In this document: one piece after another, positions 1 through 64,000 of the stretch
How the letters are laid out: each line of letters opens with the position of its first letter
How positions within the stretch are numbered: position 1 is the first letter of the stretch
Source of the DNA: Candidatus Microgenomates bacterium
Lineage (GTDB): Bacteria; Patescibacteriota; Microgenomatia; UBA8517
Assembly: GCA_049523135.1 (NCBI GenBank)
Contig: JBEKNE010000001.1
Location: 651,234 to 715,233 of the forward strand
DNA: 64,000 nt
Direction of reading: 5' to 3'
The notes under the pieces: generated by a model
The model's database searches: none
Told to the model about the DNA's origin: nothing
The model's input: only the letters and a program-made list of their open reading frames with translations
Position numbers and translations under genes: made by a program

Positions 1-285
1 GATGATCTCAACCAAATCGGCAAGATTGTCCGATCCGAAACAAGAAAAATAGTTTTATCAGAAACTCCGGAAATTGTCCGATCTGAAACTATAAAAATTG
101 TTCAATCTGAAACTCCAAAAATTGTTCAATCCGAGACCGGTAAAATAATTAAGCCACTAAAGTCAGACATCTCCAAAATCAGAAAAGATGTCGATACTAT
201 GCTTTCGATGTTTGATCGAGAATACGTCGACCTAAGGAAAAGAGTCGAAAGAATAGAAGAACACTTGGGCTTCAATCAAAACTAA
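1..285 (+). CDS. 3' fragment of a repeat-containing protein (start lies upstream of window). Contains tandem ~8-aa repeats (PEIVRSET / IKIVQSET / PKIVQSET)
   Basis: Open frame 1 from window edge to TAA at 283-285. 24-nt near-identical DNA repeats at about 60-140. Confidence 0.4.
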   Translation, partial: DDLNQIGKIVRSETRKIVLSETPEIVRSETIKIVQSETPKIVQSETGKIIKPLKSDISKIRKDVDTMLSMFDREYVDLRKRVERIEEHLGFNQN

Positions 286-288
286 ACT

Positions 289-1512
289 TTATTCATATCT
301 CAAAGCCTCAATTGGCTGAAGATTTGCCGCCTTCTGGGCAGGGTACCAGCCGAAGATGACTCCAATGGCACCAGAAACTCCAACCGCCAAAGCAATTGAA
401 CTAATGGCAATTGTAAACGGCAAACTGATAACTTTAGAAATACCAAATGAGGCCGCTACCCCAACCATCATTCCGATTACGCCACCCGCAAAGGTAAGAA
501 TAATCGATTCGATTAAAAACTGGGCAATAATATCTTTCTTTTTGGCTCCCAAGGCTTTCCTAAGTCCTATCTCACGCGTTCTTTCGGTTACGGTAACGAG
601 CATTATATTCATAATTCCTATTCCGCCTACAATAAGAGAAATCGCGGCAATGCCAGAAAGGAGTGCCGTAAAAGTTCCTGTTACGGAGCTTACTGTTGAA
701 AGAATGTCATTCTGGGAAATAATCGTAAAATCGGCCTGAGTCGGATCGCTGATTTTGTGACGATCAAGAAGCAGGTATCCAACCTCGTCTTCAGCCGCAT
801 TCATTACATTTGAGCTTTTTGCTTGTACTACCACCGAAGTCACACTTACCGATCCAAAAAGTGAATTCATGGCAGTCGAGAGCGGAATATAAATTACATC
901 GTCCGCATTTCCAAAACCGGTTCCACCTTTGCTGACTGTTACTCCGATAATCTTAAAAGCCTGTCCTTGGATTCTTATGGACTGCCCTACAGGATCGGTA
1001 TTGGAGTTAAATAAATTCGACGCGGTAGTGGGGCCAATAACTGCAACTTTGGCCTGTTTCGCATTGTCATTGTCCGAAATAAACTGTCCTTCAGAAACAC
1101 TGACTTTGTGGATAGACGCATAGATTGCCTCAACTCCGGTAATTGAAGTATTGGTATTATTGCTCCCTGCAGTTACCTGTGCACGCCTTGAATATTCAGG
1201 GGAAACTGCGGAAACATCCGTTACTGTTGACGAACTCATAATTGCATTCGCATCGTCCAGTGTAAGAGTTGTTGCACTCCCCGCTCCACCTCTAATAAAT
1301 CCGCCCTGCTGACTTCCTGGTGATACCGTCAAAAGATTAGCTCCAAGAGACTCTATTTGATTTGAAACAGATTGCTGCGACCCTTGGCCCAAGGACACCA
1401 GAGCAATAACGCTTCCTATTCCGATGATTATTCCCAGCATTGCCAACCCTGTTCTTAATTTATTTATTGTCAGGGTTCTTACCGCCTCTTCGACTATTTC
1501 TTTATATTCCAT
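289..1512 (-). CDS. ABC transporter permease, MacB/FtsX family
   Basis: 407 aa. N-terminal TM, large periplasmic domain, C-terminal FtsX-like 3-TM bundle. Final gene of adaptor-ATPase-permease operon. Confidence 0.8.
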   Translation of the reverse strand: MEYKEIVEEAVRTLTINKLRTGLAMLGIIIGIGSVIALVSLGQGSQQSVSNQIESLGANLLTVSPGSQQGGFIRGGAGSATTLTLDDANAIMSSSTVTDVSAVSPEYSRRAQVTAGSNNTNTSITGVEAIYASIHKVSVSEGQFISDNDNAKQAKVAVIGPTTASNLFNSNTDPVGQSIRIQGQAFKIIGVTVSKGGTGFGNADDVIYIPLSTAMNSLFGSVSVTSVVVQAKSSNVMNAAEDEVGYLLLDRHKISDPTQADFTIISQNDILSTVSSVTGTFTALLSGIAAISLIVGGIGIMNIMLVTVTERTREIGLRKALGAKKKDIIAQFLIESIILTFAGGVIGMMVGVAASFGISKVISLPFTIAISSIALAVGVSGAIGVIFGWYPAQKAANLQPIEALRYE

Positions 1513-1514
1513 TT

Positions 1515-2219
1515 TTATGCAATAAGGTGCTGTTTATGTCCGTTCCCGTCTTTAACAATTTTTCCGTCCCGAATATGAATAATGCGCTTGGCGTGCTCGG
1601 CAATATCCGGCTCATGGGTAATCATTATAATTGTATGACCTTCCTTGTTTAATTTCTGAAAAATTGCCATAACTTCTTCCGCCTGGTCACTGGCAATATT
1701 TCCCGTCGGTTCATCCGCCAAAATAATTGACGGGTTAAGGGATAGTGCCCGGGCAATCGCGACTCTTTGTTGTTGTCCTCCGGAAAGCTGGGACGTTGTG
1801 TGGTCCATCCTGTCCCCCAAGCCCACCATTTTCAAATATTTTTCGGCGATCTCAAGTCTTTTCTCTTTTGGAATTCCGGCATACATCATCGGAATTGTCA
1901 CATTCTTTAAAGCTGAAGTTCGCGGAAGAAGATTAAAGGCCTGGAAAACAAAACCAATTTTTCTGTTTCTTATACCGGCAAGCTCATCATCAGTAAGTTT
2001 TTCTACATTTTCCCCATCCAGTATATAAGTTCCGGAAGTTGGGGTGTCAAGAGCCCCCAAGATATGCATCAGGGTGCTTTTTCCGGATCCGGAAGGACCC
2101 ATTATCGCTACAAATTCACCCTTTTCGATATTAAAAGAGACATCATCAAGAGCCATTGTCTCGGCTTCACCTGTGTTGTAAATTTTCGAAACGTGGGAAA
2201 CAGAAATAAGGGAACTCAT
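1515..2219 (-). CDS. ABC transporter ATP-binding protein (MacB/LolD-type)
   Basis: Walker [10 protein letters not shown], signature [15 protein letters not shown], Walker B ILADEPT. 3-nt gap to permease. Confidence 0.85.
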
Positions 2220-2220
2220 G

Positions 2221-3567
2221 TTATCTCCCTCCTGTGGTTACTCTAGTCGCACCCCCAACACCTCTCAAGGAACTACTGAATACCGATGTTCCGGTCGAGG
2301 AAGTTGTAGAAGAAGTCTTTGAAACAGTACCTGTTATAACAGTTTCGCCTTCGGTTAATCCTGAAGTAATAACCGTATTTGTATCGTCGGATATTCCGGT
2401 TTCAACTGCAACATCAACCTCTTTGCCGTTTACTAAAGTTTTGGCATAAGTTGTCCCGCTTTGGGTAACAAGAGCGCTTGAAGGAACATAAAGAGCATCG
2501 GTTGCGGTATTAACAATAATATCCGCAGTTGCCGCCATATTGGGTAATATTTGATCACTGCCGGAGTCCAGCTTGATATTTACTCCATAGCTTGTGACGT
2601 TACTTACTACCGTTCCGATTCTGTCAACCGTTGCCACAACTCCGGTAAAAGTTGCGTCCGTAATTGAGTCAAAAGTAATAGTTGCCTTCTGACCTACTTG
2701 GACATTTGGAACATCGGTTTCACCCAGCGTGACATTAATAATCGGGGTTGCACTATTTTGAATTACGGCAATCCTTTGAGAAGAAACGGCTCCGGTTGTT
2801 GAGTTCGTACTGGCGGTTATTACCATTCCCTCAACCAAATTAATGTCGGTAATTGTTCCCGTATAAGGGGCGGTTATGGTTGGAGAGCTAAGCTGAAGAT
2901 TAATCGCCGAATTGCTTAAAGCAATTTGGGCCTGACTAAGGGTTGTCTGCTGATTTTCAAAACTTGCTTCGGAAGAAAGCCATGCGTCATTTTCCTCAAT
3001 GTAAGTTGGGTCATCAGTCGCAAGAGTTCTCGCAACTGCGTCATTCATAAACTTCTGATTGGCAACATACTCGGCAGACTGAAGATTATAGTAAGCATTT
3101 TGGGCGGAAACCAAAGCACTTTCGGCCGAATAATAACCGGAGAGTGCCGAAGCATATTGCTGTTGACCCGCCTGATCTGTCGTAATATCGGCAATTTTCT
3201 GGCCTTTGACAACCTTGTCCTCGTCTTTAACATAAACTTTTGTAACAATTCCTGAAGTATCCGTACTTATGGGAAGAACACTGGTTGAGATAGCCCTACC
3301 CGATGCAGAAATAGTGGAAACAATGGTTCCCTTCTGAACGGTTGATGTTTGGTAGGTAACTTTGGAACTATTTGCTGAAGCTATTTTCCAAATGCCGCCA
3401 ATAATGATGACGAGGATAACTGCCGCTCCAATCAGTCTTTTTTTATCAGCGGTTAGCCAGCCCCAAAAAGCACCAATTTTGCTCCAAATACCAGTTTTAA
3501 CAGGTTTTTCGGTTTCTTCCGGTTTCATCTTAGTTTTTCTTGCCATATTCAGTGTAAGCCTTTTCAC
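2221..3567 (-). CDS. HlyD/MacA-family periplasmic adaptor (membrane fusion protein) with Ser/Thr-rich C-terminus
   Basis: N-terminal TM, coiled-coil plus beta-barrel pattern typical of membrane fusion proteins. Operon position upstream of ABC ATPase/permease. Confidence 0.7.
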   Translation of the reverse strand: MKRLTLNMARKTKMKPEETEKPVKTGIWSKIGAFWGWLTADKKRLIGAAVILVIIIGGIWKIASANSSKVTYQTSTVQKGTIVSTISASGRAISTSVLPISTDTSGIVTKVYVKDEDKVVKGQKIADITTDQAGQQQYASALSGYYSAESALVSAQNAYYNLQSAEYVANQKFMNDAVARTLATDDPTYIEENDAWLSSEASFENQQTTLSQAQIALSNSAINLQLSSPTITAPYTGTITDINLVEGMVITASTNSTTGAVSSQRIAVIQNSATPIINVTLGETDVPNVQVGQKATITFDSITDATFTGVVATVDRIGTVVSNVTSYGVNIKLDSGSDQILPNMAATADIIVNTATDALYVPSSALVTQSGTTYAKTLVNGKEVDVAVETGISDDTNTVITSGLTEGETVITGTVSKTSSTTSSTGTSVFSSSLRGVGGATRVTTGGR

Positions 3568-3631
3568 GCTATACCTGCAAGTCTATCGTAAGTAGTCTGA
3601 AAGGAAGCTTAAAGGAAATATAAAGGAATTT

Positions 3632-4606
3632 TTAAAGCATTACCGTGAAGGTTGTTCCTTTTCCGATTTTGCTTTTTACGGAAATTTTACCGCCGTGGGC
3701 ATCTACTATTGATTTTGCAATTGAAAGTCCAAGCCCATATCCGTCAGTCCCCCGGGATTTATCGGACCTGTAAAATCTGTCAAAAATATGCGGCAGATCT
3801 TCAGCCGGAATTCCCATTCCGTGATCCTCGACTTCCAGCATTCCCCCTTCTTTGGTTCTAACTTCAACCACTGTCTTTTTGGGAGAATACTTAAACGCAT
3901 TTTCAAGTAGGATTGTGGTTAGTTCGATGAGTGAATCTTCATTTCCTTTAACAATTGATTTATGAAGGTTTACCGCAACCTTCTTTCCGTCAACCGCTTT
4001 TTTAACAACCTCCCGTAAATCGATTTCTTTCATCTCAAGCACCCCTTTGCCGTTTTCAAATTTATTCAGTTCGAGTAGATAGTTCGAAAGTTTTTGCATT
4101 TTATCCACATCCTCAAGATTGCTTTTCAGAAGCGATTTTGCACCCAGAATACTCAACCTTCTATCTCTCAGGGCAACTTCAATTTCCGTTTTAAGCGAGG
4201 TCAGAGGGGTTCTAAGCTCATGACTGGCGTTTCCGACAAATTCTTTCTGCTCATCCATCATCTTTTTAATAGGATCCAAAGTTTGCTCAGCCAAAAAATA
4301 TCCGCCAAGACTCGATAAAACCAAAATAGAGACATTAATAAGGCCCAGTGCCCAGATAATTCTCATCCTTGCCTGTTCCACCGTTTCCGAATCGGCCGGC
4401 TGATTTTCAGGAGGAACCGGAAGGCCCTGAGAAATTAAAATACTATCGATGGTATCAACTCTTTGCTGCCTAGAGCGCTGCATGTTATCAACCCTAGTCA
4501 GTTCTCCGTTAACTCCGACATAAATTGCCACGGAAAAACTAAGGCTAATCGCCATAATAATAGCCAGGTACCATGCAGTTAACTTAATTCTTGCTTCTTT
4601 AAACAT
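3632..4606 (-). CDS. sensor histidine kinase (two TM, HisKA plus HATPase_c)
   Basis: H-box SHELRTPLTSL; N, G1 (DHGMGI) and G2 (GYGLGLSIAK) boxes. Confidence 0.8.
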   Translation of the reverse strand: MFKEARIKLTAWYLAIIMAISLSFSVAIYVGVNGELTRVDNMQRSRQQRVDTIDSILISQGLPVPPENQPADSETVEQARMRIIWALGLINVSILVLSSLGGYFLAEQTLDPIKKMMDEQKEFVGNASHELRTPLTSLKTEIEVALRDRRLSILGAKSLLKSNLEDVDKMQKLSNYLLELNKFENGKGVLEMKEIDLREVVKKAVDGKKVAVNLHKSIVKGNEDSLIELTTILLENAFKYSPKKTVVEVRTKEGGMLEVEDHGMGIPAEDLPHIFDRFYRSDKSRGTDGYGLGLSIAKSIVDAHGGKISVKSKIGKGTTFTVML

Positions 4607-4613
4607 AATTCAA

Positions 4614-5279
4614 TTATTCCACCTTGTAGCCAAAACCCCTTACGGTTTTAATTAAGTTGCTACCGATTTTGTCACGGAGATAGCCGATAAAAACTTCAAC
4701 CGTGTTAGGCAAGATATCGGCTTCATAATCCCAAACATGGGCAATTATATTTTCTTTGGAAACAACCCTTCCGGCATTTCTCATTAAATACTCCAGAAGT
4801 GCAAACTCCTTGCGGGAAAGTTCCACCGGCTTTCCCCCGACTTTTACTTCAAAAGTATTTGTATCAAGTTCCAAATCCCTGACTTTTAATTTATTACTTT
4901 TAGCCTCACGGGGACGCCTGGCAAGAGCTTTTACCCTAGCCAAAAGCTCTTCAAAAGCAAAAGGTTTAATAAGATAGTCGTCTGCCCCGCTATTTAAACC
5001 TTCAAGCTTATCTGATAGCTCCCCACGGGCCGTCAGCATCAAGATTGGTGTATGATTTTCTGCCGCTCTCAGCTTCTTGCAAATCTCCATTCCGTCCATT
5101 TTAGGAAGCATTAAATCAAGCACGATCACATCATATTCTTCTGAAGAAGCCATATCATAGCCCTCTTCACCATCATAGGCCACGTCGGTAGCCCAGGTTT
5201 CCTGTTCAAATCCGCGCTTTATGGAGTTGGCAATTTTATGTTCATCTTCAACAACCAGAATTCTCATGTCTAGGTTCAT
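4614..5279 (-). CDS. OmpR-family response regulator (receiver plus winged-helix)
   Basis: Receiver motifs (VVEDE, DVIVLDLMLP, phospho-Asp context). C-terminal trans_reg_C-like wing (RGFGYKVE). Confidence 0.85.
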   Translation of the reverse strand: MNLDMRILVVEDEHKIANSIKRGFEQETWATDVAYDGEEGYDMASSEEYDVIVLDLMLPKMDGMEICKKLRAAENHTPILMLTARGELSDKLEGLNSGADDYLIKPFAFEELLARVKALARRPREAKSNKLKVRDLELDTNTFEVKVGGKPVELSRKEFALLEYLMRNAGRVVSKENIIAHVWDYEADILPNTVEVFIGYLRDKIGSNLIKTVRGFGYKVE

Positions 5280-5367
5280 ATTATACCAAAAATGCTGAAA
5301 AATAGCTGAAAGAGGGCATTGATTATCACTTGAAAGGAATGACTACCATGATATACAATCTTCTATT

Positions 5368-6168
5368 GTGGCAAACGATAATATTATTGAAGTAAAAAAT
5401 TTAGTTAAAAAATTCGGAGATTATACCGCAGTAGATAATCTCTCGTTTGAAGTTAAACGGGGCGAAGTATTTGCTTTCCTTGGCCCGAACGGTGCAGGAA
5501 AAACGACCTCAATAAAAATGTTGACGACTCTTCTACTTCCAACTTCAGGTAGTATCTCAATAAACGGTTTCGATCCTATTAGGCAGCAGCATGAAACCAG
5601 AAAATCTTTCGGAATTGTTTTTCAAGATCCCTCTCTCGACGACGAACTGACGGCCTACGAAAACCTTGAATATCACGGGATTTTGTACGGGGTGCCGAAA
5701 GGTTTAAGAAGACAAAGGATTGAAGAACTTTTGAAATATGTCGATCTTTGGGAAAGACGTAATTCTTTAATCAAAACTTTTTCGGGAGGAATGAAGAGAA
5801 GGCTTGAAATTGCCAGAGGGCTTCTCCATCACCCCAAGATCTTTTTCCTGGACGAGCCAACTCTCGGGCTCGATCCTCAAACCAGAAATCACATCTGGAG
5901 CTATATTAAAAAATTAAATAAAGATGAGGGAATTACGGTATTTTTTACAACCCATTATATGGACGAAGCCGCAAAGGCGGCAGACCGAGTTGCTATTATC
6001 GATCGCGGAAAGATTATTGAAACCGGAACTGTGCAACAACTTCTTAAAAAGACCAAGACAAGTTCCTTAGAGGATGCATTTCTGAGCTTGACAGGACATG
6101 AGATAAGAGATGAAGCCGTAAGCGCGCACGAAGCTTTTAGAGCTCATCACCAAATGCATAGTAGGTAA
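5368..6168 (+). CDS. ABC-2 type transporter ATP-binding protein (DrrA-like)
   Basis: Walker A GPNGAGKTT, signature FSGGMKRRLEIARGL, Walker B FFLDEPTLGLD. Confidence 0.8.
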   Translation: MANDNIIEVKNLVKKFGDYTAVDNLSFEVKRGEVFAFLGPNGAGKTTSIKMLTTLLLPTSGSISINGFDPIRQQHETRKSFGIVFQDPSLDDELTAYENLEYHGILYGVPKGLRRQRIEELLKYVDLWERRNSLIKTFSGGMKRRLEIARGLLHHPKIFFLDEPTLGLDPQTRNHIWSYIKKLNKDEGITVFFTTHYMDEAAKAADRVAIIDRGKIIETGTVQQLLKKTKTSSLEDAFLSLTGHEIRDEAVSAHEAFRAHHQMHSR

Positions 6169-6178
6169 AATAAAATAT

Positions 6179-6925
6179 ATGAACAGTATTTACATTCTCT
6201 GGTTGAGACAACTTAAAAGGTATTTCAGATCTCGTTCCAGAATGATCGGATCTTTGGGACAACCAATTCTTTTTCTGGTTGCGCTGGGATTTGGCTTAGG
6301 CCCCGTTTTTGCTAAAGCCGGTCAGGGAAATTATCTTGAATTCATCGCTCCCGGAATAATTTCCATGAGCATTCTTTTTACGGCAATTTTTTCAGGAATT
6401 GAAATTATCTGGGACAGACAATTTGGATTTTTAAAAGAAACTTTGGTAGCTCCCATTACCAGATGGCAGATAATGATCGGAAGAACTCTGGGAGGGGCAA
6501 CAGTAGCCGTCTTTCAGGGAATAATTGTTCTCCTTCTTTCTCTTCTTTTCGGATTCAGAATTGAAACTTTTGTTTTAATTCCCCAGATGCTTATTTTTAT
6601 GCTTCTAATTGCCCTTCTTTTTACCGCTCTCGGAACCGCAATCGCGTCAGTTCTCGAAGATATGCAGGGGTTTCAACTAATCATGAACTTTTTGGTGATG
6701 CCTTTCTTCTTCCTTTCCGGAGCACTTTTTCCTCTTCAGGGAGTTCCAAAAGTTTTGGAAGTTATTGCCAGTATTGATCCCCTTTCTTACGGAGTTGATG
6801 GTCTAAGAGGTGCTATCACAGGATCCTTCCATTTCGGACTTTCAATCGACTTGATTGTCCTTTCTTCCGCTACAGCAATTCTTATAGGGATTGGTACATA
6901 TCTTTTCTCCAAAATACAAATTTGA
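6179..6925 (+). CDS. ABC-2 type transporter permease
   Basis: 248 aa with six predicted TM segments. Immediately downstream of ABC-2 ATPase. Confidence 0.75.
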   Translation: MNSIYILWLRQLKRYFRSRSRMIGSLGQPILFLVALGFGLGPVFAKAGQGNYLEFIAPGIISMSILFTAIFSGIEIIWDRQFGFLKETLVAPITRWQIMIGRTLGGATVAVFQGIIVLLLSLLFGFRIETFVLIPQMLIFMLLIALLFTALGTAIASVLEDMQGFQLIMNFLVMPFFFLSGALFPLQGVPKVLEVIASIDPLSYGVDGLRGAITGSFHFGLSIDLIVLSSATAILIGIGTYLFSKIQI

Positions 6926-7257
6926 AATCCAATATGACCAAGTACAAAGAATACTTCGACAAAATGGTTTCGGAAAATAAGGAAGCTTTTTATAAATTTA
7001 CACGCGCACATTTTGAATATTCAATCGATCAAAATAAAAACCAGGAGGAATTCAACAGAGAAGGTGAAAAAATTCTCAAAATTATCCACGAATGGGAAGA
7101 CAGACTCTGCAAGCACTCGGAAGGTGCCGGATTCGGAAAATATACTTCCTCTTTAGCCGAAAAATTTCAGGATGAAGTCAAAAGCCACTTTCCCCTAATT
7201 GATCACGTAGGAATAATTGTCAATAAGTTCTCCCTTAAGAAAATTAAACTGAATTAG
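6922..7257 (+). CDS. hypothetical protein (soluble, Lys/Glu-rich)
   Basis: ORF overlaps permease stop by 4 nt (ATGA coupling). No recognisable motif. Confidence 0.4.
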   Translation: MKSNMTKYKEYFDKMVSENKEAFYKFTRAHFEYSIDQNKNQEEFNREGEKILKIIHEWEDRLCKHSEGAGFGKYTSSLAEKFQDEVKSHFPLIDHVGIIVNKFSLKKIKLN

Positions 7258-7269
7258 TTATCCTTTCAG

Positions 7270-7875
7270 TTATAAAGCGATCAGTATCGCTCCTACAATT
7301 ACCACAACTCCAACTCCGGCGCCAACAATAGTAGGCCAACCAGTTCCCGTAACCGGAATGGGCCTTGGGGTAGTTTGCACATAAGGGGTCGCTGATGCTG
7401 ATGCTGTCGCTGTAGCCGTCGGGGTTGCACTGGCAGAGGCGGTTGGTGTCAAAGTCGGTGAAGGCGTGACTGTCGCCGTTGAACAAAGCGTTAAATCCGT
7501 AGTCCATGAAGAGTTTTGAGTAGGACAACAATACTGTTGCGACCCGCAGGTTGCAATTGTCCCAACATTCGCAATGCTCGAACAACTTATTTGTTCCGGT
7601 GTTCCGTCTGCATTCGGGGAAGCACAACTCATCAAAAGAGTCGTTTGTCCGGCTACGGGACAGGCTTCAGCCCCCGGACAAAGATTTGCCGCAGCTTTTT
7701 CCTGAATATTTTGCTGCTGCTTAACAAGCAGAACGCCCGCCGCAACACTCAGTGCCAAAAAAAGAGTTACAACAACGCCTATTATTATTCCTGTTTTACC
7801 GACTTTCCGAGGTTTTTTGCCGGTGACCATCTCAAAAGGAGGTGTACCATTTGTTTCATTATTTTGAGTGGGCAT
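7270..7875 (-). CDS. hypothetical surface protein. N-terminal TM, 10-Cys extracellular module, Pro/Thr/Ala-rich linker, C-terminal hydrophobic segment
   Basis: Sequence composition. C-terminus ...IPVTGTGWPTIVGAGVGVVVIVGAILIAL with no charged tail. Confidence 0.45.
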   Translation of the reverse strand: MPTQNNETNGTPPFEMVTGKKPRKVGKTGIIIGVVVTLFLALSVAAGVLLVKQQQNIQEKAAANLCPGAEACPVAGQTTLLMSCASPNADGTPEQISCSSIANVGTIATCGSQQYCCPTQNSSWTTDLTLCSTATVTPSPTLTPTASASATPTATATASASATPYVQTTPRPIPVTGTGWPTIVGAGVGVVVIVGAILIAL

Positions 7876-7890
7876 ATTAATTATATTATC

Positions 7891-8538
7891 TCACAACTGT
7901 GCAATTAGTTTTGGTGTTATTTCCGAAAACTTTCCAACAATTAAATCAGCACCGGTGAGATTTTTCTCATCTTCCAGATCAGAAATTATTATCACCTTCA
8001 TTCCTGCACTTTTGGCCGCATCAATATCCGATTGTGTATCGCCAATAACCAAACAGTCTTTTGCTGGCACGTCCAGCTTATCGGCAGCCAACAAAAAGGC
8101 ATCAGGAAAAGGTTTTTTGTTCAAAATTTCCTCACCTGTTACTGTAGCATCAAAAACTCCATCAAGGTCCAACTTTTTAAAAACTTCTTCAACCACCCAC
8201 CATTCACAATTTGTTGCTAATGCAATCTCAATATTGCTTTCTCTCAAATTTTCAAGAAAATTTCTCGCCCCTTCAATTAATTTAATGTCCTGTAAAAATT
8301 TTACATAATGTTTATAAGTTAGACTTTTCAGCTCATCCAAAGTTTTATCCGTTGTAATATTGTACTTAACGAGGAGAATGCGCCAGTTATCTTCTATACC
8401 AACTCCAGGAATTTCAGGATGCTCACTAATAGGCTCCTTTCCTAAACTCTTCAAAACCTCGGAGAAGGCTTTACTCCACAGGCCACTACTATTTATGAGT
8501 GTTCCATCGAGATCAAAAATTACGGCGGAGAGTATCAT
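7891..8538 (-). CDS. HAD-family hydrolase (beta-phosphoglucomutase/phosphatase-like)
   Basis: Motif I DLDGTL, motif III K, motif IV GDTQSDIDAA. Confidence 0.7.
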   Translation of the reverse strand: MILSAVIFDLDGTLINSSGLWSKAFSEVLKSLGKEPISEHPEIPGVGIEDNWRILLVKYNITTDKTLDELKSLTYKHYVKFLQDIKLIEGARNFLENLRESNIEIALATNCEWWVVEEVFKKLDLDGVFDATVTGEEILNKKPFPDAFLLAADKLDVPAKDCLVIGDTQSDIDAAKSAGMKVIIISDLEDEKNLTGADLIVGKFSEITPKLIAQL

Positions 8539-9965
8539 TTCTTTTTAACTATCGTTCCCATAGAAGTATCTTCAAGTGTATATCCATCTTTTTCTATCTG
8601 CGTACGAAAGTCGTCTGCAGAATCATAGTTACCTCTCTGGCGCTCCAATTCCCGCTGGTCTATGTTATTTATAGTTCCTCCACTTATCATAATTGTGGGG
8701 GAAAATAAAATTGTAGCCTTTGAAACAGGTAAAACGTTTTTAACCATTTTTTCTGACTTATAGGTAGAAAGACCCAATCCCAAAATTTCATCGAGGCTCA
8801 TTGCCAAATCATATTTATCGCCCGAGGGAATATTGCTTTTAAGCATCTCCCAAAAAACTGCCAAGGCCTTGGGGGTACCCAGATCATCACTTAACGCTTC
8901 CAAAAACTCACTGCGGAAAGTTTCAATTTTATTTTCTTTTTCTTCAGATAATACACTCCTATCCGTTTGTGTTTTAAGAGAATTTATCTGATTGCGGAGC
9001 CTTTCTAAGCCGTTTTGGGCGGCTTGCAGCGAATCCCAAGTAAAGTTCAATGTATCACGGTAGTGTACTCCCAAAAATAAGTACCTGAGTGCCAACGGAT
9101 CGAACCCTTTTTTGACAACATCATCAATTGTATAAAAATTTCCTAAACTCTTACTCATCTTCTTCCCATCAACCATTAAAAATGCCGTATGCAACCAATA
9201 TCTTACAAGAGGAATCTTACCCGATGCGGCTTCCATCTGGGCAATTTCTGCCTCGTGATGCGGAATAATGAGGTCAACTGCACCACCGTGTATATCATAT
9301 TGTGGTCCAAAAAAAGTCTCCGTAATTGCAGTATCTTCTATGTGCCACCCAGGCCTGCCTTCTCCTATTTCAGTTTTCCAAGAAGGTTCATTAGGTTTTG
9401 AAAACTTCCACAAACAAAAATCATTCCAACCTTTCTTTTGCTTGTTTTCATCTATTCTAGATACGGAATCACTCTGTGAAAGTTCGGTACGGCCCGAGAG
9501 CTTTCCGTAATCCGAAAACTTAGAAATCTCAAAATATATACCGTCATCAATCGTATAAGCGTAACCTTTATCTATCAGGGTTTTAACTTGTTTAACAATT
9601 TGACTTATATAATCAGTCGCCCGTGCATATTTTGTAACGGAAATATTGTTGAGTTCTTTCATATTTTCCATGTAAATACCTTCATATTTGTTGACAAGTT
9701 CCTTCCACTCGATTCCCAACTCCCTTGATCTACTTAATATTTTGTCATCAATATCTGTGATATTTTGAAGATAAAAAACGTCAAATCCTGCATATCTCAA
9801 AAATCTTACCAAGAAATCAAATTGTGTATATGTTTTTGCATTGCCGATATGGGGATTGTCATAAACAGTTGGACCACAGACAAAAAGATTAACCTTTTTG
9901 TCATTTATCGGTTCAAACTTTTCCTTTTTTCTTGTTAATGAATTTGTTAGAAAAATATCAGCCAC
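8535..9965 (-). CDS. cysS: cysteinyl-tRNA synthetase
   Basis: Class I HIGH (PHIGNAKT) and KMSKS (KMSKSLGN) motifs. CysRS-type zinc-site residues. Confidence 0.9.
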   Translation of the reverse strand: MADIFLTNSLTRKKEKFEPINDKKVNLFVCGPTVYDNPHIGNAKTYTQFDFLVRFLRYAGFDVFYLQNITDIDDKILSRSRELGIEWKELVNKYEGIYMENMKELNNISVTKYARATDYISQIVKQVKTLIDKGYAYTIDDGIYFEISKFSDYGKLSGRTELSQSDSVSRIDENKQKKGWNDFCLWKFSKPNEPSWKTEIGEGRPGWHIEDTAITETFFGPQYDIHGGAVDLIIPHHEAEIAQMEAASGKIPLVRYWLHTAFLMVDGKKMSKSLGNFYTIDDVVKKGFDPLALRYLFLGVHYRDTLNFTWDSLQAAQNGLERLRNQINSLKTQTDRSVLSEEKENKIETFRSEFLEALSDDLGTPKALAVFWEMLKSNIPSGDKYDLAMSLDEILGLGLSTYKSEKMVKNVLPVSKATILFSPTIMISGGTINNIDQRELERQRGNYDSADDFRTQIEKDGYTLEDTSMGTIVKKK

Positions 9966-10383
9966 GATTTATTATATCAGAAGGCTCCACGCGTTTAATA
10001 CTTAATTTGTCAAAATCTTTATCATACGAAACAACCGTCATCTTTTTTGACTGAATTTTAGGATTACTCGCAATCAAGGCGTCAATAAATTTAATGTTCT
10101 TTCCTTCATATTTTCTTAGCGCATACTCCAAATCAAATTCATCAACAATTTTCAGACCATTAAGTCCAACAATTCCTTTCAAGGATTTAATAATTTTAGA
10201 TTTCGGTTCCTTATACGAAGAACTTAGCACCCAAACAATTTCAGATAAAACCTCGCCCGAAGTAAACGCCTTTATTTTTGAATCCTTTACCAATTTCAAA
10301 AGACTGGAGCATTCATTAAATATCTTTTGATTTTCCAACTCAAGAATTCTAATAAAAATGTTTGTATCAATAAAATAGTCCAT
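9958..10383 (-). CDS. vapC: PIN-domain ribonuclease toxin VapC
   Basis: FIDTNIF N-terminus with conserved acidic residues (D6, E, D, D). 1-nt junction with upstream antitoxin gene. Confidence 0.75.
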   Translation of the reverse strand: MDYFIDTNIFIRILELENQKIFNECSSLLKLVKDSKIKAFTSGEVLSEIVWVLSSSYKEPKSKIIKSLKGIVGLNGLKIVDEFDLEYALRKYEGKNIKFIDALIASNPKIQSKKMTVVSYDKDFDKLSIKRVEPSDIINRG

Positions 10384-10619
10384 TAGATTCTCTTGTAATG
10401 AGATTGCATATCCTCGCGGGCCTTAAGAGCGGTCATTCCCTTGGGAGCTTTCCCAATTGGTGCAAAATCCAATATGTCAAAAGTTGGTTCTAACTTGACA
10501 GCTTTTTCAGAAACAGAAATCATTACCTTAGAGTAAGGTTTTATACCCAAAAGTTTCCTGAAACTAAACGGTATTGTTACTTGTCCTTTTTGTGTAACTG
10601 TGGCTAATTGTACATTCAT
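10383..10619 (-). CDS. vapB: AbrB/MazE/SpoVT-family antitoxin (VapB-like)
   Basis: 78 aa. TQKGQVTIP swapped-hairpin motif. Coupled to PIN gene. Confidence 0.65.
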   Translation of the reverse strand: MNVQLATVTQKGQVTIPFSFRKLLGIKPYSKVMISVSEKAVKLEPTFDILDFAPIGKAPKGMTALKAREDMQSHYKRI

Positions 10620-10688
10620 ATAAGTAATATTAACCTAAAAGTAATACTTTGTCAAGAGTAATACATCACAACTAGATTGCGGGCTTGT

Positions 10689-11240
10689 TTATCCACTTGG
10701 AGGTACCGGTTTTTCAACACGCGTCTGTTGTCGTTCGGCTTCCGCTTTTTGACTTCTTCCCGCACCAAATCTACGGTTGGGTTTCGACGAAACAAAAGGT
10801 AATGCCCCTTTAGACTCGTTATAAGCCGCTTGATCCTTTTGATACTTTACCGCCTCCGTTTGGGCTTTCAGAACCTGCTTCTGTTCAATAGAAAGTGTTG
10901 GATAATCTTCCAACGGAATTTCTTCCCCTTGAGTAATCTTTTCCTGTAGGTTTTTGAAAAGGTCCTGCTTTTCGATATCGGACAACTCACTTTTTAAAGC
11001 TTCCATTCCACGAGAGGTCCGTATCTTGTCTTGAGTTATCTGCTGCTCCTCTATTTTCTTTTGCTCCAGATCACCACTTTGAGAAACTTGAGGATTTTCA
11101 TTTAAAGGAATATTTTCCGGATTAAAAACCTGTTCATTTGCAGTTTTTAAAACCTCCAGAGGTCCCTTAGCAATTTGTTTGGCTATTTTTTGGGCAAGAT
11201 CGCGGGCGTATTGTCCGGACGTTTTGGCAGTATTGTTCAT
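10689..11240 (-). CDS. hypothetical protein (Gln/Glu/Lys-rich, probably coiled-coil)
   Basis: ORF only. No recognisable domain. Confidence 0.4.
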   Translation of the reverse strand: MNNTAKTSGQYARDLAQKIAKQIAKGPLEVLKTANEQVFNPENIPLNENPQVSQSGDLEQKKIEEQQITQDKIRTSRGMEALKSELSDIEKQDLFKNLQEKITQGEEIPLEDYPTLSIEQKQVLKAQTEAVKYQKDQAAYNESKGALPFVSSKPNRRFGAGRSQKAEAERQQTRVEKPVPPSG

Positions 11241-11244
11241 ATTT

Positions 11245-11850
11245 TTATAATTCCCTTCTTCCCTCCAGGGCTTGAGTTAATGTTACCTCATCAGCATATT
11301 CCAAGTCTGCTCCCGTTGGAATTCCCATTCCCAGTCTTGTTACTTTTACCATTAACTCTTCACCTTTTATCTGTTTAGTTAGATACATTGCCGTAGCCTC
11401 GCCTTCCATTGTGGGGTTTGTGGCAATTATTATCTCTTTTATATTCTTTTCTTCTTTCAATCTTTTCATTAAATCGTCTATATAAATTTCATCGGGTCCG
11501 ATATTTTCCAGAGGGTTAATGGCTCCGTGCAAAACATGGTAAATACCTTTAAATTTACCTGTTTTCTCAAATGCCAAAATATCTAAGGGTTCTTCGACAA
11601 CTAAAATCACCGATTTATCACGCGATAAGTCTGAACAAATCGGACAAGGGTCCGTTTCGCTTATATTTTTGCAGATAGAACAAAGTTTTGTATCTTTTTT
11701 AAGTCTCCCTATACTTTCCGCAAAATCATCGAGTTGTGACTGAGGAACATGGAGTAAATAATAAGTGAGACGCTGGGCACTTTTGGGGCCAATTCCGGGA
11801 AGTTTTTGAAAAGACTCAATTAATGCCGCAATAGGACCTGCAATCTTCAT
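11245..11850 (-). CDS. recR: recombination protein RecR
   Basis: HhH (LPGIGPKSAQRL), C4 zinc finger (CSICKN...CPIC), Toprim region. Confidence 0.9.
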   Translation of the reverse strand: MKIAGPIAALIESFQKLPGIGPKSAQRLTYYLLHVPQSQLDDFAESIGRLKKDTKLCSICKNISETDPCPICSDLSRDKSVILVVEEPLDILAFEKTGKFKGIYHVLHGAINPLENIGPDEIYIDDLMKRLKEEKNIKEIIIATNPTMEGEATAMYLTKQIKGEELMVKVTRLGMGIPTGADLEYADEVTLTQALEGRREL

Positions 11851-12069
11851 ATCTCATTTTATGTAAATTTCAAGAAATTTAAAGAAGATGTTTTAATAAA
11901 CCTCAGGGTTTATTGACTTTCCTTTTGTAACTGTTATGCTTGCGTTCTGCTGCCTCTACCCCTCTGCTAATCATAGGTCTCTATCGTTTTACCGTTCTTT
12001 AAAAGAATATAAATCTAACCAATAATCTGTTTTACTATATTCATTATTCATTTCCCTAAAGGAGGAAAA

Positions 12070-13101
12070 ATGAAAAACAAAATTTTTGTTATAGTGTTAA
12101 CACTTGTGTTGTTATGTTCCTGTTCGCTCTCGCCAAATATTGCCAGCACAACAACTGCACAGCCTTTAGTAGCCTTACCGACATCAACTGCCACTGTTAA
12201 AAGTACTGCTACCGAGGTGAATACGCCAGTTCCTACCATAACACCCACGTTAAGTCCTACCCTATCTCCGCGTGACTCAGCTCTAGCAGAACATGAACAA
12301 GAGCGAATAACATATCTCGCCGAGCAGGGTCCTGCAGAGGAAATTCCCGTTCTCGAGTACCATGGCGACAATTATGGTATGACTTTCGGAACTGCAGTAG
12401 TCGAACTTGAACCGGAGGCGTTCGAAGCACAAATGAAATGGTTTTATGACAACCATGTTTATGCCGTTACCGGTCAAAATTTGATTGATTGGATCAACGG
12501 AAAAATCGAATTGCCGGCAAGATCGGTGGTTTTGACTTTCGACATGGGTTACAACAGCGCCAAGGCAATCCATAGAATAATCCCCGAGTTTGAGAAATAC
12601 GGAATGTTTGGCATCTTTACAATTTTCACAAAGTTTATGAATGAAGGAGAATCCGTTAACTGCGTAAATGATGCCTGCTGGGAAGCTTTCCGGTATGCAT
12701 ACCTTTCGGGATATGTCGACATCGGAAGTCACACCATGACTCATCGGGATTTTGCGACACTATCCGAAAAAGAAGGTATGAATGAATTGGCAAATTCGAA
12801 GGAAACTATCGAGGAACATGTCGGTAATGGTTGCATCGTCTCTATTTTGACTTGGCCATACGAAAGTGTTCCAAAGTGGGGAAAGGATATTAGTCAGATA
12901 GGCTTTACCATTGCCTTTGCCGGCTATCAATATCCTATCCTGCAAAATGCCATGTGGAAAGATAAACCGGAAGATTTTTATCAGGAACCCCGGGTATTAC
13001 CCCCGAACTCCAATGGTATATCGGGAAGGCCCAACGGTAAGGATCTGGAAGGGATCATGCAGATGTATACTACCGCCAACTCTAACCAAGGTGGTTGGTA
13101 A
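12070..13101 (+). CDS. polysaccharide deacetylase (NodB homology) family protein, secreted with Thr/Pro-rich linker
   Basis: N-terminal signal peptide with Cys cluster. FDMGYN and HTMTH metal-binding motifs of NodB domain. Confidence 0.7.
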   Translation: MKNKIFVIVLTLVLLCSCSLSPNIASTTTAQPLVALPTSTATVKSTATEVNTPVPTITPTLSPTLSPRDSALAEHEQERITYLAEQGPAEEIPVLEYHGDNYGMTFGTAVVELEPEAFEAQMKWFYDNHVYAVTGQNLIDWINGKIELPARSVVLTFDMGYNSAKAIHRIIPEFEKYGMFGIFTIFTKFMNEGESVNCVNDACWEAFRYAYLSGYVDIGSHTMTHRDFATLSEKEGMNELANSKETIEEHVGNGCIVSILTWPYESVPKWGKDISQIGFTIAFAGYQYPILQNAMWKDKPEDFYQEPRVLPPNSNGISGRPNGKDLEGIMQMYTTANSNQGGW

Positions 13102-13126
13102 TATAAATAGTCAGAGGTACCCATAA

Positions 13127-13169
13127 GGACCATCTTTTTGTTTGTATGAAGAGATGGTCCTTTTTATTT
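13127..13169 (+). terminator. putative intrinsic terminator (bidirectional position between converging genes)
   Basis: 9-bp stem GGACCATCT/AGATGGTCC followed by TTTTTATTTT. Confidence 0.45.
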
Positions 13170-13442
13170 TCCAAGGCCACCCAGAAGTCCCGCTAAGCCC
13201 CCGCCCATATCCATCATCTTCTTTGCAGATTCTTTCTGTACGTCTTTCATTGCACTGTTTATCAAATCAGTTAATTCTTTTAAGTCTTCCTCGCCGCGTT
13301 TTATATAGCGGATTTTTTGGTCTCCTGTGACAGAAACTGTATAGCCGTGCTTCTCTGCAGTTTTAATAATCTTTTCAAGTTCTTTTTGAAGTTCACTCGC
13401 CTTACGGCGCATATTTGCAAGATCTTTTATTTGGTCAAACAT
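13164..13442 (-). CDS. ybaB: nucleoid-associated protein YbaB/EbfC
   Basis: 92 aa. Typical N-terminal MxxMxKQAQ-like and C-terminal GLPGLF-like tail (GLAGLLGGLGK). dnaX-ybaB synteny. Confidence 0.85.
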   Translation of the reverse strand: MFDQIKDLANMRRKASELQKELEKIIKTAEKHGYTVSVTGDQKIRYIKRGEEDLKELTDLINSAMKDVQKESAKKMMDMGGGLAGLLGGLGK

Positions 13443-13443
13443 T

Positions 13444-14976
13444 TTAGTTACTGAATATTTCTTCAGCGGCTTTAATTATATCGCCGTCCTTTCCTTCAGT
13501 CAAAACCGTATCGGTTTTTGATTCCTCAACTATTTTTTTGGGCGGCGGATCAACAAGTGTACAAACTACTTTTGTCGGTGACTTAAGAACCTTGGCAACA
13601 ATATCCTCCACCAGTCTTCTGTAGCGCGCGTCCTCCAGTCTTTCCTTATGAAACTTGTAATAAACACCTAAAGTAAGAATCTTTCCGTCATAAGTCATGG
13701 GTCTTGCCGCTCTTAGCAGTGCTTCGACTGAGGCATTTAAAGGTTTAATAAGAGCCAAGATATTCCTCCACATGTCATCATTTACATTTTCTCTTATTTC
13801 CAAAGATGGTGGCATTTCGCGAGCGCCGGAAATTTCTGTTTGAGCCAGATCGTGACTAGCGAAAGCCGCCGAGCGGGAGTTACCACTACCGGTTCCGGTT
13901 TTTCCAGAAGGCGAGTTAATTTCCGATCGAGCAGATTGTAAATGTCTTTCCTCTTCCCCACACCATTTTATAATCGCTATTTCAAGCGGCAGTTCTTCAA
14001 TCGGAAAATTCCCGATATTCTTTAAAGCTTCATCCATCAGCTCAATCAGTTTAATAAGTTCATCTTTCGATAGTTTACCAATTTCATCTTCTCCGACTCC
14101 GACTTTTGCCAAAAGAGATACACGCAATTTTTTAATAAGCGCCTCCAAAAAATTCTCCACGGTAACACCTTTGGAATCCAACATCCCGATTTCTTTAATC
14201 AACTTCTCGGTATTCCTTTCAACTAAAAGCTTAACAAATTTATCCAGATCAAAAGACTTGCTTCTGAAAAGAAATTCCTCCAAAAATTCTTTAGAAAGTT
14301 CTTTTTCTTCAGCGACAAGCTGTTCCAAAATTTTTATGGCATCGCGGAAAGATCCGTCGGAAGCTTTGGCAATAATTCCAAGAGTTTCATCATCAGCTTT
14401 AATTTTTTCTCCAGCTACAACCCTTTTAAGAGACCTGACAATTTCATCAGGATTCGCCTTTCTGAAAGGAATAAATGTAGTTCTGGATTGAATCGTGCCA
14501 ATTAATTTTTCCGGATTGGTGGTAGCCAAAATAAAAACAACATGCTCGGGAGGCTCTTCCAAAGTTTTAAGAAGAGCATTGGAAGCTTCCGTCGTTAACA
14601 TATGAGCTTCGTCAATTATGTAAATCTTTTTCTTAGCGGAGGTCGGTGCAAGCTTTACGGCATCGCGCAGAATTCTGACATCATCAATTCCGCGGTGGCT
14701 GGCGGCATCCATTTCGATAACGTCCAAATTATTTCCTTTATCAATCGACACACACTGTTTACATTTATTGCAAGGTTCCGACCCCTTTAAATTTTCGCAG
14801 TTTAAAATTTTTGCCAGAATTCTTGCCGCTGAAGTTTTTCCTGTTCCTTTGGGACCGGCAAAAAGAAATGCATGAGGAATGTTTTTACCGGAAACTATTT
14901 TTTTAAGCGATTCGGCAACATCACGTAAGTCCAACTCATCTAAATTTTTTGATCGGTATTTCAGGTATAGTGTCAT
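13444..14976 (-). CDS. dnaX: DNA polymerase III subunit gamma/tau
   Basis: AAA+ Walker A GPKGTGKTS, zinc module CxxC..C, SRC box. Confidence 0.9.
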   Translation of the reverse strand: MTLYLKYRSKNLDELDLRDVAESLKKIVSGKNIPHAFLFAGPKGTGKTSAARILAKILNCENLKGSEPCNKCKQCVSIDKGNNLDVIEMDAASHRGIDDVRILRDAVKLAPTSAKKKIYIIDEAHMLTTEASNALLKTLEEPPEHVVFILATTNPEKLIGTIQSRTTFIPFRKANPDEIVRSLKRVVAGEKIKADDETLGIIAKASDGSFRDAIKILEQLVAEEKELSKEFLEEFLFRSKSFDLDKFVKLLVERNTEKLIKEIGMLDSKGVTVENFLEALIKKLRVSLLAKVGVGEDEIGKLSKDELIKLIELMDEALKNIGNFPIEELPLEIAIIKWCGEEERHLQSARSEINSPSGKTGTGSGNSRSAAFASHDLAQTEISGAREMPPSLEIRENVNDDMWRNILALIKPLNASVEALLRAARPMTYDGKILTLGVYYKFHKERLEDARYRRLVEDIVAKVLKSPTKVVCTLVDPPPKKIVEESKTDTVLTEGKDGDIIKAAEEIFSN

Positions 14977-15362
14977 TCTTTGTGATGTATTCCCATTAGA
15001 TGTAAAGCCCCATGTTCAGCCAACTCATAAATCCTGTCGTCAGTTAAAACATTTTCTTCTCCTGCTTCTTTTACCGCCAAAGGATAGCAAATGACAATCT
15101 CGCCCAAATGGATTTTTCCGTCCGGCGGATAAACAAATTTTCCCTTAACTTCTCCCGGCACAAACGACAACACATTGTGTAACTTTTTGTCCTTCACAAA
15201 TTTATTCCCGATTTCCATCATTTTTCCTTCTCCCACAATTGCAACGGAAACATCAGCATCGGAAACAATTCCTTTTCCCGCCAAAAAGTCGGCAAGTTTC
15301 CTCTTAATGGCAGGAACACCGACAGGATAATTCGACTGTTTACTGACGAAGACTTTAATCAT
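14973..15362 (-). CDS. ybeY: rRNA maturation endoribonuclease YbeY
   Basis: HGALHLMGIHH metal-binding H-x3-H-x5-H motif. Confidence 0.8.
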   Translation of the reverse strand: MIKVFVSKQSNYPVGVPAIKRKLADFLAGKGIVSDADVSVAIVGEGKMMEIGNKFVKDKKLHNVLSFVPGEVKGKFVYPPDGKIHLGEIVICYPLAVKEAGEENVLTDDRIYELAEHGALHLMGIHHKE

Positions 15363-15378
15363 CGGATGTGAACATTCA

Positions 15379-15816
15379 TTACGAAAGTTTTCCCCTTACA
15401 ATTCCTGCAACCTTGGCTCCATCTGCTCCGGGGGCAAAACTTTTTACTTTGCCTATTACCATACCCATCTCGGATGCCGTCTTGGCCCCTGTTGCCACAA
15501 TTGCCTGATCCACAAGCTTTTCAAGTTCCTCATCGGTCAGTTCCGGAGGGAGATATTCTTGAAGTATTTTAAGTTCCGCTTCTTCTTTAACAGCACGGTC
15601 CTCGGCTCCCGCTTTTCTATACATTTCAATTGCTTCTTTTCTTTTTTTTGCTTCACGTCTTATTACAACCATTTCTTCCTCATCATTTAAATCGTGCTGC
15701 TTATCTATTTTTTCATAATTAAGAGCCGAAAGAAGAAGCCTCAAGGTCGAAGTTCTAACTTCGTCATGAGCCTTCATCGACTCGCCTATTTTTGCCTGTA
15801 AAGTTTGAGCTATCAT
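15379..15816 (-). CDS. GatB/YqeY domain protein
   Basis: 145 aa with YqeY-like helical repeat signature. Confidence 0.7.
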   Translation of the reverse strand: MIAQTLQAKIGESMKAHDEVRTSTLRLLLSALNYEKIDKQHDLNDEEEMVVIRREAKKRKEAIEMYRKAGAEDRAVKEEAELKILQEYLPPELTDEELEKLVDQAIVATGAKTASEMGMVIGKVKSFAPGADGAKVAGIVRGKLS

Positions 15817-16133
15817 ATTTTTCGATCGCTTGAGATTTTTCCCAACAGATGCATGTGCATATGGTGAACAACGGCTGCATCACCTGCATTCGTTGTCATT
15901 CTAAAGTTATTTATACCCTTTTCTTTCATAAGTTCCAACCCCAATTGTTTTATTTCAGTCCAAAGAGCATCACTGGCTTCATTTATATCCTTAATATGTT
16001 TCTTAGGAATTATCAGAATATGAACATCAGCTTGTGGATTAATATCATTAATTGCAATCAAGTTTTCTGTTTCTTTTACTTTATCCGAGGGAATTTCGCC
16101 CTTTATAATTTTGCAGAAAACACAATCTTCCAT
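15813..16133 (-). CDS. HIT-family (histidine triad) hydrolase. Start moved to internal Met (MEDCVFCKI)
   Basis: HHMHMHLL histidine triad. GGAGGGG Shine-Dalgarno upstream of ATG at 16133. Track ORF N-terminal extension to 16226 judged unlikely. Confidence 0.7.
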   Translation of the reverse strand: MEDCVFCKIIKGEIPSDKVKETENLIAINDINPQADVHILIIPKKHIKDINEASDALWTEIKQLGLELMKEKGINNFRMTTNAGDAAVVHHMHMHLLGKISSDRKI

Positions 16134-16267
16134 TTGTGAAAATAGTATAGACCCCTCCACAAGCCCAAACAAGAGGCCAAGAAATTTGACTATGAGTCTA
16201 GCGGGTGCTAAACTCCAGCCTCGCACCTAAAAATTGTCTATTAAAAAAGGAGGATATTGTGAAAACT

Positions 16268-16654
16268 ATGTATTGGATAAGCCAAGCTGTTCTTTTGGTT
16301 GGTGAGTTCATAGGGTTATTGGTATTTGCTAACGACACAACAACAATTCCGCCAACTATGGTATATTTCAATCCGATTATTGTTCTCTATCTGTTTATCG
16401 GTGAAGTGGTTGTCTCGTTGCTTTATCTACTGTTCACCGATGAAGAAGACAAAATACGATTTATAACCTTTATCGTAGTCACGGCTGTTTTTCTTGGTAT
16501 CGCCGTAGCATTAATAGCATCTTTTACAATCCCGATAAATCAAGGTACTACTGCTATTTTTGAATGGTTCTACACCACGGCCGCATTATGTTTGCCTATA
16601 AGTGCGCTTGTTTGGGGAGTAATCATAGACGTCCATCATGGCTTACCTGATTAG
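16268..16654 (+). CDS. hypothetical membrane protein (4 TM)
   Basis: AAGGAGGA RBS at 16248-16255. Hydrophobic segments. Alternative GTG start at 16260. Confidence 0.45.
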   Translation: MYWISQAVLLVGEFIGLLVFANDTTTIPPTMVYFNPIIVLYLFIGEVVVSLLYLLFTDEEDKIRFITFIVVTAVFLGIAVALIASFTIPINQGTTAIFEWFYTTAALCLPISALVWGVIIDVHHGLPD

Positions 16655-16713
16655 ACAATCTGGTGCGACCTGACGGTAAAAATTAGCATAAGTTAAACGC
16701 TAAGAAGCAACTG

Positions 16714-17943
16714 TCAGGAAAGTTTTTTTATTGTTTCCTCAAAATCCAAAAGTTCCGATTTTTCAGAAGCTCTTTCTTTCCATTCAATTTTATTTCCACT
16801 CCGCTCAGATACAACAAGGCGAACCGGAATCCCGATTAAGTCCGCATCGGCAAATTTTTCGCCGGGGGCAACATCTCTATCGTCCCAAAGAACTTCAATT
16901 CCTTTCTCGGTCAGTTCGTCATAAATCTTATTTGCATTTTTTGTTCCGGGAAGTTCAACCAAATGAACATCAAATGGCGCCACAGCTTTCGGCCATATGA
17001 TACCTTTCTCGTCATGTCCAACCTCAACCAATGTTCCCATAACTCTTGTCGGACCGATTCCGTAGCTTGCAAACCAAACCGGTTTTTTAAGACCTTTTTC
17101 ATCAGTGTAATAAACATGCATACGTTCGGAATACCATGTTCCAAGAGGAAAAATATTACCAACTTCGACAGTTCCGTCAATTTTCTCTATTTTCCCCTTC
17201 TTACATTTTGGACATAAATCATGTTCTTTTCCTTCATATATTTCCTTATTTACGGCATAATCACACAAGTCACAAGCAAAGACCGTATCCTCCCCATTCG
17301 CATTTAGAACCTGAAATTCATGAGTATGCTTATCCGTAAAAACTCCGCCTGAAGCTTCAACTATTTTGAAATTAAATCCTAAGCGCTTAAATATTTTTAC
17401 ATAAGCCGCCTTAACCTTTTCGTAGTAATTCATCATATCCTTCTCATTAGTGTGAGCCGAATATAGATCCTTCATCATAAATTCCCTACCCCGCAAAATT
17501 CCACTTCTGGCACGCGGTTCATTTCTAAACTTTGTAGAAAATTGATAAACGGCAACCGGCAAATCTTGGTAGCTTTTGATATTTTTTCTGAGAAGATCCA
17601 TAACGATTTCTTCGTGAGTAAAACTCAGCACATATTCTTTTTCTCGAGTGTCCTTGAGTTTATACATTATCTCGTCTGCTTTATCCCATCTACCCGTTTC
17701 ACTCCAAATTTCTTTCGGGTGCAGTAAGGGCATTAGCATTTCCTGTCCCCCTACGGCGTTCATTTCCTCGCGGATTATCTGATTTATCTTGGTTACAACA
17801 CAAAACCCAAGAGGAAGAAGTGTCCAGCTTCCCGACATAAGTTGATCGATAAATCCGCCGCGGACCAGAAGTTTATGATTAATACTTTCCGCATCTTTGG
17901 GAGCTTCTTTTCTGGTTTTAGGAAAAAGTTGTGATTGCCGCAT
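16714..17943 (-). CDS. proS: prolyl-tRNA synthetase, minimal form lacking the bacterial INS editing domain
   Basis: N-terminus alignable to bacterial ProRS (LFPKT..., class II motifs 1-3). Only 409 aa. Small Cys4 cluster CDLCDY...CPKC. Confidence 0.85.
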   Translation of the reverse strand: MRQSQLFPKTRKEAPKDAESINHKLLVRGGFIDQLMSGSWTLLPLGFCVVTKINQIIREEMNAVGGQEMLMPLLHPKEIWSETGRWDKADEIMYKLKDTREKEYVLSFTHEEIVMDLLRKNIKSYQDLPVAVYQFSTKFRNEPRARSGILRGREFMMKDLYSAHTNEKDMMNYYEKVKAAYVKIFKRLGFNFKIVEASGGVFTDKHTHEFQVLNANGEDTVFACDLCDYAVNKEIYEGKEHDLCPKCKKGKIEKIDGTVEVGNIFPLGTWYSERMHVYYTDEKGLKKPVWFASYGIGPTRVMGTLVEVGHDEKGIIWPKAVAPFDVHLVELPGTKNANKIYDELTEKGIEVLWDDRDVAPGEKFADADLIGIPVRLVVSERSGNKIEWKERASEKSELLDFEETIKKLS

Positions 17944-17957
17944 ATCAGGCTATTGTA

Positions 17958-19070
17958 TCATTTACTCAGGGAATTTAAGAAACCGTTAATTCCGCCAAAT
18001 GTAATCAGTCTTCGAACGTCCCCAAATGTAATAACCAGAAGAAGGGCGAGAAGAATCAACATACCGATGTTGTTTATAGTTGCTTCAACTTTTGTTGAAA
18101 TTCTTTTTTTGGTTACTGCCTCAATTCCGATAAAAAGAAGTCGCCCCCCGTCGAGTGCCGGAAAAGGAACAATATTAAGTACCGCAAGGTTAACGGAAAG
18201 AATTCCGATAAAATTAATTAAGGTCAGAATTCCGGCTCTCTGGGCTTCGGTTGTTACCGCAAAAATTCCGACAGGTCCGGAAACTCCTTGTGGAGTTTGT
18301 CCGTTAAATATTTGAACCGCCAAACCCCAAAGACCCAAAACTATCGTTTCTCCCCAATAAATCGCATCTTTAAATCCGTAATATACTCCATAAAAAGGTC
18401 TTTCCCAAATCGGCGGATAATAAATCTCCATCGTGGTTATGGTTACCCCGATCGGACCCTCGCCGGTAGGAGGATTTTCCCTCGGGGTTAAATTGATTTT
18501 TAAAGTCGATTCCTTCCCATCAACTGTTCTTTGAATTTCAAAAGTTGTAACCTTTCCTTTTAACGCTGCAGTTTTACTTATAAAATCATCGGATGACGTA
18601 ATAGCATTATTTCCTACTTTGGTTATAATATCTCCATCAATTATCCCTGCAGTTTCAGCCGGGGAACCTGCCGAAACATCGACTACCTGAAGCTTACCCG
18701 TATCGCGCGGAATTCCCGAAAAAGAATAAACAATAGCAAAAGCTACTATTGCCAGCAAAAAATTCATTATTACTCCGGCAATTACAACGAGAGCTCGCGT
18801 TCTTTTATTTTTATGTAAAAAGGATCGTGCCGGATCAGTAACACCCTCCTCGCTTTGTTCACCATAAAGCTTATTAAATCCGCCGAAAGGAAGCCAATTA
18901 ATGGAATAAATTGTTTCCCCTATTTTTTTGCCCCAAATGCGGGGAGGAAGCCCCAAACCGAATTCTTCGACCATAATCCCCGACTTTTTGGCAACTATAA
19001 AATGTCCTAATTCATGAACCAAAATCAAAAGAGAAAGAACTAGAAGAAAGACAATTATTGAAAGTATCAT
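17958..19070 (-). CDS. rseP: RIP zinc metalloprotease RseP (site-2 protease, PDZ domain)
   Basis: HELGHF HExxH in TM1, PDZ domain, LDGG motif in C-terminal TM. Confidence 0.85.
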   Translation of the reverse strand: MILSIIVFLLVLSLLILVHELGHFIVAKKSGIMVEEFGLGLPPRIWGKKIGETIYSINWLPFGGFNKLYGEQSEEGVTDPARSFLHKNKRTRALVVIAGVIMNFLLAIVAFAIVYSFSGIPRDTGKLQVVDVSAGSPAETAGIIDGDIITKVGNNAITSSDDFISKTAALKGKVTTFEIQRTVDGKESTLKINLTPRENPPTGEGPIGVTITTMEIYYPPIWERPFYGVYYGFKDAIYWGETIVLGLWGLAVQIFNGQTPQGVSGPVGIFAVTTEAQRAGILTLINFIGILSVNLAVLNIVPFPALDGGRLLFIGIEAVTKKRISTKVEATINNIGMLILLALLLVITFGDVRRLITFGGINGFLNSLSK

Positions 19071-19112
19071 TATTCCTAATAGTATGAAGCAAGAAGTATA
19101 TCGAAAGCAAGA

Positions 19113-19667
19113 TTAAATTTGAAGAAGTTCCACTTTTTTCTTCTCACCCATCGCATCAATTTTTCCGACAAACTCATCGGTTATTTCCTGAAGTTTTTTC
19201 TCTTCGGCATACTTCTCATCCTCCGTAATAGATTTTTCTTCAAATTTTTTCTTAATCTCATGCATTTCATCGGCCCGAACTTGCCTAATGGCTATCTTGC
19301 CGTTTTCCAGTTTCTGATTTAAAAGTTTTACATACTTTTCCCTATCTTCTGTTGTCAAAGGCGGCATTGTGATCCGAATAAACTCTCCATCAATTGACGG
19401 ATTCATACCGATATTTGCCTCAACTATTCCTTTTCTGATATCCCCGATTATGCTTTTATCCCAAGGGTTAATAATAATTTGTGAAGGGTCCGGAGCGGAA
19501 ATTGTTGCGAGTTCCATTACTTTCAATCTTTGGGTTCCGCCATAAGCAGGACAGATAATATTTTCGACCAAAGACGGAGTTGCCCGACCGGTTCTGATTC
19601 CAGCAATATCTGAAGTAAAAACGCCCGCACTGGACTGCATTTTGGATCTCACTGAAGCTTCATCCAT
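19113..19667 (-). CDS. frr: ribosome recycling factor
   Basis: 184 aa with RRF signature throughout. Confidence 0.9.
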   Translation of the reverse strand: MDEASVRSKMQSSAGVFTSDIAGIRTGRATPSLVENIICPAYGGTQRLKVMELATISAPDPSQIIINPWDKSIIGDIRKGIVEANIGMNPSIDGEFIRITMPPLTTEDREKYVKLLNQKLENGKIAIRQVRADEMHEIKKKFEEKSITEDEKYAEEKKLQEITDEFVGKIDAMGEKKKVELLQI

Positions 19668-20121
19668 TCTTCTTTCCCAATTCTACACGAAAAACTCTGC
19701 CAATGCGAACATTTTCTCCTGTTTTTGCAATAACTTCTTTTACCAGATCTTCAATCTTTTTACCGGGATCTTTTATAAATTCCTGTTCCGTTAACTTTTC
19801 ATCCCCCATTGAAGCAACTTGCATTGCCAAATCGCGGCCCAGAGTTTCAAAGAGCTCATTTCTGGCAACAAAGTCCGTTTCACAAAGCAGTTCGACTACG
19901 CTCACTATTTTTCCGGTATGATGCGCATAAGTAAATATTTTGCCCTCGGAAGTTTCTCTTCCCTCACGTTTTGCGGCTTTTTCGGCTCCCTCTTTTTTAA
20001 GAATTTCGAGAGCTTTCTTTTCGTCTCCTCCAACTTCCTCCAAAACCTCACGGATTCTTATAATAGCAACGCCCGTTTGTTCGCGAAGTTTTTTAATAAG
20101 GGTTATATCAATTTTTGTCAT
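19660..20121 (-). CDS. tsf: elongation factor Ts (short form). Start at MTKIDITLIKKLRE
   Basis: UBA-like N-terminus matches EF-Ts (LVKELRERTG-type). rpsB-tsf synteny. Confidence 0.85.
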   Translation of the reverse strand: MTKIDITLIKKLREQTGVAIIRIREVLEEVGGDEKKALEILKKEGAEKAAKREGRETSEGKIFTYAHHTGKIVSVVELLCETDFVARNELFETLGRDLAMQVASMGDEKLTEQEFIKDPGKKIEDLVKEVIAKTGENVRIGRVFRVELGKKNG

Positions 20122-20803
20122 GTTTATTGCCTTCTGCAATCGCCTCACCAACTAAGTTTAGTATATATTCCAAAGCTTTGCTGGCATCGTCATTCATAGG
20201 AATCGGGTAATCGATTGGGTCCGGATCCGAATTGCTGTCAACTATTCCCACAACAGAAACTTTACCCACATTTGCTTCATGAACCGCACCGGATTCCCTT
20301 TTCGTGTCGATTACAAAAAGAACATCAGGAACTTTAGTTAAAGTTTTAATTCCGCCAAAAAATCGCCCCAGACGGGCAATTTCCCGGTCAATCAGAAGTC
20401 TTTCTTTTTTGGTGTATTTATTATAAACGCCTGTCGTCATATTTTCCTTCATTTCCTCCATTTTTTTGATGGATCTTTTTATCTGCTCAAAATTGGAGAT
20501 AGTGCCCCCTAGCCATCTTTCGTTAACATAAGGGACACCAACCTTTTCGGCAACCTCGGCAACTTTATCTTTAATCTGTTTCTTGGTTCCCAAAATTAGT
20601 ACGGTTTTACCTTCTTTGACGGATTTTGTAATAAACACCAGAGCTTCCTCAATTAAAGGCTTGGTTTTGGTTAAATCAAAAATGTGAACGCCACCTTCCT
20701 GCCCATAGAGATATTCCTCCATTTTAGGATTCCAGCGCTTGGTTTGGTGACCAAAGTGAGCTCCCGTATCCATTAATTCTTCAAGTGAAACTTTAATAGC
20801 CAT
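20108..20803 (-). CDS. rpsB: 30S ribosomal protein S2
   Basis: MAIKVSLEELMDTGAHFGHQTKRWNPKM canonical S2 N-terminus. Confidence 0.95.
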   Translation of the reverse strand: MAIKVSLEELMDTGAHFGHQTKRWNPKMEEYLYGQEGGVHIFDLTKTKPLIEEALVFITKSVKEGKTVLILGTKKQIKDKVAEVAEKVGVPYVNERWLGGTISNFEQIKRSIKKMEEMKENMTTGVYNKYTKKERLLIDREIARLGRFFGGIKTLTKVPDVLFVIDTKRESGAVHEANVGKVSVVGIVDSNSDPDPIDYPIPMNDDASKALEYILNLVGEAIAEGNKHDKN

Positions 20804-20886
20804 TATATTTTTGTTTCCTTAATCCGCCGCAGGTTGGAAGTAATCCAGGAAACATAACCTGCGTGTGTAGGGGTATTATATAGGGT

Positions 20887-21390
20887 TTAGCCTAAAGCTG
20901 CAAGAGACTTTTTGTTTATCTCAATATTCTCTTCGGCAGATTCGAAGGCTGCATTGGCCAAATATTCCGCGCTCATCGCATCCGAGTGGGCATTTTTATT
21001 CCCGATTTTGGATACCTCCATGGCCATTTCCCCTATCTCCTTAGCCAAGGTTGATACTTTTTGTGGAATTTCAATTGCCCAATACAAAGCCGCCTTAATC
21101 TTAGATTTATCTTCGGACTTATACGATTCCATAACTTTTTGAAAAGCTTCACTATCGGCATCCGCCAAATCCAGCAATTCAATTCTTACCTCCTGCATTC
21201 TTGTGGAAATTTCCTTAACTCTGCCCTGAACTTCGGGATAAGATTTTCTCCCGATAGTCAAATTGCAGACCATCTCAACCAAAGCCGCAGACAAAGATGC
21301 CGTCACTGCCGCAACAGCTCCTCCGCCGGGAGTCGGTTTAACGCCCCCAACATCTTTCAGAAAATCTTCAATTGTTTGTTTTTTAATCAT
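20887..21390 (-). CDS. formiminotetrahydrofolate cyclodeaminase / cyclohydrolase-family protein (FTCD C-domain, stand-alone)
   Basis: GGGAVAAVTASLSAAL motif characteristic of FTCD_C. 2-nt gap from formiminotransferase gene. Confidence 0.7.
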   Translation of the reverse strand: MIKKQTIEDFLKDVGGVKPTPGGGAVAAVTASLSAALVEMVCNLTIGRKSYPEVQGRVKEISTRMQEVRIELLDLADADSEAFQKVMESYKSEDKSKIKAALYWAIEIPQKVSTLAKEIGEMAMEVSKIGNKNAHSDAMSAEYLANAAFESAEENIEINKKSLAALG

Positions 21391-21392
21391 AT

Positions 21393-22271
21393 CTATTCGA
21401 ACAGTTTCTTTTCCAAAACCTGTTCCGATTTAAAGCCTTCAGCTTTGAAAGTAGTTTTAACTGCCTTCACTAAAGATTCGAGAGGTATCATACCATAAAT
21501 TTCCGAACTTTCTACTCCAACGTTCAATTTTCCGGCTTCAGATTCAACCGCGCGGTAGGCCTCATCAAAATTTGTTTTTTCAAAATCTACCAAATTCATA
21601 GAAACCTGGGCAAATCCCCCAACATTAAATCCAAGCGCTTTAACTCCGGTTAATCCCCCGTTTTTCTCGCGAATTTTCCCGGCAATATCTTTAGCGACCT
21701 GTATATCTTTTGTATCAAGATTTACATTAAAAGCTACTAAATACTTTCTGGCTCCAATGACAACTGCTCCTGCGGTCGGATGAATTTCGGAAGGACCGTA
21801 ATCGGGAGTTTTCATCTTTTTCCTAAATCCTTCAAACTCCCCAACTCGGATATCAGCCAAGTTCCTATTTTCTGGTTTTTTCGCCGACTCTTCATACATA
21901 AAAACGGGGATTTTAAGTTCGTCGGCAACTTTTTTGGCAAGTTTATTTGAAAGCTCTACACATTCCTCCATTGAAATTCCTGAAACGGGAACAAACGGCA
22001 CAACATCCGTAGCCCCAATTCTTGGATGTTCTCCTTTATGTTTGCTCATATCAATAAGCTCAGTAGCTTTCTTTATAGACTCAAATACTGAAGCCAAAAC
22101 ACTCTCCGGCTCTCCAACTATAGTGAAAAGCATACGGTTATGATCGGGGTTACTCTCAAGTTCAAAAACCCTAACGAACTTTATGGATTTTGCAGCATCA
22201 AAAATTGCATTAATAACTTTGGAGTTCTTGCCCTCACTGAAGTTTGGTACGCACTCAACAATTTTGTCCAT
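21393..22271 (-). CDS. glutamate formiminotransferase (FTCD N-domain, stand-alone)
   Basis: ECVPNFSEGKN hallmark N-terminus, about 290 aa. Confidence 0.8.
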   Translation of the reverse strand: MDKIVECVPNFSEGKNSKVINAIFDAAKSIKFVRVFELESNPDHNRMLFTIVGEPESVLASVFESIKKATELIDMSKHKGEHPRIGATDVVPFVPVSGISMEECVELSNKLAKKVADELKIPVFMYEESAKKPENRNLADIRVGEFEGFRKKMKTPDYGPSEIHPTAGAVVIGARKYLVAFNVNLDTKDIQVAKDIAGKIREKNGGLTGVKALGFNVGGFAQVSMNLVDFEKTNFDEAYRAVESEAGKLNVGVESSEIYGMIPLESLVKAVKTTFKAEGFKSEQVLEKKLFE

Positions 22272-22285
22272 TTGGACTTATTATA

Positions 22286-22987
22286 TCAAAGAAGTCTCTT
22301 TTCTATTACTTTCCTTATCCTCTCCTGAATAAGTATAGTATCGCCACCGATGTCGCCCGTTGTCACACAGGGAATTGACATCCACCAGCCGCTATTGTCC
22401 TTGACTGTCCTCAAATACTCTCTATAAGAGTTTAGTTGGTGACTAAAGTCCCTCTCTGCAATATCTCTCTTTTTGCCTTTGATATAAGCCCTGTCATTCT
22501 TTGTTTTGTTCAGCTTACTGGAATCCACAGGGGATCTATCCAAAAATAAAACCAGGTCGGGCTTTAAAAGTCCAAGTTCATCCCAACCCATTTTCCAAAT
22601 CCATTTTCTAAAATCACTTTTGGCCCGAGTTTTTAACTTGGCTATCTGATGAACATTAGAGGTAAAATAGCGATCCGAAAGTACCCATCCTCCATTCTCT
22701 ATCCATTTTCTACCAATATCTCTACTCCATGTATATTGGTCAAGCATATAAGTCAGAGTAGCTAAATAAGGACTAACATCCTTCAGTTCTCCAAATTTAC
22801 CAGAAAGGAACTCTCCGACAAGTTTTCCCCATTCGGAGGAATAATATCTGGGGAAGGCAGTTACAAGCAGCTTATCATTGCCAATTTTCTCTTTTAAAAA
22901 ATCTTCAAGCAGTCTGACCTGAGTGGCCTTTCCGCTTCCGTCAACTCCTTCAATAACAATAAACTTCCCTCGTTGTTTCATTATCAT
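22286..22987 (-). CDS. tmk: thymidylate kinase family protein
   Basis: P-loop IVIEGVDGSGKATQ, DRY motif, LID region. 4-nt overlap with dNK gene. Confidence 0.75.
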   Translation of the reverse strand: MIMKQRGKFIVIEGVDGSGKATQVRLLEDFLKEKIGNDKLLVTAFPRYYSSEWGKLVGEFLSGKFGELKDVSPYLATLTYMLDQYTWSRDIGRKWIENGGWVLSDRYFTSNVHQIAKLKTRAKSDFRKWIWKMGWDELGLLKPDLVLFLDRSPVDSSKLNKTKNDRAYIKGKKRDIAERDFSHQLNSYREYLRTVKDNSGWWMSIPCVTTGDIGGDTILIQERIRKVIEKRLL

Positions 22988-23760
22988 AATCTTAACCTTA
23001 ATGACTCACCTGATAAACCGTGGAAAACATCAACACCTCCAGAGTTTTGCCCGACCGGTATTGCCGGTAAAACAAATCTGTTATCTTGTTTAAACTTTAA
23101 TAAAATATATGTTTCAATTCTGTTGGCCAAACTTTCAACACTTGAGGTCTCATTCCCGCATGAAGTATATGCAAATAATTTAAATGTATTGTTATCTTTT
23201 TCTTGCCTCCACTCTTCAACCGACTCCGAAAGTTTTTCCAAATATTCCGGATAATTTTTCAAAATCCAAAGTTCATATGCTCTTCCCCTCTCTACAATCC
23301 TTCGTTTTAGATCATCTTGACTGGCAGAAACAACTACATGCATGTCAGGATATACCAAGTGCTTTGCTTCCGCTAAAGCAAAAAATGCAGTGTTATATAA
23401 ATTCCACTCCTTATCATTCATCCAACCCATTTTGTGATGCGTTTGCGCATATATAAAATCCATTGTTAATGAAGGGTCAATTATTGTTGTTGTCTCATTT
23501 ATGTCTAATTTTTCAAGCTGTTCCATCTTGGATAACATAAAATGGAATTGACATCTGAAACTGTATTCATAAGGGCTTGCATAAAACTTGGCAAGATACG
23601 GATTTTCCGTATATTTTTCTTCTATGGGGGTTACGCTCCATCTTCTTCCAAGCTCTCCGGAAAGGGTTGTTTTTCCGCTGGCAAGACAACCGACAAAACC
23701 AATAACAAGCGGTCTTTTTATAAGTGTTTCTTTTCCTCCTAAATTTTCCTTCATACTCAC
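22984..23760 (-). CDS. deoxynucleoside kinase (dAK/dGK/dCK family)
   Basis: P-loop GCLASGKTT, ERS-like and LID arginine motifs of dNK family. 4-nt overlap with thyX. Confidence 0.75.
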   Translation of the reverse strand: MSMKENLGGKETLIKRPLVIGFVGCLASGKTTLSGELGRRWSVTPIEEKYTENPYLAKFYASPYEYSFRCQFHFMLSKMEQLEKLDINETTTIIDPSLTMDFIYAQTHHKMGWMNDKEWNLYNTAFFALAEAKHLVYPDMHVVVSASQDDLKRRIVERGRAYELWILKNYPEYLEKLSESVEEWRQEKDNNTFKLFAYTSCGNETSSVESLANRIETYILLKFKQDNRFVLPAIPVGQNSGGVDVFHGLSGESLRLRL

Positions 23761-24719
23761 TTCTTTATTAATCCCAATTTCTCAAACTTTTCCAGCATCT
23801 CTTCTTTTTCCCTTTTATTTGTCATTCCGGTACTGCCGGCACTATTCAAAATTTCATCTTTTGAAAAACTAATATTATTTTCTTTCATAACTTGCGCCAT
23901 AACCTGCTGCTCGGGTCTTGATAATTTCGTTGCATAAAGTTCATAGTCCTCAAAAGCTTCCCACGCAAGAGGTACCGCGTCTTTTAAAATACCCGACATC
24001 GCTTCCGCGTAAACTCTAATTTCATATTGCGCGTGCGGATCCGCCCGTAAATGCAGAAAGTGAAATAAATTGTGAAGATCTGTCTTCCAATACCACTGTG
24101 TATAAAAATTTAAAGAAAGATCCATCCGCGACAGTTCTCTTGCAAACATATCCCGTTCAGGGTCCTTTGGTTTTCCCATCCCGTCATCATTAAGCATAAA
24201 TTCGTAATGCTCGTAATTCCGAGCTGCATCCTCAATCAGAAGTTTTTTTATGGCTTCCGCCTGTTCTTTGCTAACGGATTCGTCTCTTCCTTGACGATTG
24301 CTTTTGGACTGGATTCCCATGACTTCGGGTTCAGGAATATAAAATTCTTTATCCAAAATTGAAAACCTCGCAGAATATTCATTAATACTGGCGGTTCTAT
24401 GTCTCACCCACTGGCGGGCAACAAAAATCGGCATTTTTGCATGAAACTTAAATTCATCCATTTCAAAGGGTGTCGTATGTTCATGACGATATAAGTATCT
24501 GATAAGTCCGCGCGTTTCATTTATGCTTCTTGTTCCTGTTCCGTACGAAACACGGGCAGCCTCCTCGATGGCTTTATCGTTCCCCATGTAATCAACCAAA
24601 TACACAAAGCCGTGATCAAGAACCGGAATAACTTCTCCCAAGCGTTTTTCGGCACCGGGGCTTATCGGTCTTTTGGTTTCACTAAGCGGAAAGTTGAGGA
24701 TTTGTCTTTCGGCGGTCAT
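23757..24719 (-). CDS. thyX: flavin-dependent thymidylate synthase ThyX with about 60-aa C-terminal extension
   Basis: RHRTASINEYSARF (RHRx7S ThyX motif). Confidence 0.9.
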   Translation of the reverse strand: MTAERQILNFPLSETKRPISPGAEKRLGEVIPVLDHGFVYLVDYMGNDKAIEEAARVSYGTGTRSINETRGLIRYLYRHEHTTPFEMDEFKFHAKMPIFVARQWVRHRTASINEYSARFSILDKEFYIPEPEVMGIQSKSNRQGRDESVSKEQAEAIKKLLIEDAARNYEHYEFMLNDDGMGKPKDPERDMFARELSRMDLSLNFYTQWYWKTDLHNLFHFLHLRADPHAQYEIRVYAEAMSGILKDAVPLAWEAFEDYELYATKLSRPEQQVMAQVMKENNISFSKDEILNSAGSTGMTNKREKEEMLEKFEKLGLIKK

Positions 24720-24804
24720 ATGTTTATCAAAGATATTTAGCAGTTAGGTAAGGGGCATGTCAATATGTAAACAGTCGAAGAAAAGGCTCTATAGTTAGTA
24801 ATCA

Positions 24805-25161
24805 CTATCTGTTATCCCCATTTCCGTGGATAGTACCTTTTATTTTTCTTGCTGCGAGTTTCTCCAAATTCATTTTGGCAATATCTGAAAGCTTCAAATT
24901 AAGTTCTGTGGAGAGCTGGGCCAAATACCACATAACGTCTCCCAACTCTTTCGCAATTTCTAATTTATATTCCTTGGTAAGTTTTCCACCGTGATCTCTA
25001 AAAAGTTTTTTTATTTTTTCAGAAACTTCTCCGGTTTCCCCCTGTAAACCCAAAAGCGGATAAACAAACTTTTTGCCAACCTTTGGATAAACTGCCGTTT
25101 TTTTACACTGTTTTTGGTATTTATCAAAATCCGAGAATCCCATTGCAAAAGATTCTAACAC
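24805..25161 (-). CDS. MazG-like nucleoside triphosphate pyrophosphohydrolase (all-alpha NTP-PPase)
   Basis: 118 aa. GLQGETGEVSEK...ELGDVMWY EExxE/D metal-binding helices. Confidence 0.7.
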   Translation of the reverse strand: MLESFAMGFSDFDKYQKQCKKTAVYPKVGKKFVYPLLGLQGETGEVSEKIKKLFRDHGGKLTKEYKLEIAKELGDVMWYLAQLSTELNLKLSDIAKMNLEKLAARKIKGTIHGNGDNR

Positions 25162-25179
25162 ATATATATTAATTACTGA

Positions 25180-25731
25180 ATGTTAATTATTGGAATTACA
25201 GGAACTCTCGGGGCAGGTAAAGGAACCATTGTTGATTATCTTACTAAGGAAAAGGGATTTGAACACTTCTCCGTATCAGAATACTTAACCGAAGAACTTA
25301 AAAAGCAAAAACGCCCTATCGACAGAGATGGGATGAGAGAGATTGCAAATGAAATAAGAGAAAAGCACGGACCCGACTACATCACAAAAGTTTTATTTGA
25401 AAAGGCAAAAAAAGAAAATGGCAACGCAGTTATTGAAAGTATCAGAAATCCTAAAGAAGTGGAGTTTATAAAAAATCACGGAGGAGTTTTGTTTGCAATC
25501 GATGCAGATCAAAAAATCCGATACGAAAGAATAAAATCACGCGGTTCTGAAAAAGATAATGTTACATTTAAAGAATTTCAACTTCAGGAGAAAAAGGAAA
25601 AAGAGTCAACCGATCCAAATGCTCAAAATTTATCAAAATGCATATTGATGTCCAACTATAAATTTGATAACAATGGCAGTGTAAAAGATCTATATGACAA
25701 AGTCGAAAAAGTCATCATCAAAATCAAATAA
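25180..25731 (+). CDS. P-loop nucleoside/nucleotide kinase-like protein (adenylate/dNMP kinase-like)
   Basis: Walker A GITGTLGAGKGT at N-terminus, 183 aa. Family assignment beyond P-loop NMP-kinase fold uncertain. Confidence 0.5.
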   Translation: MLIIGITGTLGAGKGTIVDYLTKEKGFEHFSVSEYLTEELKKQKRPIDRDGMREIANEIREKHGPDYITKVLFEKAKKENGNAVIESIRNPKEVEFIKNHGGVLFAIDADQKIRYERIKSRGSEKDNVTFKEFQLQEKKEKESTDPNAQNLSKCILMSNYKFDNNGSVKDLYDKVEKVIIKIK

Positions 25732-26215
25732 ATACAAAAGACCTTCCTGGGATGATTACTTCATGGAGGTAATGAACGCCATTGCCAAAAGGGCGACGTG
25801 CGATCGTGGCAGAGCCGGAACGGTGATTATTAGAGATAAACAAATATTGGCTACCGGATATGTCGGCTCCCCTGTTGGGTTTCCTCACTGCGATGAAGTG
25901 GGACACGACTTAAGAAAAAGTTTCAATGAAGACGGAACCGTGTCACAACACTGTATTAGAACTGTGCATTCAGAACAGAACGCCATTTGCCAGGCGGCCA
26001 AACGCGGGATTTCAATTGATGGGGCAACCGTCTATACCAGAATGACCCCATGCAGAGTTTGCGCAATGCTCCTTGTAAACTGTGGTATCAAAAGAGTTTA
26101 TTGCGAAAGAAAATATCATACAGGCAAAGAATCGGACAAGATATTTAAAAAGGCCGGAGTAAAAATCGAATATAAATATAACAAACTCCAAGAATATTCA
26201 AATCAAAAAGGTTAA
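25694..26215 (+). CDS. dCMP deaminase (cytidine/deoxycytidylate deaminase zinc-binding)
   Basis: HSEQNAI (H-x-E) and PCRVCA (PCxxC) zinc motifs. Confidence 0.85.
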   Translation: MTKSKKSSSKSNKYKRPSWDDYFMEVMNAIAKRATCDRGRAGTVIIRDKQILATGYVGSPVGFPHCDEVGHDLRKSFNEDGTVSQHCIRTVHSEQNAICQAAKRGISIDGATVYTRMTPCRVCAMLLVNCGIKRVYCERKYHTGKESDKIFKKAGVKIEYKYNKLQEYSNQKG

Positions 26216-28239
26216 TTTGGAGTTTCTTCTTTCTTGGGACTTCTCCAACTGGCCCATTTACAATCCGGATAACGGGAACAGCCAAAAAACTTTCTTCCTT
26301 TAGAAGTCTTTTTAACAATCACGTCACCGGTTTTACATTCGGGACATTTAACTCCAACTTTTTCCAAATATTTTTCCGTATATTTACAATCGGGAAAACG
26401 GGAACAGGAAATGAATTTTCCAAAACGTCCTGTACGGACTACCAGCTCCCCCTCCTTGCACTCCGGGCATTTTCTCCCCAACTTTTCAACTTCAATTTTG
26501 ACTCTCTTGGAATTCTTTTCAACCGAAGCCAATTTTTTCTCAAAAGGCCCATAAAATTCTTTAATCGGTTCTTCCCATTTCAAGTTACCGTTGGCAATAT
26601 CATCGAGTTCCCCTTCCATCTTGGCCGTAAATTCATATTCAAAAACCCCGGGAAAATTATCAATCAAAAAATCATTAACGGCAAAGCCGATACTCGTCGG
26701 GGTAAACTGCTTACTGTCATTTTTCTCAACATAATTTCTTATCTGAATAGTCGAAATTATCGGCGCATAAGTTGAAGGGCGCCCTATTCCCAATTTCTCC
26801 AAAGTTTTAATGAGAGAGGCTTCATTATATCTTGCGGGTGGTTGTGTGAATTTTTGTTCGCCCCATGTTTTAACTAAGTTTAGTTCTTCATCTGTCGAAA
26901 CTTCCGGTAAATTAACTGCCGCTTCGGCATCAAGCTTACTCTGTATAACTTTTCGCCATCCGTCAAAATTCATAATCTGACCGGAAGCTCTTAAAAGATA
27001 AACTCCCGCAGTGACATCAATTGTGGTTTCATCATAAACGGAAGACGTCATTTGACAGGCCACAAATCTTCTCCAAATTAAATCATAAAGTTTGGCAAAA
27101 TCCTGCTCTTCCAAATCTATTTGGCGATTACTCACATTGGTTGGTCTTATTGCTTCGTGCGCTTCCTGTGCAACTTTGGAAGTTGTTTTATAAAAGCGGG
27201 GCTTTTCCGGCAGGTATTTATCTCCGTATTCTTTTTTAATAAGGTCTCGGGCTTTTCCGACTGCCGCCGCATTTAAATTAAATGAATCGGTTCTGTGATA
27301 AGTAATTAGCCCTTCCTCATATAATTTTTGGGCAATCGACATTGTCTTTTTTGATGACCATCCAAAAATTCTAGCGCCGGCCTGTGTCATTGTTGAAGTT
27401 GTAAAAGGAGGATAAGGATTTTTTACAATTTGTCTTTTTCTGACATCCGCAACTTTATAATTTTCTTTTTCAAGTTCTGCTAAAATCTTATCCGACTCGG
27501 CTTTTGTTTTTATCTCAGCACTTTTATCACCAATCTTAATTAATTGGATAACAAATTGCGGATGGCGAGAGTGGAGGGAGTCCTGTTGAGTGCCCGCAGC
27601 ACTAGTCGAGGACGTTGAACGGGATGATGCCCCGACAGGACCCGCATTATCTGTCTTAACTTCCGAAAATATTTCCCAATATTCTTCAGCTTTAAACTTT
27701 CCAATTTCTCTTTCCTTTTCAACAATAAGCCGGACCGCAACGGATTGAACACGTCCCGCCGAAAGCCCTCTCCTTACCTTTTTCCAAAGAAGCGGAGAAA
27801 GTTTATAGCCCACAAGCCGGTCCAACACTCTACGTGCCGTTTGTGCATCAACAAGATTATTATCAATTCCCCTGGGATTTTTTAAAGCCTCTTCGACAGC
27901 TTCTTTAGTAATTTCATGGAAAGTAATTCTTTCAATTTTCTTTTTTCCGTCAATAATCTCTTTAACATGAGAGGCAATGGCTTCACCTTCGCGGTCAGGA
28001 TCGGAGGCAATATATGTAATCTTGGCTTTTTTACTTTTTGCAATTAAATCTTTAATGGTCTCCGCTCTTTTGGGGACTTCCACATACTCGGGCTTAAAAT
28101 TATGTTTTATATCAACTCCCAGTGTGCTTTTTGGCAAATCTTTAATGTGACCCATTGTCGCTTCCACTACATAACCCTTACCCAAAAACCGACCCAGTGT
28201 TTTTGCTTTTGTTGGTGACTCAACAATAATCAAATCCAT
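26212..28239 (-). CDS. topA: DNA topoisomerase I with two C-terminal zinc ribbons
   Basis: Toprim N-terminus (IVESPTKAKT), catalytic Tyr region, C-terminal CxxC...CxxC pairs. Confidence 0.9.
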   Translation of the reverse strand: MDLIIVESPTKAKTLGRFLGKGYVVEATMGHIKDLPKSTLGVDIKHNFKPEYVEVPKRAETIKDLIAKSKKAKITYIASDPDREGEAIASHVKEIIDGKKKIERITFHEITKEAVEEALKNPRGIDNNLVDAQTARRVLDRLVGYKLSPLLWKKVRRGLSAGRVQSVAVRLIVEKEREIGKFKAEEYWEIFSEVKTDNAGPVGASSRSTSSTSAAGTQQDSLHSRHPQFVIQLIKIGDKSAEIKTKAESDKILAELEKENYKVADVRKRQIVKNPYPPFTTSTMTQAGARIFGWSSKKTMSIAQKLYEEGLITYHRTDSFNLNAAAVGKARDLIKKEYGDKYLPEKPRFYKTTSKVAQEAHEAIRPTNVSNRQIDLEEQDFAKLYDLIWRRFVACQMTSSVYDETTIDVTAGVYLLRASGQIMNFDGWRKVIQSKLDAEAAVNLPEVSTDEELNLVKTWGEQKFTQPPARYNEASLIKTLEKLGIGRPSTYAPIISTIQIRNYVEKNDSKQFTPTSIGFAVNDFLIDNFPGVFEYEFTAKMEGELDDIANGNLKWEEPIKEFYGPFEKKLASVEKNSKRVKIEVEKLGRKCPECKEGELVVRTGRFGKFISCSRFPDCKYTEKYLEKVGVKCPECKTGDVIVKKTSKGRKFFGCSRYPDCKWASWRSPKKEETPN

Positions 28240-28375
28240 ATTTTTAATTCTTTTTGTAAATACTGCCTCCGATATTTTTTATAATACCTTTCATTTCCAT
28301 GATTGTCAGTCTAGCAGAAATCTCAGAGTTTTTGCTACCGAGTTTGTTTTTAGTGATTGAAGCGCTCCTTTTCGC

Positions 28376-30013
28376 TCATTGTGATGCAAAGTAATAATCG
28401 GCAATTTTTCTGGCGATAGGACCCGCAATTAAAGAACCTTCCCCGCCTCTTTCAACCAAAACGGTTGTCACTATTTGTGAGTTGTCGGCCGGTGCGTAAA
28501 AAGTAAACCAAGCATGGGGAATTCCGTCTTCACTAACCTCAGCCGTTCCCGTTTTACAAGCCACAGTTAGACCCCCGTGTTTTGCGCTGAAATCAAAAAA
28601 AGTAAAAGCAGTTCCACCGGTTGCACAAACCCCTTCCATCCCCTGTTTCACCAAATCCAAATTATTCTGGGAAACACCGACATTTCGGCAATTGGCGGGA
28701 CTATTCAGATTAAATCTTGGCTGGCAAAGTTTTCCACCAATGGAGATTGCGGATATGTAGGTATTTAGTTCAATCGGAGTCACCGCAACGTCTCCCTGAC
28801 CGATGGACATATTGTAAGTATCGCCCAAAAACCAAGACTCCTTTTTGGTAGCTTCTTTCCACTCGGGATTCGGAATTAGGCCTTGAGTTTCACCCGGAAT
28901 ATCAATACCTGTTTTTTTGTTCAACCCAAAAATCCCTGCCCATTTAGCTATTGGGTCCGGCCCAACCATTTGCCCGATTGTGTAGAAAAAAGTATCTGTA
29001 GAACGGGCAATTGCTTTTACAAGACCAATGGGTCCCTCCGTTCTTCCATATTCAGTAAAGTACCAATTTCTGTAAGAATAATTATTTACAGTAATTATTC
29101 CCTTATCATCAAAAATAAAATTTTTATCAATTACACCTTCCTCGAGCGCCGCAATTGCAACAATCGGTTTAAAAACCGAACCCGGGTGAAAAGTTCCGCT
29201 TATAACCCTATCAAAAAAAGGCAAATTCGGATTATTAAGTAAACTGCTTATTTCCTGGCTGTTTCCTTTATTTATAAAAATATTCGGGTCAAAAGAAGGG
29301 TAGGAATAAAATGCCAAAATTTGACCGGTTGTATCTGTCACAATTGCCGCACCTTTAACGCCCTGCATGGCATTCATATCGTTTGCAACTTCTATTTGAA
29401 GATTGTAATCAATTGTTGTTTTTAAATCTTGCCCGGGAATTGGGTCGCGTCTTCCGAGAACCCGAACTTCTTGGCCTGCGGCATTGACTTCAATAAGTTC
29501 TTCACCTGGAGTTCCGGAAAGAAGACATTCATACTCCTGCTCCAAACCCGTTTTACCAACTAAAGCATCTGACGGAACGGGACCTTTTTCGGGACATTCC
29601 GGATTAATTTTGCCTACCTGATCGGCCCCGGCCTGTGCCAAATATCCTAGACCTTGAGAAAACTTATCTCCCAACGGATAAATTCTTTTGTAATCGGTTA
29701 CAATTTGATCCTGTGTAGTATTTGTCAGGTCGTCGGAAAGGGTAAAACCGTTTTGCGTCGAAAATTGAATGCTTTTTTTAATCTCCACATTCCCCGCCAG
29801 TTCTTCCCCGCCTCTTGCCAAAATCCTGCCGCGCGGGGCAGGAAGAGCCACATGCCGAATCCTATTTTCTTCCGAAAGAAATTGATAATATACTCCTCTT
29901 ATTAACTGTGTATCGATTAGTTTTGCAAAAAGAATCAAAAACAAAAATACAAGAAGTCCTCTTAAAAACCAGGAAAGCCAAGATTGACTATCATTCGAAG
30001 ATAAAGAATTCAT
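28376..30013 (-). CDS. mrdA: penicillin-binding protein 2 (peptidoglycan D,D-transpeptidase)
   Basis: SVFKP (SxxK), SGT-like (SxN), KTGTAE (KTG) motifs. Adjacent to mreB. Confidence 0.85.
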   Translation of the reverse strand: MNSLSSNDSQSWLSWFLRGLLVFLFLILFAKLIDTQLIRGVYYQFLSEENRIRHVALPAPRGRILARGGEELAGNVEIKKSIQFSTQNGFTLSDDLTNTTQDQIVTDYKRIYPLGDKFSQGLGYLAQAGADQVGKINPECPEKGPVPSDALVGKTGLEQEYECLLSGTPGEELIEVNAAGQEVRVLGRRDPIPGQDLKTTIDYNLQIEVANDMNAMQGVKGAAIVTDTTGQILAFYSYPSFDPNIFINKGNSQEISSLLNNPNLPFFDRVISGTFHPGSVFKPIVAIAALEEGVIDKNFIFDDKGIITVNNYSYRNWYFTEYGRTEGPIGLVKAIARSTDTFFYTIGQMVGPDPIAKWAGIFGLNKKTGIDIPGETQGLIPNPEWKEATKKESWFLGDTYNMSIGQGDVAVTPIELNTYISAISIGGKLCQPRFNLNSPANCRNVGVSQNNLDLVKQGMEGVCATGGTAFTFFDFSAKHGGLTVACKTGTAEVSEDGIPHAWFTFYAPADNSQIVTTVLVERGGEGSLIAGPIARKIADYYFASQ

Positions 30014-30052
30014 AAAACAATTATCAATTACCGATTACCAATTTACAAATAC

Positions 30053-31120
30053 CTAAAGTTCTTTCGTCACCCTCATTCTTTTTAAAATACCGATATCTTC
30101 CAGACAAGCCCCACAACCCCTGACAACACAAGTTAAGGGATCTTCAGCGATTATAACCGGCATTTTAGTCGCCTCGGAGATTACTTTATCAATTCCCGAA
30201 ATAAGAGATCCGCCGCCCGCAAGTGTAATTCCGCGGTCCATAATATCTCCCGTCAGTTCCGGCGGAGTTTCTTCCAATGTATCAACTATATTTCCAACTA
30301 TTTCCTGAATAATCGGGCTTAGTGCCTCCCGGATTTCACTACCCGTTAATTTGATTGACTTAGGAAGTCCCGTCTCAAGGTCCCGCCCTCTTACAACCGC
30401 AAACTTGTCATTCTTTCCTACGGCAATTTTACCAGCAGAACCAATACTAATTTTTACCGCTTCCGCCGTCGGCTGACCCAGAAGAAGCGAGTATTTGAGC
30501 CTGACATAATTTATTATTGCTTCATCCATTTCATCTCCCGCAATCCGAACGCTTCGCCCTAAAACTATTCCGCCGAGAGAAATTACAGCCATTTCGCTGG
30601 TTCCTCCTCCGATATCCACAATAAAATTTCCTTCAGGTCCCTCTACCGGAAGACCTGCCCCAATCGCCGCGGCCATAGGTTCTTCAATCAGGTTTGCTTC
30701 CCTTGCTCCGGCATCAAGCGCCGCATCGGCAACAGCTCTTCTTTCAACTTCTGTTACGCCTGAAGGAATTCCGATAACAACTTTCGGCCTCGGTATTTTT
30801 GGTATTGTACTTCCCGATTCATGAACTTTTTTAATATAGTAAGAAAGCATTGCCGCAGTAGCATCAAAATCCGCAATAACTCCGTCGCGAAGGGGACGAA
30901 TTACCTCAATTGTTCCGGGAGCTCTTCCCATCATTTTTTTCGCGGATGCCCCGATTGCCAAAACTTCTTTGGATTTTTTGTGTCTGGCCACAGCCGAAGG
31001 TTCGCGGATTACAATTCCTTTGCCTTTTACATAAATTAATGTGTTGGCGGTTCCCAAATCTATTCCGATATCATGAGAGAAAATACCAAAGAACCTGTCA
31101 ATTGGATTAATTATTTTCAT
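30053..31120 (-). CDS. mreB: rod shape-determining protein MreB
   Basis: Actin-fold phosphate motifs (IGIDLGTANT, DIGGGT). Confidence 0.9.
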   Translation of the reverse strand: MKIINPIDRFFGIFSHDIGIDLGTANTLIYVKGKGIVIREPSAVARHKKSKEVLAIGASAKKMMGRAPGTIEVIRPLRDGVIADFDATAAMLSYYIKKVHESGSTIPKIPRPKVVIGIPSGVTEVERRAVADAALDAGAREANLIEEPMAAAIGAGLPVEGPEGNFIVDIGGGTSEMAVISLGGIVLGRSVRIAGDEMDEAIINYVRLKYSLLLGQPTAEAVKISIGSAGKIAVGKNDKFAVVRGRDLETGLPKSIKLTGSEIREALSPIIQEIVGNIVDTLEETPPELTGDIMDRGITLAGGGSLISGIDKVISEATKMPVIIAEDPLTCVVRGCGACLEDIGILKRMRVTKEL

Positions 31121-31214
31121 AAAATACCTTTAAAATGCCTCGCAAAGCAGTATACCTATTTGCCAAAAACTTGCAAAGGGTTTTTGAAGAAAAGTTTGTG
31201 TTACAATTTGATTT

Positions 31215-33245
31215 GTGAAGACTCTTCAAAAAATTATCTTTTGGCTTTTTGCAATTCTTCTTTTTTTTGTTCCTTTAATTCTTTGGCCATTTACTTCGGA
31301 AGTTTTTGAATTTAACAAAATGGTTCTTGTATATATTTTAACCACGCTGATCACTTGCACATGGATTGTACGAATGGTTTCCGAAAAGAAATTTATATTC
31401 CGTCGCACAATATTGGATATTCCCCTTCTTGTTTTTATCGGTTCACAGGTGATATCCACCATTATTTCTATTGACCCCCTAACTTCCCTCCTCGGATATT
31501 ATTCCAGATTTAACGGAGGTCTTGTCTCGGTAATTTGCTATGCAGTCCTCTACTGGGCATTTGTAAGCAATATTGACCCAAAAAGATCTTTAAAACTAAT
31601 TTACATTACCCTGATTTCAGCCGCACTGGTTTCAATTTACGCAGTTTTAGAACATTTTGGAATTGATAAAAACGTCTGGCAGCAGGATGTTCAATCAAGA
31701 GTGTTCTCCACTCTTGGGCAACCGAACTGGCTTGCGGCTTGGGTTATTGCTTTAACTCCAATTACTTGGGTATTTATCCTGAAATCAAAAATTAAATCCC
31801 TAAGTTTCTGGCTATACTACGGCCTATCAATTCTTTTTTTCTGGACTCTTATATTTACAAAATCACGCTCGGGATATTTGGGTTTTGCCGGAGCATCTGT
31901 AATTTTTTGGGCACTGACAGCCTGGCAAAAGAAAAGTGAAATTAAAAAATTAATTATTCCTTTCATTCTTGTCGGCATCAGCATTTTTGCCGTCTGTCTA
32001 ATTAGCGGAACCGAATGGACACCAAGTTTGCATGACTTAGTCAATAAATCGGCAAATACTCAAACTCAAGCTATAGACACCGGAGAAACGGCTCTTGAAA
32101 CGGGAGGAACCGAATCCGGAACAATAAGGGAAATTGTTTGGAAGGGTGCAATACAAATTTGGGAACATTACCCCGTTTTCGGCACGGGAGTTGAAACTTT
32201 TGCCTACTCCTACTATTTATACCGTCCCGTAGAACACAACTTAACGAGCGAGTGGGACTTCATATACAACAAGGCTCACAATGAGTATCTGAATTTTGCG
32301 GCCAATAGCGGAACTGTAGGAATATTATCCTATTTGGTATTAATTGGATTCGCTGTATTTTCTTTCTTCAAATACAAAGAGGACAATCCGGATTTCAGTT
32401 TTGCACTTCTTGCCGGTTTTGCCAGTCTTCTTATCACCAACTTTTTCGGTTTCTCGGTAGTTCCGACACAACTTGAACTTTTCATCTTCCCTGCTTTCAT
32501 ATTTGCGTTATCTAAAAACGAGGAAAAAATAAAAAATTCGGAAGAGCTGGGCAGCAATCAGAAAATAATTATCTTCATTATTGTCGCTACCGCTACCTAT
32601 CTTGTATTTCTTACCTGCCACTACTGGTATGCGGATACTCTTTATGCCAAAGGCGAAAGCTATAACACTATTGGCAAACCCGATGTCGCCACAGAGTATT
32701 TAACCCAGGCAATAAAGCAGGAACCAAATCAACCCCTCTTCTATGGCGATTCAAATGGTTTGGCGATGTCCTATACAAACCTTGCACTTGCCTTTAACCA
32801 GCAAAAAGAAGCAATGGAGGCGGCAGAACTTTCAAACGCAGCAATTGCGGAAATCAGCAGAGCCGTAAGTCTCTCACCCGCAAACGTTAACTTCAAAAGA
32901 GTTGAATTTGGAATTTATGTAATGCTTTCTGCCATTAATCCAAACTATTTAATTGACGCCAGAGATACACTCTTAGCCGCAATCGAGCAGGCTCCAACCG
33001 ACGCCAAACTTTATTACAATTTGGGTTTAATCTACGCACGTACAGGACAAACCGACCTGGCAATTCAAACACTGGCAAAAACAGTTGAACTGAAAGCAAA
33101 TTACAAAGAAGCACGGCTCGCTTATGCAATTCTTTTAATTGGCAATAAACAAAACACCGAAGCAAAAACTCAACTTGAATACATCCTGACAAATATCGAC
33201 CCTAACGATTCCCTCACCAAGCAAACACTTGCAAGTATCAAATAA
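31215..33245 (+). CDS. O-antigen ligase (Wzy_C)-like polytopic membrane protein fused to C-terminal TPR repeats
   Basis: About 12 TM. NKAHNEYLNFAANSG Wzy_C loop motif. C-terminal TPR-like repeats. Confidence 0.7.
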   Translation: MKTLQKIIFWLFAILLFFVPLILWPFTSEVFEFNKMVLVYILTTLITCTWIVRMVSEKKFIFRRTILDIPLLVFIGSQVISTIISIDPLTSLLGYYSRFNGGLVSVICYAVLYWAFVSNIDPKRSLKLIYITLISAALVSIYAVLEHFGIDKNVWQQDVQSRVFSTLGQPNWLAAWVIALTPITWVFILKSKIKSLSFWLYYGLSILFFWTLIFTKSRSGYLGFAGASVIFWALTAWQKKSEIKKLIIPFILVGISIFAVCLISGTEWTPSLHDLVNKSANTQTQAIDTGETALETGGTESGTIREIVWKGAIQIWEHYPVFGTGVETFAYSYYLYRPVEHNLTSEWDFIYNKAHNEYLNFAANSGTVGILSYLVLIGFAVFSFFKYKEDNPDFSFALLAGFASLLITNFFGFSVVPTQLELFIFPAFIFALSKNEEKIKNSEELGSNQKIIIFIIVATATYLVFLTCHYWYADTLYAKGESYNTIGKPDVATEYLTQAIKQEPNQPLFYGDSNGLAMSYTNLALAFNQQKEAMEAAELSNAAIAEISRAVSLSPANVNFKRVEFGIYVMLSAINPNYLIDARDTLLAAIEQAPTDAKLYYNLGLIYARTGQTDLAIQTLAKTVELKANYKEARLAYAILLIGNKQNTEAKTQLEYILTNIDPNDSLTKQTLASIK

Positions 33246-33310
33246 CCCCATAATTTCTAGTTTGTAGTATTCTTGACAACCCGGATAAATACCAATAGAA
33301 TTCGGTTGAA

Positions 33311-34006
33311 ATGGAAAATGAAAGACCCTTAGAAGCGGCAAGAGAAAGAATCGATATAAGAAAGAGGGAAGAAACTCAACCTACAAAAATTGAGGATACA
33401 GAGGTTATATTACCTGAATTTGAAAATCTTCCGATTGTAATTTTTGCTGAAGAGAATTCCATAAACAGAGTTCCAACTCACATTAAGGATCTTCTCGGAG
33501 ATATACAGGAAACCATTGAAGAGCGTGAGGGAATAAGCTTCAACGCCAAGCATGAATACAACTTCTTAACTCCTGATCCTAAAAAAGTACTTAGACTTTT
33601 GGATGCTGGAAAAGATCCTATTACGTCGATTAAATTTTCTTTTGAAGCAACAATCATCGAAAAAGGTCTTGTACATGAAAGAATTGTTTTCGGACCCAAA
33701 AGCCCGATAGAACAAAAAAATCCTGATATTATTTACAAGATATTCTTCGCTATGACTTATAACCATAAAGATAAAACCATCGAATGGATAATGGGCGATA
33801 TCGATGGTCCCGAATTTAAAGAAGAACCAGAAAATAAGGATAATGTCTATCGGCTCACAGCGCATGATCCGTATGTAAAAGGTTCCATAAAATATTCTGA
33901 AGAAAACATACCCGCTCTTGCTGAAGATTTAGTCACCCAAATTGATTCAGGAAGATATAAATACCAAGTCAGAGAATTCCCCACTATCCAGCTCCAAAAG
34001 GACTAA
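33311..34006 (+). CDS. hypothetical protein
   Basis: 231-aa ORF with no recognisable motifs. Confidence 0.35.
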   Translation: MENERPLEAARERIDIRKREETQPTKIEDTEVILPEFENLPIVIFAEENSINRVPTHIKDLLGDIQETIEEREGISFNAKHEYNFLTPDPKKVLRLLDAGKDPITSIKFSFEATIIEKGLVHERIVFGPKSPIEQKNPDIIYKIFFAMTYNHKDKTIEWIMGDIDGPEFKEEPENKDNVYRLTAHDPYVKGSIKYSEENIPALAEDLVTQIDSGRYKYQVREFPTIQLQKD

Positions 34007-34034
34007 AAGCCCTATTTTCTGGTATAATTGAGCT

Positions 34035-34574
34035 ATGATCCGAAAGATTTTACTATCAAACGACCCGGTCTTGCGTCGGAAATCAAAGCCGGTTGCCAAA
34101 ATCGATAAAAAAATATCAGCCCTGGTCAAAGATTTAAAAGACACTCTTAGTGTCCAAAAGGATCCTGAAGGAGTAGGTCTTGCTGCTCCCCAAATCGGCA
34201 AAAACCTGAGAGTCTTTGTTGCCAATTACAAAGGTTTTGAAAGGGTTGTGATAAACCCCGAAATAATCAAAATTGAGAAAAGAAATAAAGATTCCAAACC
34301 CGTTAAAACTTCCAAAAACAAAGAAATTCTGGAAGGCTGTCTTTCACTTCCCTACTATTACGGACCGTTAAAAAGAGCCCCAAAAATTACGGTCAAATAT
34401 CTCAACGAAAACGGAAAAGAGGTTACTGAAACCCTTGAAGGATTTAATGCTCAAATAATTATGCATGAAATCGATCATCTTGAAGGAGTTCTTTTTATCG
34501 ACCATATTATCAAAGAGAAAAAACCTTTATATAGGGTTGAGGGAGATGAATGGGAGGAGGTTGAGCTTGTATGA
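34035..34574 (+). CDS. def: peptide deformylase
   Basis: GVGLAAPQIG, EGCLS, HEIDHL motifs. Confidence 0.9.
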   Translation: MIRKILLSNDPVLRRKSKPVAKIDKKISALVKDLKDTLSVQKDPEGVGLAAPQIGKNLRVFVANYKGFERVVINPEIIKIEKRNKDSKPVKTSKNKEILEGCLSLPYYYGPLKRAPKITVKYLNENGKEVTETLEGFNAQIIMHEIDHLEGVLFIDHIIKEKKPLYRVEGDEWEEVELV

Positions 34575-35443
34575 AGATAGTATTTTTTGGAACACCAGAT
34601 TACGTTATGCCGATTCTCACTTCCCTGCATAAAAAATTCGTAACCGGACCGGGAAAGTCTCCGATCATTGCTGTTGTGACACAACCCCCAAGACCGGTCG
34701 GCAGAAAACAGATTCCTGCATATTCTCCCGTTGATAAATGGGCACACGCTCGAAAAATTCCGATTTACTACTCCGCAAACGATTTAATTGATAACCCTAC
34801 GGAGGCGGTTTTGGGAATTTTGGCTTCTTACGGAGAAATTATTAAAGAGGATGTTATCGATTTGTTTCCCCAAGGAATTTTGGTAATTCACCCATCTCTT
34901 CTGCCAAAATACAGAGGCGCTTCCCCGGTTCCTGAAGCGATAAAAAACGGCGACGAAACTACGGGGGTCACAATATTCAAAATGGACAAAAAAATGGATC
35001 ATGGTCCGATTATTTCCCAATTTAAAGAAGAAATTTTACCCGGGGATACCGGGGAAACTCTGAGAGCCAGACTTTTTGAAAAATCGGCTGGTGTCCTTAC
35101 CGAATTAATAGGACCTTATATCCAAAGTAAAATTAAGCCAAAAATCCAAGATGAATCTTTAGCGACTTATACAAAAATTATTACAAAAGAGGATGGTTTT
35201 ATTGACCTTAATAAAAAATCGACGGATGAAGCCGACAGATTTATTCGCGCTATGCAGCCTTGGCCCTGTGCCTGGACCCGGATTCGAGTTTCGGAAGAAA
35301 ATAAAAGGCTGAAAATACTAAAGGCACACCTCGAAGAAAACAAATTAATCTTGGATGAAGTACAACTTGAAGGCAAGCTCCCAACCACTTGGAAACAATT
35401 TAAAGAAGGCTATAAAGATGCAACTTTTGAAACGGGACGTTGA
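34571..35443 (+). CDS. fmt: methionyl-tRNA formyltransferase
   Basis: FFGTP N-terminus, formyltransferase core (HPSLLPKYRG). Overlaps def stop by 4 nt. Confidence 0.9.
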   Translation: MKIVFFGTPDYVMPILTSLHKKFVTGPGKSPIIAVVTQPPRPVGRKQIPAYSPVDKWAHARKIPIYYSANDLIDNPTEAVLGILASYGEIIKEDVIDLFPQGILVIHPSLLPKYRGASPVPEAIKNGDETTGVTIFKMDKKMDHGPIISQFKEEILPGDTGETLRARLFEKSAGVLTELIGPYIQSKIKPKIQDESLATYTKIITKEDGFIDLNKKSTDEADRFIRAMQPWPCAWTRIRVSEENKRLKILKAHLEENKLILDEVQLEGKLPTTWKQFKEGYKDATFETGR

Positions 35444-35673
35444 AACTTTTTAATTTTTCCTTCTTTCTTAAATCTGGAAATACAGCTAGTGCAAAGCCTC
35501 ATTTGGCTAGTTTTACCATTAACCATTACGGCAATTTTTTGAAGATTCGGTTTGAAAGTTCTGGGTGTTTTCTGGGCTCTTTTCTTCCAACGTTTACCGG
35601 CAACACCTCTTCCGTGGGTGCTTTGTCGGCCGTGAACTATTCCTTTTCCGCAATTATCGCAAATGTATGACAT
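35410..35673 (-). CDS. rpmB: 50S ribosomal protein L28
   Basis: CxxC...C zinc knuckle, NLQKI motif, about 87 aa. Confidence 0.75.
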   Translation of the reverse strand: MSYICDNCGKGIVHGRQSTHGRGVAGKRWKKRAQKTPRTFKPNLQKIAVMVNGKTSQMRLCTSCISRFKKEGKIKKFQRPVSKVASL

Positions 35674-35721
35674 AGTGTTTTAAACTGTGGTAGATTATAC
35701 TATTAACTACCCTCAATCGCA

Positions 35722-36375
35722 ATGGATATACTAATTCTAATAATCGGCATAATAGGATTCGCCATGGCCATAATCATCCATGAAGTTTCCCATGGATGGG
35801 TAGCGGATAGGCTTGGAGACCCTACCGCCAGACTTGCCGGCAGACTTACGCTTAATCCGATCCCCCACATAGATATTATCGGAACAATAATCCTTCCGTT
35901 GACTCTTATTTTGTTTGGCTCGCCTTTTGTCTTCGGCTGGGCAAAACCTGTACCTATTGATCCTTACAACCTTAAAGATCCAAAAAGGGATACCGCCCTG
36001 ATTTCACTTGCCGGACCGGGATCGAATATCCTTTTAGCTATTATCCTCTCCATCTCTCTAAGAATAATTTATTACTTTTTCCCTGCCTCCGACGCAATTT
36101 TTAATCTCCTTTCGCTGCTTATCGTTCTAAATATTTCACTTGCAATTTTCAACCTAATTCCAATCCATCCTCTCGACGGAGGAAAAATTTTGGTAGGCAT
36201 TTTACCTGATAAGGAAGCCAGAATTGTGGATATTTTCTTAAACCGCTTTGGACTAATCTTACTGGTAATCCTAATCTTCCCGATTTTTGGGGGAAATTCA
36301 TTAATCTCTCCAATAATTTATCCTATTATAAATGTCATTTTGAAGCTGCTTATCCCCGGTTTTTCTACAATTTAA
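35722..36375 (+). CDS. M50-family site-2 protease-like membrane metalloprotease
   Basis: HEVSHG (HExxH) in first TM, LIPIHPLDGG (LDG motif) near C-terminus. Confidence 0.75.
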   Translation: MDILILIIGIIGFAMAIIIHEVSHGWVADRLGDPTARLAGRLTLNPIPHIDIIGTIILPLTLILFGSPFVFGWAKPVPIDPYNLKDPKRDTALISLAGPGSNILLAIILSISLRIIYYFFPASDAIFNLLSLLIVLNISLAIFNLIPIHPLDGGKILVGILPDKEARIVDIFLNRFGLILLVILIFPIFGGNSLISPIIYPIINVILKLLIPGFSTI

Positions 36376-36685
36376 TGTTTTCACAGATTGACTTTCATGG
36401 TAATATATATGTGACCCTGTCGAGAAAAGAATCGGTTTAATTTCCTGATCAATTTACATTTTATTGGGAGGGCGAAGTCCAACCAAAGCATTTTTGTTAA
36501 GGAAGGCAGCTCACCCACCTGGATTTTCCAGGAATGCTACCGGCTTTTGAGGCAGGGTCTTTTTTGTATCAGGCAGAATATCTCTATTTCACCTAGTCTT
36601 TGGCCTCATAATCACGTCTTCCAGTAAATCTTATACTTGTATCGTATCTAAACTGAGTTTGTCTGGAGTATATTTCTTAAGCGGG

Positions 36686-36768
36686 TGCCAAGGCCAGGAT
36701 TCGAACCTGGGAAGCCTTACGGCATCAGTTCTACAGACTGACGTAATTGTCCACTCTACCACCTTGGC
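36686..36768 (-). tRNA. tRNA-Tyr (anticodon GTA), long variable arm, no encoded CCA
   Basis: Manual fold: acceptor GCCAAGG/CCTTGGC, anticodon stem TCAGT/ACTGA, loop CTGTAGA, T-arm GGTTCGAATCC. Confidence 0.8.
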
Positions 36769-37373
36769 TAGTTTTTAAGTAAACTTGAAGATATTATACC
36801 AATATCAGTCATAATTTGCCTATGCAACTTCTTATCGGAATATCTAATATGTACAAGCCCAAATGGCATTTTGCCAATTTTCTCTATTTTAAAGTCCTTT
36901 CGGATATAGGGTTTAGAAAATTGCCCTTTGGGTACTTTTAATTTTTTCGACCAAAAATCAATTATTTTATTTACATCCTGATTTAAATAACAATACAAAT
37001 ATATTCTGAGCCTTTTTTCGGTAACTCTATAAATTTCCCTAAGCATTCTAATAAACAAACGAAGCATTTTTTCATCGCTATTCGCAAAATCAACGGTAAA
37101 CTTATTTGCTTTTGATCCTTCAGCCCAATAAAGCATCAAGCCTGCAATAAGAAGTTTTCTTTGATGGTTTGTAAATTTTGCCAATTTATCATAACTTAAA
37201 GAGCCTCTTTCGAATTGAATTTTAAGGGTCTGTGCGGGAGTTCTCCTTTTTATTTTATTTCTCCTCATAAAACTTATTACCCGCCAAACAGAAATATTAT
37301 ATTTCCTGGCTATTTCATTGGAACTTAAACCATTTTTGTTATACAGATCCGAAACAATCATTTTATCAAGCAT
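36768..37373 (-). CDS. DNA-binding protein with N-terminal HTH and a LAGLIDADG-like motif (possible homing-endonuclease-derived protein)
   Basis: HTH LSSNEIARKYNISVWRVISFMRR. Segment LLIAGLMLYWAEGSKANKFTVDF resembles LAGLIDADG plus following beta-strand. Stop codon abuts tRNA-Tyr. Confidence 0.4.
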   Translation of the reverse strand: MLDKMIVSDLYNKNGLSSNEIARKYNISVWRVISFMRRNKIKRRTPAQTLKIQFERGSLSYDKLAKFTNHQRKLLIAGLMLYWAEGSKANKFTVDFANSDEKMLRLFIRMLREIYRVTEKRLRIYLYCYLNQDVNKIIDFWSKKLKVPKGQFSKPYIRKDFKIEKIGKMPFGLVHIRYSDKKLHRQIMTDIGIISSSLLKN

Positions 37374-37461
37374 AGTAGATCAATAATATATTTGCCTTGA
37401 CGAATAATCAATACCCATGTCAATATCAAAATTAGGCTTAGTTTGATATAATTCATATTGC

Positions 37462-37533
37462 GCCGACGTAGCTCAGTGGTAGAGCGATGCTTTTGTAAAG
37501 CAAGGATCGGAGGTCCAAATCCTCCCGTCGGCT
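37462..37533 (+). tRNA. tRNA-Thr (anticodon TGT)
   Basis: Manual fold: acceptor GCCGACG/CGTCGGC, anticodon loop TTTGTAA, T-arm GGAGGTCCAAATCCTCC. Confidence 0.8.
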
Positions 37534-37547
37534 CACGAATAAATTTT

Positions 37548-38588
37548 ATGTGGACATCACTTTTCGATTACAATCTACCAAAAAATCTAATCGCTAACTC
37601 CCCTGCTAATCCCAGAGATAGTTCCAGACTTATGATAATTAACCGAAAAACTGATCAAATTTCCGAATATGTCTTTCGCGATATTACGAATATGTTAGGA
37701 AAAAATGATATCTTGGTTTTAAATAAGACTAAAGTTTTTCCAGCCAGGCTTATTTCCAAAAAAGTAACCGGCGGAAAAGTCGAAATTTTACTTCATAAAA
37801 ATCTGGACACGTATACATGGGAAGCACTAACCAGACCAGGGCTTAAAGCCGAACAAAAAATAGTTGCCGACGGAATTCTGGCGGAAACCATAAAAAGGGA
37901 CGGAGAACTTTCCATTTTGAAATTTAATTTGGATAGAAACAAACTGATCGAAAAACTCCAAAAAATTGGCCTGACTCCCCTTCCTCCTTATATTCATTCA
38001 AACGACTCCGAAAAAGATTTAAGGCATGAATATCAGACGATTTATGCAAAAACGGTCGGTTCCGCAGCCGCCCCGACAGCCGGATTCCATTTCACCAAAG
38101 AGCTTTTGGAAAGATTACAGAAAAAAGGGGTCCAAATCGAATATATTACGCTCCATGTCGGCCTCGGAACCTTTGCCCCCGTCAAAACAAAAACGCTCGA
38201 AGAGTTCAAAATCCACGAAGAGGAATTTTTTGTGGATAATAAAACTATCAATACAATAAAAGAAGCCAAATCCAAAGGCAAAAGAATAATTGCCGTAGGC
38301 ACCACATCTGCCCGTACGTTGGAAACCATCGCTTCAGGTAAGCCCTCCGGCTCAACCAATCTTTTTATTTATCCTCCCTACAAATTCAAAATTGTTGACG
38401 CTCTCATAACTAATTTTCATCTTCCGGAGTCAACCCTTTTAGCCCTAGTTTCGGCGTTTGTTTCCTTCCCAAATACGGATACCAAATTCAAAGATTTTGG
38501 TTCATCTTTAATGGGCAAGGCTTATCGAAAAGCTATTAAAAACAAGTTTCGTTTCTACTCTTTTGGTGATGCCTGCCTGATTATCTGA
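37548..38588 (+). CDS. queA: S-adenosylmethionine:tRNA ribosyltransferase-isomerase. Start moved to MWTSLFDYNLPK
   Basis: FDYxLPxxLIAxxPxxPRDxSRL QueA N-terminal signature. Track ORF 5' extension overlaps tRNA-Thr and is rejected. Confidence 0.85.
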   Translation: MWTSLFDYNLPKNLIANSPANPRDSSRLMIINRKTDQISEYVFRDITNMLGKNDILVLNKTKVFPARLISKKVTGGKVEILLHKNLDTYTWEALTRPGLKAEQKIVADGILAETIKRDGELSILKFNLDRNKLIEKLQKIGLTPLPPYIHSNDSEKDLRHEYQTIYAKTVGSAAAPTAGFHFTKELLERLQKKGVQIEYITLHVGLGTFAPVKTKTLEEFKIHEEEFFVDNKTINTIKEAKSKGKRIIAVGTTSARTLETIASGKPSGSTNLFIYPPYKFKIVDALITNFHLPESTLLALVSAFVSFPNTDTKFKDFGSSLMGKAYRKAIKNKFRFYSFGDACLII

Positions 38589-38606
38589 TATAATTAGCTT
38601 CATCAG

Positions 38607-38681
38607 GCCTGGGTAGCTCAGTGGTAGAGCACGTACTTGGTAAGTACGGGGTCGTGAGTTCAATCCTCACCTCAGGCTCCA
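38607..38681 (+). tRNA. tRNA-Thr (anticodon GGT) with encoded CCA
   Basis: Manual fold: acceptor GCCTGGG/CTCAGGC (one G-U), anticodon stem CGTAC/GTACG, loop TTGGTAA, T-arm GTGAGTTCAATCCTCAC, 3' TCCA. Confidence 0.85.
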
Positions 38682-38686
38682 GAATT

Positions 38687-39280
38687 ATGGAACAACACGA
38701 AATACCGGTTTTTAGAAAATCCGAAAAGCATGTGGGCCCCTATATAAACGCTGTTCTTAATCCACCTATAGGAGAATTCAATAATATGCTTCGCCAAGCC
38801 AAACACTCCATCTTAGAAATTGGCTGTGGAGAAAAACCAAGACTTTCGTGGAAATTGAGTTCTGAAGATTTATGGGTAGGCTGCGATCCTCTCTTAGACA
38901 CCAACAGAGTGCAAATAAAGTCACCTATACATTCTAATAAAGTGATTCTATTCTCCGATATCGCAGCTGATATACCGAAGTTTACACCCGACGTCTTATT
39001 GGCAGTCGCGCCCAATCAAAAAAACATAGCTGAAAATAAAATATTTAATGATGAATTGGAGAATTTTCTGAATCCTCATAAACATCAATTTTTTATAGTG
39101 GCACTAGACACCCGGACAATTGAATCCAGAGGCTACCAGCAAGCCGCATTAACAAAAATTGATAATTGGATGAACGAACATCATTTTAAGAGAGATGATG
39201 AAAATCCGGTTTTAAACAAATTCAGTCCCAACTCGGATGATCTGGGAAATTTAAGCCACCTTATGTGTTTTGCCAGTTAG
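38687..39280 (+). CDS. hypothetical protein, possibly SAM-dependent methyltransferase-like. Start moved to MEQHEIP
   Basis: ILEIGCGEKP resembles methyltransferase motif I. 5' ORF extension overlaps tRNA and is rejected. Confidence 0.35.
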   Translation: MEQHEIPVFRKSEKHVGPYINAVLNPPIGEFNNMLRQAKHSILEIGCGEKPRLSWKLSSEDLWVGCDPLLDTNRVQIKSPIHSNKVILFSDIAADIPKFTPDVLLAVAPNQKNIAENKIFNDELENFLNPHKHQFFIVALDTRTIESRGYQQAALTKIDNWMNEHHFKRDDENPVLNKFSPNSDDLGNLSHLMCFAS

Positions 39281-39325
39281 CTCCGCTTGCCTCTTCACTA
39301 CGCTCCGTGATAAAATATCAGCCAT

Positions 39326-39517
39326 ATGGCAAAAAAAGGCGCAAGAGAAGCTGTTATGTTGGTTTGTTCCGTTTGTAAAAATCAAAATTACATTACTGAA
39401 AGGAACAAAGTTAACATGGAGCTTAAAAACAAAAAGGGCTCAAAATTGGAGATCAAGAAATACTGTAAATTCTGCAGGAAAGTCCAGCTCCATAAGGAAA
39501 CCAGCAAGCTTAAGTAA
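39326..39517 (+). CDS. rpmG: 50S ribosomal protein L33 (zinc-ribbon type)
   Basis: CSVCKNQNYIT...KYCKFCRKVQLHKETSK matches Cys4 L33. Precedes tRNA-Trp/secE/nusG as in canonical synteny. Confidence 0.85.
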   Translation: MAKKGAREAVMLVCSVCKNQNYITERNKVNMELKNKKGSKLEIKKYCKFCRKVQLHKETSKLK

Positions 39518-39646
39518 AAACTTCGAGCACGGGAGAACAAAAATAAATTACTTCAAAAACATCCTTGCAAGGATAAGTAATCTTCATGTTTTTGATTGCG
39601 TATCTTATTTCTGCTCCCCCAGGTCGCATTGTGCTCATACTAACAC

Positions 39647-39877
39647 CTAAACATTAATCTGATTACCGTGGATTTTCGCGTGATTAGGGAAATGTCCCGG
39701 TGCATGGTTGTGTTTCAACTCGTCCACCAACTTAACGGTACCGGCCTTTGTATAAAAACCTGATTTCCCATTTAGGGTATCCAGTACTATATCACCGGGC
39801 TGGGGACCACACGCAGGTCCATTTCCCACACCTAAAAACACAAAACTGCCGTCTTGTTTCAATGTCCAACTGGCCAT
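39647..39877 (-). CDS. hypothetical small protein
   Basis: ORF only (MASWTLKQDGSFVFLGVGNG...). Gly/His-rich. Confidence 0.25.
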   Translation of the reverse strand: MASWTLKQDGSFVFLGVGNGPACGPQPGDIVLDTLNGKSGFYTKAGTVKLVDELKHNHAPGHFPNHAKIHGNQINV

Positions 39878-39984
39878 ATTTGTACGCCTCCACAATGTTA
39901 ATTTGCGACCTATAGTGGACTATATCAAAAAATACGCTATTTTTCAACTTTGAGGCAATCTGGGGTATAATACAAAGGTAATTT

Positions 39985-40055
39985 AGGGGTGTCGGTCAGT
40001 GGTAGGCCGCGAGTCTCCAAAACTTGCAACGTAGGTTCGATTCCTACCACCCCTG
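39985..40055 (+). tRNA. tRNA-Trp (anticodon CCA)
   Basis: Manual fold: acceptor AGGGGTG/CACCCCT, anticodon loop CTCCAAA, T-arm GTAGGTTCGATTCCTAC. TATAAT box about 14 nt upstream. Confidence 0.8.
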
Positions 40056-40064
40056 CAGAGGCAC

Positions 40065-40325
40065 TTACTGACTAGCGTATTTATGAAGAACCGAGGACGC
40101 AAGAGTTTGATAAGGAATCCCCTCTTCAGCTGCTTTAGCTCTTAAACGTGCTATAACTCTTTCGGAAAGTCTAATGTTTATGTTTTTGGTCTTGTTCAGA
40201 GTATTCTTAGCGATTTTTTCATAAAGTTTTTTCGCTTTCTTAAAATCTGAAACTGAGACAAACGTCCCCTTTTCAAAATCTTTCAAAATAGTTCTTTCAT
40301 CTTTTGTTAATTCGTAATATTTCAT
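40065..40325 (-). CDS. brnA: BrnA-type antitoxin (ribbon-helix-helix, COG3514-like)
   Basis: C-terminal ...IRLSERVIARLRAKAAEEGIPYQTLASSVLHKYA typical of BrnA. Overlaps toxin gene by 4 nt. Confidence 0.65.
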   Translation of the reverse strand: MKYYELTKDERTILKDFEKGTFVSVSDFKKAKKLYEKIAKNTLNKTKNINIRLSERVIARLRAKAAEEGIPYQTLASSVLHKYASQ

Positions 40326-40609
40326 TTTTTTCCACCTCCTTTAACTATATATTTTTTAGTTGCCTTTCGGCTTGGAATAATCGTTTTCAAAAACACTTTC
40401 TCCTCATCTTCAACAAAAGGTACTAAATAAACATAGTTGTTAATGTTTAGCACAAACATTTTTTGATTAGGATATTTCTTCTGATTTGGATGCTTAACTA
40501 TATCCAAAAGTCCACCAGATTCTATCGCTATATAAACTTCTTCAAAAGAGATATCCCGTTCAGCCTTAAGCAACCTATTTTTCTCTTTATTCCAATCGTA
40601 ATACTTCAC
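40322..40609 (-). CDS. brnT: BrnT-type ribonuclease toxin (DUF497/COG2929-like)
   Basis: YDWNKEKNRLLKAERDISFEE N-terminus (F-x-WD-x-x-K-x-x-N-x-x-KHG-like pattern), about 95 aa, upstream of RHH antitoxin. Confidence 0.65.
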   Translation of the reverse strand: MKYYDWNKEKNRLLKAERDISFEEVYIAIESGGLLDIVKHPNQKKYPNQKMFVLNINNYVYLVPFVEDEEKVFLKTIIPSRKATKKYIVKGGGKK

Positions 40610-40756
40610 TAGTAGTGATGTTATGACAAATAATATGATTTGTCAATAGTTAAAGTAGGCCTTAAAAATTCATTAATTCGACTCATATCAAACGAACATA
40701 TATTGTTCCAAACTGTACGAAAATTGGATACTAAGGCCTGTCACATAGTTAAGCTG

Positions 40757-41767
40757 TTAAGTCTTAATGATAGGGTCCGCTCCATCCAAATATATCAAAA
40801 TCTTGCTTATACCCCTTAGATCTCTAAGCTTCTCCAGCGAATATGTAACATTATTACGAACCTTATTTTCCGGAATATCATATTTATCCCCGATCTCACT
40901 ATACTTCCAGTGCCTCCCGTCGACTATTCCAATTCTATAAAGAAGCTTATCAATCGAAGAAAGTGAAATAGTTTCGCAAAGGACATCTCTAAGGAAATCT
41001 TTCAACTCTTTCTCCTCCAAAATATCCAAAGCGTCTTTCCCAGGGCCTTCAATACAATCCTCCAATACTTCATCAGGATTATCATCTTTGTTCCTCGGTT
41101 CATTTAACGATTTCTGACGCTTATTCGCCTGAAATGCCGCCCTTAAAGTATTCAATTGGATTCTCGAAAGACCAAGCTTTTTTTCCACTTCCGGAATCTC
41201 TGGAGTACGGGCCAATTTCTGTGTCAAAAACTTTTCGGCTTTCTTATAGTCAATAATTCTTTTGAACGAAGCGGGGGGTATAACGATATGATTCGCATTG
41301 TGGATTGCATTAATCATTTCACGGACGATCCAATATTCTATGTATGTAGAGACGTTGCATCCTTCATCAAGGTCATATTGGGCTAGTCCCTTTATCATTC
41401 CAACTACACCTTCGTTTAATAAATCGACATTGGGTAAATCGCACTTATAAAAAAGGTTATTTTTTTTTGCCAGACTAAATACAAAAAGCAAATTGTGGTT
41501 CACTAGTTCATTGAAAGCCAGATGGGATTCTCTATTTGTAAATCCAATTTTTACCTGTTCCGTGTGGGGATTTATTATTTCAGCTCCGGAAAACATCACC
41601 CGTGCAAGCTCCTTTTGTTCTTCCGCAGGAAGAGCGGGATAATTTTCGGCCTCACGGATCCATTCCTTAACCCCCATTTTGACCAAAGTCGGTTCAGTTT
41701 CTTTCATAAACAGTGAATTATAATACGGGAGAGTCCTATTTCGCCAGTTCGTATCTTTCGGAGGCAA
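40757..41767 (-). CDS. RNA polymerase sigma factor, sigma-70 family (regions 1.2, 2, 3, 4 recognisable). Possibly the principal sigma
   Basis: Region 2.3/2.4 YIEYWIVREMINAI, region 4.2 HTH EIGDKYDIPENKVRNNVTYSLEKLR. Confidence 0.8.
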   Translation of the reverse strand: MPPKDTNWRNRTLPYYNSLFMKETEPTLVKMGVKEWIREAENYPALPAEEQKELARVMFSGAEIINPHTEQVKIGFTNRESHLAFNELVNHNLLFVFSLAKKNNLFYKCDLPNVDLLNEGVVGMIKGLAQYDLDEGCNVSTYIEYWIVREMINAIHNANHIVIPPASFKRIIDYKKAEKFLTQKLARTPEIPEVEKKLGLSRIQLNTLRAAFQANKRQKSLNEPRNKDDNPDEVLEDCIEGPGKDALDILEEKELKDFLRDVLCETISLSSIDKLLYRIGIVDGRHWKYSEIGDKYDIPENKVRNNVTYSLEKLRDLRGISKILIYLDGADPIIKT

Positions 41768-42722
41768 GAGAAATAATTTTACTGATCAGATCTTTATAAC
41801 TCATTCCCGCAACCATTGCCGCACGGGGAAAATAGGAAATCTGATTCATATCAGGATTAATCCCCGGAAGTGTATTTATTTCGATAAAATAAAGAGTCCC
41901 ATCATTACTCAGCCGATAATCAATTCTGGCACAATCTCTGACATCCAAAAGTTTATAAATCTTTTTGGAAACATCCTCTATTTTATCCTTAAGTTTTTCA
42001 TCTATTTTTGCAGGGCAATCATAAGCAGTTTTTAGATCCTTTAACTTGTCTTCATAAAGCCACTTCAGTTCATAACCGGCAATTTTGTTCATTCCAGCAG
42101 GTAGAAAATCGAATTTTTGCTCTATAATTGGAAGAACCTGAATTTCCTTATTCCCAAGCACGCCAACAGTAAACTCACGTCCGTCGATATACTCCTCTAC
42201 CAAGACTTCTGTATCAAGCGCCTCTCTTAGCTCCTTAATCTTTTTGTCCAACTCTTCCTTGTTCCTGACGACACTATTATCCATTATCCCTTTACTTGAA
42301 CCTTCCTTATTCGGCTTCACAATTAATGGGAACGTGATTGAACCGGGAACATCCACTATTTCCGCCCCTTTTATAATTAACTTTGTAAACTCCTTATCAA
42401 GTTTTATTGCATTTGTGGTAGGACCCGAGTGAGTATAAGGAATTCCCAAAACTTCACAGAAAAGAGGAATTTGGCTTTCCCTTGCATCCCCCGTTAATCC
42501 TTCAGCAATATTAAAAACAAGGTCAATTTTCCCTTTCAAAGATTGAAGTGTATCGAAAGCATTTTCATTCGCTTCAACCAGTACCACCTCGTGTCCCAAA
42601 GACTCCAGGGTTTCTTTAATCTGATTGATTGTTTCGGGAGCATCGAACTCCGTATCTTTCTGCTTACTCGGATCCAAAGAAGGATCACTCCTTTTAACAT
42701 TGAAGGTAAAGGCAATTTTCAT
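41736..42722 (-). CDS. D-alanine--D-alanine ligase-family ATP-grasp enzyme (paralog 1)
   Basis: EVLGIPYTHSGP, LIVKPNKEGSSKGI, EEYIDGREFTVGVLG, FIEINTLPG. Ddl-like ATP-grasp motif set. Confidence 0.75.
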   Translation of the reverse strand: MKIAFTFNVKRSDPSLDPSKQKDTEFDAPETINQIKETLESLGHEVVLVEANENAFDTLQSLKGKIDLVFNIAEGLTGDARESQIPLFCEVLGIPYTHSGPTTNAIKLDKEFTKLIIKGAEIVDVPGSITFPLIVKPNKEGSSKGIMDNSVVRNKEELDKKIKELREALDTEVLVEEYIDGREFTVGVLGNKEIQVLPIIEQKFDFLPAGMNKIAGYELKWLYEDKLKDLKTAYDCPAKIDEKLKDKIEDVSKKIYKLLDVRDCARIDYRLSNDGTLYFIEINTLPGINPDMNQISYFPRAAMVAGMSYKDLISKIISLASERYELAK

Positions 42723-42820
42723 CTATGTAGTGTGGTGTGGAAAAAGGGATTGCGATTTTGAGGAGAAAATTACCATTATGAGTTAGATTATATACCCCTC
42801 CGAAAATTTGTTAACAAGTA

Positions 42821-43501
42821 CTATTTCCTGATCATCCCCAACTTCTTAGGCCAGGTTTCGCTTTTCGGAGTTATGACAAACATTACCCGGTTATCTATGA
42901 GGCTTCTACCGCCAATAATATTCTCATCCCACCATCTTTTCTCAAAAAGCCTGATGGGAAATCTCCTGTCCACCCCGTTGTAGCGGAATATGCCATTGAA
43001 ATACGGATCCGCGATTCTTACATAGCCTGTCTTTTTATCTACACCCGTGACCACTCCGTAATGCCCGCTGTCCCCATCTTCGTTTTCATAGAAAACTCCC
43101 TGCCACTCAACCCCAACGGGAGATTTAAACGTATGCACCGCTCTCCAAAGGTCATGGATGGTAGCGTCGCGCTTTTCCCAAAAATAATATTCTTTCTTTC
43201 CCAAAAATGAGGTTGCACGGGTCAAGTCTTTGACATTTAGACCGTATTCTCTGACTTTGGTTTGTGCCCTGAGCGATTTAATCATACTTTTCTGGCTTAC
43301 CTTAACGCCAAAGAAAGAAAAAAGCATTTCTTCTACAGCCGGACCGCAGGCATAGATTGAAACTTGTTTTACCCTACGCATTTCAGGGAAGGGCTTGCCG
43401 AAGAGCTTATCCGCAAGTTCCCATAAACGTTTCAGAAATCTTCTCGCAATCGGGTTTTTTTCAAGTTCCATAATTTGCCCAATTATACGGGCGGAAGCCA
43501 A
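42821..43501 (-). CDS. papain-fold cysteine peptidase-like protein (C39/BtrH_N-like)
   Basis: Candidate catalytic Cys in SIYACGPAVEEMLFSFFG and His in DSGHYGVVTGVD, ordering as in C39-like peptidases. Flanked by two ATP-grasp genes. Confidence 0.45.
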   Translation of the reverse strand: MASARIIGQIMELEKNPIARRFLKRLWELADKLFGKPFPEMRRVKQVSIYACGPAVEEMLFSFFGVKVSQKSMIKSLRAQTKVREYGLNVKDLTRATSFLGKKEYYFWEKRDATIHDLWRAVHTFKSPVGVEWQGVFYENEDGDSGHYGVVTGVDKKTGYVRIADPYFNGIFRYNGVDRRFPIRLFEKRWWDENIIGGRSLIDNRVMFVITPKSETWPKKLGMIRK

Positions 43502-43507
43502 GTTTGT

Positions 43508-44620
43508 CTACTGCAATCCTTTGGTGTACTTGGAAAGGAGGCTGGAGACTATCTCCGGAAACTCAACTCCGTACATTGCCATTACCTCCGTCATGGGAAG
43601 TCCCATATCCGGACCAAAGGCTGTATTGGGGTTGCTGTCGGTAAAGTACGGGGTCGTTGTTTCTTCATCTACCCTAATGTCAAACTTTGCGTAATCGTTA
43701 TGCTGAAGTCCGCCAAAAGCTCTTACGGCAAGCTTGGTAATCTCATAGCGGAGATCATCCTTAACGGGAATATATTTATAAGCCTTAGAATCGTCATAAG
43801 ACTCAAAACTTGTAAAGAAATATTTACCGTCAGCCTTTTTTCTAAAGACCTTTTGTCCCATAAATACGTGCCTTTTGCTTCCGTCGTCAAAGACCACAAC
43901 CGTAATTTCAGGCCCGCCTATAAACTTCTCAACAACAACCGGAACGTGGTATGTTGAAATCATTTTATTGGACCGAAGCATTGCGGCTCTGAAGGTCTCT
44001 TTAACAGCATGATTATTTATTCCGACGCTTCCCCCACCCTCGTTAAGTTTAACGATAAGAGGAAGCCCCAAGTCTTCATCAATTGTCGTTCCGGCACGTC
44101 TGATAAATTGGAACGGAGGAGTCGGAATGTCATAGGCCATAAGAAGTCTCTTGGTTAAATTTCTGTTATTGCCAATGATAAGACCTTCCATTCCGGCTCC
44201 GGTATAAGGAATTCCGGCCAGTTCCAGTGCCGCCGGAACCGAAGGCTGGAGTTGATCGCGGCCTTTTAAGGTATCCACCAAATTAACAACCAGGTCGGGT
44301 TTATCAACAAGCAAATTCGTATAAAAATACTGATCTCCTGGAAGAGTCCTAACCTGAATTCCAAGTTTTCGAATTTCTTCCGAAACCTCAACCGCTCTCT
44401 CCTCTACTTCAACTTCCGCCTCATAAGCGGACTGGGTGGCAAAGTGCTCCCTCTGGACACTGCTGTAAGCAACTACCACCAACCTAAACTTTTTTAAACC
44501 GTCCTTATCAACAGCTAATTTAATTTTTCCTTTGGGGGATGTTTTTTTTACCAGGGCTTCATCTTCGCTTTTTGAAGTGGGCATATACTCATAGTACCAA
44601 ATAATCCTTCTCTGATACAA
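43508..44620 (-). CDS. D-alanine--D-alanine ligase-family ATP-grasp enzyme (paralog 2, N-terminally extended). True start may be Met at 44584
   Basis: ELAGIPYTGAG, LIVKLNEGGGSVGI, EKFIGGPEITVVVF, ATP-grasp C-domain. Confidence 0.75.
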   Translation of the reverse strand: MYQRRIIWYYEYMPTSKSEDEALVKKTSPKGKIKLAVDKDGLKKFRLVVVAYSSVQREHFATQSAYEAEVEVEERAVEVSEEIRKLGIQVRTLPGDQYFYTNLLVDKPDLVVNLVDTLKGRDQLQPSVPAALELAGIPYTGAGMEGLIIGNNRNLTKRLLMAYDIPTPPFQFIRRAGTTIDEDLGLPLIVKLNEGGGSVGINNHAVKETFRAAMLRSNKMISTYHVPVVVEKFIGGPEITVVVFDDGSKRHVFMGQKVFRKKADGKYFFTSFESYDDSKAYKYIPVKDDLRYEITKLAVRAFGGLQHNDYAKFDIRVDEETTTPYFTDSNPNTAFGPDMGLPMTEVMAMYGVEFPEIVSSLLSKYTKGLQ

Positions 44621-44629
44621 TACGCTTAA

Positions 44630-45283
44630 ATGACTAATTCAAAAATTGGAATGCTTTTGGTTATAACCGGCGCTTCCGGAACCGGAAAAGATTCTGTTGC
44701 AAATGAGATCCTGAAACATCCTGCTCTTGCAGAATTAAATTTAAAAAGGTTGATTACCTGTGCCGACAGGCCACCTCGCCCGGGAGAAACCGAAGGAGTC
44801 GATTATTATTTTGTGACACCAAAGGAGCTTGATGAAATGTATAAAAAGGAACAGCTAGTGGAAAAACCCCAAACCACAGGAACATCAAGAAAAGGAACTC
44901 CAAGAAAAGAATTTACCGCAATTTTGAAAGGAGAAAAAAGACTTTGGAGAATTGATCCATTCCTGGCATCAAAGGTCGCCACTGGGATTTTTTTTGAAGA
45001 GCAATTTGAAGGTAGAGAGAAAGAAGATCTCAAATCACTAACTACAGTTGTATGTGTTGCCTCCCCCAAAGAACAAATCGAGGGTAGACGGAAATTGCGC
45101 GACAGGGAAAAATATAACACAAAAGAATACAAATTAAGGGATCTTCAGGAAAAACCAAATCTGGATGTTTTACAAAAAGAGAGTTTACTTGTGCAAAATC
45201 TCAATGGACAACTGGGGGAAACTGTAAAAGAGGTTGCAAACATAATACTTAAAAATTATGCCAAAGGTAAAGAAAGAGGCTAA
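44630..45283 (+). CDS. gmk: guanylate kinase
   Basis: P-loop ITGASGTGKDS, CADRPPRPGETEGVDYYFV (TTRxPRxGExDGxDYxFV) motif. Confidence 0.8.
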   Translation: MTNSKIGMLLVITGASGTGKDSVANEILKHPALAELNLKRLITCADRPPRPGETEGVDYYFVTPKELDEMYKKEQLVEKPQTTGTSRKGTPRKEFTAILKGEKRLWRIDPFLASKVATGIFFEEQFEGREKEDLKSLTTVVCVASPKEQIEGRRKLRDREKYNTKEYKLRDLQEKPNLDVLQKESLLVQNLNGQLGETVKEVANIILKNYAKGKERG

Positions 45284-45692
45284 AGTTTTGGTCGGTGGAT
45301 GTTTTGATATCCTCCACTTCGGCCATATCAGTTTTTTAAAAAAGGCCAAGTCTTTAGGAAACTATCTGGTGGTTGCTTTGGAATCAGACAAAAATGTTAA
45401 AAGGCTCAAAGGAACCGATCGTCCGATTCATTCCCAATCCCAAAGACATGAGATACTTATATCTCTAGAATTTGTAGATGAAGTAATAAATCTGCCTGAC
45501 AATATGAGTGATACAGATTATTTGGAGCTGGTTAAAAACATCAGACCGGCTATTATCGCGGTAACTCAAGGAGATCCAATTCTTGCCAAGAAACAAAAAC
45601 AGGCAAAAGCGGTCAGAGCCAAAGTTGTCGAAATTGCAAATATAAAAGTTCCTTCAACCTCCAAAATTGCAAAACTCCTAAAGCTGGAATAA
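45258..45692 (+). CDS. cytidylyltransferase-like nucleotidyltransferase (HldE domain II / TagD family)
   Basis: GGCFDILHFGHISFL (H-x-G-H), SDKNVKRLKGTDRPI, C-terminal ISTS-like motif. Confidence 0.65.
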   Translation: MPKVKKEAKVLVGGCFDILHFGHISFLKKAKSLGNYLVVALESDKNVKRLKGTDRPIHSQSQRHEILISLEFVDEVINLPDNMSDTDYLELVKNIRPAIIAVTQGDPILAKKQKQAKAVRAKVVEIANIKVPSTSKIAKLLKLE

Positions 45693-45757
45693 ACAAATAA
45701 TTAAGAAGCTTCCCGCTTGCGGTTTTTCCGAATCTGATATAATCTTGATTATTCAAT

Positions 45758-46768
45758 ATGGCGGATCAAAAGACAGCTTTAATCTACGGAGTTTCCTCGC
45801 AGGACGGTTCCTACATGGCCGATCTTCTTCTCGAAAAAGGCTATAAAGTTGTAGGAACAATCAGAAGAAGCACCACCAACCGAAAGGAAAATATAGATCA
45901 TCTTCTTGGAAAAATTAAAATTGAACTGGCCGACCTAACCGACTACGAATCTATTAGCCGTGCCATAAGAACCCATAAACCCGATGAAATTTATAACTTT
46001 GCCGCTCAGTCGGTTCCGGCTGACAGCTGGGCACAACCCTTTTATACGGGAGAAGTAACAGGAATGGGAGTTGTCAGAATTCTGGAGTCAATTAAAAATA
46101 TCTCCCCTTCCTCTAAATTTTATCAGGCTTCAAGCCGGGAAATTTTCGGAAACATCGCAAAAATAAAGGCGAATGAAAATACTCCAATTGACCCAAATAA
46201 TCCTTACGGAATCGCAAAGGCTTATGCACACTTGATGGTTAGGTGTTACCGCGAGTCTTACGGAATGTTTGCCGTTGGCGGAATTCTTTTCAATCACGAA
46301 AGTCCGAGGAGAGGCCTCCATTTTGTCTCAAGAAAAGTTACCGCAGCTGTTGCTTGCATCAAAAACCATGCCAAAAATATTCCGCTTGATGAACTGGGGG
46401 AACCTCTGGTTGACGCCGAGGGAAAAGTCCACATGGGAAACCTTGATGCCAAACGCGACTGGGGATATGCCAAAGAATATATGGAAGCAGTCTGGAAAAT
46501 ATTGCAACAGGACAAACCTGAAGATTATGTTATTGCAACCGATACTTCTTATTCAATTAAAGATCTTTGCAAAATTGCTTTCGAACACGTAGGTCTAAAT
46601 TGGGAAGACTATATAGTAAGCGATAAAAAGTTCTTCAGACCTACAGAGATTAAGGAATCAACGGGCGACTTCTCAAAAGCAAAAAGAAATCTTGGTTGGG
46701 AGCCAAAAACAGATTTTAAAACTTTGATCGAAATGATGGTTGACGCCGACTTGAAAAAATTTAAATAA
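45758..46768 (+). CDS. gmd: GDP-mannose 4,6-dehydratase
   Basis: N-terminal Rossmann GVSSQDGSYMADLLLEKGYKV, SDR catalytic YxxxK, GMD-specific N-H-E-S-P-R-R motif (FNHESPRRG). Confidence 0.9.
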   Translation: MADQKTALIYGVSSQDGSYMADLLLEKGYKVVGTIRRSTTNRKENIDHLLGKIKIELADLTDYESISRAIRTHKPDEIYNFAAQSVPADSWAQPFYTGEVTGMGVVRILESIKNISPSSKFYQASSREIFGNIAKIKANENTPIDPNNPYGIAKAYAHLMVRCYRESYGMFAVGGILFNHESPRRGLHFVSRKVTAAVACIKNHAKNIPLDELGEPLVDAEGKVHMGNLDAKRDWGYAKEYMEAVWKILQQDKPEDYVIATDTSYSIKDLCKIAFEHVGLNWEDYIVSDKKFFRPTEIKESTGDFSKAKRNLGWEPKTDFKTLIEMMVDADLKKFK

Positions 46769-46778
46769 TCCCCAGTCA

Positions 46779-47726
46779 ATGCAAAAAGTCTTAATTACAG
46801 GGGTAGCAGGCTTCGTAGGACACTACCTTACAGAAAGTTTACTTGAGGATTATCGAGTAACAGGAACCGATAAAGCTCCCCTTTCTCCTAATTCCAAAAT
46901 AGATTACTTTCCGGGTGATATTCTGGACAGAAAATTTTTAGGTGATTTAATCTCCAAGCAAAAGCCCGAAGTAATTTTTCACCTCGCCGCCAAAAGCCAA
47001 ACATGGAGTCGGAATGTTGAAGAAGTCTTCAAGATAAACATGCTTGGAACGATTAATCTTTACGAAAGCATCCTCGAAGCAAGGGAAAATTCCGATTATA
47101 ACCCCAAAATAATTTTTATAAGTTCATCGGAAGTCTACGGAAACACAACCGACCCTAAAAACATTACCGAGGATTCCCCTCTTTTCCCGATCAAATTTTA
47201 TTCGGCAAGCAAAGTTGCCGCAGACAGACTCAGTTACAGCTACAGCCAAAATGAAAAATTAAATATTCTCATTCTAAGACCTTTTACTCACACGGGTCCG
47301 GGGCAGCAAAAGGGATTTTTTGTTCCCGACATTTGTTCCCAAATAGCAGAAGTCGAAAAAGGTGATAAAAACGAATTGCTTGTAGGAAATCTCGATTCCG
47401 TACGGGATTATCTTGATGTGCGGGATGTGGTAGCCGGATATAAAACAATAATAAATAAAGATTGGGTTCCCGGGGAAAGCTTTAATATCTGCTCAGGACA
47501 CGGCATAAAAATCCGGGCAATGCTTGAAATTCTGCTTAAGCTTTCAGATAAAAAATTTGTGACAAAAGAGGATCCGTCAAAAATCAGAGAATCGGATGCC
47601 CCGGTCTACATCGGAAACAATAGAAAATTCCGTGAAGCAACCGACTGGAAACCTCAAATTTCGATTGAAAAAACCCTCAAAGACACGCTTAACTACTGGA
47701 GAAATTTACCCCCTAGTAAAAAATAA
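46779..47726 (+). CDS. NAD-dependent epimerase/dehydratase (extended SDR). Likely GDP-4-keto-6-deoxyhexose reductase or epimerase partnering gmd
   Basis: ITGVAGFVGHYL Rossmann motif, YSASK (YxxxK). Directly downstream of gmd. Confidence 0.7.
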   Translation: MQKVLITGVAGFVGHYLTESLLEDYRVTGTDKAPLSPNSKIDYFPGDILDRKFLGDLISKQKPEVIFHLAAKSQTWSRNVEEVFKINMLGTINLYESILEARENSDYNPKIIFISSSEVYGNTTDPKNITEDSPLFPIKFYSASKVAADRLSYSYSQNEKLNILILRPFTHTGPGQQKGFFVPDICSQIAEVEKGDKNELLVGNLDSVRDYLDVRDVVAGYKTIINKDWVPGESFNICSGHGIKIRAMLEILLKLSDKKFVTKEDPSKIRESDAPVYIGNNRKFREATDWKPQISIEKTLKDTLNYWRNLPPSKK

Positions 47727-47802
47727 CAATTCAATTATTGGAACTAATCTGTTAAAATAGCGTTGCTGAAGAAAAAACTGAAAGGAGGCGATTTTATATA
47801 AT

Positions 47803-47997
47803 ATGTTCATATTAAAAAAGAAAAAGGGTGAAAGCGATGATAAGCTTATTGCCCGTTTTCGCAAAAAAACCATTGTTGAAGGTGTTATGCAGGAATACCG
47901 CGACCGCGAACGCTATAAAAAGCCTTCCGAAAAAAGGAAAGAGGATAAATACCGCATCGCCCACTCTATCGAGCTTGAGAAGAAGAGGAATTATTAA
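47803..47997 (+). CDS. rpsU: 30S ribosomal protein S21
   Basis: 64 aa basic protein. LIARFRKKTIVEGVMQEYRDRERYKKPSEKRK matches S21 core. AAAGGAGG RBS upstream. Confidence 0.7.
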   Translation: MFILKKKKGESDDKLIARFRKKTIVEGVMQEYRDRERYKKPSEKRKEDKYRIAHSIELEKKRNY

Positions 47998-48646
47998 TCC
48001 AAGTTTCGACAAATTGCTTCCTGTGCTGCCGGGTTGAACCATATTTTTTGATTGCTTCCTGATGTTGTTTCGTGCCGTAACCCTTGTTTTTCGCCCACTT
48101 GTACTTTCTGTATTTCGGGTTTTTATTTAGGTTGGTCATTAGGCTGTCTCTATAAACTTTGGCAATAATTGAGGCTGCTGCAATTGAGATAGATTTCGTG
48201 TCTCCTTTAATAATCGGCTTCTGATTTTTCCGTCTCAAACCTTTAACGTAAGGAATATAAAAAGCATCTATAAGTAAATAGTCAATTCTTTCATTGCAGT
48301 TTTTAATAGCTTTACGAAAAGCTATCTCAGTAGCCTTTTTAATTCCAAATTTATTAATTTCCCCAACACCCGCTTTCCCAATTCCATAGCAGTAAGCATT
48401 TCTTTTTATCCAAAATGAAGCTAATTCCCTTTGTCTGGGAGTTAATTGTTTTGAATCATTAATAATTATTTTATTTTGTAATTTATTGAAAATTGTAAAT
48501 TGATAATTGTTAATCGGAACGAAGGCAACAGCCGCAGCGACCACCGGTCCTGCAAAACATCCTCTTCCAACTTCATCAACTCCGGCAATAAATTTGTAAC
48601 CTTGTTTTTGAAGTTTTTTCTCAAAAGAAAAATCAGGAAGAGTCAT
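47966..48646 (-). CDS. rnhB: ribonuclease HII
   Basis: IAGVDEVGRGCFAGPVV catalytic DEVGRG motif. Confidence 0.9.
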   Translation of the reverse strand: MTLPDFSFEKKLQKQGYKFIAGVDEVGRGCFAGPVVAAAVAFVPINNYQFTIFNKLQNKIIINDSKQLTPRQRELASFWIKRNAYCYGIGKAGVGEINKFGIKKATEIAFRKAIKNCNERIDYLLIDAFYIPYVKGLRRKNQKPIIKGDTKSISIAAASIIAKVYRDSLMTNLNKNPKYRKYKWAKNKGYGTKQHQEAIKKYGSTRQHRKQFVETWINNSSSSQAR

Positions 48647-49116
48647 TTGTGTTCGGGGCTGGGCCAGTGATACAGTATAGCGTCTCGCAAATCTTTATTC
48701 TTTTTTTCAATCTCCGCCTTGGATGAACTTGCAAGATTAAGTGCTTTTTTCACTGCCGCATTCCTTGATAACAAATCATTTGCTATCTTGTCAGCACTAA
48801 CACCTTGTGCCATAAGAGCCGGCATAAGTCTATCTGCCACCTCAGAAGGCTGTTCTGAAGGATATCTTGATCTGACATCTTTCAAAAGTTCTATTTCCTT
48901 AGCCTGACCTTCAGTTCCTTCAAATTCATCAGGAAAAGCCCTGGTAACAACAGAAACCAAGTCATCAAGAATCTCGGCGGGGACAAGGGTATCCTTTACT
49001 GGATTCCGAAATCGAGCGTCGGGTAAATTACCACCCTGGGAATATATTAAAATTTCCCCCTTTCTATTGGTTGTAACAATTGGTTTTCCAAAGGGTGGTC
49101 TTTCTTTGCTCTCCAT
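48643..49116 (-). CDS. hypothetical protein
   Basis: ORF coupled to rnhB (4-nt overlap). No motif recognised. Confidence 0.4.
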   Translation of the reverse strand: MESKERPPFGKPIVTTNRKGEILIYSQGGNLPDARFRNPVKDTLVPAEILDDLVSVVTRAFPDEFEGTEGQAKEIELLKDVRSRYPSEQPSEVADRLMPALMAQGVSADKIANDLLSRNAAVKKALNLASSSKAEIEKKNKDLRDAILYHWPSPEHK

Positions 49117-49188
49117 AAGACGATTATATCAAACCATGGCAATTCCACTTCCATTTGGCTAAATAATCTGTTACAATTTACGCCTAGT

Positions 49189-49374
49189 ATGAAACCTGTC
49201 GTTACTTTCTTTTCGGAAGTAAGGAGTGAACTTTCCAAGGTTACCTGGCCAAAAAGAGATGAGGTTGTCAGGCTCACTCTTATAGTCTTTGTTGTTTCAG
49301 GAGTTGTAGGCTTATACGTAGGGGGGCTCGATTACCTGTTTACCAAGATATTAACGACAATTTTAACCAAATAG
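49189..49374 (+). CDS. secE: preprotein translocase subunit SecE
   Basis: 61 aa. VTWPKRDEV motif followed by single TM. Immediately upstream of nusG. Confidence 0.8.
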   Translation: MKPVVTFFSEVRSELSKVTWPKRDEVVRLTLIVFVVSGVVGLYVGGLDYLFTKILTTILTK

Positions 49375-49377
49375 AAT

Positions 49378-49989
49378 ATGGATGAAGATACAAACCAAGT
49401 CGCAGAGCGCGGCATTGGACACAAAAAAATACAAGGGCATATTGTCCTTTCCCAAACTGAAGATCCCAAGGCAAAATGGTATGTTGTTCATACCTCCTCA
49501 GGACATGAGGCCCGTGTCATGGACACCTTAAAACAAAGAGTCGAAACCATGAACCTCGAGGGCAGAGTTTTCGAAATGCTCGTCCCTACTCAGGACAGGG
49601 TTATCATAAGAAGCGGAAAAAAGGCCACAATTAAGGAAAAAATCTTCCCGGGGTATCTTCTTGTCAAAATGATTTTGGATGATCCGACTTGGTTGGCAGT
49701 TAGGACTACCGCCGGAATTACAGGCTTTGTTGGCGCCGGCAATAACCCGACACCTCTTTCCGAAACGGAAGTATCAAACATTCAAAAGTTTATCGCCTCA
49801 CCAGCTCCGAGATTTAAGACAAAGTTTTCTGTCGGCGAAGCAGTGAAAATTACCGATGGGCCTTTTAGCGATTTTCTTGGAACAATCCATGAAATGGATG
49901 AGGAAAAAGGCAAAGTTAAAGTTCTTGTTTCAATCTTCGGCCGCGAAACTCCGGTTGAACTCGATTTCCTCCAAATACAGAAAGTCTGA
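49378..49989 (+). CDS. nusG: transcription termination/antitermination factor NusG
   Basis: KWYVVHTSSGHE NGN domain, C-terminal KOW (FSVGEAVKITDGPFSDFLGTI). Confidence 0.9.
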   Translation: MDEDTNQVAERGIGHKKIQGHIVLSQTEDPKAKWYVVHTSSGHEARVMDTLKQRVETMNLEGRVFEMLVPTQDRVIIRSGKKATIKEKIFPGYLLVKMILDDPTWLAVRTTAGITGFVGAGNNPTPLSETEVSNIQKFIASPAPRFKTKFSVGEAVKITDGPFSDFLGTIHEMDEEKGKVKVLVSIFGRETPVELDFLQIQKV

Positions 49990-50062
49990 GCCAAAAAAAA
50001 CAGCGGAGACTTATCCAATCCTTGCCAAAGGCAAAAATCAGTGCTCCGCATTTTGCGAAAAA

Positions 50063-50269
50063 TTAATCAGGATTAAATTTTTCCTGACTTTCCTCACAAA
50101 CACCCCTGCGATCACTCCGAAAATGATGTACTCCTTCAAATATTGAAATAACAAAACAAAAACAGGCTGCTATTGAAAGAGTGTTATTTCCGGTAATTCC
50201 ACCAACTAAAGCCAAAATCAAAAAGGCCGGAAACCAAATACAATCGAGAAACTCAGTAAATTTTTTCAT
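50063..50269 (-). CDS. hypothetical small membrane protein
   Basis: 68 aa with two hydrophobic helices. Confidence 0.3.
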   Translation of the reverse strand: MKKFTEFLDCIWFPAFLILALVGGITGNNTLSIAACFCFVISIFEGVHHFRSDRRGVCEESQEKFNPD

Positions 50270-50293
50270 TATATTTTCTTCTCCTTTGAATCT

Positions 50294-50713
50294 TTATTGA
50301 TTCATCCCGTTGTCTTGCCCGACTTTCATAAAATAATACATCAAGCTATTGATGCTAGAGGGTTGATCTTTTCCCCAGGCGAACAAAATTTGTTCGCTCA
50401 ACCGCTTCAAGTAGTCTTGTGTATCCGGCCAGCCATAACTTTGGTAATTAGACTTTACCAGATCAATACAATAGTCGGAGTTTTTATCCAAATTTACATC
50501 TGTCTTCCCAAACGCAATTTCAATTCCGTCATTACAAACTTGCGTAATCGCTTCTTGAACATTGGGCGGAATCTCAACAGAATTTGTGGGAAGAATGGTT
50601 GGTGTCGGTTTTTGAGTTATTGCCTGATTAACTATAATGAATCCTTTCACAACTATAAAAACAAACAACAAGACAAAAAGGGCTCCTCCTAAAATATAAC
50701 CGATGCTTCTCAT
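50294..50713 (-). CDS. hypothetical secreted/membrane-anchored protein
   Basis: N-terminal TM/signal, Pro/Thr linker, two Cys. Confidence 0.4.
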   Translation of the reverse strand: MRSIGYILGGALFVLLFVFIVVKGFIIVNQAITQKPTPTILPTNSVEIPPNVQEAITQVCNDGIEIAFGKTDVNLDKNSDYCIDLVKSNYQSYGWPDTQDYLKRLSEQILFAWGKDQPSSINSLMYYFMKVGQDNGMNQ

Positions 50714-50857
50714 GTTTTCCTCTCTTTTTGAAAAGGTTTTTTTAGTTGTTAGAGTGCTAGAAAACTAGGTTCAAAGCAAAATATGAACCTAGACTATTTC
50801 CAACTGAAGCTAACGTTATAGGTCAAAATTACTCATTTGTCAAGTCCGGTAAGGCTC

Positions 50858-50887
50858 TTGCCAAATTCACCCATACCCTGCTATAAT
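50858..50887 (+). promoter_or_regulatory. sigma-70-like promoter upstream of rplK (-35 TTGCCA, 18-nt spacer, -10 TATAAT) followed by L11 operon leader
   Basis: Hexamers read directly, about 90 nt upstream of rplK start. Confidence 0.4.
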
Positions 50888-50974
50888 ACCTCTTACCTAG
50901 CCAAAATAGCCAGGGAGACGCAAGTCGAAACTTCTTAAATCAGTTTCCCCTTGTGTTCCAAAATCTAAAATAGA

Positions 50975-51397
50975 ATGGCAAAAAAAGTTAAAGTAGTAGT
51001 CAAAATAAATTTACAGGCAGGGGTCGCAACACCCGCTCCTCCGGTTGGAACCGCTTTGGGTCAGCATGGTGTTGCCATTATGGATTTCGTCAAACAATAT
51101 AACGACAGAACTAAAGATATGAAAGGCCAAGTCGTTCCGGCAGTCATTACTATTTACGAAGACAGAAGTTTTGTCTTTGTAATCAAAAAAGCCCCCGTTG
51201 CCGATATGATTAAAAAGACTTTGGGAATTGAAAAAGGCAGTGGACACATGCCCAAGGAAACCGCAGGAACCTTGACCCGCAGCCAAGTAAGAAAAATTGC
51301 CGAGGAAAAAATGGCCGATCTGAATACTACAAACATCGAAGCCGCAATGAAAATTGTTGAAGGAACAGCCCGCTCAATGGGAGTCAAAGTGGAATAA
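50975..51397 (+). CDS. rplK: 50S ribosomal protein L11
   Basis: [24 protein letters not shown] canonical L11 N-terminus. Confidence 0.95.
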
Positions 51398-51406
51398 ATT
51401 TAAATT

Positions 51407-52198
51407 ATGGGAAAAATGAAAACCACCGAGGTCGGTGAAAATAAAAACAAAGAAAAACAGGAAAAAGCTCGCAAAGGTGAAACTGAAAAGATTCATTTGA
51501 GTGGACTTAAAGGCGGACAAAGAGTAAAAGTCATCGAAGCGGAAATGCCTGACGAAGAGATAAAAACCGAAGGAACTGAAGTTAAAAAATCAGGCGGGAG
51601 AAAGATTATTGAGCGCGTCAGGGGCAAAAAATATAAGGAGGCAAAAGCCAAATTTGACCACGAAAAGCATTACAAAGTTGCCGAGGCCGTCAAACTTGTC
51701 AAAGAATCTTCATATTCAAAATTCAACGGGACAATGGAACTGCATTTAGTTGTCAAGAAGACAGGGACAAGCGCCCAGGTAACTCTTCCCCATCAAGCCG
51801 GACGTGAGAAAAAAGTTGAAATAGCAAGCGACGACACTATTGAAAAATTAAAGACAGGTAAAATTGATTTTGATGTGCTGGTAGCTACCCCCGCCACGAT
51901 GCCGAAACTTGTTCCTTTCGCAAGAATTTTGGGACCAAAGGGTTTAATGCCAAATCCCAAAAACGGAACTTTAGTTAATGATCCCAAAAAAGTAGCTTCT
52001 TTCTCAACCGCTACGATAACACTTAAGACCGAAAAAGAAGCTCCTCTTATTCATATGGTTGTAGGCAAAGTCAGCCAGAAAGAAACCGAGATTGCCGAAA
52101 ATATTGAGGCTGTTCTCAAAGCCTTTGGAGGCAGTAAACAAGTTGTAAAAGCCTTTGTCAAAGCCACCATGAGCCCTGCTGTTAAAATCAACATCTAA
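51407..52198 (+). CDS. rplA: 50S ribosomal protein L1 with about 60-aa Lys/Glu-rich N-terminal extension
   Basis: Core aligns to L1 from about residue 70 (KVAEAVKLVKE...PNPKNGT). rplK-rplA synteny. Confidence 0.9.
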   Translation: MGKMKTTEVGENKNKEKQEKARKGETEKIHLSGLKGGQRVKVIEAEMPDEEIKTEGTEVKKSGGRKIIERVRGKKYKEAKAKFDHEKHYKVAEAVKLVKESSYSKFNGTMELHLVVKKTGTSAQVTLPHQAGREKKVEIASDDTIEKLKTGKIDFDVLVATPATMPKLVPFARILGPKGLMPNPKNGTLVNDPKKVASFSTATITLKTEKEAPLIHMVVGKVSQKETEIAENIEAVLKAFGGSKQVVKAFVKATMSPAVKINI

Positions 52199-52620
52199 TT
52201 TGCAAATAAGCATAAATTGTTGTTAAATAAAACCCAATGACATTAGAAAACATCCAAAAACGAAATTTCCAGTTAAGTATTCTTGAAGCCAAAGAAAAAC
52301 TCGGCGAACTGACTGAAGAACAAAAAGCTCAACTGGAATCTTTACGCGAATCGGAACAACTAAGACATGCGGGCGTATCAGCCGGGGCTTTGATAGAGCC
52401 GACTGTTTACGGCGAAGGAATATCAGGGACTCCTGAATCAGACAGACTGCAAAATTTAAAACTTGAACATAAAAGAGCTACAAGGCAAGATAAACGTAGT
52501 AGCCGCGGGGGCTCTACTGGTTGACTTAGCCTGCCAATTATTAGATAATACCCATGTCCTAAGAAAGCTCGCATTCCGAGAGGATACAAGTCAAGCCGAG
52601 GCAAAAAGCGATAATTTTAT

Positions 52621-52646
52621 GCGCGCCTCAAGGGCGCGTTTTTTTT
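52621..52646 (+). promoter_or_regulatory. rplJ leader attenuator/terminator-like hairpin
   Basis: GC stem CGCGCC/GGCGCG with loop TCAAG followed by T8, 8 nt upstream of rplJ start. Confidence 0.5.
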
Positions 52647-52654
52647 AGAAAAAT

Positions 52655-53206
52655 ATGTTAAAAGCACAAAAAGTTACATTCGTAGACAATTTGAAAGAAG
52701 ATCTTAAAGGAGCAAAATCTGTAGTTTTGGTTAACTATGCCGGATTGGGAGTTAAAGCCCAACAGGAACTTAAAAAGAGGCTTTCGGAAGTTGACGGACA
52801 CATGATTGTAGTTAAAAATACTCTTCTAAAACGCGCCGGCGAAGCGGTCGGAATCGACAAGGAAGTTTTAACCGATGATATTCTTTCCGGCCAAACTGCA
52901 CTCGTTATCGGGAGTGAGGATCCAATTGCCCCGATTCAAGTCTTGGGAAAGTTTGCCAAAGAATTTGTCAGTGAAGTGGGTTTGCCCATACCGAAATTTA
53001 AAGTCGGAGTTGTCGATGGATCTTTCCAGGATGAAGTTTCCCTTGCCAAACTTGCCACTCTTCCGGGACGTGATGCACTGCTTTCGCAAGTCCTTGGAAC
53101 CTTGATGGGTTTGGAATACGGCTTAGTTGGAACACTTAATGGAAATTTACAAAAGCTTATCTACATATTAGATCAAGCCAGTAAAAAGAGCGGAGGTGAA
53201 AAATAA
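52655..53206 (+). CDS. rplJ: 50S ribosomal protein L10
   Basis: L10 family similarity. rplJ-rplL coupling (ATGA overlap). Confidence 0.9.
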   Translation: MLKAQKVTFVDNLKEDLKGAKSVVLVNYAGLGVKAQQELKKRLSEVDGHMIVVKNTLLKRAGEAVGIDKEVLTDDILSGQTALVIGSEDPIAPIQVLGKFAKEFVSEVGLPIPKFKVGVVDGSFQDEVSLAKLATLPGRDALLSQVLGTLMGLEYGLVGTLNGNLQKLIYILDQASKKSGGEK

Positions 53207-53613
53207 TGACAGAAGAAGTAAAAAAGGCATCAGAAAAAATTGAAAAAATGGTTGAGGAAGTTTCAAAACTTTCCGTCTTGGAACTTTCGGAGTTGGTCAA
53301 TGCTCTTCAGGACAAACTCGGTGTTAGTGCCGCCATGCCGGTAGCTGCAGCCGCAGCCCCAGCAGCCGCGGGCGAAGCCCCGGCAGCCGATACGGCAAGT
53401 GCTACCCAAACAGTAACAATGACAGCATCCGGAGCCAATAAAATTGCAGTTATTAAAGCTTTGAGGGAAATTAATCCCAACTTAACTTTAATGGATGCAA
53501 AAGGCATGACCGAAACTCTCCCGGCTGAAGTTTTGAAAGACGCTAAAACAGAAGACGCAAAGAGCGCTTCCGAGAAACTTAAGACAGCAGGAGCAACCGT
53601 AGAGCTCAAGTAA
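53206..53613 (+). CDS. rplL: 50S ribosomal protein L7/L12
   Basis: N-terminal dimerisation helix, Ala/Pro hinge, C-terminal ...AGATVELK. Confidence 0.9.
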   Translation: MTEEVKKASEKIEKMVEEVSKLSVLELSELVNALQDKLGVSAAMPVAAAAAPAAAGEAPAADTASATQTVTMTASGANKIAVIKALREINPNLTLMDAKGMTETLPAEVLKDAKTEDAKSASEKLKTAGATVELK

Positions 53614-53646
53614 TTACTAAAAAGTTATTTGAGTCTACATCAAAAG

Positions 53647-53673
53647 ATCCGTCTTAAAACGACGGATTTTTTG
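53647..53673 (+). terminator. intrinsic terminator after rplL
   Basis: Stem ATCCGTC/GACGGAT, loop TTAAAAC, then TTTTTTG. Confidence 0.6.
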
Positions 53674-53768
53674 TGTTTGAGTTACGGTAATTAAAGAAAA
53701 ATGATGATATATTCGTATTTTATTAGGGGTGTGAAAATGAACAAAATTCAGGCATCCTCAGGGTAAAT

Positions 53769-55610
53769 TTATTGTTCTAAACCGGAAGAAAATAGCGATT
53801 TTAGGATATCTTTGGTGGCATCATACTTCTTCCCCTTTTCAACTTCCCAATGCAAATCATAACCCGGAGCACCGTTTATCTCTATCACGAAAAAGCGACA
53901 ATGGGCATCGTGTATATTTGGAGAAATTATATCTACCCCACAAAATCTCAAACCTAAAGCCTTTGTCGCTTTAATCGCTATTTGAGAATATTTCAAATCA
54001 AAATGTTCAACGTTCTCAACAGTACCTCCTGTGTGGGCATTTGCATTCATGCGTAATGTAATTTTCTCGCCTTTGGCCGGAACACTATTGTATCCCAAGA
54101 CTTGTTTTGTAAGCATTCTCTCGACTTCATAATTTAATATCAACGGTTCTATCCTCCCGTTATTATATTTCTCTATCAAATCAATTATTGTCAAATTTCC
54201 ATCGCCAACAACGGAAGGTAAAACTCTACGTGCTACTGCTAGTACCCTTCCATCTAAAACAAGAAAACGATAATCCTCCCCTTCCACATATTCCTCAATT
54301 AATACTGATTTATATTTCTCCCTGACTCTATTAAATGTTTCCTTAAGCTCATCAACATTCTCAAGTTTTGCTGCCACAAATTTTCCGGACGATGCGGTAT
54401 CGGGTTTTATTACTAAAGGAAAAGAAATTTTTTTCGTTTTTAGTGATTGCAGGACTTCCTCCCAGGTGCCAGCTAGAATCCCCGCTGGTGTTGGTATACC
54501 GCACTTTCTCAAAATCTCTTTCGTCAAATTTTTCCTCTTGGTCAACTTGGTTGCAACCGTCGAATTCAAAGAAAAGAGATTCTTAAATGTAAAAATAGTT
54601 TTTCCATTTTTTGAAATTTCATAAACTCTTTTATCCGCAGGGTATTCATGCACAAAATATCCCAGTTTTGCCGCATCTTTAGCAAAATCGTCCATCAGTG
54701 TTGTAGATCTGGGTTTATCGGTAATCAAAAATTTGATAATCTCTCTCTCAACATTCAACCCGGTGTCCTCTTTAATAGAATCCCATTTGGGTGCTGAGTT
54801 TACCTCAAGTATAAAAAGATTTCCGTTTTCGTCTTCCAGAATATCAACTCCAGCAACATCAATTGAAAGAGCATTTACCGCTCTTTCAGCCAATATTGAA
54901 TATTTGTGGGGTACCTTTTTATACGACATTTTTACAGGACCCTCTTTACCAAAATGGTCCTTCCATCTAGTAGGTCTAACAATTGCAGCCATTGCTTTGC
55001 CGCCAATTACAAGAACTCTAACTCTTATACTTGCTTTGATAAATTCTTGCGCGAGAAATCTTTCACCTAATATCTCCCGAATTGTCAGATCTTCAATCAG
55101 TCCATCTAATTGCTTTTTATTCTCCGATAACCATACGGCACGCCCCCTTTTACCATTGGTACCTTTAATAACAAAGGGGAAACCAAAAATTTTTGGTGCC
55201 TGTTTCCCAATCTTTTTCAAAGACATAAACAATGTCCTTGGAACAGGAATGCCATTTTCAAATAAAAGTTTTGTCTCAAGACCTTTAGCTAGTGGCAATC
55301 GGATAAATAGGGACTTTTGATACATTCCGTCAACAACTTTTACTCCGTTTTTTCTGGCATAATCGGCAACTATCGACGCATCTTCAAAATGCTTACTTAC
55401 AACTCTAAAGTAAATTACACCGAAAGAAGCAATGTCCTTACCTTTAATTAAAATTACAGGAGCAGCAGATGTTTTATTAAGGTCATATTCCAAATCCAAA
55501 AATGATGCTGTAGTCATATCCAGCCCCATCACTTTACCCTCTCTGGAAAACGCGGTGAGATGATTTACTTTTCCACCAGTGATAATTAATATTTTCTTAT
55601 TATTTGTCAT
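53769..55610 (-). CDS. tandem double ATP-grasp protein (two RimK/cyanophycin-synthetase-N-like ATP-grasp modules in one 613-aa polypeptide)
   Basis: Module 1: FPFVIKGTNGKRGRAVWL, ILEVNSAPKW. Module 2: FPLVIKPDTASSGKFV, EEYVEGEDYRFLVLDGRV, FFVIEINGAPG. Confidence 0.7.
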   Translation of the reverse strand: MTNNKKILIITGGKVNHLTAFSREGKVMGLDMTTASFLDLEYDLNKTSAAPVILIKGKDIASFGVIYFRVVSKHFEDASIVADYARKNGVKVVDGMYQKSLFIRLPLAKGLETKLLFENGIPVPRTLFMSLKKIGKQAPKIFGFPFVIKGTNGKRGRAVWLSENKKQLDGLIEDLTIREILGERFLAQEFIKASIRVRVLVIGGKAMAAIVRPTRWKDHFGKEGPVKMSYKKVPHKYSILAERAVNALSIDVAGVDILEDENGNLFILEVNSAPKWDSIKEDTGLNVEREIIKFLITDKPRSTTLMDDFAKDAAKLGYFVHEYPADKRVYEISKNGKTIFTFKNLFSLNSTVATKLTKRKNLTKEILRKCGIPTPAGILAGTWEEVLQSLKTKKISFPLVIKPDTASSGKFVAAKLENVDELKETFNRVREKYKSVLIEEYVEGEDYRFLVLDGRVLAVARRVLPSVVGDGNLTIIDLIEKYNNGRIEPLILNYEVERMLTKQVLGYNSVPAKGEKITLRMNANAHTGGTVENVEHFDLKYSQIAIKATKALGLRFCGVDIISPNIHDAHCRFFVIEINGAPGYDLHWEVEKGKKYDATKDILKSLFSSGLEQ

Positions 55611-55612
55611 TC

Positions 55613-56914
55613 TTATTGTGTTGGATTAATTAAAAAACCAGCCATATCGTTCCTACCCATTAAAAACCGCGTTGACATTCTTGACCTGTCAGTCACCGAG
55701 GCGGTTGATCTAATCTTTTGTCCAGCAATTATATAAGTAATCCCAATCACAGGTCGTGTTTGTAAACCACTTGCCGATCTATATTCATACTTGTCTTTCC
55801 ACAAAATATTTTCTTTTGTCATTAACCCTAAGTCTTCAGCAAGTCCCCTATCAATTGAGCTTCTCATTGCCCCTGTATCAATGCGTGCAAGTATCCTGAC
55901 CCTCCTGGATTTGTCAAAACTGTATATTTTTATTTCCTCTAAACCTTTGAGAGTTTTTATTCCTTCCTCCTGTGCTGCCCTATTTTCAAATCTTCCCGCA
56001 AAAAGCATTTTGGCAATTCTGACTCCGTGATCCGCATCAATTACATTCAGGTCATCCACTCTCTCCAGTCTCTTTTTAAGACCCTCTCCATTGGCAAGCT
56101 GAATCTGAAGCCCGGGTTGGGCATTAAGTTCAAGAACCATCGGTCCTTTATCTGGATGTAAAACGATATCAACCCCCACATAACCCAAATTGGAAGCTTC
56201 AGCCGCCTTGACTGCCGTTTCTAAAATCAAAGTCCAATTAGGTACTTTTACTCCCCGAAGTTTCCTTCCCGTGTCGGGTTTGTACACAATTTGACTTCCG
56301 TGCCAGATGGCATTTGTTGTTGTACCTGTTGCAATATCCACTCCAACCCCAAGTGCACCCTGATGCAAATTGGCTCTTCCGCCGCTTTCCTTCGTAGGTA
56401 ATCTAAGCATTGCCATAACGGGAATTTTGTTAAAAACAATTATACGGATATCGGGTGTTCCGCGATAAGCATACCTTCTGAAAGCTTTGGCACGGCCTAC
56501 ATATTCCTGAATAAAAGCAACATCGGGATCGTTTCCCATTGAATATGCTCCTTCCAGGATATCCAAAGTGTGAAGTTTAAGATCATCAGCCGTTACCCGC
56601 TCTTTCTGCGTAGTCAGCCATATAGGCTTACCGTTTGATTTCAATCGCCTTTTAACTACAATTATTCCCTCTCCTCCCATTCCCCGACTTGGTTTCAAAG
56701 CAAACTGGTCAGGAAGTGACCCCCAATCGGACTCAAGAACATCCTTAGGATCCATAAACTTCTTAAAAATTTCAGGGTGCGCCACTTCAGCTTTCTTAAG
56801 TACTCTTGCCGTCTGAATTTTGGAATCGGCAATACTTTTACCGCGCTTGGTATTATATTTGTATGCAAAAAGCTGAGTTCTGGCATTAAGCCCCAAAATC
56901 GAGGATGTTTTCAT
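55613..56914 (-). CDS. RimK-like alpha-L-glutamate-ligase-family ATP-grasp fused to C-terminal retropepsin-like aspartyl protease domain (pfam05618/RimB-like)
   Basis: ATP-grasp motifs FALKPSRGMGGEGIIVV, ANLHQGALGVGVDI, VLELNAQPG. C-terminal RILARIDTGAMRSSID (D-T-G-A active-site signature). Confidence 0.7.
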   Translation of the reverse strand: MKTSSILGLNARTQLFAYKYNTKRGKSIADSKIQTARVLKKAEVAHPEIFKKFMDPKDVLESDWGSLPDQFALKPSRGMGGEGIIVVKRRLKSNGKPIWLTTQKERVTADDLKLHTLDILEGAYSMGNDPDVAFIQEYVGRAKAFRRYAYRGTPDIRIIVFNKIPVMAMLRLPTKESGGRANLHQGALGVGVDIATGTTTNAIWHGSQIVYKPDTGRKLRGVKVPNWTLILETAVKAAEASNLGYVGVDIVLHPDKGPMVLELNAQPGLQIQLANGEGLKKRLERVDDLNVIDADHGVRIAKMLFAGRFENRAAQEEGIKTLKGLEEIKIYSFDKSRRVRILARIDTGAMRSSIDRGLAEDLGLMTKENILWKDKYEYRSASGLQTRPVIGITYIIAGQKIRSTASVTDRSRMSTRFLMGRNDMAGFLINPTQ

Positions 56915-56920
56915 ATAATT

Positions 56921-57850
56921 TTAACCTTTGATGAGTTTTCTAAACCTGTAGAATTCCATAACTCGAAGTCCTGTATATTTACCAAGGATGAGATCAAGGG
57001 CTGCCATTAAAACGAGAGAAATTTCAGGGTTCAGAAGTACATACTTTTGAAGCGGCTGAAAAGTCAAAAACAAGTATGAAACAAGCGACAGAATTAAAGT
57101 TTCAAAAGTTAAGTTCAAAGCCGTTTTGACACTTTTGCCAAGCTGAACTCTTGTAAAGTCCTCCGCCAGAAGGATTAGGATTAGAACCGCAAAAATGGAA
57201 ACGTTAGCAAGAGCCGAGAAACTAAGTACGGGAGCCAAGAATAAAATGCCTAAAACCCCAACCACAACAGCCCAAAGAATAAATGACATTCTGGGAAGGT
57301 ACTGAAGCCTGATCTTCAGCCTTCGGAGAATCATACGCACAAGCGTCGAAACGGTAACAATTACCAGGAAAAGTCCAATTCCGACAACCGGCCCTGTTGC
57401 CACAAACACAACCGACAAAGCGGCAGGGAGGAAAATTCCGAATCCTCTAATTCCTATCACATTACGCGAAAATGCTATGACAAAAGTTATGATAGGCAAA
57501 AGGAGCAAAAGAACAATTGTATTGGCAGGTACCCCTGAGGCTACCGCGCCACGGATCGCATACTTAACGGGGTTAAACGGCCAAACCGGGCCCAAAGTCT
57601 GATTTTTCAAAAGTGACTCCAGTGGACCCAGAGATTCTGTGCTCTTCTGAGTGATATCGATAGGTGCAGCAACAGGTGTAGGAGTTAGAGTCACAATGGG
57701 AGTTGGAGTCGGGGTTGGGGTTTGGGCTCTTCCCAAAGCCAAAGACGGCCTTACTAGCACCAATCCCAAAACCACAAAAAGTATTAAAAATATTTTTCTC
57801 ATGGAAAAAGTTTTCTCGAAAGTAAGGCTATTATACCATAAATGTCTCAA
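56921..57850 (-). CDS. polytopic membrane protein (signal/TM, Pro/Thr linker, about 7 TM). Candidate partner of ATP-grasp system (7TM_transglut-like, no transglutaminase domain seen)
   Basis: Hydropathy pattern. 6-nt gap to ATP-grasp/protease gene. Confidence 0.45.
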   Translation of the reverse strand: MRHLWYNSLTFEKTFSMRKIFLILFVVLGLVLVRPSLALGRAQTPTPTPTPIVTLTPTPVAAPIDITQKSTESLGPLESLLKNQTLGPVWPFNPVKYAIRGAVASGVPANTIVLLLLLPIITFVIAFSRNVIGIRGFGIFLPAALSVVFVATGPVVGIGLFLVIVTVSTLVRMILRRLKIRLQYLPRMSFILWAVVVGVLGILFLAPVLSFSALANVSIFAVLILILLAEDFTRVQLGKSVKTALNLTFETLILSLVSYLFLTFQPLQKYVLLNPEISLVLMAALDLILGKYTGLRVMEFYRFRKLIKG

Positions 57851-57965
57851 TAAATCCCTGAAGACGCGGCTAAAAAAGATCTTGTACTTTTTGCCTAAAA
57901 TCAGCTACAATTAAGCTTCGCCGCCAAAATTATTCCCTAACAGGGCAGTTTTTGCGTCAAAAAAT

Positions 57966-59696
57966 ATGGTCAAAACACTAAAAACATTTTATAAATTTGT
58001 TGCAAGGCGAAAATTAGTATTTATCGTCTTTGTAATGCTGTTTATCTTAAGCCAAGTTCTGGGAAGTGTTACCCCCTACTTTTACAAGCTATTTACCGAT
58101 GCTATTCCTTCATTGGACTTCCTTAAGCTTGTCATTATACTTGCCGCTTATATCACAGTTTCGATGATTGCTCTTATTTTGGAAGTATCCGCCATGAGAA
58201 TGGGAGACCAAATAATAGTCCGTGAAGGAGCCAATGCAAGATCTACTATTTTTAAATATGTACAAGATTTGGATTTCTCATTCCATTCCAGTAAATCAAC
58301 CGGAAGCCTAATTTCAGCATTCAAACGCGGCGATTCGGCATTTTTTGGATTGTTTTTTGATATTCATTACAGAATTCTAAGCGTTATTGTTTCTTTCTTT
58401 GTACTCGCCTATTTCTTCCTGCAATTCGGCTGGAGCTTTATTGCCTTGATAATCCTGTCGTTTGCCATAGCTCTTTTCGCCATGAAATTCTTAATTAAAA
58501 ACAATGTCGAAAAAAGAAATATTGCAAACGATGAGGAGGACAACGTATCGGCAATAATAACCGACAACCTTATGGCCTACGAAACTGTCAAGCTTTTCGC
58601 CAAAGAAAAGGCAGAACTGGGAAGACTTAACCTCGCATTCATTCCCTGGAAGACTAAAAGCCTCGATTACCAAAGATCATTCCGTAGTATCGACCTTGTC
58701 ATGGGCATAATTATTAACCTTAGTATGTTTGCAATACTCCTTCTTACACTACATTCAACCATTGTTGCCAAGTTGACAATTGGAGATTTCGTTATGATTG
58801 CAGCTTTCATCTCCAGTTTCTTCCCCCGTCTTTGGGAACTTGTCTGGGGCTTAAGGGATGTTGCTAAAGATTTTGCCGATATTGAAAAGTATTTTGGCCT
58901 TCTTAACTATCAGATTGATGTAAAGGATCCAGAAAAACCAATCAGGATTGATCATGTTTTTGGAGAAATTATTTTCGACAAAGCCAAATTTGCCTACGGA
59001 AACAGATCCAGAAATGCCATTGACGGAATAAATCTAAAAATTGATCAGGGACTAGCTTTAGCACTCGTCGGCAGAAGCGGCTCGGGTAAAACCACTCTCG
59101 TTAAACTCCTTATGAGATTCTACGACCTCCAAGAAGGATCAATTATGATTGACGGAATTAACATCAAAGATTTCAAGAAAAACACTTTGAGAGGATTTAT
59201 CGGTATGGTTCCCCAAGAACCTATCCTTTTTAACAACACCATCGCCTACAACATCGGCTACGGAAAAGTAAAGCCAAAGCTTTCCGAAATCAGGTTTGCC
59301 GCTAACATGGCAAATATAGATGATTTTATTCAAAGTTTGCCCAAGAAATACGAAACAGAAGTCGGAGAACGCGGGGTTAAGCTATCCGGAGGGCAAAAAC
59401 AAAGATTATCAATCGCACGAATGATCCTAAGTGATCCAGATATTATTATTTTTGATGAAGCCACAAGCCAGCTTGATTCCGAATCCGAAAGACTTATTCA
59501 GGATGCTTTTTGGAAGGCCAGACGCGGAAAAACAACAATTATTATTGCCCATCGCCTTTCCACCATTATGAAAGCGGATAGAATTGTTGTCATGGAGAAA
59601 GGAAAAATAGTTGAAGAAGGAACCCACAAAGGACTTTTAGCAAAAAAGGACTCTCTTTATTCTCACTTTTGGAATTTACAAATCAAGCTGGACTGA
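57966..59696 (+). CDS. ABC exporter, fused permease-ATPase (MsbA/type I exporter family)
   Basis: 6-TM N-domain. Walker A GRSGSGKTT, signature LSGGQKQRLSIAR, Walker B IIIFDEATS, H-loop AHRL. Confidence 0.85.
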   Translation: MVKTLKTFYKFVARRKLVFIVFVMLFILSQVLGSVTPYFYKLFTDAIPSLDFLKLVIILAAYITVSMIALILEVSAMRMGDQIIVREGANARSTIFKYVQDLDFSFHSSKSTGSLISAFKRGDSAFFGLFFDIHYRILSVIVSFFVLAYFFLQFGWSFIALIILSFAIALFAMKFLIKNNVEKRNIANDEEDNVSAIITDNLMAYETVKLFAKEKAELGRLNLAFIPWKTKSLDYQRSFRSIDLVMGIIINLSMFAILLLTLHSTIVAKLTIGDFVMIAAFISSFFPRLWELVWGLRDVAKDFADIEKYFGLLNYQIDVKDPEKPIRIDHVFGEIIFDKAKFAYGNRSRNAIDGINLKIDQGLALALVGRSGSGKTTLVKLLMRFYDLQEGSIMIDGINIKDFKKNTLRGFIGMVPQEPILFNNTIAYNIGYGKVKPKLSEIRFAANMANIDDFIQSLPKKYETEVGERGVKLSGGQKQRLSIARMILSDPDIIIFDEATSQLDSESERLIQDAFWKARRGKTTIIIAHRLSTIMKADRIVVMEKGKIVEEGTHKGLLAKKDSLYSHFWNLQIKLD

Positions 59697-59698
59697 AA

Positions 59699-59917
59699 TT
59701 ATTCTTCTTTTCCCTGCATTCCCAAAAGCCAGAGGACGGCTTCCTTTTTGTAGCGCCTGTCACCTCTACTATTTATACGGATGGCAGGAAGCTTACCGCG
59801 TTTTCCCCAGCGCTTAATTGTTAAAGGAGAAACCCGGAGCAGTTCACTGACTTCGCGGACGGTAAGCAAATCGGGAAGATCTTCCAATCTGATTTTCTTT
59901 TTAATAGTTTGTTCCAT
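59699..59917 (-). CDS. excisionase/MerR-superfamily helix-turn-helix DNA-binding protein
   Basis: LLTVREVSELLRVSPLTIKRWGKRGKLPAIRI matches excisionase-family HTH. Confidence 0.55.
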   Translation of the reverse strand: MEQTIKKKIRLEDLPDLLTVREVSELLRVSPLTIKRWGKRGKLPAIRINSRGDRRYKKEAVLWLLGMQGKEE

Positions 59918-60230
59918 TTGTATTTAGTCCCCTGCCTACCGTTTATCTTTCTTAGTCAGACAATATCAAAGCACTACAAGTGTGTCAATAGTCATTTATT
60001 CCAATTTCGATGACTACGATGAGATTTACTCCGGGGTGTAAAATTAATTGTAAGGGGGTGAGAAGTATGTTGTAACGAACCATCTGTCCTAATTAGCTAA
60101 AACCTTCATTTTCTTATAAGTTTTAGTTTATTAACGCCTGCCCACTTCAAAAAAATAGGTATTTATTTTTAGTTATAAAAAAATTGCATATTTCAAGTTC
60201 AACGAGGTAATAGCATCCGTAAATAGAGAT

Positions 60231-60416
60231 ATGCAGGTTGAGACTGATGATAAAAGCTCCCCAAATACTACAGACATTATATACAAAGAGGCAAAAAAAC
60301 TAAGAGATGCGGACTTACGCGAGATGACCCCCAAAGAAATCGAAGAAATGAAAAAGGAATTTCAACAGCACAATGACAGTTTAATACACAAGATCGCCAG
60401 AAAAATAGGTTTCTAA
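60231..60416 (+). CDS. hypothetical small protein
   Basis: 61-aa ORF following 310-bp non-coding stretch. Weak TTGCAT-17-GTAATA promoter-like element upstream. Confidence 0.25.
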   Translation: MQVETDDKSSPNTTDIIYKEAKKLRDADLREMTPKEIEEMKKEFQQHNDSLIHKIARKIGF

Positions 60417-60434
60417 ATTTCAAAAAATTAAAAA

Positions 60435-61709
60435 CTAAGCTACACGTTCCTTTAGGGCACTGTAATATTTTTGAAGATAATCTTCAGCTTTGTCCCAATG
60501 CTCTTTCCCTAATCCCGCAAGTGCTAAATTCTTCTCTACTCCCGCCAAAACCCTAAGGTGCGCCGCTTTAGCCGCCTGAAGAAGAGAAATCCTGTAAACT
60601 TCAGCCAAATGCTGACAGGCAAGCTTCTCCGCTTCGGATGCGGAAGCTACGCTGTCTTTATTTCCCATTTCTCTGGCAAAGTCCACTTCCATCGAGGCTA
60701 CAATTCTGGGCTCAAAAGCAAGTTTTACCTCACTTTTCAGAAGCTGATAAAACTTCTTCATATCTTCTTTTGCCTTGTCCCATTTTTCATCCTTTTCTTC
60801 GATGAGAGCCTCAACCATATATTTGGCTGCCTCTTTTGCAAGCTCTTTGGAAAGACCATATTGCTCTTTCAGGTGTTTCATTGCATAATCCCGAAGCCTC
60901 ATTCCTTCCGGAACGTTTGCCAGCCTCCACCACGAAAGCTCAAGCTTGGCTGTAATTTTTGGATCAAAAGCAAAATGATTTACCGTATCGTTTCCCCCAA
61001 ATCTGCGTCTCCTGCGGGAGTAATCAAGGATTATATCGGCAAGCTTCCTTGGTGTCATACTCGGAAGGTGATCAACTTCCCAATAAAATTCTGCATAGTT
61101 TGCCTGCCACATCATAAAACCGCTGGTCCGCTGCTCACCTGAAGTTCTTATGAGCAGATCCACATCCGGATACGGTTGATCATGGGTATCAAGATATGAA
61201 GAAATAAGCTTCTCATCAATATCTTCCGCTTTTATACCCGCTTTAACAATCTTCTGTGTAGCTCTGACTATTTCATCCCTTCCCCCATAATCAATAGCCG
61301 CATTAAAAATATGAGTTTTATTATTTTTGGTTTTGTTTTCTATTCTTTTAATATATAGGGCGAGAGCTTTCGGAATTCTATCTTTTCTACCAAGGTGAAC
61401 AAATTTAATATCATCTTTTTCAGCCTCTTTTTCTACAACAGACACCATATTCCAGTAAAGTTTCATTAAATAGGCAAGCTCTTTCGGACTTCTGTCCCAG
61501 TTTTCAGTCGAAAGGCCCCAAACCGTAAAAGTATGCACTCCCCATCTCCTGGCAGCTCTGGCCATTTCCATTCCGGCTTCAAAGCCGGCTTTGTGACCTT
61601 CGAGTGTAGGAAAGCCGTGAGAACGCGCCCAGCGTCTATTGCCATCAAGGATAAAGGCTATGTGGTTTGGAACAATTGTGCCTTCGGGAAGAGCAGTTTT
61701 ATCTTGCAT
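60435..61709 (-). CDS. uppS: undecaprenyl-diphosphate synthase (cis-prenyltransferase) fused to about 180-aa C-terminal helical domain of unknown function
   Basis: HIAFILDGNRRWA, FTVWGLSTENW, cis-IPPS C-terminal RRRRFGG. Extra C-terminal domain has no motif. Confidence 0.8.
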   Translation of the reverse strand: MQDKTALPEGTIVPNHIAFILDGNRRWARSHGFPTLEGHKAGFEAGMEMARAARRWGVHTFTVWGLSTENWDRSPKELAYLMKLYWNMVSVVEKEAEKDDIKFVHLGRKDRIPKALALYIKRIENKTKNNKTHIFNAAIDYGGRDEIVRATQKIVKAGIKAEDIDEKLISSYLDTHDQPYPDVDLLIRTSGEQRTSGFMMWQANYAEFYWEVDHLPSMTPRKLADIILDYSRRRRRFGGNDTVNHFAFDPKITAKLELSWWRLANVPEGMRLRDYAMKHLKEQYGLSKELAKEAAKYMVEALIEEKDEKWDKAKEDMKKFYQLLKSEVKLAFEPRIVASMEVDFAREMGNKDSVASASEAEKLACQHLAEVYRISLLQAAKAAHLRVLAGVEKNLALAGLGKEHWDKAEDYLQKYYSALKERVA

Positions 61710-62376
61710 AAGCTCTGATTATATCAGCAATAGTGTCTCTATTCACGATTTGCCACCCTTTTTCTCTTGCTATATCTTTCAAATACGAATTAGGCTCAAT
61801 TACAACAGGAAAATCAACTTTATTAAGCATATCCGCATCGTTTTCCGAATCTCCAACTGCGATCGAACCTTTTTTGCCGTACTTAGAAATCAAATCGGCC
61901 GCTATCCCCTTATTGCCACCTAAACTTAGTTCAACTCTGCCTGTAAATTTACCGTTTGCGATACCTGCAATTGACGAAAGATAATTTTTCACCCCATAAA
62001 TTCTACCCAAAGCCTCACACATAAACTGAAAATTAGTGGTCACGAAGTAAATATCATAGGTATCTTTTATTTGAGAAACCAGATTTTCAAAATATGGAAA
62101 AAATTTATCCTTGTTGTGATTCAAAAACTTATATGTATCCTCAAGGATAATATTGGGGCTTTTCCCCTTTACGGCCTGTGCGTAAATTTCAAGCATCCTA
62201 TCTGCAGCTTGTTTATAATTTTTTTTACCTGATTTATATTCGCTCAACTCAATAAGAATTTTATCCCACGTTCCTTTTGCAACCACTCCTCTTTTCTCCC
62301 AATCTTGGATTTGATCAAATATCGTATGTCCGTTATATATTACCCCATCGATATCAAAAAGTGCCAGTTTTTTCAT
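61699..62376 (-). CDS. HAD-family phosphatase (HAD-IB / phosphoserine-phosphatase-like)
   Basis: Motif I FDIDGV, motif IV GDSENDADML. Confidence 0.7.
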   Translation of the reverse strand: MKKLALFDIDGVIYNGHTIFDQIQDWEKRGVVAKGTWDKILIELSEYKSGKKNYKQAADRMLEIYAQAVKGKSPNIILEDTYKFLNHNKDKFFPYFENLVSQIKDTYDIYFVTTNFQFMCEALGRIYGVKNYLSSIAGIANGKFTGRVELSLGGNKGIAADLISKYGKKGSIAVGDSENDADMLNKVDFPVVIEPNSYLKDIAREKGWQIVNRDTIADIIRAYAR

Positions 62377-62386
62377 AATAATTAGA

Positions 62387-63187
62387 TCAACTAATTAATG
62401 TTCCTCCAACCTTTTTACCCAAAATCGCGTTTTTAAGAGAACCTTTTACCTTCCCGTTGATTATCAAAGTTTTTATCCCGGTCTTTTTTGCTAAATTTAA
62501 AGCTTCTTCAACTTTGTGTAGCATTCCGCCCGTCACGTCCACTCCTTTCGCACCAACGATTGAAGACTTTAACTTGGCAAAATTTTTCGCATTGATTTCC
62601 CCAATTGTTTTACTTTTTTCGTCATATACCCCATCGGTATCGGTAACATAAATTGTTTTAATTTTGTATTTCTTTTGCAATTCTCTCGCCAAAATCGAAA
62701 GAATTTTCTCAGTTGAAAATATAGTACAACCAATCTTTCTATCAATAACTACATCACCATAGACAACAGGCACAATTCCGATTTCCAATGCTTTTTTGAT
62801 AGAATCAAAATATGATTTATCGCATACTTTTACATCAGAAATCAGAAAACTTGCGGGAGAAAAAGAAAAAACAGGAATACCCTCTTCCAGGAAGTTTTTG
62901 ACAACAATCATATTGAGTTTCTTGGCTGCATCCTCCGTTACCGCCATCCCATAAAGACTATCTTTATTTATTAATCCTTCTTTTGTTTTATATTTATGTG
63001 CAGGTGTATGAGCAAAACTTCCGGCACCGTGTCCGATAATAATTTTGCCGTTAAATTTACGTTGGACTTCCTTAATTTCACCAGCCAATCGAATAATATT
63101 CCCCTCCCGGGCCGTATATTCCCTACCCTTGTCAGTTATCACACTTCCGCCGAGCTTAATCAAGATTAATTCTTTCATCTTTTCCAT
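62387..63187 (-). CDS. isopentenyl phosphate kinase (amino-acid-kinase fold)
   Basis: LILIKLGGSVITDK N-terminus, HGAGSFAHTPA, DVTGGM. Alignable along its length to archaeal IPK. Confidence 0.7.
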   Translation of the reverse strand: MEKMKELILIKLGGSVITDKGREYTAREGNIIRLAGEIKEVQRKFNGKIIIGHGAGSFAHTPAHKYKTKEGLINKDSLYGMAVTEDAAKKLNMIVVKNFLEEGIPVFSFSPASFLISDVKVCDKSYFDSIKKALEIGIVPVVYGDVVIDRKIGCTIFSTEKILSILARELQKKYKIKTIYVTDTDGVYDEKSKTIGEINAKNFAKLKSSIVGAKGVDVTGGMLHKVEEALNLAKKTGIKTLIINGKVKGSLKNAILGKKVGGTLIS

Positions 63188-63228
63188 AGAGTCAAATTCT
63201 ACACCATGTTATACTGTTAGTCACAGGT

Positions 63229-63756
63229 ATGGCGAAAAACACACGCTTTGAAGCGGTTTATCGTGATTTTTATCTTCCTCTGACCAAATTTGTGATGAAA
63301 AGGATGGGAGCCGGTGAAAAAGAAGCAGAGGAAGTTGTTGAAGAAACTGCCGTAGCCGCATGGAAAGGTTGGAATACCTTCAAACACAAAAGCGGCTACT
63401 TTACATGGCTTTGCAGGATTGCTTTAAACAAAATTGCCGATTACTATCACGATCAGGTTAATGAAAATTCAAAATTAATTGTTCCTTTAATCGACACTAT
63501 TACCGAAACCGACAAAAAACTTTCCCCCGATGAGACTTTAGCTTTGAAAGAATTAAGAAAATCGGTAAATGACTGTCTTAATCTTCTTCCCCCCGAAAAA
63601 CGTCAACTTTTACAGTTCAGGTACTGGTATGACATGTCCTATTCCGAAATAAGTAAGGTAATGGGTATTAGTGAGCGGGCAGTTGAAGGACAAATTTACC
63701 GTGCCAAGCACGAGTTTGCTAAAGTCTGGTCCTCTACGAAAGTTTATACAAAATAA
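63229..63756 (+). CDS. ECF-type RNA polymerase sigma factor
   Basis: Sigma-70 region 2 (YFTWLCRIALNKIADYY) and region 4 HTH (SYSEISKVMGISERAVEGQIYRAKHEF). Confidence 0.8.
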   Translation: MAKNTRFEAVYRDFYLPLTKFVMKRMGAGEKEAEEVVEETAVAAWKGWNTFKHKSGYFTWLCRIALNKIADYYHDQVNENSKLIVPLIDTITETDKKLSPDETLALKELRKSVNDCLNLLPPEKRQLLQFRYWYDMSYSEISKVMGISERAVEGQIYRAKHEFAKVWSSTKVYTK

Positions 63757-64000
63757 TCTTTAAAGGAAAAACAATAACTGCATTTAAAATCCGACTGATC
63801 CTCTTGGGCTCGGTAATAAGCCTCCAGAGCCACTCTAGGCCACAAGCAGCCATCCATTTGGGCGGAAGCTTACTTATGCCTGCCACATAGCGGAAAGCAC
63901 CTCCTACGGCCATAGCGCCGCCTACGTTCAATTTTGGAAGGTTATTATGGATCCATATTTCCTGCTTAGGGTTACCGAAGGCTACAAAAAGAAGCTGGGG
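63734..64000 (-). CDS. WecB/TagA/CpsF-family glycosyltransferase, C-terminal part (gene starts beyond window end)
   Basis: GLEWLWRLITEPKR C-terminal signature. Reading frame stays open to window edge. Confidence 0.5.
   Translation of the reverse strand, partial: PQLLFVAFGNPKQEIWIHNNLPKLNVGGAMAVGGAFRYVAGISKLPPKWMAACGLEWLWRLITEPKRISRILNAVIVFPLKIILYKLS

Follow-up and report, generated by a model that had tools for sequence, protein, structure and literature searches.

Organization of the locus

The window (the whole 64-kb stretch of DNA that was analysed) contains a tightly packed minus-strand operon of three genes and a divergently transcribed fourth gene, and the arrangement of these four open reading frames was confirmed as the earlier note had reported it. 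Read in the direction of transcription, the operon encodes a short RloB-like membrane protein of 293 aa carrying PF14402 (56921..57802, with the ORF extending to 57850), a 433-aa ligase-retropepsin fusion with PF14397 and a C-terminal PF05618 domain (55613-56914), and a 613-aa double ligase in which a RimK-type ATP-grasp module is followed by a second ATP-grasp module (53769-55610); the spacers between the genes are 6 and 2 nt. On the plus strand, an MsbA-like ABC exporter of 576 aa (a half-transporter with PF00664 and PF00005; 57966-59696) is separated from the operon by a divergent intergenic region of 163 bp (57803..57965), the presumed promoter region. No consensus sigma-70 site was scored in this region, nor does it hold a credible small ORF: six-frame inspection turned up only short stretches that neither begin at a plausible start nor are conserved.

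At its other end the operon converges on rplL, and between the two stands a bidirectional intrinsic terminator hairpin common to both (53641..53673), which on the plus strand forms a 13-pair stem and on the minus strand a 7-pair version, each followed by a T-run. Because the longest ORF in the window is 676 aa, neither rpoB nor rpoC is present anywhere in its 64 kb. The operon had been described as replacing rpoB after rplL; rpoB is indeed missing, but this is not a local event, as the position convergent to rplL is found across Woesebacteria/Microgenomates and the missing rpoB is a matter of lineage-wide synteny.

The membrane protein

First named in 2025, rloABC is an envelope-stress system of Pseudomonas (Lormand et al., mBio 2025, PMC12239564), and the 7TM protein of the operon is homologous to the membrane part of its RloB component. 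It matches PF14402 (7TM_transglut) with 94 bits, aligns with the RloB model NF052267 at profile positions 312-507 of 508 only, and is 31% identical (E 2e-18) to residues 310-506 of the 508-aa RloB encoded by the canonical Legionella operon. Homologs favour the ATG at 57802 (293 aa) as the start, not the TTG at 57850; there are 1735 of them, and the top 120 are all 263-322 aa long with PF14402 only. As judged from the homolog alignment and hydropathy, the protein consists of a signal peptide, a variable Pro/Thr-rich linker, a conserved ecto-segment of ~45 aa (DITQKSTESLGPLE...WPFNP...GVPANT) and seven hydrophobic helices, with a predicted N-out/C-in topology; this, together with the PF14402 match, bears out the initial description of a polytopic protein with a signal, a PT-linker and about seven TM segments. 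Domain searches revealed no recognisable sensor or signalling output domain, and the AF2 model (pLDDT 53) is too poor for fold classification. In RloB, ~300 N-terminal residues comprise a TM segment and a periplasmic inactive transglutaminase domain; here that domain is absent and the signal peptide, linker and ecto-segment stand in its place, a difference that we counted against the Rlo relationship.

The ligase-retropepsin fusion

The N-terminal domain of the fusion (residues 1-~290; 56045..56914, minus strand) is homologous to RloC. It matches PF14397 with 226 bits (residues 14-287) and TIGR02291 with 271 bits (cutoff 314), and is 38% identical (E 4e-68) to Legionella RloC of the canonical operon over nearly the full RloC length; residues K74, E137, R157, D249, E262 and N264 are invariant. 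Its Foldseek matches include RimK, ArgX and LysX, and against the RimK family model it reaches 47 bits (cutoff 143). The protein had been read as a RimK-type ligase fused to a retropepsin: a RimK-related ligase is indeed joined to PF05618, but the ligase is RloC-type (PF14397/TIGR02291) and not RimK proper.

The C-terminal domain (residues ~320-433; 55613..55957, minus strand) is homologous to the RloA/RimB retropepsins by fold and motif. Its D-T-G-A active-site motif (D346-A349; 55868-55879, minus strand) proved invariant across 18 homologs, which answers the earlier concern about its conservation, and G420-R-x-D423 is likewise invariant in homologs of the fusion. The domain is modelled by AF2 at pLDDT 83-91 and matches RloA2 (9g59, E 6e-6) and RloA (9g58) in Foldseek, with further matches to Lpg0085 (2pma), Ddi1 RVP domains and foamy virus protease. 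An hhalign comparison with the canonical RloA-like protein of a Legionella plasmid gave a weak match (E 4.8e-4, probability 32%) in which the DTGA and LLGR motifs of the two proteins line up. Residues R344, R387 and R410 are the conserved basic counterparts of K46, R114 and R137 of RloA, polyGlu-binding residues that are needed in vivo. The PF05618 match lies barely above threshold (27.9 bits, cutoff 27) and the AF2 model of the whole fusion has low overall confidence (56.7), both of which were counted against the Rlo relationship. The fusion protein is predicted to be cytoplasmic and has no signal peptide.

The double ligase

The N-half of the 613-aa protein is a RimK/LysX-family ATP-grasp module (residues 1-~297; 54720..55610, minus strand): over residues ~39-297 it passes TIGR00768 (194.7 bits, cutoff 143.4), it matches RimK (7qyr, 5zct, 4iwx) and LysX (1uc8) in the PDB, and it contains the motifs VIKGTNGKRG, QEFI, GVDI and ILEVN. 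The C-half (residues ~305-613, with the ATP-grasp spanning ~346-610; 53769..54698, minus strand) is related to CphA-G and GshF, matching 7wac (115 bits) and 3ln6 (102 bits) over ~260 residues and TIGR02068 locally (238 bits, cutoff 850), and belongs to a clade of its own, marked by the signature PG(Y/F)D(I/L)H. The Lys/Gly-loop, hinge-Glu and D...E-x-N motifs are all present in the three ATP-grasp modules of the operon; the two tandem modules of the double ligase are thus complete, as originally proposed, with catalytic motifs intact and not degenerate.

Like the G-domain of CphA1 and the C-terminal ATP-grasp of GshF/GshAB, enzymes of a type that lengthens a peptide by one amino acid at its C-terminal carboxylate, the C-half retains the residues for ATP, Mg and acyl-phosphate and the Gomega-loop Asn, and the catalytic K402, R448, R462, D560 and E577 are kept. 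Unlike CphA1, it has neither the N domain nor the MurE-like M domain, and unlike both CphA1 and GshF it is joined to a RimK-type module. In 21 of the 22 members of the C-half clade, Asp (Asp585) takes the place of CphA1 Arg458, whose role is to hold the incoming Asp by its alpha-carboxylate; the P-loop also differs and Glu215 is not conserved. Because of the Asp at the Arg458 position, the incoming substrate may not be an ordinary acidic amino acid.

In one related locus (L091) the two halves have counterparts in stand-alone genes of 292 aa (55% identical to the N-half) and 314 aa (49% identical to the C-half), which lie adjacent with a 4-bp overlap, and a stand-alone gene in another (L088) is 45% identical to the C-half. 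Outside the query's own cluster, an exhaustive search found both halves only as separate proteins of ~300 aa. Judging from these sequences, the 613-aa protein arose recently, when the loss of a stop codon joined two neighbouring ligase genes; the fused form is confined to a narrow clade.

Conservation across related genomes

The comparison set consisted of 81 related species loci, 68 of which reach rplL/rplJ. The 7TM gene lies directly upstream of the fusion gene on the same strand in 78/81 loci, and the next gene downstream of the fusion encodes a same-strand ATP-grasp protein in 74/80. At least one extra ATP-grasp module (one to three) is present in 67 of the 68 loci that reach rplL/rplJ, with none in 1, one in 18, two in 36 and three in 13. 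The earlier note had asked whether these genes co-occur elsewhere, and they do: the 7TM and fusion genes are in strict operon linkage, further ligase modules downstream are near-universal, and the arrangement, which recurs in about 80 species-level genomes, is not due to chance; some of the shared neighbourhood, however, is synteny that related genomes inherited. The additional double ATP-grasp protein had been singled out as unusual; this holds for its single-chain form, a lineage-restricted read-through fusion, but two extra modules are the commonest state. Sister operons also contain accessory genes for Peptidase_C26/GATase, methyltransferase and FemAB-like domains, the methyltransferase having its best (weak) matches among carboxyl O-methyltransferases; these genes fit a carboxylate-rich peptide chemistry.

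In nearly all of the 68 far-reaching loci the operon adjoins rplL, and the proximity to rplKAJL could be functional if Glu tails were attached by RimK-family ligases to a ribosomal protein, S6 or another, and taken off again by the fused retropepsin. RpsF is a target of RimK and RimB (PMC11957791), one half of the double ligase (the N-half) clears the threshold of the RimK-family model, and the retropepsin is cytoplasmic, like RimB. We nevertheless judge such tailing to be distinctly improbable: with the S6-ligase equivalog (NF007764, cutoff 331) the double ligase scores 91 bits and the fusion 28 bits, the ligase of the fusion is RloC-type, and the operon has an obligatory 7TM membrane partner of a kind absent from RimK systems. 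Moreover, the operon is convergent to rplL across a terminator, the core pair is also found away from rplL (in L088, with a C-half-type ligase), and none of L12, L10 and L1 in the window ends in Glu-Glu.

The ABC exporter and the fate of the product

The ABC exporter matches the MsbA model TIGR02203 with 360 bits, below the cutoff of 602. It is MsbA-like and divergently transcribed, as first noted, but it is at most a putative member of the system: in 18/81 loci an ABC exporter lies no more than two genes upstream of the 7TM gene, and L001, L003 and L005, the other loci with the double ligase, lack it, so that it is a facultative neighbour of the operon. A graspetide-like pathway had also been suggested, and in a graspetide or other RiPP system the ATP-grasps would cyclise a precursor peptide made by the ribosome, its leader would be cut off by the protease and the finished product would leave through the ABC transporter. 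The locus does have ATP-grasps, a protease and a neighbouring exporter, and there are matches to the graspetide maturase model TIGR04187 (31.7 bits, far below the cutoff of 350) and, in Foldseek, to PsnB (rank 44). However, a search in and beside the operon, where the gaps are 2, 6, 155 and 163 nt, found no candidate precursor ORF, and on this ground the reading was rejected; the RimK, RloC and CphA-G/GshF clades extend C-terminal carboxylates and do not form side-chain macrolactones, and the ABC gene has no peptidase domain and is missing from most loci. Its probability is close to negligible.

The product could instead stay in the cytoplasm without ever being exported, either as a polymer serving for storage or as an osmolyte (poly-alpha-glutamate or something cyanophycin-like) or as a small peptide metabolite. 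The 7TM protein would then have a sensory or regulatory role, tying the making and breakdown of the product to the state of the membrane or to osmotic conditions. In favour of this, every catalytic domain lies in the cytoplasm, the operon often occurs without the exporter, the C-half is similar to the G-domain of cyanophycin synthetase and to GshF, which forms glutathione, and Lormand et al. named glutamate/polyglutamate homeostasis as one possibility (PMC12239564). We regard this alternative as unlikely, given that the CphA1 N and M domains are absent, that CphA1 Arg458 and the P-loop His are not kept, and that the 7TM protein is without a sensor or output domain; moreover, a 1:1 operon coupling as strict as this, at a spacing of 6 nt, is what one sees more typically for a stoichiometric partner.

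Relation to known systems and proposed mechanism

In 2009 Iyer and Aravind reportedly described a predicted amidoligase system composed of a RimK-like ATP-grasp protein, a 7TM-inactive transglutaminase protein and a pepsin-like peptidase. The PF14397 and PF14402 families presumably derive from this theme, with the same gene neighbourhood as here; to our knowledge, CPR genomes were essentially unavailable at the time. The earlier note was correct that the ligase, retropepsin and 7TM protein had been linked computationally, but too strong in stating that nothing characterised matches, since the trio has been studied experimentally as rloABC (PMC12239564) and a RimB-RimK hybrid is active (PMC11957791).

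Like RloABC of Pseudomonas aeruginosa and Gammaproteobacteria, the locus combines a PF14402 7TM protein, a PF14397/TIGR02291 ligase and a PF05618 retropepsin in one operon, and the DTG active site and conserved basic substrate-channel residues are shared. It differs in that the protease is fused to the ligase C-terminus without a signal peptide (RloA is separate, secreted and periplasmic), in its gene order (B-(C::A) versus A-B-C), in the extra ATP-grasp modules that set CPR operons apart, and in its CPR host, RloB being reported as 96% proteobacterial. A cytoplasmic ATP-grasp peptide ligase with a cytoplasmic retropepsin also recalls RimK/RimB, in which RimB cuts polyGlu and also enhances the production of poly-alpha-Glu by RimK, and for which a proteolytically active single-chain hybrid, RimBK (Desulfotalea DP2392), is known (JBC 2025, PMC11957791). 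In RimBK, however, the protease is N-terminal to a true RimK, whereas here it is C-terminal to an RloC-type ligase, and the Rim systems act on ribosomal protein S6 and have no 7TM partner.

We hypothesize, with moderate confidence, that this operon represents a compact form of the Rlo amidoligase-protease-7TM system as it occurs in CPR bacteria (Woesebacteria/Microgenomates), and we infer its chemistry entirely from relatives. In the cytoplasm, at the membrane, the RloC-type and accessory ligases (here a RimK-type and a CphA-G/GshF-type module in one chain) would extend a peptide from its C-terminal carboxylate, residue by residue, using ATP via an acyl-phosphate intermediate. This chain is probably acidic and rich in glutamate, and it may hold more than one kind of residue, given that the two extra modules come from different ligase clades; the double ligase probably channels its intermediate from one ligation to the next, and linked ATP-grasp enzymes that ligate in succession are an established pattern (PMC4431377). 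The fused retropepsin, acting as a dimer with a conserved basic substrate channel, would trim the acidic chain or set it free, and it may also boost the ligase in the way that RimB stimulates RimK. The 7TM protein may receive, anchor or translocate the product at the membrane. Deletion of rloB or rloC suppresses the hypo-osmotic lethality of a triple rloA mutant (PMC12239564), and disruption of an RloB homolog leads to hypervesiculation in Shewanella (PMC12096838). Because the protease sits in the cytoplasm here but RloA in the periplasm, the system may follow a different logic from that in Pseudomonas; as the Pseudomonas and Shewanella phenotypes suggest, its product may serve the cell envelope or osmotic homeostasis.

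Organization of the locus

Three genes on the minus strand make up the locus: in order of transcription, the gene of a seven-transmembrane (7TM) membrane protein (longest open reading frame 56921-57850, with a homolog-supported ATG at 57802), that of a 433-aa fusion of an ATP-grasp ligase with a retropepsin (55613-56914), and that of a 613-aa double ligase whose two ATP-grasp modules we call the N-half and the C-half (53769-55610). The spacers between them measure 6 nt (7TM/fusion) and 2 nt (fusion/double ligase), so the three genes form one tightly coupled operon. The operon is convergent with rplL (53206-53613, plus strand), and the hairpin lying between them (53641-53673) has a T-run after its stem on either strand and is therefore able to act as a bidirectional terminator. 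Across a 163-bp gap at the other end, the gene of a 576-aa ABC half-transporter (57966-59696, plus strand) is divergent from the operon. An ORF check of the window placed the four ORFs claimed in the earlier note at exactly the coordinates it had given.

That note had described the locus as a module replacing rpoB after rplL. The longest ORF anywhere in the 64-kb window is 676 aa, so rpoB and rpoC are indeed not in the window; the idea of a local replacement does not hold, as in almost every related locus that extends far enough the operon end is convergent to rplL-rplJ-rplA-rplK-nusG, and the lack of rpoB after rplL is therefore a lineage-wide genome organization and not an insertion here. 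Nor does the operon have to adjoin ribosomal genes: one related locus (L088) carries, in this order, genes for the 7TM protein, the fusion, a DUF3541 protein and a ligase of the C-half type, with no ribosomal genes nearby.

An Rfam scan of the window returned only four tRNAs, without an L10 leader or any other RNA close to the locus. The 456-bp rplA-rplJ gap is occupied by a 95-aa ORF (52237-52524, plus strand), and gene callers place small ORFs there in four related loci (L001, L089-L091). We treated the 95-aa ORF as a non-gene because none of 92 loci shows similarity to it at the protein level. Since no Rfam L10-leader or other RNA family was found in this gap, it may hold an undescribed L10-leader-type element of CPR bacteria, the tiny-genome bacteria that include Woesebacteria and Microgenomates.

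A ligase-retropepsin fusion and a short 7TM protein

The N-terminal part of the fusion matches the Pfam family ATPgrasp_ST (PF14397; 226 bits, residues 14-287) and the 'alpha-L-glutamate ligase-like' model TIGR02291 (271 bits over profile positions 8-293 of 317, under the equivalog cutoff of 314), and its C-terminus matches PF05618 (27.9 bits vs a cutoff of 27). In an 18-sequence alignment of the fusion, D346-T-G-A349 and G420-R-x-D423 are invariant, and a PDB profile search aligns the C-terminal domain with 9g59, with DTGA in register. The AlphaFold (AF2) model has low overall confidence (56.7), its ligase part being poor because the alignment is shallow; residues ~320-430 are confident (pLDDT 83-91), and from this model we used the C-terminal domain and local Foldseek matches. 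By Foldseek, the C-terminal domain resembles RloA2 (9g59, E 6e-6), RloA (9g58) and the PF05618 protein Lpg0085 (2pma), and also Ddi1 retroviral-protease-like domains and the foamy virus protease, while the N-terminal part resembles RimK, ArgX and LysX. Motif, profile and fold evidence thus agree in supporting the retropepsin assignment, and bear out the earlier reading of a RimK-related ligase (of the PF14397/TIGR02291 type) joined in a single chain to a PF05618 retropepsin whose DTGA domain is conserved in homologs.

More than 6000 database proteins match the fusion, and thousands of copies are labelled 'alpha-L-glutamate ligase-like protein' in public databases; the best 120 of the >6000 matches are 425-465 aa long and 67-100% identical, and their named hosts are CPR bacteria (Woesebacteria, Microgenomates, Woykebacteria, Saccharimonadia and others). 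The fused form of protease on ligase occurs in 82 of 82 loci. The retropepsin domain takes up residues ~320-433 of the ligase chain, and no transmembrane segment or signal peptide lies between the two domains; placed in this way behind a cytoplasmic ligase, the protease must act in the cytoplasm, like RimB.

A similar arrangement was seen outside bacteria, on a Haladaptatus pallidirubidus plasmid (NZ_CP085305.1; locus L086, 3317-4633), where a 438-aa 'RimK family alpha-L-glutamate ligase' matches fusion residues 230-433 and therefore also has a C-terminal retropepsin-like domain, in ligase-then-protease order. In its neighbourhood are genes for a succinylglutamate desuccinylase/aspartoacylase and for a member of the glutamate-cysteine ligase family, and none for a 7TM partner.

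The membrane protein matches PF14402 (7TM_transglut, 94 bits) and covers only positions 312-507 of the 508-position NCBIfam model of RloB. All of its best 120 homologs are 263-322 aa long with PF14402 alone, and such short homologs make ATG 57802 the true start, for a protein of 293 aa. Its N-terminus comprises a signal peptide, a variable Pro/Thr linker and an ecto-segment of ~45 aa that is invariant; seven helices follow, with a predicted N-out/C-in topology (positive-inside rule) and with cytoplasmic loops that are conserved (R113/N114/R119, R156-R171, E214-K223, K275-R288). Its AF2 model (pLDDT 53) was too poor for use.

Relationship to the Rlo and Rim systems

A ligase/7TM/peptidase system of this kind was reportedly first predicted by Iyer and colleagues in 2009. 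The rloABC operon of Pseudomonas aeruginosa was named by Lormand et al. (mBio 2025, PMC12239564): its RloA, a retropepsin, is secreted and cuts runs of 8 or more glutamates; RloB joins an inactive transglutaminase domain, located in the periplasm, to a 7TM domain; and RloC is an ATP-grasp protein of the cytoplasm. Cells that lack all three RloA paralogs die in low-osmolarity medium, unless rloB or rloC is deleted as well. In Shewanella, a RloB homolog influences membrane-vesicle production (PMC12096838).

For a direct comparison, the standard was a canonical rloA-rloB-rloC operon from a Legionella plasmid. Fusion residues 1-287 are 38% identical to its RloC (E 4e-68), and residues 94-293 of the 7TM protein are 31% identical to RloB residues 310-506 (E 2e-18); the C-terminal domain of the fusion aligns weakly with the 152-aa RloA-like protein (hhalign E 4.8e-4, probability 32%), with DTGA and LLGR in register. 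The window thus shares with Rlo a RloC-type PF14397/TIGR02291 ligase, the PF14402 seven-transmembrane domain, and a DTG retropepsin with a basic channel. There are three differences: RloB has a transglutaminase domain N-terminal to its 7TM domain, whereas the window's protein has a signal peptide, Pro/Thr linker and short ecto-segment; RloA is separate and secreted by means of an N-terminal signal peptide, whereas the window's protease lies within the ligase chain and has none; and the gene order is A-B-C in Rlo as against B-(C::A) here. We conclude that the locus is very likely a variant of the Rlo type.

In RloA (catalytic D48), K46, R114 and R137, all of them conserved in RimB, coordinate polyglutamate; of these, R114 and R137 are required both in vitro and in vivo (Lormand et al., PMC12239564). 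Their counterparts in the fusion, mapped indirectly by motif and spacing in alignments to RloA2 and the Legionella RloA-like protein, are R344 ('A(K/R)xDTGA') for K46, R387 ('ERPVI') for R114 and R410 ('DRS') for R137; in the 18-sequence alignment R387 and R410 do not vary, and position 344 holds either Lys or Arg throughout. This pattern indicates that the fusion protease keeps the basic substrate channel, so that its substrate, as judged from an indirect mapping, would be an acidic peptide.

A ligase-protease fusion is already known in the RimBK hybrid of Desulfotalea, in which a proteolytically active RimB is N-terminal to RimK (PMC11957791). RimBK is of the protease-then-ligase order, belongs to the true RimK clade and has no 7TM partner, whereas the window's protein is of the ligase-then-protease order, is of RloC type and has a 7TM partner. 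The operon's ligases are also far from the S6-ligase equivalog NF007764 (fusion 28 bits, double ligase 91 bits, cutoff 331), and the cutoff of the broader RimK-family model is passed only by the N-half. The earlier view that the arrangement matches nothing characterized therefore has to be given up for the protein families, the three-gene theme and even the joining of ligase to protease, all of which are already known. In the literature that we searched, we did not find described the RimK::CphA-G-like double ligase, the combination, in CPR bacteria, of a short 7TM protein and a RloC::retropepsin fusion, the near-universal pairing of a Rlo-like core with a variable ligase cassette, or the Arg-to-Asp clade of CphA-G-like ligases discussed below; nor did we find anything relevant that ties Patescibacteria, Microgenomates or Woesebacteria to RimK, ATP-grasp or cyanophycin.

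Origin and specificity of the double ligase

The two halves of the 613-aa protein belong to different families: residues ~39-297 are of the RimK family (TIGR00768, 194.7 bits vs a cutoff of 143.4), and residues ~346-610 form a second ATP-grasp with best local matches to cyanophycin synthetase (TIGR02068, 238 bits, cutoff 850) and GshAB. All three ATP-grasp modules of the operon retain the Lys/glycine-loop, the hinge Glu and the D...E-x-N Mg-binding motifs. Two complete modules in tandem, as had been claimed, are thus present, and with their catalytic motifs kept they are intact enzymes rather than degenerate ones.

A word-indexed search found five full-length relatives of the double ligase, each on a contig that also has a fusion homolog. 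In an exhaustive HMMER search of 1.84 billion representatives (13,021 matches), both halves were spanned only by the query's own cluster, and the other strong matches were stand-alone relatives of the N-half (~290-310 aa) or of the C-half (~300-315 aa), or long multi-domain proteins matching in the C-half region only. In the related locus L091, the operon runs 7TM, fusion, 292-aa gene, 314-aa gene, rplL; its two ligase genes overlap by 4 bp, and their products are 55% and 49% identical to window residues 5-295 and 305-609, respectively. The L091 junction reads '...FLSKR*' then 'MKKSKHILMD...', that of the window '...FLITDKPRSTTLMDD...', the only difference being that the stop codon has been lost. 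The double ligase thus arose recently, by read-through between two adjacent genes, and within one narrow clade only: the window, L001/L006, L003 and L005. The public call of the window's protein (P0121, 586 aa) begins at Met28, 27 residues too late: homologs and the unfused ortholog align from residue 1-5, which supports the 613-aa start at 55610.

The C-half aligns with the G-domain of the cyanophycin synthetase TeCphA1 (7wac, 115 bits) and with the C-terminal domain of GshAB (3ln6). Residues with roles known in TeCphA1 (PMC9427784) were mapped via the 7wac alignment and a MAFFT alignment in which 22 members of the clade stand beside three cyanophycin synthetases. Kept are Lys261, which binds ATP (K402), the Mg ligands Asp431 and Glu450 (D560, E577), Arg309, which contacts the acyl-phosphate and the primer carboxylate (R448), Arg323, which contacts the beta-carboxyl of Asp (R462), and Asn394 of the Gomega loop. 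Arg458, which holds the alpha-carboxylate of the incoming Asp, is replaced by Asp in 21 of the 22 members ('PG(Y/F)D(I/L)H' vs 'APGxRMH'); the P-loop, which carries His267 in TeCphA1, differs (DTSSLGK-like), and Glu215, which binds the primer's Arg side chain, falls at a variable position. CphA1 (about 870 aa) consists of N, G (ATP-grasp) and M (MurE-like) domains, whereas the C-half corresponds to the G-domain-like region only, the TIGR02068 match covering profile positions 203-474 of 862. Architecture (no N or M domain) and substrate residues together rule out the C-half as a cyanophycin synthetase; by its alignments, it is a distinct clade of predicted C-terminal-carboxylate-extending ligases. 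The incoming nucleophile is probably held differently from that of CphA1, and it may, we infer, be cationic or have no free alpha-carboxylate.

Conservation and neighbours across relatives

A scan of one genome per GTDB species gave 250 fusion relatives, for which 80 loci were retrieved; with contigs fetched by protein look-up, the analysed set comprised 81 non-redundant loci. The 7TM gene is directly upstream of the fusion on the same strand in 78 of 81 loci, and a same-strand ATP-grasp is the next downstream gene in 74 of 80. Among the 68 loci reaching rplL/rplJ, 1, 18, 36 and 13 have 0, 1, 2 and 3 extra ATP-grasp modules, respectively, and the window's two-module state is therefore the usual one. 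While these counts bear out the co-occurrence of the genes in related genomes, they speak against the ABC exporter, which the earlier note had included in the system: MsbA-like and below every equivalog cutoff, it is encoded within two genes upstream of the 7TM gene in 18 of 81 loci and is absent from the other double-ligase loci, and we reject it as a core component.

The exporter gene is an optional member of a recurrent syntenic block of a long undecaprenyl-diphosphate synthase (UppS), a small MerR/HTH_17 protein, the ABC gene where present, and then the 7TM gene. In the window, the UppS (60435-61709, minus strand) has 424 aa, with PF01255 at residues 20-238 and a ~185-aa C-terminal extension that has no Pfam match, and its gene adjoins that of a 72-aa MerR/HTH_17 protein (59699-59917, minus strand). 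This pair is upstream of the 7TM gene in about 25-30 related loci, with the exporter optionally between pair and operon; in loci that lack the ABC gene, the gene of the small HTH protein immediately precedes the 7TM gene on the same strand, and the protein could be a regulator of that gene. In L003, a DUF6922/AbiEii toxin-antitoxin-like pair (44-985) takes the place that the exporter has in the window.

Sister operons carry further genes on the same strand: a small SAM methyltransferase (26 loci) with weak best matches to carboxyl O-methyltransferases, a third type of ATP-grasp related to glutathione synthetase and YheCD (16 loci), a glutamine-amidotransferase/Peptidase_C26-like protein, an Ntn-hydrolase-like AAT protein, a DUF3541 protein, an ATP-grasp joined to a FemAB-like domain, and several families without any match. 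In five loci (L059, L077, L080, L082 and L083), a single ~780-aa protein after the fusion replaces the downstream ligases; it has an ATP-grasp region and a weak match to FemAB-like peptidoglycan cross-bridge peptidyltransferases, which hints at a connection to cell-wall peptides. A 560-680-aa HExxH protein (VLAHEVEGHVLR...ILAEAL) with no Pfam or NCBIfam match lies inside the ligase operon of L004, L039, L057 and L067 (at about 9.3-12.3 kb in each locus) and of L088 (6936-9005). By eye, its motif recalls the DUF1704/MATCAP-type carboxypeptidases, partners of tubulin-tyrosine-ligase-like ATP-grasp enzymes.

Many records (L007, L008, L011, L014, L016 and others) are titled 'uncultured Gammaproteobacteria bacterium' despite a typical Woesebacteria-type locus and ribosomal operon, and among GTDB-representative MAG records with such a locus one is titled 'Alphaproteobacteria' and one 'Woesearchaeota archaeon'. 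These titles look like submission-level taxonomy errors.

Proposed function

Building on the homologies, operon linkage, intact active sites and fusion origin demonstrated here, we propose that the cytoplasmic ligases use ATP to extend a peptide at its C-terminal carboxylate, by the chemistry of RimK, CphA-G and GshF; successive ligations are common for linked ATP-grasp ligases (PMC4431377). The product would be acidic and glutamate-rich and may hold more than one kind of residue; a dimer of the fused retropepsin would trim or release this product, and may activate the ligase just as RimK is activated by RimB; and the 7TM protein would anchor or move the product at the membrane, for an envelope or osmotic function. 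This chain as a whole is put forward tentatively, its chances falling somewhat short of even.

The neighbouring ribosomal genes might suggest instead a system that tails ribosomal proteins, which we consider improbable: S6-ligase models score far below threshold, the membrane partner is obligatory, the operon is convergent with rplL across a terminator, and the core occurs away from rplL too. A tblastn search of the window and loci for rpsF, with approximate E. coli and B. subtilis S6 queries, gave no match. The graspetide-like synthesis suggested earlier, that is, a RiPP pathway, is very improbable indeed, as there is no plausible small precursor ORF in the 2-, 6-, 155- and 163-nt gaps and the ligases are of the wrong clades (TIGR04187, 31.7 bits vs a cutoff of 350). 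That the product is a polymer or osmolyte confined to the cytoplasm, and the 7TM protein its regulator, is unlikely, and less so than either of these two. Anti-phage defence was discarded, none of the three operon proteins having a PADLOC match.

As for the peptide that we propose, the variable extra ligases, methyltransferase and peptidases of sister operons point to a built-up peptide rather than a single modification, and the physical tie of protease to ligase argues that both act on the same molecule. The CPR version is a natural minimal form of Rlo: with no transglutaminase domain and with its protease tied to the ligase, it argues that ligase, protease and 7TM domain are the functional core. 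In Pseudomonas, Rlo influences osmotic survival and cell shape as well as biofilm formation and antibiotic tolerance, and the fused soluble enzymes, being suited to in vitro reconstitution, could reveal what it makes. The genomes concerned are about 0.8-1 Mb, yet a 3-6 kb locus is kept in essentially every sampled Woesebacteria relative, which implies an important function. At its broadest, and here we are speculating on what is rather unlikely to hold, our hypothesis is that a minimal, all-cytoplasmic Rlo machine is conserved in Microgenomates and possibly in many other CPR bacteria with genomes <1 Mb. Its fused ligase-protease, together with a variable set of two to four ATP-grasp modules, would make a non-ribosomal acidic peptide of more than one kind of residue, which a bare PF14402 7TM protein would export or anchor. 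If so, PF14402 would be a previously unrecognized family of peptide translocases or anchors, and the peptide would be an envelope component that varies between lineages and is important for the osmotic survival or host attachment of these episymbionts.
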